Positions 1 to 64,000 of a stretch of DNA of 64,000 bases are shown piece by piece. The notes beneath the pieces were generated by a model, which saw only the letters and a list, made by a program, of their open reading frames with translations, searched no databases and was not told where the DNA came from. The position numbers were made by a program, and so were the translations under genes. How positions within the stretch are numbered: the first letter of the stretch is position 1; each line of letters opens with the position of its first letter. The stretch comes from the human T2T-CHM13v2.0 reference genome, Homo sapiens: the NCBI RefSeq assembly GCF_009914755.1, contig NC_060926.1; one strand, written 5' to 3'.

Positions 1-1800
1 TCTATCATTGATGAGCATTTGGGTTGGGTCCAAGTCTTTGCTATTCTAAATAATGCTGCAATAAACATATGTGGACATGTGTCTTTATAGTAGAATGATT
101 TATAAACCTTTGGGTATATACCCAGTAATGGGATTGCTGGATCAAATGATATTTCTAGTTCTAGATCCTTGAGAAATTGCCACACTGTCTTCCACAATGG
201 TTGCACTAATTTACACTCCCACCAACAGTGTAAAAGTGTTCCTATTTCTCCACATCCTCTCCAGCATCTGCTGTTTCCTGACTTTTTAATTATCACCATT
301 CTAAATGGCATGAGATGGTATCTCATTGTGGTTTTCATTTGCATTTCTCTAATGACCAGTGAAGACGAGCTTTTTTTCATAGGTTTGTTTGCTACATAAA
401 TGTCATCTTTTGAGAAATGTCTGTTCATATCTTTCACCCACTTTTTGACGGGGTTGTTGGCTTTTTTCTTGTAAACTTGTTTAATTTCTTTGTAGATTCT
501 GGATATTAGCTCTTTGTCAGATGGATAGATTGCAAAAATTTTCTCCCATTCTTTGGGTTGCCTGTTCACTCTGCTGATAGTTTCTTTTGCTGTGCAGAAA
601 CTCTTTAGTTTAATTAGATCCCATTTGTCAATTTTGGCTTTTTTTGCCATTGCTCGTGGTGTTTTAGTCATGAAGCCTTGCCCATGCCTATGTCCTGAAT
701 GGTATTGCCTAGGTTTTCTTCTAGGGTTTTTATGATTTTAGGTCTTACATTTAAGTCTTTAATCCATCTTGAGTTACTTTTTGGATAAGGTGTAAGGAAG
801 AGGTCCAGTTTCAGTTTTGTGCATATGGCTAGCCAATTTTCCCAGCATCATTTATTAAATAGGGAATCCTTTCCCCATTGCTTGTTTTTGTCAGGTGGTC
901 AAAGATCAGATTGCTGTAGATGTGTGGTGTTATTTCTGAGGCCTCTGTTCTGTTCCATTGGTCTATATATCTGTTTTGGTACCAGCACCATGTTGTTTTG
1001 GTTACTGAGCCTTGTAGTATAGTTTGAAGTCAGGTAGCGTGATGCCTCCAGCTTTTTACGTTGTGCTTAGGATTGTCTTGGCTATGTGGGCTCTTTTTGT
1101 GGTGGGCTCTTTTTTTGGTTCATATGAAATTCAAAGTAGTTTTTTCCTAATTATGTGAAGAAAGTCAATGGTAGCTTGATAGGGATAGCATTGAATCTAT
1201 AAATTACTTTGGGCAGTATGGCCATTTTCATGATATTGATTCTTCCTATCCATGAGCATGGAATGTTTTTCCATTTCTTTTTGTCCTCTCTTATTTCATT
1301 GAGCAGTGGTTTGTAGTTCTCCTTGAAGAGGTCCTTCACATCCCTTCTAAGTTGTATTCCTAGGTATTTTATTCTCTTTATAGCAATTGTGAATAGGAGT
1401 TCACTCATGATTTGGCTCTCTGTCTATTACTGGTGTATCAGAATGCTTGTGATTTTTGCACATTGATTTGTATCCTGAGACTTTGCTGATGTTGCTTATC
1501 AGCTTAAGGAGATTTTGGGCTGAGATGATGGGGTTTTCTAAATATACAGTCATGTCATCTGCAAACAGAGACAGTTTGACTTCCTCTCTTCCTATTTGAA
1601 TACCCTTTATTTCTTTCTCTTGCCTGATTGCCCTGGCCAGAACTTCCAATACTGTGTTGAATAGGAGTGGTGAGAGAGGGCATCCTTGTCTTTTGCTGGT
1701 TTTCAAAGGGAATGCTTCCAGTTTTTGCCCATTCAGTATGATATTGGCTGTGGGTTTGTTATAAATAGCTCTTATTATTTTGAGGTTCGTTCCATAAATA
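1..1800 (-). mobile_element. L1PA (approx. L1PA7/8) fragment, ORF2 3' half; 5'-truncated, 3' end runs off the window
   Basis: ORFs 1151..1408 ([23 protein letters not shown]) and 1401..1706 ([12 protein letters not shown]...LFADDM) are L1 ORF2 RT-domain peptides with frameshifts. Confidence 0.93.
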
Positions 1801-2760
1801 CTTTTATTTCTTTTTATTTTTTCCTATTTTTACTTAGGTTTAGTGGGTACATGTGCAGGTTTGTTTCATGGGTAAACTGTGTGACACTGAGATTTGGTGT
1901 AGGAATGATCCCATCACTCAGATAGTGAGAATAGTTTTTCTACCCTCGCCCCCATCTTATCCTCCCCTCATCTAGTAATCCTGAGTGTCTATGGTTCCTA
2001 TCTTTACATGCATATATACTCAATGTTTAGCTTCCACTTACAAATGAGATCATACAATATTTACAATATTTGGTTTTCTGTTTCTGTTTTAGTTTGCTTA
2101 TGGTAATGGCCTCCAGTTGCATTCATGTTGCTGTAAAGAACATGATTTCATTCTTTTTATGGCAGTTTAGTATTCCATGGTGTATATGTACTACATTTTC
2201 TTTATCTTCTCCACTATTGTGAATAGTACTATTATGAATATATGGGTTTATGTGTCTTTTTGATAGAAAAATTTATTTTCCATTGGATATATACCCAGGA
2301 GTGTAATTGCTGGATCAAATGGTAGTTCTCTTTTAAGTTCTTTGAGGAATCTTCAAACTGCTTTCTACAGTGGCTGTACTAATTTACATTCCCACCAACA
2401 GCCTATTCCCTGCAAGCTTGCCAACATCTGTTACTTTTTGTCTTTTTAAAAATAACCATTCTGACTGGTGTGAGATGGTGTCTCATTGTAGTTTTGATTT
2501 GCATCTTTCTGATGATTAGTGATTAGCAATTTTTCATTTATTTGTTGGCCAGTTGTATGATCTTCTTTGAGAGGTGTGTGTTCATGTTCTTTGCCCACTT
2601 TTTAATGGGGTCATTTGTTCTCTTGTTGATTTGTTTAAGTTACTTATAGATTCTGGATATTAAACCTTTGTCAGATGCATAGTTTGTAAATGTTTTCTCT
2701 CATTCCGTTGATTGTCTTTTTACTCTGTTGATAGTTTCTTTTGCCTTGCAGAAGCTCTTT

Positions 2761-2887
2761 ACATTTATTTCTAGTGTTCCATTATTGGAATGCCAAGCTT
2801 GTGGGAGTGATTTATATCCTACCGCCCAAGGTCATCACCAAGGTCTGATTTTTCACACAGAAATTTGCAACCTCTGGTATAAATGGG
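2761..2887 (+). mobile_element. MER85 piggyBac (PGBD3-derived) MITE
   Basis: Matches the recalled MER85 consensus: CATTTAT..CTAGTGTTCCATTATTGGAA..GTGGGAGT..TTTATATCCTAC..CAAGGTCATC..CCAAGGTCTGATT..TTGCAACCTC..ATAAATGGG. It is followed by TTAA (2888-2891) and sits at the L1 'gtttaattag' site. Confidence 0.9.
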
Positions 2888-3813
2888 TTAATTTAGTCCC
2901 ATTTGTCAATTTCTGGCTTTGTCAAAATTGCTTTTGGGGACTTAGTCATAAATTCTTTGCCAAGGCTGATATTCAGAATGATATTTCCTATGTTTTTCAG
3001 GATTTTCATAGTTTGGGGTCTTACATTTAAGTCTTTAACCCATCTTGAATTCATTTTTGTATATCGTGAAAGGTAGCATCCAGTTATATCCTTCTGTATA
3101 TGGCTAGCCAGTTATCCCAGCACCATTTATTGATTAGGGAGTCCTTTCCTTATTGCTTATTTTGGTTGACTTTGTTGGAGTTCAGATGATTGTAGGTGTC
3201 TGGCTTTATTTCTAGATTCATATCCCATTCCATTAGTCTACATGTCTGTTTTTGTACCAGTCCTATGCTGTTTTGGTTGCTATAATCTGCTAGTATATTT
3301 TGAAGTCAGGTAGTGTGATGCCTCCAGCTTTGTTCTTTCTGCTTAGAATTTCTTGTGCTGTTTGAGTGCTTTTTGGTTCCATATAAATTTTAGAATAGTT
3401 TTTTCTAATTCTATAAAAATGACTTTGGTAATTTGACAGAAATAGTATTGAATCTGTAGATTTCTTTGGGCAGTATAGACATTTTAATGATATTGATTCT
3501 TCCAATCTATGAACATGGAATGTTTTTCCATTTGTTTGTGTCATCTGTGATTTCTTTCAGCAGTGTTTTGTAGCTCTTCTTGTAGAGTTCTTTCATCTCC
3601 TTGTTTACATGTATTCCAAGGTACTTTATTTATTTATTTATTTATTTGGGTGGCTATTGTAAATGGGACAGCACTCTAGATTTGGCTGTCAGCCTTAATG
3701 TTATTTATGTGTAGAAATGCTACTGATTTTTATACATTGATTTTGTATCCAGAAGCTTTGCTCAAGTCATTTATCGGGTCTAGGAGCCTTTGGTGGAATC
3801 TTTAGGGTTTTCT

Positions 3814-4603
3814 TTTTTTGTTTTTTCTTTCCAACTTTTATTTTAGGTTCAGGGAGGTCTTGTGAAGGTTTGTTAACTGGGTAAACTGCATGTTGCAGGG
3901 GTTTGGTGCAGAGATTGTTTTGTCACCCAGATAGCGAGCATAGTACCCAATATAAGTAGTTTTTCAACCCTCACCCTCCTTCAACCCTCCACCCTCAAGT
4001 AGGCCCCAGTGTCTATTGTTCCCTTCTTTGTGTCCACGTGTACTCAATGTTTATCTCCTACTTGCAAGTAAGAACATGAGATATTTGGTTTTCTGTTCCT
4101 GCATTAATGTGCTTAGGATAACGGCCTCCAAACTCCAGCCATTTTACTGCAAAGGACATGATTTCATTATGGCTGTGTAGTATTCTATGATGTATATGTA
4201 CTGCATTTTCTTTATTCAGTCCATTACTGATGGGCATCCAGGTTTATTTCATGTCTTTGCTATTGTGGAGGAGGAAGGACTCCTCCCTAACTCATTCTAT
4301 GAGGCCAGTATCATTCTGATACCAAAGCTGGCAGGAACACAACAACAACAAAAAAACTTCAGGCCAGTATTCCCTGTGGACATAGATGAGAAAAAACCTC
4401 AACAAAGTGCTAGCAAAATCCAGCAGCACATCAAAAGGTAATCTACTACAATCAGGTAGAGTTTATTACTGGAATACAAGATTGGTTCAATACATGCAAA
4501 TCAATAATTATGGCTCATCACATAAACAGAACTAAAAACAGAAGCCACATGATCATATCAATAGATGGAGAAAAGGCGCTCAATAAAATTTAACATTATC
4601 TCA
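3814..4603 (-). mobile_element. 5'-inverted (twin-primed) L1PA insertion with 17-bp TSD
   Basis: AATCTTTAGGGTTTTCT occurs at 3797-3813 and 4604-4620. 3814-4265 is antisense poly(A) plus 3' end; 4266-4600 is a plus-strand ORF2 piece ([15 protein letters not shown]). Confidence 0.9.
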
Positions 4604-5087
4604 AATCTTTAGGGTTTTCTAGGTATAGAATCGTATCAGTGAAGATAAATAGTTTTACTTGTTCTTTTCCTATCTGGATGCCTTTTATTTCTTTCTCTTG
4701 CCTGATTGCTCTGGCTAGAAATTCCAATACTATGTTGAATAGGAGTGGTGAGAGTGGGCTGCCTTATCTTGTTCCAGTTATCAAGGGGAATGCTTCCATA
4801 TTTTGCCCATTAAGTATGATGTTGGCTGTGGTTTGTTGTAGATAGCTCTTATCATTTTCAGGTATATTTCATTAATGCCTAATTTGTTGAGAGGTTTTTA
4901 TCATTAAGAAATGTTGGATTTTATCAAAAACTTTTTCTGCATCTGTCAAGATGATTATCTGGTTTTTGTTTTTAATTCTGTTTATGTGGTGAGTCACATT
5001 TCTTGATTAGAGCATGTTAAATCAGGCCCGCATCCTAGGAATGAAATCTACTTGATTGTGGTAAGTTAACTTCTTGATGTGCTGCTA

Positions 5088-5553
<466 letters not shown>

Positions 5554-5554
5554 G

Positions 5555-5672
5555 ACATGGCACATGTATACATATGTGACAAACCTGCACATTGTGCACA
5601 TGAATCCTAAAACTTAAAGTATAATAATAATAAAAAATAAATAAATAAATAAAAAAGAAAAGAAGAAAGAAA
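5555..5672 (+). mobile_element. Very short 5'-truncated L1PA 3' end inserted in the Alu A-tail
   Basis: catggcacatgtatacatatgtgacaaacctgcacattgtgcacatgaatcctaaaacttaaagtataataa plus A tail; AAAGAAAAAGACA-like duplication on both sides. Confidence 0.9.
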
Positions 5673-6078
5673 AAAGACAAGGAAACTAAAAATAACAGGG
5701 ACAAAGATAGGACTTGGACAATTCATATAAGCCAATGTTGATCTTAAAAATACCTTTGAAAAGTACACTGCTGCCATGGTTCATAAGAATAAAGTTCTGT
5801 GAGAGCAGCTTTCTTCATCTACACCTGAGGTAAAGAGCATGCTAAGTGAAGACACTGCACAAAAAGGCTTTTGAAGTGAGTAGATGTGCTTGTTGAGAAA
5901 ATTCTACTCCAGGTACGTTTTTGAAAATTATTTATAACTACTTGCCATGGAAACTGGACCTGTAATCTTGCAGATTACACTTCTACAAAAAACCCACAAA
6001 AATCTGTATCTGAATCACATTGGACATGAACATTGTCTGAAAGAAAAACGTTAACCCTTTAAACTGGACATAAATTGA

Positions 6079-8413
6079 TTATATGGCTTGGCTCTGTGTC
6101 CCCATCCAAATCTCATCTCAAATTGTAGTCCCCACGTGTCGAGTGAGGGACCTTGTAGGAGGTAATTAGATCCTGGGGGCGGATTTTTCCCTTACTATTC
6201 TCATGATAGTGAGTCCTCATGAGATCTGGTTGTTTGATCAGTGTCTGGTGCTTCTGCCTTCTCTCCCCTGCCACCTTTTGAAGAAGGTGCTTGCTTCTTC
6301 TTCACCTTCCATCTTGACTCTAAGTTTACCAAGACCTCCCCAGCCATGCAGAACTGTGAGTCAGTTAATCCTCCTTTCTTTATAAGTTACCCAGTCTCAG
6401 GTAGTATCTTTAGAGCAGTGTGAGAATGGCCTAATACAGGAAATTGGTACCAAGGTAGTGAGGTATTGCTATAACATACCTGAGAATGTGGAAGTTACTT
6501 TGGAACAGGGTAACCAGCAGAGGTTGAAACAGTTTGGAGGGCTCAAAAAACAGGAAGATGTGGTAAAGTTTGAAACTTCCTAGAGACTTGTTGAATGGTT
6601 TTGATCGAAGTGCTGATAGTGATATGGACAATGAAGTCCAAGCTGAGGTGGTCTTGGAGATGAAAAACTTACTGGGAAGTGTAGTAAGGGTCACTCATGC
6701 TTTGCTTTAGCAAAGACAGTGGCAGCATTTTGCCCCTGCCATAGAGATCTGTGAAACTTTGAACTTGAGAGAGATGATTTAGGGTATCTGGTGAAAGAAG
6801 TTTCTAAGCAGCAAAGCATTCAAGAAGTGACCTGGCCTATTCTGAAAGGATTCTGTTTTATGCATTCACAAAGAGATGATTTGAAATTGGAACTTATGTT
6901 TAAAAGGCTAGCAGAGCATAAAGGTTTGGAAAATTTGCAGCCTGACCATTTGGTCTAAAAGAACATCCCATTTTCTGAAGAGAAATTCAAGCTGGCAGCA
7001 GAAATTTACATAAATAATGGGGAGCTGAATGTTAATAACCAAGACAATGGGGAAATGTCTCCAGTGGATGTCAGAGATCTCATGGCAGCCCCACAGATCC
7101 CAGGCCTGGAGGCCTAGTGGAAAAAATGGCTTTGTGGGCCAGGCCCAGGGCCCTGCTGCTCTGTGCAGCTTCAGAATGTGGTGCCCTAAGTCCCAGCTGC
7201 TCCAGCTCCAGCTGTGGCTAAAAGGGACCAAGGTACAGCTTGGGCCATTGCTTCAGAGGGAACAAGCCCCAAGCCTTGGCGACTTTCCATGTGGTGTTGG
7301 GCCTGCAGGTATGAAGAAGACAAGAGTTGAGCTTTGGGAGACTCTGCCTAGGTTTCAGAAGATGTATGGAAACTCCTGAATGTCTAGGTAGAAGTCTGCT
7401 GCAGGTGTGGAACCCTCATGGAGAACCTCTGCTAGTGCAGTGCAGCAGAGAAATGTGGGATTGGAGACACCATACAGAATTCTCACTGGAGCACTGCCTA
7501 GGGGAGCTGTGAGAAGAGGGCCACCATCCTTCAGACTCCAGAATGGTCACTGACAGCTTGCACTGTGAGCCTGGAAAAGCCACAGGCACTCAATGCCAGT
7601 CCATGAAAGCAGCCATGGGGACTGTACCCTACAGAGCCACAAAGGTAGAGCTGCTCAAGAGTGTGGGAGCCCACCCCTTGAGTCAATGTACCCTGGATGT
7701 TAGACATGGAGTCAAAGTACATGATTTTGGAGCTTTAAGATTTAATGAGTGTCCTGCTGGGTTTTAGATTTGCATGGGGACTGTGGCCCCTTTGTTTTGG
7801 CCAATTTCTTCCATTAGGAATGGGAACATTTAACCAATGCCTGTACCCCATTGTATCTTGGAAAACTACCTTATTTTTGATTTTACATGTTCATAAGCAG
7901 AGGGGGCTTGCCTTGCCTCAGATGAAACTGGACTTGGACTTTTGAGTTAATGCTAGAATGAGTGAAGATTTTGGTAACTGTTGGGACAATATGATTGGTT
8001 TAGAAATGTGAAATGACATGAAATTTGGGAGTGGGCCAGAGGTGGAATGCTATGATTTGGCTCTGTGTCTCCACCCAAATCTCATCTCAAATTGTAATCC
8101 CCATGTATTGAGGGATGGACCTAATGGGAGGTAATTGGATCATGGAAGTGGATTTCTTCCTTGCTGTTCTAATGATAGTCAGTGGGTTTTCATGAGATCT
8201 GGTTATTTGAAAAGTTTCTGGTGCTTCCCCATCTCTGTTTCTCTCCTGCCACCTTGTGAAGGTGCTTACTTCTTCTTCGCCTTCCACCATGACTCTAAGT
8301 TTCCCAAGGCCTCCCCAGCCATACAGAACTGTGAGTCAATTAAACCTCTTTTCTTTATAAATTAACCCGTCTCAGGTATGATCTTTATAGCAGTATGAGA
8401 ATGGACTAATAAA
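6079..8413 (+). mobile_element. Complete THE1 (THE1D/C-like) MaLR element: LTR 6079-6438, internal 6439-8047, LTR 8048-8413
   Basis: Two ~360-bp direct LTRs (ggctctgtgtc..caaatctcatctcaaattgta...ctaatac/aa), internal region starting gaaattggtacc, 5-bp TSD attga/actga. Confidence 0.93.
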
Positions 8414-8561
8414 ACTGATCACCCTATACTTAATGGCAAATATAAAACTTTTCATACATATGAGACCCAAAAGATGAAGACCACTTTATCTCTCCTTACC
8501 TAATCTTCTTTTGACCTTCAATAGTTCATTTGGCAATTTAAAACATGCTAAATATTCAGTT

Positions 8562-8786
8562 ATACTATATATATAGTATTGTGTATACATACATATATAC
8601 ACATACACATAGTATATATAGTGCGTGTGTATATATATATACACACACACAGTATATATACATATATACACATATAGTATGTATATATGTATACATATAC
8701 ATGTGTATACATGTAGAATATATACACACATATATACACATATAGTATATATGTGTGTGTGTGTATGTGTGTGTGTATATATATAT
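8562..8786. repeat. Compound (TA)n/(CA)n/(TG)n microsatellite
   Basis: About 225 bp of alternating purine-pyrimidine sequence. Confidence 0.95.
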
Positions 8787-8899
8787 TTCTATCTCCCTGG
8801 AGAGTATTCACTCATCTGTCTATTCATTTCTAACTTTAAAAATGTGTACATATTGCCTAATATTAATCATTCTCATGCTGTTTTTGTGTCTCTGGGTTT

Positions 8900-10100
8900 A
8901 TTATGATAAGTTTGGCAGATAGACCCTTCCTCCTGAAGTATATATAGGAAATTACATTAATGAAGCAATTATACAGGAAATACCTATTGGCAAAATATAG
9001 TTAAATGGAGGAGACATATAGGAAACCTTAGAGCTTATAACAGGGCAAACTAACCTGGGCTTAACTGAAAAACTGATATTGGAACTGACATCTGGAAAAT
9101 TATTATAACTCAAGTAGGAAAAGAGTTGAGCTAGGAAAGAGTATTCCAGAGGACGCACTATATTCTTTAAGAGTCTGAGGTAGACAGAAGCATAGCTAAT
9201 TAGTGGAATTGAAAGAGGGACCCTTGGCTGGAGCAAAGTGAATAAGAAAATAATAATCTGAGATGACACTGAAGAAGCCGATAGGGAAAAAATCATTCAT
9301 CTATAATGTCCTCTTAGCTCATGTCACATGTTTTTTCTTTTTCTTTATTCTAAAAGCAAACCATTTTAATCTAGAGAGTAATATGATCAGTTTTTCATTT
9401 TAAGAAAACTTTATCCTGTAGAGAATGGATTAGAGGGGGGCAAGAGAGTATGGAGAGCTAAGGTAAAAAGGGGATTCCTAGTCCATGCTGGACATGATAA
9501 TATATGGGAGTCGTAACAGTGGAGTCAGAGACAAGTTGATGGGTTACAGGAATATTTAGGAAATAAAGTTTATATGATTTGTGGATAATTGGAATGGAAG
9601 ATGAAGGAGAACGATGTATCAAAAGATGATTCCCTAGCAATCGGCCTGCAGAGATGGTGGACTAATTTAGAAGAAATGAGGATGAGTGCAATTTTAGATA
9701 TGTGGAATTTGAGGTTTTTTTCAAGGAAAGTGTTGGTGGAAGTTTGATAGATAGGTTGTTACTTAAGCAACAGTTCCAGACTGGGAATAAATATGTGTAG
9801 ATTAGAATAAGCAAAAAGAAAGGGTAGAATGGGAAGAGGAGACTAAAATAAAATCTTGAAAAATTCACACATTTAAAAGTTGAGTTGAAGAAGATGGGCT
9901 GGTGAAAGAAATTGAAGAGTAGATTAAAAGAGGACAATTTTCCATTAGATTTAGCAACATGGAATTCATTGTTAGAGTGATTTGTTTTGATGGCATAGTG
10001 GCAGGGGATGCATGGAAATGAGTTGAAAGTGTAAATAATATATGGAAAAAGAGAAACAATGATGATAAATAACTCTTTGAGAAAGTCAGGAATGTACCTA
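8900..10100 (-). mobile_element. Degenerate L2 LINE
   Basis: GA-rich antisense L2-like motifs (gagtattccagagg, gtagagaatggattagagggggcaagag, ttccattagatttagcaacatgga). Confidence 0.7.
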
Positions 10101-10214
10101 TTGGAGAGATGGAAGTATTTACAAATTATAGATGTTCAATAAATACTTGTCCAATGATCAAACGAGCAACTACATTTATTACATGATTTCTTTTAAATGA
10201 TTAATATTGAAAGT

Positions 10215-10405
10215 AACTAGTGTTGAATTCTTGCTATTTATTAGGTCTTTCATTTAATCCTTCTCAATCATCTTGTGAGATGGATGATATTGTTCTAATT
10301 TTTCATATATGCAAACTGAGATTCAGAAAGGTTATACAGTGGCTCATGTTCACACAGCTAAAACATAGCAGATCAGGAACCAAGTCCCTCTTCACAGTCT
10401 GTTCT
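10215..10405 (-). mobile_element. MIR SINE
   Basis: catttaatccttctcaa...aaactgagattcagaaaggtta...cacacagcta resembles the MIR core. Confidence 0.75.
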
Positions 10406-13176
10406 CTTCCTGGAAAATGTCAACTTATTTGATGACAATAGCCTATTTCCTATATGGGGAGCAAGTCCTAAGAATATACTTTCTGGGCTTAACTTTCTCG
10501 GCCCTTTCACAGACAGGTGAACACAACAGGCAGTAATTGCTAAGAATTAGGATGACACCAAAGGCTTCATAAATCTTGGTTCTTTCTTTGTGGAACATTT
10601 TAATTCAGTAGAAGAATGTCTTCTAACTTTATTGGTATGATGTATCTTCAAAAACCTGCTCATAAAGGTGCTCTTTTCACCTAAAGTAAAGAGGAAAGAC
10701 CCAATCCTAACAGAAGTGTAGAATGCTGAGTTTTGACTACCTATTGCTCTTTCGTTCCAGTGGTATGTGTGGACTCTTAGAGGAGCAAGATTATGAGAAT
10801 TCACTTCTTTATAGAGATTTTCTTTTCTTCTCCTAGTTGCCTGAAGGATGGTAAATGTTGGAAATAAAATACTTTCGTGGTGTTTAACCAGGAAGTTTGT
10901 GTATTTGTATGTTTCTCATTTTGAGATAAAAGTAAAAGCAACCTAATATGAACCCCAATATTAAGACAGAAAATATTTCAACCTCAGCCCAGAATTCATT
11001 TACCATGAAGGGAGAATTCTCATAGGGTTATGTGGGCAAAATGAAAGATTTTCCATTTTCAGTTGCCACTCTTTGTTACACTGCTGTGCACTGCAGTGGC
11101 TGCTTTGGGACTAGAAGCTACAAAGTTTTACACTTTTCAAAAGATAAAACACATCCGACATCATAACACATCAACCACTGTTAAAAATGGTAACTTTAAT
11201 TAATTGTCATCATTCTTTTTTACAATTTCAGTAGGTTTGAGTTGTAACTCATGGTGAGCTCAGTGAGAGGATAGCACATACATAATTCACTTTTACTAAT
11301 GCAGATATCTTTGATTTTCTTCTTCCTTATCATTAGGCTCTTAATACACTGTGCATGTATCTTTCGAAGTAGCTGCTATTCTATTGTCAAGAGAATTCTT
11401 TCTGTTCTCAGAGATCCACTAGAATAGTGTTCATTCTTTTTTTTAAATTATGTATTAGTTCCCATTTGTTATAATGGGCTAATGAATTCTGCACTTAGGG
11501 GTAAAAAAATTCAGAGAAGCCTCTTTTTATATGTTTACATTTAATTTTTTCCTATGCAAACGTCAAATTTCTAGCCCTGTCACTAAAATTTATAAGGATT
11601 TACTGCATGTAAAAAGACAGTGGCATGGTGCCTTAATATTAATTATCTTAAGTGAGTGAAACATATATAAAGAAGTCTCGCAGAGTATTTATTTATAAAT
11701 AATCCTTAAAAATAAATCAAGTTAAAGTTTTTTTCTGGGTAAAAATGGACAGTGGTAAGAATAAGCAAAGAATAATAGTTTTTACAATTTTTTTTTATCT
11801 TTGTGAGTAGAAACATCTGGAAATGAAATAGATTGAAACTACATACTGCTTTTTCTCTCCCTTCCCTTTTCTTCAAAGATAAAGAATGCTTCAAAGAGTG
11901 CTTTTCCTTTTTTATAGCAATAAAGGTTGTTATGTGCCATATATTCTATGTCACATACATCTCGATAAAAGATTAGACAATATGTATTCTATTAAAATAG
12001 GGTTTTCCCTTTAAAATTTTTACCTAGTGTAAGTTAATGTATTATTATAATAAAAATAATATGCCAAATATTTCTTCTTAGGGTCACATTGTCTAAAGCC
12101 TCAGAAATTTGGTCAAGCAGAAAATTTCAGTCTTACTTATAGTACCTGTGGTTTTTGCAGTCAACTTACAGCAAATACTTTTAAGAAAGGAAATAATTAT
12201 ACAAGAGATCCTGACCAATGCTTTGGTCTCTCTCGTCCTGCACCACTGCCATTACATTGTTCCTGGATTTTGAACTTGACTTCCTTGGTAACCTTATCTT
12301 CCTGGGCAGCCAGTCTTCTGCCATTATGGCTATTTTCCTGACCACAGCTGCTAGTGTCACTATGGCTGCTCCACAAACTCGCTTTTCTCTTGTCTTAAGT
12401 GAGTAGATTTTATTTTTTGAAGTCTATCTCAGAATCTTGACATCTATATAGTTAAGTGTTTTCTGTTTTGTTTGTTTTTAGCTCCCAAGGAGTAGGCAGA
12501 TTTTTAAATTTGAATCTTTTCATCTGTCAATAAATTCAGATCAGATACTGGGGTTCATGAACAAAGTGTTACATAAGCCACAAGATCCAGTTTAAATCTC
12601 AAAGAATTTCTGGTTAATTTTGAAATTTAAGAATTCATGTCTGTTGAACCTCCTCAATCCCAGGCAAGTTTTTTTTAAATCTTCCTAAAGTGCTATTTTA
12701 TCCTATCCATAGTTCAAACAGCCTTCATTAGTTCTTTTTAATTTGAAACTCTTAATCCCAGTGTCTTTACCTTCCCTCTGAAAATATCCTTTATAATTTC
12801 TTCTACACATTCTACAGTCTGCCCCACAAAATAATAATATTTTATCTTATGCATATTTCTTTGAATTATTGAGGTTGAAATGTATTTTGGATTTCATTGT
12901 TAACACTGGCTGTAATTATTACTATAGTCAAAGCTCCATGCCAACATAGGGAAGAATGAAATACAGAGAATGCTCTCAAAGGGCAAGTTGCTGTTAAAAT
13001 ATATAAAATAAAAAATTAGTAATTAATCATTTATAATAACTTTTGTGTTCTATTTTTCAAAGAAAGTCTCAGCTAATTTCAAGAAATTTCCATCCTATAT
13101 ATTCTGAGACCATGATTAATATAATTAAAAATCAACAGAAATGCTAAAATTCATTTGATTAGAAGTTTGTGAATGT

Positions 13177-14204
13177 GGGAGGTGGTTCCAAGATGGCCGA
13201 ATAGGAACAGCTCCAGTCTACAGCTCCCAGCATGAGTGACACAGAAGACTGGTGATTTCTGCATTTCCAACTGAGGTACCGGGTTCATCTCACTGGGGCT
13301 TGTCAGACAGTGGGTGCAGGACAGTGAGTGCAGCCCACCAAGTGTGAGCCAAAGCAGGGCGAGGCATTGCCTCACCTGGGAAGCACAAGGGGTCAGGGAA
13401 TTCCCTTTCCTAGCCAAGGGAAGCAGTGACAGATGGCACCTGGAAAATCGGGTCACTCCCACCCTAATACTGTGTTTTTCCAATGGTCTTAGCAAATGGC
13501 ACACCAGGAGATTATATCCCGTGCCTGGCTCAGAGGGTCCCACCCCACGGAGCCTCACTCATTGCTAGCACAGCAGTCTGAGATCAAACTTGAAGGCAGC
13601 AGCTAGGCTGGGGGAGGGGTACCCGCCGTTGCTGAGGCTTGAGTAGGTAAACAAAGTGGCCAGGAAGCTCGAACTGGGTGGAGCCCACCACAGCTCAAGG
13701 AAGCCTGCCTGCCTCTGTAGACTCCACCTCTGGGGGCAGGGCATAGCCGAACAAAAGGCAGCAGAAACCTCTGCAGACATAAATGTCCCTGTCTGACAGC
13801 TTTGAAGAGAGTAGTGGTTCTCCCAGCACGGAGTTTGAGATCTGAGAACTGACAGACTGCCTCCTCAAGTGGGTCCCTGACCCCCAAGTAGCCTAACTGG
13901 GAGGCACCCCCCAGTAGGGGCAGACTGACACCCCACACAGCCAGGTAACCCTCTGAGACAAAGCTTTCAGAGGAAGGATCAGGCAGTAACATTTGCTGTT
14001 CAGCAATATTCACTGTTCTGCAGCCTCTGCTGCTGATACCCAGGCAAACAGGGTCTGGAGTGGACCTCCAGCAAACTCCAACAGAACTGCAGCTGAAGGT
14101 CCTGACTGTTAGAAGGAAAACTAACAAACAGAAAGGACATCCACACCAAAATCCCATCTGAACGTCACCATCGTCAAAGACCAAAGGTAGATAAAACCAC
14201 AAAG
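13177..14204 (+). promoter_or_regulatory. L1 5' UTR: internal sense promoter with YY1 site, plus antisense-promoter region
   Basis: YY1 motif CAAGATGGCCG at ~13189-13199. It retains the ~129-bp segment (~13946-14075) absent from L1PA2/L1HS. Confidence 0.8.
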
Positions 14205-15015
14205 ATGGGGAAAAAACAGAGCAGAAAAGCTGAAAATTCTAAAAATCAGAGCGACTCTCCCCCTCTGAAGGAATGCAGCTCCTGGCCAGCAATGGAACAA
14301 AGTTGGAAGGAGAATGACTTTGACGAGTTGAGAGAAGAAGGCTTCAGACAATCAAACTTCTCTGAGCTAAAGGAGGAAGTTTGAACTCAAAGCAAAGGAG
14401 CTAAAAAACTTGAAAAAAGATTAGAAAAATGGATAACTAGAATAACCAGTGTAGAGAAGTCCTTAAATGACCTGATGGAGCTGAAAACCATGGCACGAGA
14501 ACTACGTGACGAATGCACAAGCTTCAGTAGCCGATTCAATCAACTGGAAGGAGGCATATCAGTGATTGAAGATCAAATGAATGAAATGAAGTGAGAAGAG
14601 AAGTTTAGAGAAAAAAGAGTAAAAAGAAGTGAACAAAGCCTCCAAGAAATATGGGACTATGTGAAAAGACCAAATCTAGGTCTGACTGGTGTACCTGAAA
14701 GTGACAGGGAGAATGGAACCAAGTTGGAAAACACTCTGCAGGATATTATCCAGGAGAACTTCCCCAACATAGCAAGGCAGGCCAACATTCAAATTCAGGA
14801 AATACAGAGAACACCACAAAGATACTCCTCGAGAAGAGCAACTCCAAGACACATAATTGTCAGATTCCCCAAAGTTGAAATGAAGGAAAAAATGTTAAGG
14901 GCAGCCAGAGAGAAAGGTCGGGTTACCCACAAAGGGAAACCCATCAGACTAACGGCGGATCTCTCGGCAGAAACTCTACAAGCCAGAAGAGAGTGGGGCC
15001 CAATATTCAACATTC

Positions 15016-15762
15016 TTTTTTTTTTTAATATACACCACATTTTCTTTATTCATTTGTTGATAGACACTTAAGTTGATTCCATATTTTAGCCATATTGAAT
15101 AGTGTTGTGGTTAACATGGAGGTGCAGGTGTCTTTTTAATGTAATGATTTCCTTTCCTTTGGATAAATTCCCAGAAGTGGGATTGCTGGATCATAGGTAA
15201 TTCTATTTTTAGTTTTTTGAGAAACCTTCATACTGTTTTCCATAATGGCTGTACTAATTTACAATCTCACCACCAGTGTATAAGAGTTCCCTTTTCTCTG
15301 CAACCTTGCCAGCATTTGTTATTTTTTGTCTTTTTTTTTTTTTTTTAGATGGGCTCTTGCTCTCACCCAGTCTGGAGGGCAGTGGCACAATCAATCTCAG
15401 CACACTGCAACCTCTGCCTCCCAGGTTCAAGAGATTCTCTTGCCTCAGCCTCCCAAGTAGCTGGGATTACAGGTGCATGCCACCATACTCAGCTAATTTT
15501 TGTATTTTTAGTAGAGATAGGGTTTCACTGTGTCGGCCAGGCTGGTCTCCAACTTGTGACCTCAACTGATGCACCTGCCCTGGCCTCCCAAAGTGCTGGG
15601 ATTACAAGCGTGAGCCACCAAGCCTGGCCTATTTTTTGTCTTTTTGACAATAGTATTTTAATTGGGGTGAGATTATATTTCATTATGGTTTTGATTTGCA
15701 TTTTTCTGATGATTACTGATGTTGAGCTTTTTTTACATACCTGTTGCCTATTTGTCGTCTTC
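15016..15762 (-). other. SVA 3'-transduced segment (old L1 fragment plus AluS) ending in a second poly(A)
   Basis: Lies between the SVA poly(A) (T run 15763-15787) and a second T run (15016-15026). Minus-strand AATAAA at 15045-15050 is 18 nt upstream of that tail. Confidence 0.85.
15331..15629 (-). mobile_element. AluS within the transduced segment
   Basis: Antisense Alu with its own TSD tattttttgtcttt at 15320 and 15630. Confidence 0.95.
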
Positions 15763-17866
15763 TTTTTTTTTTTTTTTTTTTTTTTTTAGTATTTATTGAT
15801 CATTCTTGGGTGTTTCTTGGAGGGGGATGTGGCAGGGTCATAGGATAATAGTGGAGAGAAGGTCAGCAGATAAACACGTGAACAAAGGTCTCTGGTTTTC
15901 CTAGGCAGAGGTCCCTGTGGCCTTCCACAGTGTTTGTGTCCCTGGGTACTTGAGATTAGGGAGTGGTGATGACTCTTAAGGAGCATGCTGCCTTCAAGCA
16001 TCTGTTTAACAAAGCACATCTTGCACCACCCTTAATCCATTTAACCCTGAGTTGACACAGCACATGTTTCAGAGAGCACGGGGTTGGGGGTAAGGTTATA
16101 GATTAACAGCATCCCAAGGCAGAAGAATTTTTCTTAGTACAGAACAAAATGGAGTCACCTATGTCTACTTCTTTCTACACAGACACGGTAACAATCTGAT
16201 CTCTCTTTCTTTTCCCCACATTTCCCCCTTTTCTTTTCAATAAAACCGCCATCGTCATCATGGCCCATTCTCAATGGTCGCTGTCTCTTTGGAGCTGTTG
16301 GATACACCTCCCAGATGGGGCAGCTGGGCAGAGGCGCTCCTCACTTCCCAGATGGGGTGGCTGGGCAGAGGCGCTCCTCACATCCCAGACGATGGGTGGC
16401 TGGGCAGAGGCGCTCCTCACTTCCCAGATGATGGGCAGGCTGGCAGAGACGCTCCTCACTTCCCAGATGGGGCAGCTGGGCAGAGGCGCTCCCCATTTCC
16501 CAGATGATGGGCAGCCAGGCAGAGGCGCTCCTCACCTCCCAGATGGGGCGGCCGGGCAGCGGTGCTCCTCACCTCCCAGACAGGGTGGCAGGGCAGAGGC
16601 GGTCCTCACCTCCCAGACGGGGCGGCTGGGCAGAGGTGCTCCTCACCTCCCAGATGGGGCGGCCGGGCAGAGGCCCTCCTCACTTCCCAGACGATGGGCA
16701 GCCAGGCAGAGGCGCTCCTCACCTCCCAGATGGGGCAGCTGGGCAGAGGCGCTCCTCACTTCCCAGACAGGGCAGCTGGGCAGAGGCGCTCCCCACTTCC
16801 CAGATGGGGCGGCCGGGCAGAGGTGCTCCTCACCTCCCAGATGGGGCAGCTGCCGGGCAGAGACGCTCCTCACCTCCCAGACAGGGCGGCTGCCGGGCAG
16901 AGGCACTCCTCAGTTCCCAGATGGGGTGGCCGGGCAGAGGCGCTCCTCAGTTCCCAGATGGGGCAGCTGGGCAGAGGTGCTTCTCACCTCCCAAACGGGG
17001 TGGCGGCCGGGCAGAGGCACTCCTCACATCCCAGATGGGGCGGCCAGGCAGAGGCGCTCCTCACTTCCCATTCGGGGCAGCTGGGCAGAGGTGCCCCTCA
17101 CTTCCCAGATGGGGCGGCCAGGTAGAGGCGCTCCTCACTTCCCATTTGGGGCAGCCAGGCAGAGGTGCTCCTCACTTCCTAGACGGGGCGGCAAGGCAGA
17201 GATGCTCCTCACATCCCACACCGGGTGGTGGCCGGGCAGAGGCGCTCCTCATTTCCCAGACGGGGTGGCAGCTGGGCAGAGGCACTCCTCACTTCTCCCA
17301 GACAGGGCGGCCAGGCAGAGGCGCTCCTCACTTCCCAGATGGGGCAGCCAGGCAGAGGTGCTCCTCACATCCCAAATGATGGGTGGCCAGGCAGAGACGC
17401 TCCTCACTTTCTAGATGGGGTGGCGGCTGGGCAGAGGCGCTCCTCACTTCCCAGATGATGGGTGACCAGGCAGAGATGCTGCTCACTTCCTAGACGGGGT
17501 GGCGGGCGGGCAGAGGCTGTAATCTTAGCACTTTGGGAGGCCAAGGCAGGAGGCTGGGAGGTGGAGGTTGTAGCGAGCCAAGATCACGCCTCTGCACTCC
17601 AGCCTTGGCAACATTGAGCATTAAGTGAGCAAGACTCCGTTTGCAATCCCAGCACCTCAGGAGGCCGAGGTGGGCAGATCACCTGAGGCCAGGAGCTGGA
17701 GACCAGCCCGGTCAACACAGCAAAACCCCATCTCCACCAAAAATACAAAAACCAGTCAGGAGTGGCAGCGCCTGCCTGGAATCCCAGGCACTCGGCAGGC
17801 TGAGGCAGGAGAATCACGGGAGCCCGAAGCAGGGAGGTTGCAGCGAGCCAAGATCACGGCAGTACA
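15763..17866 (-). mobile_element. SVA retrotransposon (SVA_A-like), 5'-truncated in the Alu-like domain (no CCCTCT hexamer)
   Basis: SINE-R 15788-~16300 (gtatttattgatcattcttgggtgtttc...), GC-rich VNTR ~16305-17510, Alu-like domain ~17510-17866. 'ggtcgctgtctctttggagctg' and the CpG-decayed VNTR suggest an old subfamily. Confidence 0.95.
16305..17510 (-). repeat. SVA VNTR, ~37-50-bp GC-rich units
   Basis: Repeated ggcagaggcgctcctcacttcccagatgggg. Confidence 0.95.
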
Positions 17867-18084
17867 GCTTCAGAAGTGAAGGAGAAATAAAATACTTTAC
17901 AGACAGGCAAATGCTGAAAGATTTTGTCACCTCCAGGCTTGCCCTACAAGAGCTTCTGAAGGAAGCACTAAACATGGAAAGGAACAACCAGTACCAGCCA
18001 CTGCAAAAACATGACAAATTATAAAGATCGATGCTAGGAAGAAACTGCATCAACTAACGAGCAAAATAACCAGCTAACATCATA

Positions 18085-21790
<3,706 letters not shown>

Positions 21791-22174
21791 GACATGGATG
21801 AAGCTGGAAACCATCATTCTCAGCAAACTATTGCAAGAACAAAAAACCAAACACCTCATGTTCTCACTCATAGGTGGGAATTGAACAATGAGAACACTTG
21901 GACACAGGAAGGAGAACATCACATACCAGGGCCTGTTGTGCGGTGGGGGGAGTGGGGAGGGGGGAGGGAAAGCATTAGGAGATATACCTAACGGAAATGA
22001 CGAGTTAATGGGTGCAGCATGCCAACATGGGAGATGTATACATATGTAACAAACCTGCACATTGTGCACATGTACCCTAGAACTTAAAGTATAATAAAAA
22101 AATAAAACAAACAAACAAACAAACAAACAAAGAAATTTGTGAATGTACTCCTAAATAACTCATGGAATATTATG

Positions 22175-22532
22175 TGCTATGGTCTGAATGTTTGTGTCTC
22201 CCAAAATTCATATGTTAAAATTCTAACCCTTGAGATGATGATATTATGAGGCAGGCCTTTTGGGAGGTGAATAGGTCATGAAGGTGGGGCTATTCTCAAT
22301 GATTAGTGTTCTTATAAAAGAGGCTTAAAGAGATCCCTTGCCTTTTCCACCATGTGAGGATGGAATGAGAAAATGCTGTCTATTAACTAGAAAGTTGCTC
22401 TTCACCAGACAGACACTAAATCTGCCAGCACCCTGTACTTGAATTTCCCTGTCCTCAGAACAAAGATATACGTTTTTGTTATTTACAAGCTCTCCAGTCT
22501 GATATGTTGGTATATCTCAAATGTACTAAAAC
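22175..22532 (+). mobile_element. MaLR solo LTR (MLT1A-like)
   Basis: tgctatggtctgaatgtttgtgtctcccaaaattcatatgtt...catgtgagga...actaaaaca. Confidence 0.8.
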
Positions 22533-22867
22533 ATCACAAATGGACTAAGGCAATGAGAAAATCAATATGGACATGAAAATATTGAGCAATAAACCAAAAA
22601 AAATCCTACATAAAATTTCTACAGAATAAACTTAGTTTATTAGTACTAAGCTAAAGCATTAATTAAAGAAAAATGTACAGCCTTAAATTTATTTATTAAG
22701 GGCAGAATTAATGAAAACTCAACAACATATGCATGCAATTTAAGAGGATAGAAAAAGAAAAGTAAGGTAAGTATAGGTAAATAAATAGTAAAGAAATGAT
22801 AATATTAAAAAAATAAAAAAATGAACAAAATTGTATTCTTTGAAAATGTTGAGAAAATTTGACAAAT

Positions 22868-23700
22868 TATTTTTATAAATTTCCATTTTAGTTTTAGATT
22901 CAGGGTGTATGTGTGCAGGATTTTTACAAGGATATACTGCATAATGCTGGGGTTTGGGCTTCAATTGATCTCATTACCCAGATAGTGAACATAGTACCTA
23001 ATAGGAAGTTTTTCAGTCCTTACCACCCCCCCACCTCCTTTTGGAGTCCCTAGCATTTATTCCCATCTTTATGTTTGTACATACCCCAAATTTAGCTCCC
23101 ACTATAAGTAAGAACATGCAACGTTTGGTTTTCTGTTTCTGCATTAATTCACTCAGAATTATGGCCTCCAGCTGCATCTATGTTGCTGCAAAGGGTGTGA
23201 TTTCATTTTTTTTATGGCTGTGTAGTATTTAATGATATGTATGAACCACATTTTCTTTATCCAGTTCACTGTTGATAGGTATCTATGTTGATTCCATTTC
23301 TGCTATTGTGAATAGTTCTGGCTGGGGTAAGGTGGTATCTCATTGTGGTTTTAATTTGCATTTCCTTGATTAGTGATACGGAACATTTTTTCATGTTCGT
23401 TGGTCATTTGTATATGTATATATTTTTAAGTATCTATTCGTGTCATTTTCCCACTTTTGATGGGATTATCTGTTTTATTCTTGCTGATTTATTTAAGTTC
23501 CTTGTAGATCCTGGATATTAGTCATTTGCTGGATGTGTAGTTTGCATATATTTTCTCCTGCTCTGTGAGTTTTCTGTGTACTCTGATGATTATTTCTTTC
23601 ACTGTGAAGAAGCTTTTTAGTTTAATGAAGTCTCATTAATTTATTTCTGTTTTTGTTGCATTTGCTTTTGGAGTCTGAGTCATACATTATTTGCCTAGCT
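22868..23700 (-). mobile_element. L1PB/L1PA16-like 3' fragment
   Basis: Antisense L1 3' UTR and ORF2 end. Confidence 0.8.
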
Positions 23701-24960
23701 TTCTTTCTTATCTAAGTTGTTTTGAGTTTTCAGTCTTGCATGATTCTGTATATATTTTATGTTATTTTATTATATTTTGGTGAAAATGTCATTGGAATTT
23801 TAATAGTGACTCCATTTGATCTTTAAATCACGTTGAGTATTATAGACATTTTTAGTAATTTTATTTATTCCAATTCATGAACACAGGATTATCTTTCCAT
23901 TTATTTGTAACTTCAATTTCTTTTATCAGTGTCTTATAGTTTTGGTCATGTAGAATTTTTACCTTCCTCATTAAGTTTATTCCTATCTATTTTATTATTT
24001 TGATAGTCAGATAAGTAGAATTGTTTATTTTTCTGTTTTGGGGGTAGTTCATTGTTAGTGTATGAAAAGTAAGTGATTTAGATATGTTGATTTTGTTTTA
24101 CAACTTTACAGCATTTTTGTCTTCTTTACTTTCTTTGGTAGATTCTTTAAGACTTTCTATATATAAGACTGTCAGCTGAAAACAGTCAATTTTACTCTTT
24201 CTGATTTGGCTAATATTTGTGATGTTTTGTAACCTAATTGCTCTATAATTTTGGTACTATGTTGAATACAAATCATAAAGATGGGCATTCTTGTTCCTAA
24301 TCTTAGGGAAAAGATTTTCTTCTTTTCACCAGTAAGTATGATGTTAGCTATCGGCTTTTCATATGTAATCTTTATTATATTGAAGCACATACCTAATTTG
24401 TTGAGAGTTTTTATTATGAAAGGATGTGGTTTGTCAAATGCTTTTTCTACCTCTATTGAGTTGACTATATCCAAAGTTTGTCCATCATACTGTTAATGTG
24501 GTCTATCACATTTATTTGTTTGCAAATGTTGAATCATTCTTGCATTGTCCTGTATAAAAACCACTGGCTCATATTGTGTGATCCTTTTGTTGAATGCGGT
24601 TTGTGTTTGTATTTTTTTCAGGATATTTGCATCTATTTTCCTCAGGGATATTGGCCCGTAATTCTTTCTTTCTTTCTTATAGTGCCCTTCTCAGGCTTAG
24701 TTATCAAGGTAATAGTGGACACATAGAATAATTTTGTAAGTGTTCCCTCCTTTTCTATTTACTTGGAAGAGTTTGAGAAAGATTGCCATTAATTTTTCTT
24801 TGAATGTTGGGTAGTATTTAATGACAAAACCATCAGGTCCTGGGCTTTTCTTTGCTGGGAGACTTTTAATTATTGATTCAGTTTTCTTAGTTGTTATTAG
24901 TCTATTGGGATTTTGTATAACTATATGATTCAGTATTTGTAGGTTATATGTTTCTCCATA

Positions 24961-25296
24961 TTTACGTGGCCAAGAAACATACGAAAAAAAGCTCAAGATC
25001 ACTAATCATCAGAGAAATGCAAATCAAAATCGCAATGAGATACCATCTCATGCCAGTCAGAATGGCGATTATTAAAAAGAGAGGAAACGATAGAAGCTGT
25101 GCATCTATTGCACAGCTGTGCAAATAGGCTGTGGAGAAATAGGAATGCTTTTACACTGCTGGTGGTAATGTAAATTAGTTCAACCATTGTGGAAGACAGT
25201 ATGGTGATTCCTCAAGGATCTAGAACCAGAAATACCATTTGACCCAGCAATCACATTACTGGGTATACATCCAAAGGAATATAAATCATTCCACTA
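24961..25296 (+). mobile_element. Internal L1PA ORF2 C-terminal fragment with no poly(A) or TSD
   Basis: cactaatcatcagagaaatgcaaatcaaaa...gaaataccatttgacccagcaatc. Confidence 0.85.
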
Positions 25297-27990
25297 AAAT
25301 GAAAGGACACTAACAACATAAAAGTGTATAAAAGTCTAAAACTCATTGGTAATGGTAAATATATAGCCAAATCGAGACTACTGTAATACTGTAAGAGTGC
25401 TTGTTGCAAAATCACTTAACTCCAGTATAAATGTTATAAGATAAAAAATATTTAAAATAACAGAAACTCTAATGATTTGTTAATGCATACATAATACATA
25501 AAAGATGTAAGTTTTGACATCAATAACATAAATTGTCAGAGGAGGAGACATTAAAGAGGAGAATTTTTGTATGCAGTCAGAGAAGTTGTTAAGATAAGTT
25601 GTTGTCTGATTAAAACAGACTGTAATGATTATAAGATGTTTGATGCAAACCTCATGGTAATAACAAAGAAAAAAACCTGTCGTAGATACACAAAAAATAA
25701 AGAGAAAGAAAGCAGGTCTATCACCACTGGAAAAAATCATCAAACCACAAATGAAGATAGTAAGAGAGATATATTAATATTTTCTATTTTTCTTCTTAGC
25801 TCTATTTCATTTACATCAGCTCTGTTCTTTATTATTTTCTTCTGCTAAATTTGGGCTTAGTTTTAATTTTGTAATTTCTTGTCATGTTCAGTTAGGTTGC
25901 TTATATGAAGTGTTTTTCTTTTATGGAGAGATTTATCACTGTAAAGACCCCGGTTAGAATGATTGGTGCATCCTGTCAGTTTTTCAGTTTTGTGTTTTCA
26001 TTCCCATTTGTCTCAAGATATGTTTTGATTTTTCTTTTGATTTCTTGTTTCATGCACTTGTTTTTCAGCAGGTGTTGTTTGATTTCTAGATATTTGTGAA
26101 TATTTCAGTTTTCCTCCTGTTATTGATTTATAATTTCCTATCATTGCGGTTGGAAATGATACTTACTATTTCAATATTCTTAAATTTGTTTAAACTTCTA
26201 TTTTGGCCTAGCATATGATCTATCGTAGAGACAGTTCTATGTGCACTTGAAAATAATGCACTTGAAAGTAATGCATATTGTGCTCCTGTTGAGTGGAGTG
26301 TTCTGTATATGTCTGTCAGGTATTTGGGCTATAGAGTTATTCAAGTCTGCTGTTTTCTTATTTATTCTCTTCTGGGTGATCTATCTATTGTTAAAAGTTA
26401 GGTTTTGAAATCCCCTACTATTACTCTATTTCTCTATTACTGTCTATTTTTTCTTTTAGTTTTTTAAAATATTTGCGTTTTATATTTAGGTGCTCCAATG
26501 TTGAGTGATACTATTTTTTTAATCCACTTAGCAACTCTATCTTTTGATTGAAGAATTAATCTATTTATCTTTAACTATTGATATTCTTATAATTTTGTTG
26601 TTTTCTGCCTGTCTTATAGTTTATTTGTTCCTTTTTTCTTTTCTTATTATCTTCATTTATGGTTTGATGATTGTTTTCAATGGTGATAGACCTGCTTTCT
26701 TTCTCGTTATCTTTTGTGTATCTACAACAGGTTTTTTTCTTCGTTGTTACCACGAGGTTTATTTCAAACATCTTAAAATTATTATAGTCTATTTTAATCT
26801 GATAGCAACTTACCTGACTGCATAAAAAAATTCTCCTTTTTAAACTTCTCCTTCTCTGACAATTTATGTTATTGATGTCAAAACTTACATGTTTTATGTA
26901 TTATATATGCATTGACAAATTATTATAGTTTGTTATTTTAAATATTTTTATGTGATAACATTTATACTGGAAGTGATTTTGCAACAAGCACTCTCATAGT
27001 ATTACAGTAGTCTGGATTTGGCTATATGTTTACCATTACCAGTGAGTTTTAGACTTTTATATGCTTTTATGTTGTTAATGTCCTTTTATTTCAGCTTGAG
27101 AAACTACCTTTAACATTTCTGATAATGCAGATCTAGTGGTGACAAACTCCCTCAGCTTTTGTTTGTGTGAGAAATTATTTATTCATCCATTTTCAAGGAT
27201 AGCCTTGCTGGGTATAGGATTGTTGGTTGACAGACATTTTTTTTTTTTCTTTTTCAGTACTTTGAATATATCATTTCTTTCTCTCTTGGCCTACAAGGTC
27301 TCTGCTGAGAAATCTGCTGATCCTATAGAGTTTGCTTTGTTTTTGATGAGTTGCTTTTCTTGCTGATACAAAAATTCTTTGTCTTTGACTTTTGGGAATT
27401 TGATTATAATTTGTTTCAGTAATGATATCTTTATATTTAATTTATTTTGGGTTCTCTGAGTTTCATGATTTGGTTGTTAATTTTCCTGTCCAAATTTGGA
27501 AAGTTTTCTGTCAGTATTTTTTAAATAAGTTTTATTTATTTCTCTGCTTCTTCTGGAATTTTTATAATGCATATATTAGTTTAGTTAATAGTGTTACCAA
27601 GCCCTATAGACTTTTAAAACTCTTTTGAATTCTTTCTTCTTTTTGTTTCTGTGACTAGGTTATTTCCAATAACCTGCTTTTTAAGCTTGTTCATTCTTTT
27701 TTCTATTTGACCAAGTCTGCTGTTAAAACTTTCTGTTTAGTTTTAAAGATTTGGTAATTGTGTTTCCCACCTCCAGAATTTCTGTTTGGCTCTTTGTGTG
27801 TTTTCTGTCACTTATTTTTTGAAATTTTCATTTTGTTCACATAGTATTTTCCAATTCCTTTTATCACCTGTTTCTGTTTGTTATTTAATTAATTATTTGT
27901 TTATTTATAGCTCACTGATTTTCCTTAAGACAAATCACTATTTTTTTACAATTGGTTACGAGTGCTTTATTTTGTTACTTTGGTGGTCTC

Positions 27991-28021
<31 letters not shown>

Positions 28022-28030
28022 TGTGTGTGT
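27991..28030. repeat. (TG)n microsatellite
   Basis: About 20 TG units with one interruption. Confidence 0.95.
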
Positions 28031-29641
28031 GAGATTCCTATAGCTTTTTGCTGGCATATATGCATTTGAAGTAGGTACCTTGTTCTGTCTTTACAGACTG
28101 CCTTCAGCAAGGAAAGCTCTTCACCAGTCAACCTATCCAGAGATTTTGTGCAAGCTACCTGGTGGGGTTCATGGGTGAGCTTACTGCTGGAGTCCTTGGG
28201 TAGGTTAGCCTGGTGCCTAGGTCAGGAGTTAGGCAGGCCTGGCACCTAGGTCCACAGGGGCTTGCCTAGTGCCTGGGTCTGCATGAGTGGGCCTGGCTTC
28301 TGTATCAACTGAGTTGGAACTGGAGCCTGGATCTGTGAGAGCTGGCCTAGAGCCTGTATCTAGGTTGGCTGGCCTGCTGCCAGTGGCTGCTAGAACTTAG
28401 AGCTTTTGGAGCCTGAGATTAACCTGGAGCCATAGGGCCTGGCCTTTTGCCTGGGGCTGCAGGGGCCAGTTTGGTACTTGAGTGGGTCTATACCCTGAGT
28501 CTGCATGGGATGACCTGGAATCAGGGGTCATGAGGGCAAGCTTGGTGCTGGAGTAGGCCTAGCACTAGGGTCCACAAAGGCTTTCCTGGAGCCTTGGTCC
28601 GTGGGGACCAGCTGACACCTTTTGAGCAGCCTGACTCTGGGTTGGGCCTGACGATTGGATCTTCAGAGCTGAGTCTGGGGCCTCAGATGCCACCTGACAC
28701 TTTAGGGGTCAGCCTGGCTCTGGGGTCAACCTGGATATTGGGTCTTTAGGGTCAGGCCTGGAACCTTTGTCCATAAGGTCCAGCCTGGCACTGGGTAGGT
28801 CCAGAGCCTGTGTCTATGGTGCTTGGCCTGGTACTTGGGTGGGCCTGTGGCCATGGGGCTTAGCTTGGTGCTGGGGTTTGCTGGGGTCTACTTAGTGATG
28901 GAATCCATAGTGAAGTCAGGTGCTCACTTTCATCTCCATCCCCTATGCAGATATTATCTCTTTTATGCTGCAGTGTGTGGGCTTGGGGGCACAGGGAATA
29001 ATATAAAACTGAGTTTCCTACCCTCTTCAATATATTTCTTTGCTCCACCTATGTGCTCTAATCTCTCACTTAGATCCCTTAGCTCTTGTGGAGGTGATTT
29101 TATATATGATTAATTGTTCAAATTTATGTTTCTGTAAAAAGATAATTGCTGGAAAGTCCTATTCCACTGTCTTGCTGATTATACTCAAATTTTGCTATGG
29201 ATATATGTGTCTATTTCTATACATGTGTCTCTTCCATTGATCTATGTGTCTGTCCCTTTTCTAAAACCATACCACCTTAATTACTATAGAAATAAATCCA
29301 ACTCCAAATTTATAGACTTTTAGAATTTGTAAAGGTTATAAATAATGGAGACAGCTCAATATAAAATGATATTAATTTTACCCAAATTTATCTATTAACA
29401 TTGAAGTTTTAGAAAAATTCTTCATAAGCTGATTCTGAAATTACTATAAAATAGGAAAATAGCAATTAATTAGGAGGATTTACACTACTAGATATTAATA
29501 ATTTAAAGATTATGTTGAATTTGACACAGTGACACAGTGATATTGATACGGGAATAGACAATTGTACTGATGAAACAGAATAGTGAGACCAAAATGTATT
29601 ATTGTAAATATGGTGAAATAATTGACTAACATATTTTCTAG

Positions 29642-30536
29642 TGTTGCCACAGGGCTTAGGTGAGTCTCCAGATGCCATTAAGACCCCAGCCCCAGCCAGT
29701 GTTCTAAATTCCTGACACTGTTGCAAGAAATAATTCAGGGACAAGTCAGAATGAAGTGAAAGGCAAGAAGCTTTTATTGCAAAGCAAAAGTACACACTGA
29801 ACAGTGGGAGTGCAAGCGTCCTCAGGAGAGTGTCTCACAGAGTGGAGTTTGGATTTCTAATGTTACGGGCTCTTCTAATTAGGGGGTGGAATAGCCATGA
29901 GGTTTTCTGGGAAAAAGGTAGATATTTCTTAGAATGGGAGTGCCACCCATTTTTACACTAAGTATGAGCATGCTTGGATGTGTCATGGCGCTGGTGAGTG
30001 TGTGATTTAGTATAATAATGAGTGTATAATTAGATCTGGATAGGGCACAGGCCAAATCCAATTTCAAGTTGGATTTAGCTGGTTTCAACCAACCTAGCCT
30101 CTTTCCTGTTTGTTAGGGTCTTATGAGCCGAGGCTCATCCTTGTCCTTGTAGCTAAATTTAACAGCTCCTTTCTTACTGGTATGTGAAATTACTGCTTGA
30201 TACTCTTCTGCTTCTGTGAACACCTAGTGTTCCTATTTTATAGGAAATTCTATAAAATTCCTATTTTATACTCTTTCTTTAAGTAGGCGATAGAATAATC
30301 ATTAGGTATTCTGAAGAAGGAGGGGATTTCAGGAACCCTCAGTTATCAGCTACTTTCTCTCTCATTTGGGTTTGTCCAGAAAACTCATGGACATGTCACC
30401 CTGACAAGGGTTTTGGCTGTTTTCTCTACCTATTTTGGGTTTTCCGTTATCTTGTAGTTTCTTTGCCTTGTTCTTGTTTTAGCTGTTGGTGGGTTTCTCC
30501 ATCCTCCTGCAACCACTCAGTGTTACTTCTATATCA
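29642..30536 (-). mobile_element. ERV1 solo LTR (MER49-like)
   Basis: TG...CA termini, minus-strand AATAAA (~29773), 4-bp TSD ctag/ctaa; inserted in an old L1M. Confidence 0.7.
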
Positions 30537-30990
30537 CTAAGGCAATTGGTTATACATCTGATTGATAAAAGATAATTGATAAGAGAAAGTGATTTCCATC
30601 TCACAATATTTATAAAAACGGACAAAATTTTTAAGGTTTAAATATGGAAAACAAACAAACTTTTACTGAAAAGCAATAACATAAACTTTAACTTCAAGAC
30701 ACAAACTGGGAAAAAATGTAGTGTATGTTTTAGCCATCAGGAAATGCAAATTTCTTGGATTTGATAACTGAGAATATGATGACCTTCAACTAATCCACAA
30801 AAAAAGGCAAAGAGTCCTTATAAAATGAGCAATGTATATAATCGTAGTCATAATGTTCAGTCATAGTAAAAGAATAGTAAATCAAAATAAAATCAAAACT
30901 TAGTTATCAATTTATATTCATAAAGCTGACAAAAATTAAAGTGTCTGATTGTCAAGTAAGGATATGGAGAAATGAGAATTCTCATGGTGT

Positions 30991-31624
30991 TGATATAGGA
31001 GTTAAAAAGAAATTAGTTAGGCAGATAGTGAGGGTAAGAGAGTCCGTAGTAAGGTTTTCCTTTTACTAAACAGTAGTCTCAAAATCATTTCTTTTCTAAC
31101 AAAGAGCAGCCTGTGAAATTGAGCTGCAGACATAGATAAGCAATCTGGAAGCTTGCACTGGTGAATGGTGGCAGTTGTGCCAATAAGAAAGGGCTACCTG
31201 GGGGCTAGGCATGTTCAACATGGCGGTTTCATCTTCCCTTTACTTTGTCAACCATGTATACAGTAAGGAATAGACAACATGGTACCTGCCAGATAGAGAA
31301 CCCATCTGCTTAATAAAGATTATGCAAGTAGGGTGGCCAGCTTCCTCTGGTAATATGTAAATGACACACCTGGTCCAACCAATCTTTGGGCCCTATGTAA
31401 ATCAGATACCACCTCCTCAAGCCAGTCTATAAGACCCTCGTGCACTTGGCTGTGAATTGGAAGACATTTGGGCGCCCCTCTCTCTCTCTGCAGGAGAGAG
31501 AGCTGTTTGCTTTCTTTAGTCTATTAAACCTCTGCTCTTAAACCCACTTTTTGTGTGTCCACATCCTTGATTCCCTTGGTGTGAGACAGTGATCCTATTT
31601 ACCACAGACAATGACACCACTTCA
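30991..31624 (+). mobile_element. MER50-like ERV1 solo LTR
   Basis: Starts tgatataggagttaaaaagaaattagttaggcagatagtgaggg, ends ...cacttca; TSD gtgt/gtgt; TATAA and ATTAAA motifs inside. Confidence 0.85.
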
Positions 31625-33437
31625 GTGTTATAAATGTTACAGTGACTTTGTAGAGGAATTTGGCAATTTCTAATGAAGTTGGAATTTGGCATTATACTCT
31701 TTAACTCAAAGATTTCATACATAAGTAAATCTCCTAGAGAAACTCTGGCATATCACACGAACAGACATCTGTTATAAGATTCACTGTAGTTTGCTTTTCA
31801 TCATTTAAAGTTGGAGACAACCTAAATGGTCATCAATAGTGACTAGGTAATTACATCATGGTATATATGAAACAAAAGTTAAGAATATATTAATTATAGT
31901 TGCAAATATGAATAAGGATCTACATTTTGAATAAAAAGGGAAATTGCAGAATGTGTGCACTATCATTTTCTAAAGTTTAAAAACTGGAAAGCAAAACTGC
32001 ATACTGTTTGTGGGTACATGTACATGTACAGAATAATAAAATCAACATATCTTAGGAAGAACAAGATTTCATTTTAGGAATAGTTATCTTCTATAAGAAT
32101 GTGAGAAAATTATTTGGGAGATAGTAAGAAGATAGGCTTCATTTTCTAAAAACATTTTATTTTTTTACAAAAGTTACTCTGGAAAATATAGGAAGTTGCA
32201 AAATATTTTAAATCTGGAGGATACTCACAAGAATATTAATTATATTCTTTTCAACTTTCTATATGGTTAAATATTTCATAATATGACTCATGGGAGGAAG
32301 TTAAACAGTACTATTAAAGCTTTATACATTATTCTAAGAGAAAATAATTTTGGTGCAAGCTACTAGAAAATTTTCAAATAAATATGAGATTATTTTATAT
32401 CTGTCACTCATTTCAATTATTGTATGTGGAACACTAAGCTTGAAACTAATAAACTACCTAAACGTATTTTCTAAAAATCCAACCTACAGTAGTAGAAAAA
32501 ATTTTAAAATCTCCATTATTGATGTGACTTTTAGCTTTTGGAAAAATTTTTCTGCAATACCTGTTTTCTGAGTTTTGGATCGTAAACAAGCTAATAAAAT
32601 GAAATCCTCAGTGACTAAGCATATGAAAGTCAGGGTTAAGCGCAAATAAAGTACCATACATTTTGATGGCTGTGACATATAATAGACTGTTTTTATTACA
32701 TAATTTATCTTTCAATTTGATTCAATTTTCCTTTTATTTGAATAGTCAGTAGTCTCTTTCCCCATTAGTACACTTTTTTCCTCTTCATACTTTCTTAGAA
32801 TGTAATTTTAAAAATATGTAACACATAAACTTCCAATTTTTTTAGCTTTTCACTTTAAAAAACAATTTGTTTATGACTGTACAATTTCTCACACTAACAC
32901 ATGTCATACACATCCAAAATTCTTTATAAGCTGATTCTGAAATCAGCTTCTTTTTATGCCATAAAACAAAAAATAACACTCACATATATTAAGATGTTTG
33001 GAAAACAAAATGATTAAGGAATTGTTAAGAAAGAAAGACATATGTCTTACAAAAGAGGAACTTATAGACAGTGTTAACAAAACAGGCTATAACCTCAATT
33101 ATGAATGAGTTTTCTATTAACGTATTTTCAATTAAAACAGCACAGAGTAAAAAAATTGAATATTTCTTGAATAAACATTAATTTCTTAATATGGTGAAAA
33201 GAATAGCAACTGTGTCACATTTACTATATACCAGCCACTGTGCTTTACATGCACTAAATGTTTACTTATCAGATCCTCTCCAAAACTCTGTAATTTAGGT
33301 ACTATCATTATCTTATTTAGATCAGGAAATAGAGGCCTGCTGAACCTGATTAATTTTACCAAATATGAAGAGCTAGAAAATGGTAGAAATGGGAGTTAGA
33401 CTTAACAGTTTGTTTTGAAGTCCATGTGTTTAGCCGC

Positions 33438-33732
33438 TTTTTTTTTTTTTTGAGACAGAGTCTTGCTCTGTCGCCCAGGCTGGAGTGCAGTGGTGCGAGC
33501 TCTGCTCACTGCAACCTCTGCCTCCCGGGTTCAAGCAATTCTCTGCCTCAGCCTCCCGAGTAGCTGGGATTACAGGCACCCACCACCACGCTCAACTAAT
33601 TTTTTGTATTTTTAGTAGAAACGGGGGTTTCACCGTCTTGGCCAGGATGGTCTTGAACTCCTGACCTCATGATCCACCCGACTTAGCCTCCCAAAGTGTT
33701 GGGATTACAGGTGTGAGCCATCGCTCCTGGCC
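33438..33732 (-). mobile_element. AluS inserted in a MIR
   Basis: Antisense Alu; TSD gtgtttagccgc/gtgtttaaccac. Confidence 0.95.
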
Positions 33733-35097
33733 GTGTTTAACCACTATATTAAGGAAGAAAGGGTAAGCAGTTACATCTTAGTTGCTGCAAGTTGGCCTAT
33801 CCTTGTTGATTTTTCTCTTGCACATGACAAAACAGAAACATCCTCACTGATGGACATTTTCAATTTGAGCATTTTCATCTCCTTACTTCCTGAAGTATTA
33901 GCCTCATATGTTCTCAGTCTTTTAGATTTTACATTTTAACAACAAATATTTGATTTTTTGCAAGAGGGCCACAATAATCATTTAATCACTGGTAAATTGT
34001 AAATGTGAGATAACGCATGTGGTTCTTGGTTCTAATACGTTGAAATATATTCAGTTTATTTACTTTGTTTCAGAGAATTGAGAAGGATTAGTAAGCACAT
34101 TTGGCTGAAAATGGGTTACAGGGGCCTGATAAAATCTTACAAATGTTTGATAGTTATAATTGGCATAGTTCTGCATTCCTTCCCTTCCTCAATTATCTGT
34201 AAGAGCTGACTCTTTCTCTTTAGGTATGCGTGACTAGCCCTACATTTATGAAATAGATTTCCTATTCTTTCTTTTTTTCTACTGTTGTTCTAATAATGGA
34301 GTAAAGGACTTCTATTAGTTCATTTATTCAAACATTCAACAAATATTTACTGAGCATCTACTTTTTACTAGTCACAGTTCTAATTGCTGAGGATACTATC
34401 TGAGCATATAGTAGTAAACTAGAGCTAATGTTTGAATGTGGGAGAATATATCACTTCCTCTGTCTCTTCCATGCCCACCCAATTCTCCAGTGGAAACTAG
34501 TTCAATTAACGTATAGATTTTAGGTAATCTTTTAAGTTCCACAGCAGATGTTGGGCTTTTTCTAGAATGCTGTAATTCTTAGAATGCCTATGGCAAGAGA
34601 TCTTTTTGAAAGATAATAATATTAGACAATTCCTGCTTGATGATTTTGATTCATTGATTGCCATGCTACTGGGAATACAATTTAAAAAGAATTTGAGGAA
34701 ATCTTATACTATTTGGCTTCTAAGAAAATCTCCTTGCTTCCTGAAGTATTACCCTTATATGTGTTCAGCCTTTTATATTTCAAACTTTAACAACAAATAT
34801 TTCATTTTTCATAAGAGGTCCACAAAAACCATTAAATCACTGGTAAATTATGAATGTGAGATAACACATGTGGTTCTTGAAGATAAGGTGGCATAGACCC
34901 ATTATTTTTTTTGTTCCTCCTCACTAAGCACAACTTTAAATAAACCCTGGTAATAATACAAGAGGCAATCAAAGGAGAGCAAGATAGTAGGAGGAAAAGA
35001 GTTGGTTTGGGAATCCCAGGACTGAAGGAACAACGGTAGCAGGGCATCTAACTTTAACCTACCTAGTAGAGATACGTCACGCAAACCTGGTACTTCC

Positions 35098-35313
35098 TGA
35101 CTTCCTGGGTTCAAGTTATTCTCCCGTCTCAGCCTCCCAAGTAGCTGGAATTACAGGCATGCTCCACCACACCTGGCTAATTTTTGTATTTTTAGTAGAG
35201 ACAGGGTTTCACCATATTGGCCAGGCTGGTCTCGAACTCCTAACCTCAGGTGATCAGCCCACCTCAGCCTCCCAAAGTGCTGGGATTACAGGCATAAGTC
35301 ACTGAGCCCAGCC
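35098..35313 (-). mobile_element. AluS lacking its 3' ~70 bp and tail
   Basis: Starts at cttcctgggttcaag; no poly(T). Confidence 0.9.
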
Positions 35314-35928
35314 TGAATAATACTCTCCTTTCAACTGCAAATACTAACTTTGAATTTAACCATGCTTGATTTTAAATTTAAAATATTAAAAATTTTAAAT
35401 TATTTTTACATTGTGCTCATTACACATATATTGGATCTGTCCTTTGTTGCATGCTTCTAATCTTGCATGAATTTTAATGAGACTTTTGAAGTTTATAATG
35501 TCAAATGTGTCTCATGTTTAATTTTTTTTTATAAGAAACGCAGGAATGCTTTAAAGGTTTTGAAAACATTTTTTATTTGTTTTCTTAACCTTTTTCAACA
35601 TTCTATACCTTTTCTAATGCTTTTACTTATTTTTTTTCAGAAATAAATTTGCTATTAAAATCTTGCTATTATTAATCTTGTTATTTGAATTAAAAAACAA
35701 ACATGAATTCAAAATGCAGTTAGAATTCTTAAATATAACAGAAGTGATTATCAGAAGAAACCTCAGAAGTATGAGTATTCTCCACACTTTTTAGTAAATC
35801 TTCTTTATGTTTATGTACCTTTATTTGAAATTCATTTTTAAAGGAGTCTAATTGCTGTAGATGAAGATAGAATACCAAGGGGATTTGATTGTGATATTGT
35901 GTATTATTATAGTTAAAATGCAAGTAAA

Positions 35929-36224
35929 AGCTGGGCATGGTGGCTCACACCAGTAATCCCAGCACTTTGGGAGGTGGATTCCTTGAGCTCAGGAATTTGA
36001 GAGCAGCCTGGGCAACATGGCAGAACTCTCTCTCTACAAAAATTACAAAAATTAGCCAGGAGTGGTGATGTGTATCTGTAGTCCCAGCTGCTTGTGGGGC
36101 TGAGGCAGGAGGATCGCTCAAGCCCAGGAGGTTGAGGCTGCAGTGAGCTGTCCTTGTGCCACTGCACTCACTATAGCCTAGGTAACAGAGTGAGACCCTG
36201 TCCAAAAAAAAAAAAAAAAAAAAA
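35929..36224 (+). mobile_element. AluJ
   Basis: Contains ggaggatcgctcaagcccaggaggttgaggctgcagtgagct; A tail; gcaagta duplicated at the flanks. Confidence 0.93.
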
Positions 36225-37713
36225 GGCAAGTATAATGTGGACACAGTTAGATTGATTTTGAGTTATATTGTTCTTATTCAATTAGATCATTTTCTTTCTT
36301 CTGGAACATCCATAGTTAGTGAACACGATGTGGAGTAGGGGGCAGAAATTATGGGGCTTTCTCATTTTTTTGTCTTGACACCACAGTTCCCTACATTTGT
36401 TCCTTTCTGTAATTGGGTTAATAACAGGTTGAAAGAAAAATTGTTCTCTGAGATATTATAATCTGTAGCAAGTGACTCAGGGAGCATTTTGCACCCCAGA
36501 ATGATGAAAAAGCTGTTGGTTTGTGTCCTGTCTTGGAAAATGTTAATGGATATATGGAAGAATCTCACATTGATCTAGAATTTGTCCCTGAATCAAATTC
36601 TGTCCTGAAAGAGCTGGAAAGGATTGCTGAGAGGAATGAAATAAGGCAAGTGACTCTCTGCTTTGCTCTTCCCGTGGCTAGATTCTCTTTTTTCTAAGCA
36701 GGATTTTTCTATCTTCATGTTAGAAGGTTATTCCTCAATAAACAGAGTGTGCTGAGCATAATTTACCCTTTTCTTGATGACTCAGGCTTATCATAATGAA
36801 CATTGGTTAGGATACTCAACTGTATTAGAAAGAAGCCCTTAAGAGCTATTAAGGTATGCAGTACTGTTTGCCCTGACTGACTAACTGCTCCCAGATGATC
36901 TAAATGTTCCAGACTGCAGTCACTCCTCAGTACAATGTAGACTAAACTGAAAATGTGTTCTTGTGGGCTGCAGGGAGATATGTATAGGGCTAAATCCAAA
37001 CATAATACTGTTACGCTTGCCTCTGTTCTTTGAAGTAAAAATTCTCCTCCCTAATTGTTAGCCACTGCATGAAGATTTGCCATTATCATTCCAAATCTAT
37101 CTGAGGGCACAAATGATTATTTCCAGGAGTAATAAGAGAACTGGGTATTTAATGCCAAACTTAATGATTTATGCAGCAGGCAGCATCACCAAGGGAAGAA
37201 CTTAGTCCTCGTAATATAAAACACATTCAAAAGGAGATCTCTGTTCCTCCAAAAATCATCTCAGTTCTAAATTTAGTTCTTCAAAGTAACATACTCTATA
37301 AATAATATTTGTCACAAAATTTATCAGAGTTCTGTTAGTTCTGCTCTCCAAATACAAACAACATAGGAAGGGTTAAAAGCCTGTTATTTATTATTATGAA
37401 GTAGACTATTTGAATTATTTTCATCCTAATGTCTTATTAAGGGACTCAGATTTTTTGATGGATGACAAAGGTCAGGGAAAAGAAAAGATAATTTTGAAAA
37501 TTCAAATATTTTTGGCAGGAGGGTGGTATTTTAGATGGGGATGTCACAGTGAGAGATTTGAGCCTTCATAAGAAGGTCCAATGAAGACAGTGGGCATTTA
37601 CGAAGGAAGAGAAGTAGAACCACGGGAAGGAGAAAGCAAGAAAAAAAGACAAGCAAAACCTCAGGGAGTTTTTTTTTTTTCTCCTTCTAATTTACTTTTA
37701 AAAATAAGGACAT

Positions 37714-37735
37714 GTGAGACTCTGTCTCAAAAAAA
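37714..37735 (+). mobile_element. Extremely truncated Alu 3' end with TSD
   Basis: gtgagactctgtctc plus A7, flanked by tttaaaaataaggacatg and tttaaaaaaggacatg. Confidence 0.75.
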
Positions 37736-39188
37736 TTTAAAAAAGGACATGCTTCACTATATTCAATTCATTAAAAAAGTATATACATGTTGAAATGGAA
37801 TAGATAAATAATATTTAAATGCATTAAAATAATTTTTTCAAAACAAATTTCACATTTATTATTCAATAATTTGATTTTCTATAATAATAATTAAAGAAGT
37901 TTTCATAGAAATATCAATATAGGATATTTAAAAATGTACAGTAACATAGTTACTGTTTCACAAACATTATACATACGTTGTTAAAGTGGTTAAGGTAATC
38001 CAACTTTCAAACTGATAATTATCATAAACTTTTCTGTTTACTCTAATTTTCTTAATGCCTCTGTTCCCTTAGTTACAAATAGGTATCTTAATATCATGTT
38101 AAATTTCAAAGATATTAAGGAGAAAAGTTTTAACCTTTAATACTGTGGTTAATATCCTGAGCAACAACAATAATATTGAGAACATAGTTCAATAAAATCT
38201 CACATGTGTATGATAGTTAATAGTTTTGAAATGAATTTTAAAAGTATGTATTCTTATTTTCTTAAAACTCCCTGATGTGAAAAAAAAAAGTTCTCCTATT
38301 TTTATAGGAAAAGGTAAATGAGGCCCAGAAAATTAAGTTTTTGTAATCGGTGACACAAATAGTACATCATAAATTTATAACTATAATTTAGTTATTAGTT
38401 TTGGAGATTTGATCTTTTTACTAGGGCACCTGAATCCATGCCCTAGGGCATGCTATTCCCCATAAAGCCAGAAACCAAAGTACATTATTTGTGAAGTTTT
38501 AAATATGAAGAAAACAATTTAAATACAAAATATTAAATGGAAGAAACATGAGAGGAATCATTTTCATTTGTTGCTAAAAATAAAACTATTTTTACTATTA
38601 TATGTTTGCTAATTATTTTAAATATTTTAGGTAGCTTTACGTTTGACATATCCATTAACAGGAATAAAATTATCGTTTTTATTTTTCATGGAGAAGATAA
38701 TTATTGGTATGTGTTCACATGTTATTTATATTACTTTTTCTTTTAAATCTGTTTCTAGCTGAATGCTTACAAACAATGGTTATAACTGTCATTATAATGT
38801 TAGTAAATAGTTTGGTCTATTGATATTCATTCCAGATGTCTACCTATTAGTCATTCACATTTCACATTTATAATATATATTCTTCAAAGAAGTATAATAA
38901 CAAGCTTCTAGTGCTTTTTGCATAGCTGAAAGATCAAAAAACTTGAAAACTGATTAAAAACTAAATCCAATATATGCTATCTACAAGGGACCACAGCGAA
39001 AACAACAGCAACAAAAACAAAACAAAACAAAAAACAAAGTAACTTAATAAAGCTAAAATAATAGGATGAATAATCATCCAGCAAACTGATATAAATAGAA
39101 ATCAAATAAGAGACAAAACTCAAAAAAGGGCAAAGTTTGCCATTTTATAATCTGTATTGGATTAGTCCTTTTAAACTTTTAAAAAACA

Positions 39189-39501
<313 letters not shown>

Positions 39502-39537
39502 TTAAGAAACAGTTTCATGCTGTATATGATGGTTCTA

Positions 39538-39740
39538 CAGTGGGAACTGGCCAACTATGGCTCATGGGCTGGCTACTTGTTTTTGTACATAAAATTTTTT
39601 TGGAACACAATCACATCTACTGATTTATGTATTGTCTATGGCTGCTCTAGCTCTCCAGGGGCATAGTTGAGTGGTGGTAACAGAGAATAAAAATGTATGA
39701 CCTGTAGTCCTAAACTATTTAATTTCAGACCATTAAGAAA
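39538..39740 (+). mobile_element. MER58A-like hAT-Charlie DNA transposon
   Basis: aactatggctcatgggc...ttttgtacataaaatttttttggaacaca...tgtctatggctgct...agttgagtgg. Confidence 0.75.
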
Positions 39741-41239
39741 CAAAATATAATGTACTGGGAGAATTTTGTATTAAGAAGTTGTGATATCTCTTATAACAAA
39801 ATCAGATCAAAGTAATATTTAAAATTTACAGACAATAGTGGACATTTGCCATTCATGGCTCGCCAATATCTTTATGTTCCTTTTATTTTTCTGTTTGTTT
39901 CCCACAAGGGCAGAATCTAGTCTCATTTTTATCTATGGAACCAGTTCTACCAATCCAGTTAGATCAGTGTGAGACCTGAATGTGTGGAAGAAACTTTGTT
40001 GTTTGCAACTAAAGGCACTGATTGACACATAAAGCAATCCTGCTTATAAATATAAGGGAAAAACTCTAAAGCATATTTTAGCAAATATGATTCACCATAT
40101 TATTAACAGGTAATTACAAGTTGGTAAATATTCCTGGAATCAAGTGTGGCAAGATCAAATTCTTCAAAATTCAAAGACACTTTAATATCAACACAAACAA
40201 GAAGAGAAAGATTAACTTCAATATGGTGAAAAATATCTCAAGGTGGGGAAACTGTCTTATGTTGACACATTAGAGGCATCTCTACTATAATCACTAATGC
40301 AGTAAGAATCAATATTAATTTTGTTAAACTAATATGAGAAACAACCACTACATCCACTGGAAATGGAGGAGTTAAGTATTTGTTTCCATAGAAAATCTAA
40401 TTAGAATTCAGTAGAACAACAAGAAAGTTTAATAAACTAGCATATAAAAAGCAAAATTTTAAAAAATATATACTTTTATGTGTTATTTTATCAGTTAGAA
40501 ATCTGTCAGAATATAAATCCACTACATTTATGGGAATATAATATTTAGTAATTAGAATTTACGTAATCCTGGATAAGCAGAAAGAGAATTTCTGGAAGGG
40601 TCTAGGGAGTTCAGAGATCAGAGGAACAGCAACGAATCATAATTCACTGAGGCACTAGCATGGGTGAAAGCATGCAAGTTTAGGAAAAATCTTCAAAATT
40701 GTATGTGACTGGCCATTGAAGAGGGTCAAGCCAAGGGGGAGCTTTTGGAGAGATCTGAAATTTGCTGACTGTGTAGCAACTGTTACCTCTTTAAAAACAT
40801 ATCTCTGGACCAACTGCTGCTCCTCTGTGAGATTTGCCCTATCTGTGGGTTTGTATCTGGTGGTAGACACGGAGCAGTGGGTGTTTGGTAGGGCAAGCAG
40901 CTGGAAAAATGTATAGGGAAGAGAATAAGTCAAGCTGTGCCTCTCAGGGAGCAGTCATCATTGGATCTGTCAAACATGATCATTATGTGAGTAATTGCCA
41001 GTGCTTCACTTGCACTTCCAAATCACATTTACAATCCGGTCTTTGGCAAATGTAATGTAGAACAGCACAGGGAAGAGGTCTGGGAAATGGATTTTCCAGC
41101 CTTACTTAGAAACAGTAGTGTCAGGTTAACAAGAAACAATCCAGCACAATCAGCAATAACAATGGAAAAAAATTTTACCAAAAAACCGTTGATCAAGATG
41201 GCTTCCTCAGTGATTTATATCGAATATTTGTACCTTTTG

Positions 41240-45672
<4,433 letters not shown>

Positions 45673-47816
45673 GTTGTTTTCTCCTCCCTTTAGAGCAGGG
45701 TTGAGGTTGAGCATAGCAGAGGAGACAAAGGAAAAAAGAATGAAAAACAATTAAGCATCCTTACAAGATCTAGAAAATAGGCTCAAAAGGGCAAACTGAA
45801 GAGTAATTGACCTTAAAGAGGAGGTAGAGAAAGATATAGGAGTAGAAAGTTTATTCAAATGGATAATAACATAGAACTTTCCAAACCTAGAGAAAGATAT
45901 CAATATCCAAGCATAAAAAGGTTATAGACCACCAAGTGGATTGAACTAAAAGACTACTACCTTAAGGCATTTAATAATCACACTCCCAAAGATCAAGGAT
46001 AAAGAAAGGGCCCGAAAAGCAGCAAGATAAAAGAAACAAATGACACACAATGAAGCTTTAATACATCTGGCAGCAGACTTTTCAGTGGAAACCTTACAGG
46101 CCAGGGGAGAGTGGCATTATGTATTTAAAGTGCTGAAAGAAAAAAACAAAACAAAAAACTTTTATCCTAGAATATTATATCCAGTGAAAACATCCTTCAA
46201 ACTTCAAGGAGAGATAAAGGCTTTCCCAGACCAACAAAAGCTGAAGGATTTCATCTATACCAGGCCTTTACTATAAGAAATGCTAGTACTTCAGTTAAAA
46301 AGAAAAGGATATTAATGAGCAATAAGTAATCATCCAAAGGTACAAAACTCACCAGTAATGGTAAGCACACAGAAAAACGCAGAATATTATAACACTGTAA
46401 CTGTGGTGTGTAAACTACTCTTATTCTAAGTAGAAAAACTAAACAATGAACCGATAAAAAAACTACAACAACTTTTTAAGACGTAGATAATATAATACAA
46501 TGTAAATAGAATCAACAAAAATTTTTTAAAATGGCACGATGAAGTTAAGGCATAGTGCTTTTCTTTGCTTTTTTATTTGTTTATGAAAAAAGTGTAAAGT
46601 TATTATTAGGTTAAAATAATGGGTTGCAAGATGGTATCTGTAAGCCTCTTGGTAACCACAAATGAAAAAACATGCAATGAATACACAAAAAATAAAAAGC
46701 AACAAACTAAATCATATCATCAGAGGAAATCATCTTCAATAAAGGAAGACAGGAAGGTAAGACAAAAGGAAGAGAAGAATACAAAACTACAAAAATAACA
46801 AAATGGCAATATTACATCCTCATATATCAATAATAACATTGAGTGTAAACGGACTGACCTCTCCAATCAAAAGACAGAATGGCTGAATGGATGAACAAAC
46901 AAGGCCCAATGATCTGTTGCTTACAAGAAATACACTTCACCAATAATGACATATGTAGGCTGAAAATAAAGGTACAGAAAACGATATTCCATGCCAAAGG
47001 AAGCCATAAAGAAGCAAGAGTTGCTATACTTATATCAGACAAAATGGGTTTCAAGCTGAAAACTCTAAGAAGAGACAAAGACAGTCACTATTTAATACAG
47101 GGGTCAATTAAGCAAGAAGGTATAATAATTTTAAATATATATGTACTGAACACTGGAGCACCCAGATATATAAAGCAAACATTATTAGAGCTAAAGAGAG
47201 AGATAGGCCCTGATACAATAAGAGCTGGAGACTTCAAAACTTCACTTTCAACATTGGACAGATCTTCCAGATGAAAAATCAACAAAGAAACATTGTACTT
47301 AATCTGCACTACAGACCAAATGGATCGAATATATATTACAGAACGTTTCATTCAAGGGATACAGAAAACACATTCTTTTACTAAGCACATGGATGATTCT
47401 CAAGGATAGGCCATATGTTAGATCACAAAAGAAGTCTTAAAAATTAAAAAAAAAATTGAAATAATATTAGGCATTTTCTTTGGCCACAATGGAATAAAAC
47501 TAGAAATTAATAACAAGAGGAATTTTGGAAACTATACAAATATACAAAAATTAAGCAATATGCTCCTGGGTGACCAGTGGGTCAGTAAAGAAATTCAAAA
47601 GACAATTGAAAAATTTATTGAAACAAATGATAGTGGAAACAAAACATACCAAAACCTAGAGGATGCAGCAAAAGCAGTGCTGAGAGAAATGAACAGCTAT
47701 AAGTGCCAACATAAAAATAAAGGAAAAACTTCAAATAAACACTCTAACTATGCATCTCAAAAAAACTAGAAAAACAAGAGCAAATCAAACCCCAAATCAG
47801 TATAAGAGAAATAATA

Positions 47817-48167
<351 letters not shown>

Positions 48168-50710
48168 TCAATAAGAAAGATTAATGAAACAAAAAGTTGT
48201 TTTTTGAAAAGTTAAAGAAAATTGGTAAACCTTTAGCCAGACTGAGAAAAAAAAAATAAAAAGAGAAAAGATAGAAACAAATCAGAAATAAAAACTGGTA
48301 CAGCAGAAATTCAAAGGATAATTACTGGCTATTATGAGCAACTATGTGCCAACAAATTGGAAAATCCAGAAGAAAGAGACAAATTCCTAGACACATACAA
48401 CCTACCAAGATTGAACCCAGAAGAAATCCAAAACCTGAAGAAACCAATAAGAAATTATTAGATCAAAGTTATAATAAAAAGTCTGCTAGTATAAAAAAGC
48501 CCCAGGACCTGATGGCTTCACTGCTGAATTCTACCAGACATTTAAAGAAAAACTAATACCAATTCTACTCAAATTATTCCAAAAAACAGAGGAGGAGGAA
48601 AACTTCCAAGCTAATTATATGAGGCCAGTATTACCCTGATACTAGAACCAAACAATGACACATCAAGAAAAAGAAAACTATAGGGGAAAATATCTGATGG
48701 ATGCAAAAATCCTGAACAAAATACAAGCAAACTGAAGTCAACAATGCATTAGAAAGATCATTCATTGTGACCAAGTGGGATTTACCCATGGGATGCACAG
48801 ATGGTTCAACATATGCAAATCAATCAATGTGATACATCATATCAACAGAATGAAGGAAAAAAGCTATATGATCATTTCAATTGATGGTGAAAAAGCATTT
48901 GATAAAATTCAACATCATTTTGTGATTAAAAAGTCTCAAAAATTGAGTATAGAAGGAACATACCTCAACATAATAAATAAAGGCCATATGTGACAGACCC
49001 ATAGCTAATATCATACTTAATGGGGAAAAAATGAAAGCCTTTAAGATCTGAAACATAACAAAGATGCCCACTGTCACCACCGTTTTTCAACATAGCACTG
49101 GACGTGCTAGTTGGAGCAGTCATTCAAGAGACAGAAATAAAAGACATCCAAACTGGAAAAGAAGAAGTGAAATTATTCTTATTTGCAGAGTATCTGATCT
49201 TATATTTAAAAAAAAAAAAACTAAAGACTGCACAAAAAAGCTATTAAAACTGATAAATTCAGTAAAGTTGCAGGATACAAAGTCAACATATAAAAATCAA
49301 TAGAATTTCTACATGCCAACAGTGAAGAATCTGAAAAAGAAATAATCAATAGACATAATTGCCACAAATAAAATTAAATACTTAGGGATTAACATAATCA
49401 AGGAAGTAAAAGATCCCTATAATGGAAACTACAAAATAATGATGAAAGAGGACATAAAAAATAAAAAAATTCATGTTCATGAATCAGAAGAATCAATATT
49501 GTTAAAATGTCCATACTACTCAAAGCAGTCTACAGATTTAATGCAATCCATATGAAAATAGCAATGACATTCTTCACAGAAATAAAACAAAAATCTAAAA
49601 TTCATATATAATCACAAAAGACCCAGAATAGCCAAAGCTATCCTAAGTAAAAATAACAAAACTGGAGAAATCACATTACCTGACTTCAGATTATACTATA
49701 GAACTATAATATCCAAACAGAATGGTATTGTCATTAAAACAGACACATAGACCAATGGAAAAGAATAGAGAACCCTGAAATAAATCCACACAACTATAGC
49801 TATAAGTGCCAACATAAAAATAAGTGCCAACTCATTTTTGACAAAGGTGCCAACAACATACCCTGGGGAAAAGGCAGTCTCTTCAATAAATGGTGCTGGG
49901 AAAACTGGATATCCATCTGCAGAAGAGTGAAACTAGGCCTATATTTCTCACCATATACAAAAATCAAATGAAAATTACATTAATGACTTAAATCTAACTC
50001 CAAACTATTAATCTACTACAAGAAAACATTGGAGAAACCACCATGGCATTGATTTGGGCAAAAATTTCTTGATCACTAAATACCCCACAAGTACAGGCAA
50101 CCAAAGCAAAAATGGACAAATGGGATCACATCAAGTTAAAAAGCTTCTGCACAGCAAGAGACACAATTAACAAAATGAAGAAACAACCCACAAAATGGGA
50201 GAAAATATTTACGAACTGCTCATCTGACAAGTGATTAATAACCAGAATATATAAGGATCCCAAACAACTCTATAGAAAAAAAAAATGAATAATCCCATCG
50301 AAAAATGGACAAAAAATTTGAATAGACATTGCTCAAAAGAAGACATACAAATGGCAAACAGGCATATGAAAAGATGCTCAACGTCATGGATCATAAGAGA
50401 AATGCAAATCAATACTACCCCAGTTAAAAAGGCAATAACAAAAGTCGAGCAATAACAAGTGCTGGTGAGGATGTGGAAAATAGGAAACCCTGATACACTT
50501 TTGGTGGGAATGTAATTAGTGCAGCCACTATAGACAACAGTTTGGAGGTTCCTCAAAAAACTAAAAATAAAGCCCCCAGATGATCCACCAATCCCACTGC
50601 TGGGAATATACTTAAAGCAAATTAGTATATTGAGGAGATATCTGCACTCCCATGATTGTTGCAGCACCGTTCACTATATCTAATATTTGGAAGTAACCTA
50701 AGTGTTCATC

Positions 50711-51174
50711 TGAGGTAGGAGGCAGGGCTTGAACAGCAGGCAAAATTGAAGCCTAGCCAAAACACGTCCAGGGCAGAAGCATCTCCCCATAAGACACTCC
50801 CAACAGTGTGCCATGTCAGTTTGCCATTGCCAGGGCACCACCTGGCAGTTACCATGATTTTCCATGGCAACAACCTAACAACCTGGAAGTTACAACCCTC
50901 ATTCTAGAAATTTCTGCATAAACTGCCTCTCAATATGCATGTAATTACAGTAAGTATAAATATGAGTGCAGAACTGCCTGTGAGCTACTATCTAGGCATA
51001 TGCCTATGGTGTAGCTCTGCTCTGCAAGGAGCAGTCTCTGCTGCTGCTATACATTGCCACTTCAATAAAAGTTGCTGCTTAACACTACCAGCTTGCTCTT
51101 GAATTATTTCCTGAGTGAAGCCAAGAACCCTCCTGGGCTAAGTCTCAATTTTGGGCCTTGCCTGTCTTGCATTA
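50711..51174 (+). mobile_element. MER66-like ERV1 solo LTR
   Basis: tgaggtaggaggcaggg...ccatgtcagtttgccattgcc...aataaaagttgctg; TSD catc/catc inside the L1. Confidence 0.8.
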
Positions 51175-51727
51175 CATCAACAGATGAATGGGTTAGGAAA
51201 TTGTTGTACATATATACAGTGGACTACAATACAGCTATAAAAAAGAATGAGATCCCGTCATTTGCAACAACCTGGATGTGACCGGAGATTATATTGAGTG
51301 AGGTGCTCATTGCCAGGTGTCGCCCTGGCAATGGCAAACTGACATAGCACACTGGTGGGCATGTCTTATGGGGAGACGCTTCTGTCCTGGAGCTGTTTTT
51401 GTTAGTATTGAATTTAACCTGGTGTCCAAGCCCTGCCTCCAATGTTGAGTTCTGCCTTTTACCTCACATGGATACCTAGGTTGCTTCCAAATCAATAAGC
51501 CAGACACAGAAAGAAACAAATTGCAAGTTTTCACTTATTCACTGGATCTAAAATAAAAACTACTGAATTCATAGGAAAGAGAATAGAAGGATGGTTACTA
51601 GAGGCTGAGAAGGGTAGTACATGGCTGGGGGTGTGATGGGGATGGTTAATGTGTAAAAAAATAAATAAAATGAATAAGCTCTAGAATTTAGTAGCATAAC
51701 AGGGTGACTACAGTCAATAATGATTTA

Positions 51728-52024
<297 letters not shown>

Positions 52025-52358
52025 TTAATGTACACTTTAAAATAACTAAAAGAGTGTAATTGGATTGTTTGTAACAAAGGGTAAATGTTTGAGGAGATGG
52101 ATATCCCAATCTGTATAATATGATTATTTCACATTGCATGCTTGCATCAAAACATCTCATGTACTGGACAAATATATACACCTTCTTTGTACCCCAAAAA
52201 TTAAAAATAAATTTAAAAATTATACATTTTTTCTCTGTAACAAAGCCTATATCAGAATCCAATCAGAAAACAAAAAATACATGGTAATTTGAACAGGAAA
52301 AACTTAACATGAAGAATTAACTAGAGTTTGGACTGATGGGCTTTGGCTAGTAAGAGGT

Positions 52359-52732
52359 TGTTTTAGTCCATTCTTACACTGCTATAAAGAACTAACTGAA
52401 AGTGGGTAAATTATGAGGAAAAGAGTTTTAATTGACTCACAGTCCCACAGGATTAACGGGAAGTATGACTGGGAGGCCTCAGGAAACTTGTAATCATGAC
52501 AGAAGGCAAAGGGGAAGCACGCACATCTTAAATGGTGGAGCAGGAAAGAGAGAGTGAAGAGGGAGTGCCATATACATTTAAACCATCAGATCTCATGAGA
52601 GCTTACTATCATAAGAACAGCAAGGGGGAAATCTGCCCCCATGATCCAATCACCTCTCAATGCCCTTTCCCTGACACATGAATTACAATTCAACATGAGA
52701 TTTGGGTGAGAACACAGAGCCAAACCATATCA
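52359..52732 (-). mobile_element. THE1/MST-type MaLR solo LTR
   Basis: tgttttagtccattctt...caaaccatatca; TSD gaggt/gagat. Confidence 0.9.
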
Positions 52733-53199
52733 GAGATAAAGAAAATTCTAGAAAATACAGAAATAATAGACATAGTGAATGGCTATTACAACTAACTGCA
52801 AAATCCACAAAAGAACCCCATCCTCTCCCACTCGGGACTGATAGTCAAACTTCACTGGAGAGTAGTACCATGCATTGCAGAATGGCGGAGAAAGCTTGCT
52901 GAGATACTGTGCCAAAGACACTTGCTAGAAATACACCTTCTGGAGTGCCGGGCATAGCCATCACCAGAGAGGTTCTGTGTCTTGGAATTTTGCTCTAAAG
53001 CCATCCAAGAGATTGCTGGGGGAAGCTGCCCATGGGAACGTGCTGTGTGCCAATGTCACTGGGTGCTGTCCTGTACTGACAAACTTAACTTCATGTCAGC
53101 TAGCAAAGGGAAACAGTACAGCATCCAGCTATATAACTGCAAACCTGGAAATGAAGGACAGATTTGGAGCTGAGCAGTAATAAACTGATAACTGGCACA

Positions 53200-53490
53200 C
53201 CAGCCATTCCACTCCTAGATATTTATCTAAGAGAAATGAAAAGATATCTTTACAAAGATGACTTTTAAGAAGAATATTTACATCAGATTTATTCTGAATA
53301 ATCCTAGACTAGAAGTGTCATATAGTGGAAAACTACTTAGAAATAAAAGGGAACACAATTCTCATACTAAACAACATGGATCAATCTTCAAAATATTATG
53401 TTGGGCCAAAGTTGTCATACACAAACTATATAGGTGATATAATACAATTTGAAAGTATTTAAAAGGCAAAAACTTATCTATATTGAGTCA
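53200..53490 (+). mobile_element. L1ME/MC 3' fragment
   Basis: cagccattccactcctagatatttatc, acaacatggatcaatcttcaaaatattatgttg. Confidence 0.65.
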
Positions 53491-56460
53491 TCAGTAAAAT
53501 GGGAAAGATTAAAGAGTAGGATTTGGGGGCAAAATCAAGAAATACAGATACAAATGTGATATCAGGGTAAAAAGATATTTTCTAAGCAAGATGGCTATGG
53601 AAGAAGTGATAAAGGGAATCATTGTTAGATTTAACAACATTTCTGAATTATTTTTAAAAAACACACTTCTCTGAATTTCGTGGAATCAAAAGTGGTAGGC
53701 ACATATTTTGAGATGTCTCTCTTTTCTTCTATTCTTTCCTATTTCTTTAGAAATTATGCGTGTGGGTGTGAGCATGCACATGTGCAAATTTCTTTACACA
53801 CCAGAAAAAAATCAGATATTATAGTCAAAAGAATGTTCCACTTAATGACATAGTGAATTTAATGTTCTAATGAAAACACATGAGTACTTTTTCAAGAGGA
53901 TAATTCTACTGCACAGTAGCATGGTATTTGGTGAACATTACAGATCATTATTACTGTAATGGATGTTTTTCTCCAGATTTCCTGGTAGGAGATGTGGTGA
54001 GGTATTCCTCTGAATTTATGCATCTGAAATATGCCTACCAAGTCCAGAGCCTTAAACAGAGATCTTCTCTCTGAGCTGGTGTCTTGTTTAATAACCTGTA
54101 AATGACACTGTTATTGCTTCTTTGCCTCTCATTTATGAACACCATTATTTCTCACAGTGGGTTGTCTTTGTCAGAAAATAAGGGTAGAAAAAGTTTTTGA
54201 GCTTGTCAGAGATTTATTGATATAAATGAGAAAAAAAGTTGGGTCAAAATTAATGACAGTGGTTTTCTGTATAGGGTAAGGAGAACACATTTTAAAAATG
54301 ATGGCTCATTTTAAGATACATGATTCTGCCTTGGAACAATATCTCTTTTCTATTACTATGCTCTGGATTTCAAGTTTACATACTCATTTACTGTAGTTTT
54401 ATGCTGTCTAAGAAAAACAACAAAAGTTGGCTACATAAACAAGCAGAGGCCATCTGTCTTGAAACTCAGCATTTAAAAAGTTTTGCGTGTGTTGTTTCGT
54501 GACCATCAAACTATAGTATTTGGATTTAAGACATCTTTTGTTCATTATCAAACTGAACCATGATGGAAGGCATAAGCATGATAAAATGAATGCTTATCAG
54601 GACCAATCAGCTTTGTATTGTTCATAGTAATTTCAGCAAATACACAATTTGAAGGCTTATTGCTCCCTTGTCTCTCATCAGCAGAGAATAAGGAAATTAA
54701 ATCTGTAGAAAACATAAGTTTATTTGATACCTCAAATTTTAAAAAGCCCCTTTGGAGTAATTTGGGTTATAATAACCAAGTTTCCCTAATTGAAGAAAAA
54801 TCACCACTTATATAGCTAATTAGTCTGAGAAATGTTGATGTTTGAGTTGAAGTAGCAAATACTGACTGGAAGAGCCATGTATCTGCTAACATGGACACGC
54901 TTTCATCTCTGGTATTTTAAATGAATTTGTGACCTACATTCACGTTTCTTTTTAGTATTACTAATGTGATCAAATTCCAAGTTATTTTCCCTATGTCCCT
55001 CATTTTTCTTGCTTATAGAAAAACTTTTATATTCAGATTTTAGTAGTGAAGGAATTATAGTTTCTAATGCTTTAATAGCTTTCAAAATAATAAAGAGGAA
55101 TAAAAGTAGAGTTGAATGCATTGTTGGTTGAAATGCCACTTTAGAAAATGAAGTTTGATTTATTTCAAGGATAGATTTAGTGAGAGTAAGGGAAAGCATG
55201 TTTAAGAGCTAAAACACTTTTAATGACTCTTTACCAACTTCTGTTTCTTTTAGGGAGGGAGGTCTCAGGAAACGATGACATGCTGAGAATTTTGATGGCT
55301 GATCTTGCCATGGAGAACTTTGCAAGTTTGTGGGCCTAGAATTCAACTCTTTTCCTAGCTGCTAAAGTTGCTGTCTGTTACTTAGCATTCACTCTGATAT
55401 TTCTTATCAGTATTGACAAATGTGCTATGGGACAAACTGAGTGTTAAGAGCACAGCTTAGATAATTCACACAAAAAATGTGGAGACTATAAACCATTTCT
55501 TCTCTGCTGTATGATTACTGACTTAAATTTCCAAGATAATTAGCTTCAGGTGAGGGTAAATGCCAATGCACATTTGTGTTGAATTTTTGTTCAACTAATA
55601 TAGTTAACCAGTGAGGTGTTAAAAGTGTTGGAAGGTAGACTACCAAAACAAATTAAACTATTTTAGGAACAAATCTGATACTTTCTAAAAAAAATGAATA
55701 CCCAAGTTTGAAGTAGAAGAAGGAATGAGATTCTTTATTATGGGAAGAATGGAAACCAATAAGCCAATTTCCTAAGTTTTATCAAGCAAAAAGCTGTGTG
55801 TAAGCAGAAGCCCTAAGCAATGGATCATATGTGATTGTGTCATGCACGACATTGGCAAATTGATTTTTATTAGCTTCCCTAGACCTTTCACATAAATTTG
55901 ATAACACATTTTGCTGTTGGGAAAACTGAGATTACTTAGAAGTGCTAGGATTATAATATATTTGATATGGCTAACATAGGACAGTTAGGGTATCAGTAGC
56001 AGTTTCTGATTTTCTATGCTTTGTAGAATCATGAGTTCTGTTTTGACCTTGGGTTCTTTTCACAAAGTGAAATTATATAATGGATGCTTTGTTTTTTGGA
56101 CTGGAAGTCTGTATTGATTGATGAAATGCTCCAAGAATTCCGGGAAAATTGAATGTCTTGAGAGTTTTAATCTAGAGTCCCTACATCCAACTCCCAACTC
56201 TTTCCTATTCTCCCAAAGCCTACTCCTTTACACAAATAAATGTTTCCGTTTAGGGTTACTAGATCCTACTGTGGCAGTGAACACCATGTGGATGAGAATA
56301 AATGCAGGATTCCTACTATGTTTGAGATTTAAGTTGCTGAGTTTCCCATAAAGTTATGTTCCAGGTGTTTTTAATTTCCTTCTCTTAGTTTTGATAACTG
56401 AATATAGTTTTATCAGTCTACCACAATAAAGTATTATTTAAAAGTATATATTAATAAATA

Positions 56461-59400
56461 TGTTTGTTTTCTTATCAAATGACAGTTATATTTCCAAGTT
56501 AGCCCTTTATTCTTCCTGGTTTTGTATTTATGTGACAGGAATGACTCACTTCACTATATATTTCTATTTAGCCAGAGAACATCATCACTAATTTTGAAAA
56601 AGATTATGCTTTGAGAACCTAAACATTTTAAACATCAGTGGCAGGTATGCAGATGGAAGTAAGTTATATTTTGAAACTATGCTTTAAAAGACTCACATAA
56701 AAAACAATGACATGTATATAATTTTTATGCTATATACCATATTCAGAACAAAGGAAAGGAACTACTCTGTTACTTAAAAAATAACATTTTTCCCTGAAAC
56801 CTTAAACTTTCCTCAAAAATTAATATGTGCATTACAGAAAAAACAGAAGTTCAAGAGGCAAAAACACAAAATCTTCCAAAATTATAAGGAGTTTACAGTT
56901 TGATGTGTCTTTCTGAGTCCTTGTAGATATATAATGATAAATGAGCATACAGTTTCATGTGGTTTCAATTCTAAAGTATGTATTGCTTTTTTATGTTGTG
57001 AATATTTACTAATTCTAAGTCCCAAAGCCATGATAACCAAGAATACGTGCCAATCACTCAATCAAGAAAAAGTGTAATTCTGACTTTCATGGGGACAAAA
57101 TTTCATAAAGACAAAATTGGCAAAAGGCATTTGGATAAATATTGGTAGAGTTACAAGAATATACTGTGTTGGCCAGGCACAGTGCTCGCATCTCTAATCC
57201 CAGCACTATGGGAGAATGGGTGGCAAGATCACTTGAGGCCAGGAGTTTGAGACCAGCCTGGGCAACAGAGCAAGACCTTGTCCCTACAATTTTTTTTTTT
57301 AATTAGCCAGGCATGGCAGTGCGTGCCTGTAGTCTTAGCTACTTGGGAGGCTGAGGCAGGAGGATGTCTTGCACCCAGGAGTTTGAAACCATGATGAGCT
57401 TTAATTGCACCACTGCACTCCAGCCTGGGTGACAGACCCAGACTGTCTCAAAAAAAAAACAAACAAAAAAAAACTACACATTTCCTTAATGTTCAATTTA
57501 AAATGTGGCAGGAGAATACAAGTATGATGCTTCTGTGAGAATTTATTATCAGATCTATACTATTAAAATATCAGGAAGAAAATGTTCCCATCAAATTATT
57601 TAATAGCGTATTCATATATTATAGCCCCAAGTGAAGCACATATGCATCAATGGATATTATTAAATTATGAATGTGTATAGAACTGCATAATCCCACTCTG
57701 CACTTTCTTTTGTCCCTCCCCACTAACCCAGTGAACAACCCTGATGCATGCTTAGAGATGCTTTAAAATTCCCTGTCCATAATGCTTATTCAGTATTAAT
57801 TATAATATATCTACAAATTGGTTAACTCTGCTATTTATCACATATTGCTACCTCAATATATGGAAGATCTTAGATGTTAAGAAATAAACAATGCACATTG
57901 TTCTTAATAAACACAGGCACTCACAAAATATCCATGTATAGAACTTTGGTCTGTGCTATCTTCCACAAAAGGATATACTATCAAGGAGTCCATTTTTCTT
58001 CTTCCACCATCTCAGTGACTAAGCACAAAAATGTGCCTAGCTCCAAAAGGTTGATTGACAAAAAGCAATTCCCAAAGATAGTATTTCTTAATCAATGAAC
58101 ACAAGTCTATTTATAAAGAGGTTATTTTTATCACCTCTACTTTTAGGCACTTAGGAATCATTTGTTTTATAAATATAGATCAATAGTAACTAAAATGCAC
58201 ATACAGAACAGTAGTTAGACAATCTCCTCTGGTTTAACAGCTCCTGGGTATAGAACCCTACTCTGCCTCTGCCACCCAGAGAACAGTCCCATTCCCAAAA
58301 GGCAAATATCCATATGACTTCCTAACAAAAAAGTGTTTTTATAGCCTCTGCTTTCAATACAGGTTGTGTACTTAAAACATCTAGAAAGGCTAGATATTTA
58401 AAATAAAGCTTGTTTGTGCACTATATACACAATAGCATCGAATAAATTGCATGCATGGGCCAAAGGCTAATATAAAAGCATCTTTTCAACAGGAACCTTC
58501 TAGCCTAGAACCTTTTCTTTTTGTACCCCTCTCAACCCACTGTACAAGTGTAAGCATCTGTAATGCTTAGAGATGATTTTAATAATTTTACATCCACAAG
58601 TCATTTTCAGAATATACATTTTTACACAAAATATACTGGTTTATAAACTTTGTCATACAGTGGCAATCTCCTTAACTCCTGATGTAAAATTAAGACTCAT
58701 TTTTCCATTATATTTGCATATACATATATGACAAGTACATAGACCTATTCAGCTCACTGTAAACTAACTGGAGTAGAACCTTTGCACTTCATTCTCTCCT
58801 TCCTCCCCTGAAACCAGTGTACAAACATAATGTGCTACCCGAAGAAGTGGTTTGGTCACTTCATTTCTAAAAGAAATGTTTCACATAAACTTTAAGAGTA
58901 TTTAAAAATTATCATATTAAAATTTGTCTAGTGAAAACAAAATATATACAGTATAGCAAAGTTAAAATTCACATTAGGATGTAGGGCATCAGATAATCAG
59001 AAATTTTCTAGTACGCACCAGAAAACTTTTGAAACTTCTTTCCTCCCACCTTCTTCAACCCAATGAGTAAGTACAAACAATATAATGCTCAAAGTAGTAG
59101 TTTAACAATTCCATTTCCAAAGATAATATTACATAAGTTTTAAAAGCTATTTACAAAGTGTTTTTTAGTACCTCTACTTTTAAATATAGCTGGTACTTAG
59201 GAACATCTAGAAAGACTATGTACTCCAAATAGGAACTTGTCCATTATAAATAATACTGTTAAATAAAACTACACAAACAATTCTAATCAGAAAGTCTCTA
59301 AATATGACCATTCTGACCTTGAATTATTTCTTCCTTTCTTTCTTCTCTTTACGACCTTTCCAGTGGCCAAGTACAGATTATGTAATATGAAGTATAATTG

Positions 59401-59790
59401 AACAAATCCATATCCAAGTCATTTACAGAAGTCAAGTTTTCCTGTGAGTTTTGAAACAAAGTGTATAAAATGTACTGATCTTATTTTTACTAAATCTACT
59501 GTGTCATACACTGGCAATCTTTTTAACATATCTAGTAACTATTAATAGATGTTGGAAAATTAGGAGTCATTTTTCTATTGATATGCTACATATACAGCAA
59601 AACACAATACACATAACATCCGGGAAGTGGTTTATTTGAAACTGTCTGTCTACTAATAACACTAAGAAAATTATCTTTTGTAATTTCTTCCTTCCCACTT
59701 TTGTTAAACCATTGAACAGTATTGATAGTGTTATACTGGTCTTGGAAGTATTTTTTTTAAAGTAAGGAAGAAGGAATTACAAAAGATAAT
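56461..59790 (-). pseudogene. Putative processed pseudogene of the lncRNA NORAD (LINC00657); core repeat array 57640-59790, 3' extension tentative
   Basis: About 8 degenerate ~250-350-bp units; 4 perfect minus-strand UGUANAUA motifs plus several 1-mismatch copies; resemblance to recalled NORAD sequence; candidate AATAAA (56505-56510) and decayed A-tail (56461-56473). Confidence 0.7.
57171..57473 (+). mobile_element. AluJ inserted into the putative NORAD-like sequence
   Basis: Diverged Alu with ggaggatgtcttgcacccaggagtttga. Confidence 0.92.
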
Positions 59791-59794
59791 TTTC

Positions 59795-61358
59795 TTAGTG
59801 TTACTTTGAACACAATATTTTGAAGTATGTCTACATTGGGAAATGGTTCAATTAAGTCAATTAAAATATGCATTATCTCACATTCCTATTTTTGTAGTAA
59901 GAACTATTAAAATCTATTTTTTCAGAGATTTTCAAGGATACAATACATTGTCATTAACTGCAGTCACCATGTTGCAAAATACATCTCTTGAACTTATTTC
60001 TCTGTAACTAAAATTTTGTATCCTTTGACCAGCCCAGCATCTTCTCAACCCCCTATACAACCTCTAGTCCCTAGTAACCAGCATTCTACTCTCTACTTCT
60101 GTGAGTTCAACTTTTTAGATTCCACCTGTGAGATTTTGGCATTATTTGTCTTTTTGTGCCTTGATTATTTCACTTAACATGATACCCTCCAAGTTTATCT
60201 ATGTCGTCACAAATAGCAAGATATCCCTCTTTTTTAAGGCTGAGTAGTGTTCCATTTTGTGTAAGTACCACATTACCTTCATCCAATGATAAATACATAG
60301 GTGGTTTATATATCTTGACTACTGTGAGTAATACTGCAATGAACATGGGAGTGCAGACATCTCTCTGACATATAGATTTCATTTCTTTTGGATATATACC
60401 CAGTAGTGGGATTGCTGGATCGTATGGTACTTCCATTTTTAATTTTTTGAGAAACCTTCATACTGTTTTTGATAATGGCTATACTAATTTTCATTTCAGC
60501 ATGTGCAAGAGTCCCCTTTTCTCCACATCCTTGTCATAGCTTATCTTTTTTCTTTTTGATAACAGACATTCCAACAGCCATGCGAGGATACTGTGGTTTT
60601 ATTTTGCATTTTTCTGATGATTTGTGCCTTAGTCCATTTGTGCAGCTATAACGGAATACCTGAACCTAGGTAATTTATAAAGAATAGAGACATATTTCTT
60701 ACAGTTCCGGTGGCTAGAAAGTTGAAGTCTTCCCGACTGGTGAGGGCCTTCCTTCACCAAATGTGAAGCATCTTTCACCATCTGGTGAGCGTCATCCCAT
60801 GGTGAAAAGTGGAAGAACAAGATAGTGTGAAAGCATGTACATGTGAGAGAAGGGGACCCAAACTCATTGTATTTATCAGGAACTCACCCCATCAATAATG
60901 GCATTAATTCATTAATGAGGACAGGACCCTCATGACCTAATCATTTCTTAAAGGTTCCACCTCTCAACACTGTTGCATTGGAGATTAAGTTTCCAACACA
61001 CGAACTTTAGGGAACACATTCGAACCATAGCATTTAGTGATGTTAAACATTCTTTAATATACCTGTGGGTCATTTGCATATCCTATTTAGAGAATGTCTA
61101 TTCAGGTGCTTTTCTTATTTTAAAAGCAAGTTATTTTGTTGTCTTGCTTTTAAGTTGTTTGAATTCCTTATATATTTTGAATATTCCTTAACAGATGTAC
61201 AATTTGCAAATATTTTATCCCATTCTCTGTGTAGTCTCCTTACTTTGCTGATTGTTCCTTTGTTGTGTGGGAGCTTTATAAATTGATGTATTCTCATTTG
61301 TCTATTTTTGGTAGTGTTACCTCTGTTTTTGGGATCATCTCCAAAAAAATCATTGCCC
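59795..61358 (-). mobile_element. L1MA (5-8-like) 3' fragment
   Basis: Antisense L1MA 3' UTR; ORF 60170..60436 ([18 protein letters not shown]). Confidence 0.85.
60625..61032 (-). mobile_element. MST/MLT1A-type MaLR solo LTR nested in the L1MA
   Basis: tgccttagtccatttgtgcagctataac...acacattcgaaccatagca. Confidence 0.85.
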
Positions 61359-61708
61359 GGTACAGTCCTTAAAGATTCATCATTAAGATTTTTGAAAATA
61401 TGCAGTATATGAGGGGCATTTAAATAACCTATAAATTTGTCTTTAGCAGTGAAGCAGCATCAATGGTTCTGTCAACCAGCTTTGATTATTCCAAAGAACT
61501 TAGAAGTGCAAAGAGGAGTCAGTCTATGAATAAAATCTAAGCCATGACCTTAATAGTAAACTCTTATTTAATGACAGCTTATCATATTTATTGCATTACA
61601 GTGGAATACCACGATTACAATACTGGGGTGAAATAGAGATCAGCGGTTCTTTTTGTCCTAAGGCTAGAATTTGGAAAGTGCTATGATGGGATAAGTATTG
61701 GTTACAGA

Positions 61709-63210
61709 TATTATGGCAGTGATGGCCTGTCTAGAGCAGCTGCTGCCATGATGCTGGCTGCAGTGGGGGAGGTGCAGCCAGCATCATGAGGTGGGAGCCC
61801 TGCCCCCTTCTGAGTTCGTGGGCAGGAGTCCTGCACTTCATGATGCAGCTGCAGCCACCCAGCCATGGCTGTGGACCTGGGCATCACTCTGCTCTTGGGG
61901 GCCCAGGAGGCCTCTTGCCCCTGCAGGCTTGAAAGTGCCTGCTCTCACTCCCTGCACCTGCTCAAATTTTGGAGCAAAATTGAAGCTGACCCCTGGTGCG
62001 ATTACAACCCAGCCAGGTGTGCATGTACTCAAGGTGGCACTGACACACCAGCCCCCTGCCACCTTGGCCCTCTCTGGATTTTGGGTGATAATGAGTACAG
62101 GAGGGAAGACAAGGGTGGCTTCATATGGACCTGCAGGCACCCCTCAGCATGAACAGCCTAGGTACCATGGACAACATGATTGATGGTGGCAAGAGGCAGG
62201 CAGGCTCCTGGGCAGAAAAGGGAAGGTCCTTGGCAAAGCCCCACCTTCAAGCCAGGGATGGCCTGAAGCCTAGAGGTTTGGCTGCCAGTTCTATGAACTG
62301 GAGTGAGAACTTATGGTGCTTTTCCAGGCCCACCCATGGAGCACATGGACAGATCAGCATGGACTTCATCCCCTCTGAAGCCCATAAAAATCCTGGAGTC
62401 AGCCGCAACTTGGGGATACGACCTGCCTGTGGGAAGGAGCTACCCACTCTGGCTCTCGTCTTGGCTGTGAGCTGCACACTTGTACGGATGACCTGCCTGT
62501 GGAAAGGAGCTGTCCTTTGTATGTCTCCTGGGAACTGTTCAACTGCTCAATGAAGCTCCTCTCTACCTTGCTCACCCTCCAGTTGTCCGTGTACTTTGTT
62601 CTTCCTGGATACAGGACAAAAACTCAGGACCTGCCAAATGGCAGGACTAAAAGAGCTGTAACAGAAACAGGGCTGAAACATGCTCCCCACCACATCCCGC
62701 TCACCACATCGTAGGCAATGGGGACAGACGAGTTGTAGCCTTTCATGGAGCACAGACCTAGGGGATCCCTGAGCCAGGGCTGTGACACCCTCTGTGGAGT
62801 TCTATGGTTCTTGGCATCTCCAAGCTTCCGAATGCTACTGCATTTCCCTTGTCCAGATATGGATGCCTGCAGCAGAAGCTGTATGTAGCACATCTGGTCC
62901 AGCTGCAGCCTTGCACAGAGCCATCACCTGTGTTGGCATCTGGAGCTGCCTGCCCTCTGCAGCAGCTAGCCTGTCTGGCTGTGCGCAATGGCTGGGCCCC
63001 ATTCTCACTCATTTACACACCTCTCACCACTCTGTGCCTGGCTCGCCCTTGGCAGGTGTGGGATCTGGGCTGGTAACAAGACCTGAACACAGCCTGCTGG
63101 GCCGAGTGGGTGGAACAAGCCCAGTGGGCATGAGCAATACTTAGGCAGAAGGCGCCACCAGCCACAGAGGTTTCCAGCTGGTGAAGTGACACCTCAAGGA
63201 TCCTGTGACA
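61709..63210 (+). mobile_element. MER52A-like ERV1 long solo LTR
   Basis: atggcagtgatggcctgtctagagcagctgctgccatg...ggatcctgtgaca; TSD caga/caga; GC-rich. Confidence 0.85.
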
Positions 63211-63713
63211 CAGAGAAACAGCAGTCGAATCTCACTGGGAACATAAGGAATGCTTCAGTGAGTGACTCCTGCCAGAGTTAGATTTCGAGAAGCATAGGAG
63301 ATGGTTAGACGGAGAGGGGTTAATTTCCTAGCAAAGAGTGCTAGCAGTATATGAAAAGTAGGAGAATAGGAAACAATTCTAGAAACAGTAGGATGTGTTG
63401 AGAGGTGGAAAACAAGGACCAATATTGGGAGCCACCTAAAAATGGGATGATTTCCCTATTAACCAAGTATGAAATAAATTCACTTTGAAATGACAGAGAT
63501 GTCTTCATTAACTGAGAAAGTAAAAGCTTCATTTTGGGGCTCTTATCGGAGTAGAAGGAAGCCTCCTCAGTTTGAGGCATGGAAGAAAGGAAAACAGTCT
63601 CAATCACAAGCTCTGGATGTCAAAAACATTAGGGTGGTAGACACACATCAGGGCCTTCCTGGCACCAGGGCTCTGCAGTCCACCTTCCAGCTTCCATTTA
63701 AAATAGGGTTTCT

Positions 63714-64000
63714 AGAGAGGGATCATGGTGGATGGGAGACAGAACTAGATTGCAGCTCCAACTCAGGTGGACAGAGCAGTGTGTGAAGGCTTGCATAGTG
63801 AATTTTTGCTTCAGAATGACTGCAGGAATAAATCAGGAAATGTGAGAGGAACTACAGACCCTCTGAGGGAAGCAAATTGCTCTTTCAGGGCCTGGGAGAC
63901 ACCCCAAATACTGTGAGTGCCCAAACTGTGGAAACGGGAAAGGGAGGTCATCTGTCCCTGACACACATCCCTACTGGGGAGACCGAAGGTCTAGATTATG
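63714..64000 (+). mobile_element. L1PB (L1PBa-type) 5' UTR start, runs off the window
   Basis: gggatcatggtggatgggagacagaactagattgcagctcc...ggacagagcagtgtgtg...gactgcaggaataaatcagg. Confidence 0.8.

What the first reader, a model, noticed from the sequence alone, without database searches (positions are those of the whole stretch)
57640..59790. Hidden degenerate repeat array with strand-biased Pumilio response elements: probable ancient NORAD lncRNA retrocopy
Seen: this region is not a recognisable TE but is built from ~250-350-bp units. A pyrimidine tract plus (A)ACCCA/CCAGTG..ACAA block recurs at ~57700, 57990, 58260, 58510, 58790, 59035, 59330 and 59685. A ~815-850-bp higher-order period is visible: ATGCTTAGAGATG at 57748 and 58563; CCTCT.CTTT..TACTTA..ACATCTAGAAAG at 58345 and 59171; TGTCATACA.TGGCAATCT at 58651 and 59502. 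Four perfect Pumilio elements (UGUANAUA) lie on the minus strand (57808-57815, 58422-58429, 58943-58950, 59148-59155), with one-mismatch copies at 58611, 58711, 58717, 58899, 59420 and 59589. I found none on the plus strand in the array. Established: NORAD is built of ~300-nt repeats carrying PREs that sequester PUM1/PUM2, and NORAD retrocopies such as HCG11 exist. Inference: this is a strongly diverged NORAD-family copy that still keeps several intact PREs. If transcribed, it could be an unannotated PUM decoy.
Basis: partly seen in the sequence, partly recalled or inferred. Interest (0 to 1): 0.85.

Follow-up and report, generated by a model that had tools for sequence, protein, structure and literature searches.

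The report
Ancient decayed NORAD lncRNA retrocopy
This stretch of human chromosome 2 is a very old, broken, 5'-truncated copy of the Pumilio-binding lncRNA NORAD that still carries four inherited Pumilio sites, and it is most likely an inert pseudogene.

Summary
The four perfect UGUANAUA elements lie on the minus strand at the stated places, with none on the plus strand.

A search of the window's own genome with the minus strand hits the NORAD locus on contig 20 (E 1.3e-74) and about 30 other NORAD-derived loci. The window's minus strand 59758→~56790 is collinear with NORAD nt ~1896→~5330 of 5342. That span covers repeat units NRU#5 to #12 plus the unique 3' tail. An Alu interrupts it at 57171-57473, and about 0.4 kb around NRU#8 is missing.

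All four PREs sit at positions homologous to NORAD PREs, so they are inherited, not new.

It is the most diverged of 40 NORAD-derived loci compared: K2P 0.347, against ≤0.215 for 35 of them.

It lacks NORAD's promoter, poly(A) signal and tail. PRE retention (4 of 9) is only borderline above neutral expectation (P≈0.05-0.09 after correction). An equally old copy keeps 0 of 5.

NORAD pseudogenes are a known class (PMC4947167, PMC6407921). This is a new, unusually old member, and decoy function is unsupported.

The parts
57479..59758 (-). NORAD-derived body. Collinear with NORAD nt ~1896-4943, which covers NRU#5, #6, #7 (partial), #9, #10, the #10a/b region, #11 and #12.
   Evidence: blastn HSPs: window 59741-59097 = NORAD 1896-2528 (69.8%, 662 nt, E 1e-72); 59051-58921 = 2534-2671; 58591-58372 = 3431-3654; 58225-57993 = 4172-4400; 57825-57479 = 4592-4943. 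Global alignment. NRU numbers were assigned by finding the primers of PMC8192489 Table S1 by eye in the NORAD line. NRU#5 was placed by position only.
57171..57473 (+). Alu insertion that splits the NORAD copy (a later event).
   Evidence: Rfam Metazoa_SRP and Alu-derived miRNA-family hits at 57224-57451. A-rich tail at 57450-57473. NORAD homology stops at 57479 and resumes at 57152.
56790..57152 (-). NORAD 3' tail (unique, non-repeat part), NORAD nt ~4959 to ~5330 of 5342.
   Evidence: HSPs 57152-57064 = NORAD 4959-5050 and 57028-56815 = NORAD 5109-5312. Single HSP 57152-56815, 66%, E 1.7e-12. The global alignment continues to about 56790. No AATAAA/ATTAAA and no A-run longer than 5 on the minus strand of 56650-56900.
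59148..59155 (-). Intact PRE UGUAAAUA, homologous to the NORAD PRE at nt 2469 (3' end of the NRU#6 fragment).
58943..58950 (-). Intact PRE UGUAUAUA, homologous to the NORAD PRE at nt 2642 (NRU#7).
   Evidence: HSP 59051-58921 = NORAD 2534-2671. The global alignment misplaces this stretch.
58422..58429 (-). Intact PRE UGUAUAUA, homologous to the NORAD PRE at nt 3596 (NRU#10).
57808..57815 (-). Intact PRE UGUAGAUA, homologous to the NORAD PRE UGUAAAUA at nt 4602 (NRU#11). Only the free fifth base changed.
59589..59596 (-). Decayed PRE (TGTATATG), at the place of the NORAD PRE at nt 2042 (NRU#5).
58711..58724 (-). Two decayed PREs (TGTATATG and TGCAAATA), at the place of NORAD PREs 3278 and 3287 (NRU#9).
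58860..58921 (-). Deletion scar. About 60 nt stand where NORAD has ~430 nt (nt ~2672-3100: the end of NRU#7, its spacer, and NRU#8 with PRE 2975).
   Evidence: Gap between the HSPs. Poor alignment there. The paralogous blocks #5/#9 and #6/#10 lie 851/826 nt apart here, against ~1220/1230 in NORAD.
59759..59803 (+). Inverted duplicate of the first ~45 nt of the copy (NORAD nt ~1937-1982), abutting its 5' edge. It is younger than the copy.
   Evidence: Inverted repeat I1: arms 59657-59701 / 59759-59803, 89% complementary. Self hit.

Best explanation
Window 56790-59758 (T2T-CHM13 chr2:184,320,790-184,323,758, minus strand) is an ancient processed pseudogene of the lncRNA NORAD (LINC00657, chr20).

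Origin (inferred). A NORAD transcript was reverse-transcribed from its 3' end into chromosome 2, presumably by L1 machinery in the germ line. Synthesis stopped early, so only NORAD nt ~1896-5342 (NRU#5 to #12 and the 3' tail) were inserted, without the promoter.

Later history. The copy has drifted neutrally: about 27% raw difference from NORAD, a ~0.4-kb deletion around NRU#8, an Alu insertion, a small inverted duplication at its 5' edge, and loss of the poly(A) signal and tail.

The repeats and PREs. The ~270-300-nt 'units' and the strand-specific Pumilio elements are simply NORAD's repeat units and PREs seen through this decay. Four of the nine parental PREs survive by descent.

Status of each claim. 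Shown here: the homology, the collinearity, the extent, the PRE homology and the relative age. Inferred: the L1-mediated mechanism, neutrality, and an insertion before the eutherian radiation. It most likely does nothing today.
For: (1) The genome-wide search with the minus strand finds contig 20:37.77 Mb (E 1.3e-74) and ~30 further loci. Nearly all of these (27 of 32 by my reading of the two hit lists) are also hit by NORAD itself.

(2) That contig-20 locus is NORAD. It has 15 UGUANAUA on its minus strand against 1 on the plus strand. It is a 5342-nt unit bounded by the ends of its young retrocopies, with AATAAA about 20 nt before the end. Both published NORAD qPCR primers (PMC8097224) match exactly, facing each other 81 bp apart. 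The fragment lengths of PMC8192489 Table S1 also fit.

(3) A collinear chain of 7 HSPs runs from NORAD nt 1896 to 5312, including the non-repeated 3' tail, and a global alignment agrees. Alternative registers score far lower (265 bits against <=107).

(4) Nothing matches NORAD nt 1-1895 beyond paralogous hits inside the copy, and nothing matches the DNA downstream of NORAD's poly(A) site.

(5) The Alu that human NORAD carries at nt 3665-3953 is absent from the copy.

(6) All 4 PREs align to NORAD PREs 2469, 2642, 3596 and 4602. Three one-mismatch sites align to PREs 2042, 3278 and 3287.

(7) Signs of decay: K2P 0.347 and ts:tv 292:235. None of the 7 aligned NORAD CpGs is kept. No poly(A) signal or tail remains.

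Against: The classical hallmarks of L1-mediated retroposition were not recovered. There is no A-tail (longest A-run 5). No target-site duplication was sought successfully, because the 5' edge is rearranged by the inverted duplication and the divergence is too high. NORAD is unspliced, so intron loss cannot be used.

PRE retention is higher than a plain neutral null. It is 4 of 6 HSP-covered sites or 4 of 9 parental sites, against an intact-8-mer rate of 0.11-0.13 elsewhere in the same alignment (P=0.002-0.02). Per-base identity at PRE positions is 0.857, against 0.723 elsewhere.

After allowing that ~17-25% of differences arose on NORAD's own lineage, P is 0.05-0.09 for 4 of 9 and about 0.01 for 4 of 6. 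This leaves a weak hint of constraint that I cannot dismiss without other species. Transcription was not tested.
Confidence: 0.9

Rival explanations
1. Same origin, but exapted. The copy is transcribed from the minus strand from some foreign promoter, and its four PREs are kept by selection as a minor Pumilio-binding RNA or as part of an unannotated transcript.
For: PRE retention is above the plain neutral expectation (4 of 9; P 0.012-0.022). Per-base identity at PRE positions is 0.857 against 0.723 elsewhere. HCG11 shows that a NORAD copy can be expressed (PMC4947167 section 5; PMC7976429 passages).
Against: NORAD's promoter is not included (the copy starts at nt ~1896). AATAAA and the tail are lost. 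An Alu and a 0.4-kb deletion lie inside the copy. There are 4 PREs against 15 in NORAD. RefSeq has no gene in or within 100 kb of the window (hub note).

After correcting for NORAD-lineage changes the excess is P 0.05-0.09. The region was chosen for its PREs, which is an ascertainment bias. The equally old copy at contig 10:6.33 Mb keeps 0 of 5 covered PREs and contig 13:42.17 Mb keeps 1 of 5. Pooled over 39 other loci, PREs survive only 1.18 times better than other 8-mers (130 of 260 against 110 expected).
Confidence: 0.04
2. A DNA-level (segmental) duplicate of part of the NORAD locus, or a relic of an old NORAD paralogue, and not a retrocopy of the RNA.
For: No poly(A) tail or target-site duplication was found. 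NORAD has no introns whose loss would prove an RNA intermediate (PMC4947167 section 5).
Against: Homology stops within ~10-30 nt of NORAD's poly(A) site, although 200-350-nt HSPs are detectable right up to it. Nothing matches the next ~350 nt of the contig-20 flank. The copy is 3'-anchored and 5'-truncated, lies on another chromosome, and is one of at least 40 dispersed copies with a graded age series, typical of a retroposing master gene.
Confidence: 0.04
3. Not NORAD-related: a transposon-derived or satellite array whose likeness to NORAD and whose PREs are chance in AT-rich DNA.
For: The region is AT-rich (68% A+T), and one-mismatch PRE-like words are as common on the plus strand (15) as on the minus strand (12).
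Against: E 1e-72 for a 662-nt collinear HSP, followed by six further collinear HSPs through NORAD's unique 3' tail. All four PREs are at homologous positions. TRF finds no array. Nearly all genome-wide relatives of the region are loci that NORAD itself also hits.
Confidence: 0.01

Closest known systems
NORAD (LINC00657), chr20, the parent gene
   Same: Same order of repeat units NRU#5-#12 and the same unique 3' tail. PREs at the same four homologous positions. The purine-rich tract, PRE and hairpin layout of each unit is still recognisable.
   Different: About 27% raw difference (K2P 0.347). It lacks nt 1-1895 with the CpG-island promoter and NRU#1-4. It has 4 PREs against 15. It has lost NRU#8, the poly(A) signal and the tail, and carries a foreign Alu. 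It lacks NORAD's own Alu.
HCG11 (chr 6p22.2) and the other young NORAD pseudogenes (four with >90% over >4 kb, Tichon et al. 2016, PMC4947167)
   Same: Dispersed, unspliced copies of the NORAD transcript on other chromosomes, so the same class of element.
   Different: Those copies are near full length and 88-97% identical to NORAD, K2P 0.017-0.09, and keep 8-13 of 15 PREs. HCG11 is expressed. The window's copy is 4-20 times more diverged, truncated and unannotated. I identified contig 6:26.39 Mb as HCG11 only from its place and its 90% identity (PMC7976429 gives 6p22.2 and 91%).
The two other very old NORAD copies found here (contig 10:6.33 Mb, K2P 0.332; contig 13:42.17 Mb, K2P 0.268)
   Same: The same deep age class, well apart from the 35 loci at K2P <=0.215.
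   Different: They are independent insertions, no closer to the window's copy (69-74%) than to NORAD. They keep 0 of 5 and 1 of 5 covered PREs, against 4 of 6 here.
PRE-dense sequences that arise in transposable elements (for example PLCXD1, 18 PREs, cited in PMC4947167 section 8)
   Same: A cluster of PRE words in non-coding, repeat-like DNA.
   Different: Here the PREs are inherited from a lncRNA at homologous positions, not created within a TE family.

Membership tests
NORAD processed pseudogene (retrocopy) | Significant, collinear sequence homology to the mature NORAD transcript. | tested here: met
   7 collinear HSPs covering NORAD nt 1896-5312, best E 1e-72. Global alignment. Genome-wide hit to the NORAD locus at E 1.3e-74.
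NORAD processed pseudogene (retrocopy) | Homology limited to the transcript: it ends at the poly(A) site, with no flank homology. | tested here: met
   The last HSP ends at nt 5312 and the global alignment at ~5330 of 5342. There are no hits to the ~350 nt downstream of the poly(A) site or to the promoter side. Sensitivity at ~70% identity is limited.
NORAD processed pseudogene (retrocopy) | 3'-anchored with 5' truncation (typical of L1 target-primed reverse transcription). | tested here: met
   The copy begins at NORAD nt ~1896, between NRU#4 and NRU#5. No NORAD 5' part is found elsewhere in the 64-kb window.
NORAD processed pseudogene (retrocopy) | Poly(A) tail remnant at the 3' end. | tested here: not met
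   The longest A-run on the minus strand of 56650-56850 is 5. This is expected after ~0.3 substitutions per site, so it is weak evidence against.
NORAD processed pseudogene (retrocopy) | Target-site duplications flanking the insert. | not tested
   The 5' edge is rearranged (inverted duplicate 59759-59803). At this divergence a ~15-nt duplication would not be recognisable.
NORAD processed pseudogene (retrocopy) | Located away from the parent gene. | tested here: met
   Contig 2:184.32 Mb against contig 20:37.77 Mb.
Functional NORAD-like Pumilio decoy lncRNA | Very high number and density of PREs (NORAD: 15 UGUANAUA / 17 UGURUAUA). | tested here: not met
   4 perfect PREs in ~2.6 kb of NORAD-derived sequence, against 15 in 5.3 kb of NORAD.
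Functional NORAD-like Pumilio decoy lncRNA | Own strong promoter and a canonical poly(A) site giving an abundant transcript. | tested here: not met
   The promoter-bearing 5' part is absent. There is no AATAAA/ATTAAA at the 3' end. Expression itself is not testable with these tools.
Functional NORAD-like Pumilio decoy lncRNA | Sequence constraint on PREs and NRU motifs. | tested here: inconclusive
   4 of 9 PREs are kept. P is 0.012-0.022 against the plain null and 0.05-0.09 after lineage correction. Ascertainment bias applies. No other species are available.
Functional NORAD-like Pumilio decoy lncRNA | Bound by PUM1/PUM2 in cells. | not testable with these tools
   No CLIP data are on hand.
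Tandem satellite / TE-internal repeat array | Head-to-tail units detectable by self-comparison, and many near-identical copies genome-wide. | tested here: not met
   TRF finds no 250-350-nt array. There are only 3 weak self HSPs. Genome-wide relatives are NORAD-derived loci at 65-87% identity (mostly 65-77%).

The most novel reading that the evidence does not exclude
The four surviving PREs have not merely escaped decay by luck. They are held by selection, because the minus strand is transcribed at low level or in a restricted tissue as a Pumilio-binding RNA. That would make this a roughly 100-150-million-year-old exapted NORAD fragment.

A milder version is much likelier (about 0.5). The copy is a stem-eutherian molecular fossil. 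It would show that the ordered NRU#5-#12 array and at least PREs 2469, 2642, 3596 and 4602 already existed roughly twice as far back as the bulk of NORAD pseudogenes. That would narrow the time between NORAD's birth (it is absent in opossum, PMC4947167) and the completion of its repeat array.
Probability: 0.04. Interest if true: 0.6.

Novelty: new member of a known kind. Interest (0 to 1): 0.25.

Why it matters
In practical terms, this is one more unannotated NORAD-derived locus, one of at least 40. Such loci can soak up multi-mapping RNA-seq or CLIP reads and mimic a 'PRE cluster' in motif scans. Kopp et al. (PMC6407921) already had to map reads to Norad first for this reason.

In evolutionary terms, it is the most diverged of the 40 copies compared. 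Its own branch is about 0.33-0.37 substitutions per site, roughly twice the oldest of the main series (<=0.17). It already has NRU#5-#12 in today's order and four PREs in today's positions. It is therefore independent, within-genome evidence for Tichon et al.'s claim that the unit duplications predate the eutherian radiation. If dated through orthologous loci, it would give a minimum age for the array.

It does not open a new mechanism.

Tried and rejected
(1) Rfam scan of 55000-62000 at E<=1. It found only Alu/SRP-related and L1-associated weak hits. No Rfam family matched the region, so it gave no help with NORAD.

(2) Tandem Repeats Finder and self-BLAST. The unit periodicity is too decayed to be shown from the window alone. 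I dropped the idea of building a unit model from the window's own units.

I rejected it as a true period. NORAD's own dominant self-offsets are ~600 nt (602, 579, 596, 653) and multiples of that. The window's 826-872 offsets are four-unit paralogy shortened by a deletion.

(4) A single global alignment mis-aligned window 59099-58900. I used the BLAST HSP (NORAD 2534-2671) for PRE 2642 instead. One HSP kept by my projection (NORAD 1293-1400 to window 58858-58753) is a paralogous misassignment. It inflates the 'range' printed (12 PREs in range), so I use 9 PREs 3' of nt 1896.

(5) Twin-priming 5' inversion as the source of the inverted repeat at 59657-59803. I rejected this because the arms are 89% alike while the copy is ~70% like NORAD, so the duplication is much younger than the insertion.

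(6) Search for the missing NORAD 5' part beyond the L1-like sequence at >59.83 kb or elsewhere in the window. Nothing above chance was found.

(8) Absolute dating was not possible. No other mammalian genomes and no repeat consensus library are on hand.

(9) Literature. Searches found no description of this locus or of ancient NORAD retrocopies. Only general statements on NORAD pseudogenes were found (PMC4947167, PMC6407921). Lee et al. 2016 (Cell) is not in the library and was not seen.
Full report
**Observation.** The region was read and scanned for UGUANAUA. Four perfect sites lie on the minus strand at 57808, 58422, 58943 and 59148. None lies on the plus strand between 57640 and 59790. At the window's own background this is more than chance gives: 0.62 expected per strand, P=0.004, or P=0.001 without a TA-rich stretch at 8594-8852. 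However, one-mismatch words are as frequent on the plus strand (15) as on the minus strand (12). The array itself is too decayed to detect unaided. TRF reports no 250-350-nt period. A self-BLAST gives only three HSPs, at offsets 826-872. The same search gave none in 20 shuffles, and none in 5 of 6 control stretches of the window.

**What it is.** The minus strand of 57640-59790 was searched against the window's own genome. It hit contig 20:37,767,287-37,770,898 (minus; best E 1.3e-74, 71% over 645 nt) and about 30 other dispersed loci at 65-87% identity, mostly 65-77%.

The contig-20 locus (fetched as L013) is NORAD, on four grounds:
- Its minus strand carries 15 UGUANAUA and 17 UGURUAUA words, against 1 and 0 on the plus strand.
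- Young retrocopies delimit a 5342-nt unit with AATAAA about 20 nt before its end.
- Both NORAD qPCR primers printed in PMC8097224 (passage) match exactly, facing each other 81 bp apart.
- The in-vitro fragment primers of PMC8192489 Table S1 fit the coordinates (fragment NORAD#1 = 1903 nt).

That NORAD lies on chr20 is also my recollection.

**Collinearity and extent.** Sensitive blastn of the window's minus strand against the locus gives a collinear chain.

| Window (minus strand) | NORAD nt | Detail |
|---|---|---|
| 59741-59097 | 1896-2528 | 662 nt, 69.8%, E 1e-72 |
| 59051-58921 | 2534-2671 | |
| 58591-58372 | 3431-3654 | |
| 58225-57993 | 4172-4400 | |
| 57825-57479 | 4592-4943 | |
| 57152-57064 | 4959-5050 | beyond an Alu |
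| 57028-56815 | 5109-5312 | |

A global alignment extends this to about nt 5330 of 5342. The element therefore spans about 56790-59758, longer than reported, and includes NORAD's unique 3' tail. This excludes a mere NRU-like repeat of other origin.

I placed the NRU primers of PMC8192489 Table S1 by eye on the NORAD line. On that basis the copy starts in the spacer after NRU#4 and contains NRU#5, #6, #7 (part), #9, #10, the #10a/b region, #11 and #12. NRU#5 has no primer in that table and was placed by position. About 0.4 kb (NORAD ~2672-3100, with NRU#8) is missing.

Three further points fit a 3'-anchored, 5'-truncated retrocopy:
- The Alu that human NORAD carries at nt 3665-3953 is absent from the copy.
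- A different Alu sits at 57171-57473.
- No NORAD 5' part is found elsewhere in the window, and no homology is seen downstream of NORAD's poly(A) site.

The classical end marks were not recovered. There is no A-run longer than 5 and no AATAAA/ATTAAA. Target-site duplications were not sought, because the 5' edge is rearranged.

The eight pyrimidine-tract blocks on the plus strand are the purine-rich tracts that precede each NRU in NORAD. NORAD's own self-similarity is dominated by two-unit offsets of ~600 nt and their multiples. The window's 826-872-nt matches pair NRU#5/#6 with #9/#10, which are ~1220-1230 nt apart in NORAD. They are closer here because of the 0.4-kb deletion. So there is no real 815-850-nt period.

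**The PREs.** All four perfect PREs align to NORAD PREs: 2469 (NRU#6), 2642 (NRU#7), 3596 (NRU#10) and 4602 (NRU#11). The one-mismatch sites at 59589, 58717 and 58711 align to PREs 2042, 3278 and 3287. Descent fully explains the strand bias.

NORAD has nine UGUANAUA sites 3' of nt 1896. Their fate in the copy is:
- four are intact;
- four are lost by substitution;
- one (2975) is lost with the deletion.

**Is the retention more than neutral?**
- Within the same alignment, the fraction of other 8-mers intact at the seven fixed positions is 0.111 (all) or 0.132 (AT-rich, CpG-free). That gives P=0.002-0.004 for 4 of 6 HSP-covered sites and 0.012-0.022 for 4 of 9.
- This null is too harsh. PRE columns are frozen in NORAD itself, while other columns also changed on NORAD's lineage.
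- I polarised differences with paralogous NRUs. This assigns ~17% (window) to 20-33% (other copies) of differences to NORAD's lineage.
- With that correction P is 0.05-0.09 for 4 of 9 and ~0.01 for 4 of 6.
- The region was chosen because of its PREs, which biases the test.
- The two other very old copies keep 0 of 5 (contig 10:6.33 Mb) and 1 of 5 (contig 13:42.17 Mb). Pooled over 39 other loci, 130 of 260 covered PRE sites are intact against 110 expected, a ratio of 1.18.

I read this as a weak, unproven excess.

**Age.** I compared 40 NORAD-derived loci, all projected on NORAD with the same blastn settings. Two had fewer than 500 aligned nt.

| Loci | K2P to NORAD |
|---|---|
| 35 loci | 0.017-0.215 |
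| contig 13:42.17 Mb | 0.268 |
| contig 10:6.33 Mb | 0.332 |
| this window | 0.347 |

The window's copy is the most diverged. A FastTree GTR+gamma tree of 21 rows and 1980 columns was built with no rows dropped. It is comb-like, as expected for a master gene shedding copies. The window's copy attaches at the deep end, at ML distance 0.473 from NORAD. Its own branch is about 0.37, or about 0.33 if the master lineage evolves at a quarter of the neutral rate (my arithmetic). The longest other terminal branch is 0.172.

From recalled calibrations (about 0.17 substitutions per site on the human lineage since the human-mouse split), the insertion probably predates the eutherian radiation. This is an inference. 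Regional rate variation and alignment error at ~70% identity make it rough. It agrees with two statements of Tichon et al. (PMC4947167 sections 5 and 7, read whole): that the units duplicated before the eutherian split, and that NORAD is absent in opossum.

**Function.** The copy has no NORAD promoter, no poly(A) signal, an Alu and a deletion inside it, and 4 PREs against NORAD's 15. None of the 7 aligned NORAD CpGs is kept, and ts:tv is 292:235. RefSeq annotates no gene in or within 100 kb of the window (hub note). I therefore take it as an inert pseudogene (confidence 0.9 for the whole statement). An exapted PUM-binding transcript is left at about 0.04. Expression, CLIP and cross-species conservation could not be tested here.

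**Known or new.** NORAD pseudogenes are in print as a class. Tichon et al. [quoted passage not shown] Kopp et al. [quoted passage not shown] HCG11 is described as 91% identical, at 6p22.2 (PMC7976429, passages).

Three full-text searches found no description of this locus or of very old NORAD copies. Supplements other than PMC8192489 Table S1 were not read, and Lee et al. 2016 was not available. Verdict: a new, unusually old member of a known kind. The interest is modest.

Noticed in passing
window 59657-59701 and 59759-59803: A 45-nt inverted repeat (89% complementary, 57-nt loop) lies exactly at the 5' edge of the NORAD copy. The outer arm is an inverted duplicate of NORAD-derived sequence (nt ~1937-1982). 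It is far less diverged than the copy is from NORAD, so it is a later local fold-back duplication and not a twin-priming inversion.
   Followed up: partly
own genome: contig 10:6,327,228-6,327,799 (L038) and contig 13:42,167,075-42,168,350 (L034): Two other very old NORAD-derived fragments (K2P 0.332 and 0.268). With the window's copy they form a deep age class set apart from 35 loci at <=0.215. They keep 0 of 5 and 1 of 5 covered PREs.
   Followed up: partly
L013 (contig 20:37,764,500-37,774,499), NORAD nt 3665-3953: Human NORAD carries an Alu just after the NRU#10 core. The NRU#10 reverse primer of PMC8192489 Table S1 lies inside it. [quoted passage not shown]
   Followed up: partly
L013, NORAD nt ~1040-3660: NORAD's strongest self-alignments are at two-unit offsets (602, 579, 596, 653 nt) and their multiples (1199-1252, 1830-1872). 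One-unit offsets (270-324 nt) are far weaker. This suggests the array grew by duplicating a two-NRU block.
   Followed up: no
own genome, e.g. contig 16:64,532,000-64,539,600 (L020) and contig 6:28,481,000-28,488,200 (L014): Some older NORAD copies are riddled with Alu insertions. In one search, about 10 separate Alu-sized hits to NORAD's Alu segment fall within the 7.6-kb contig-16 locus.
   Followed up: no
window 60339-60442 (+): A mir-6130-like hairpin (55.9 bits, below the gathering score of 117) lies inside L1-like sequence that starts about 59.83 kb, next to the copy's 5' edge. It is probably a repeat-derived look-alike.
   Followed up: no
window 8594-8852: A TA-rich stretch yields 10 of the window's 37 UGUANAUA matches on both strands. 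It inflates the background rate of PRE words in this window.
   Followed up: no
window 61700-62400: An abrupt GC-rich stretch with a short palindromic piece near 61740-61790 lies after the AT-rich L1-like sequence. Only chance-level Rfam hits were found there (ar14, MIR6457). It is possibly another interspersed repeat and was not identified.
   Followed up: no
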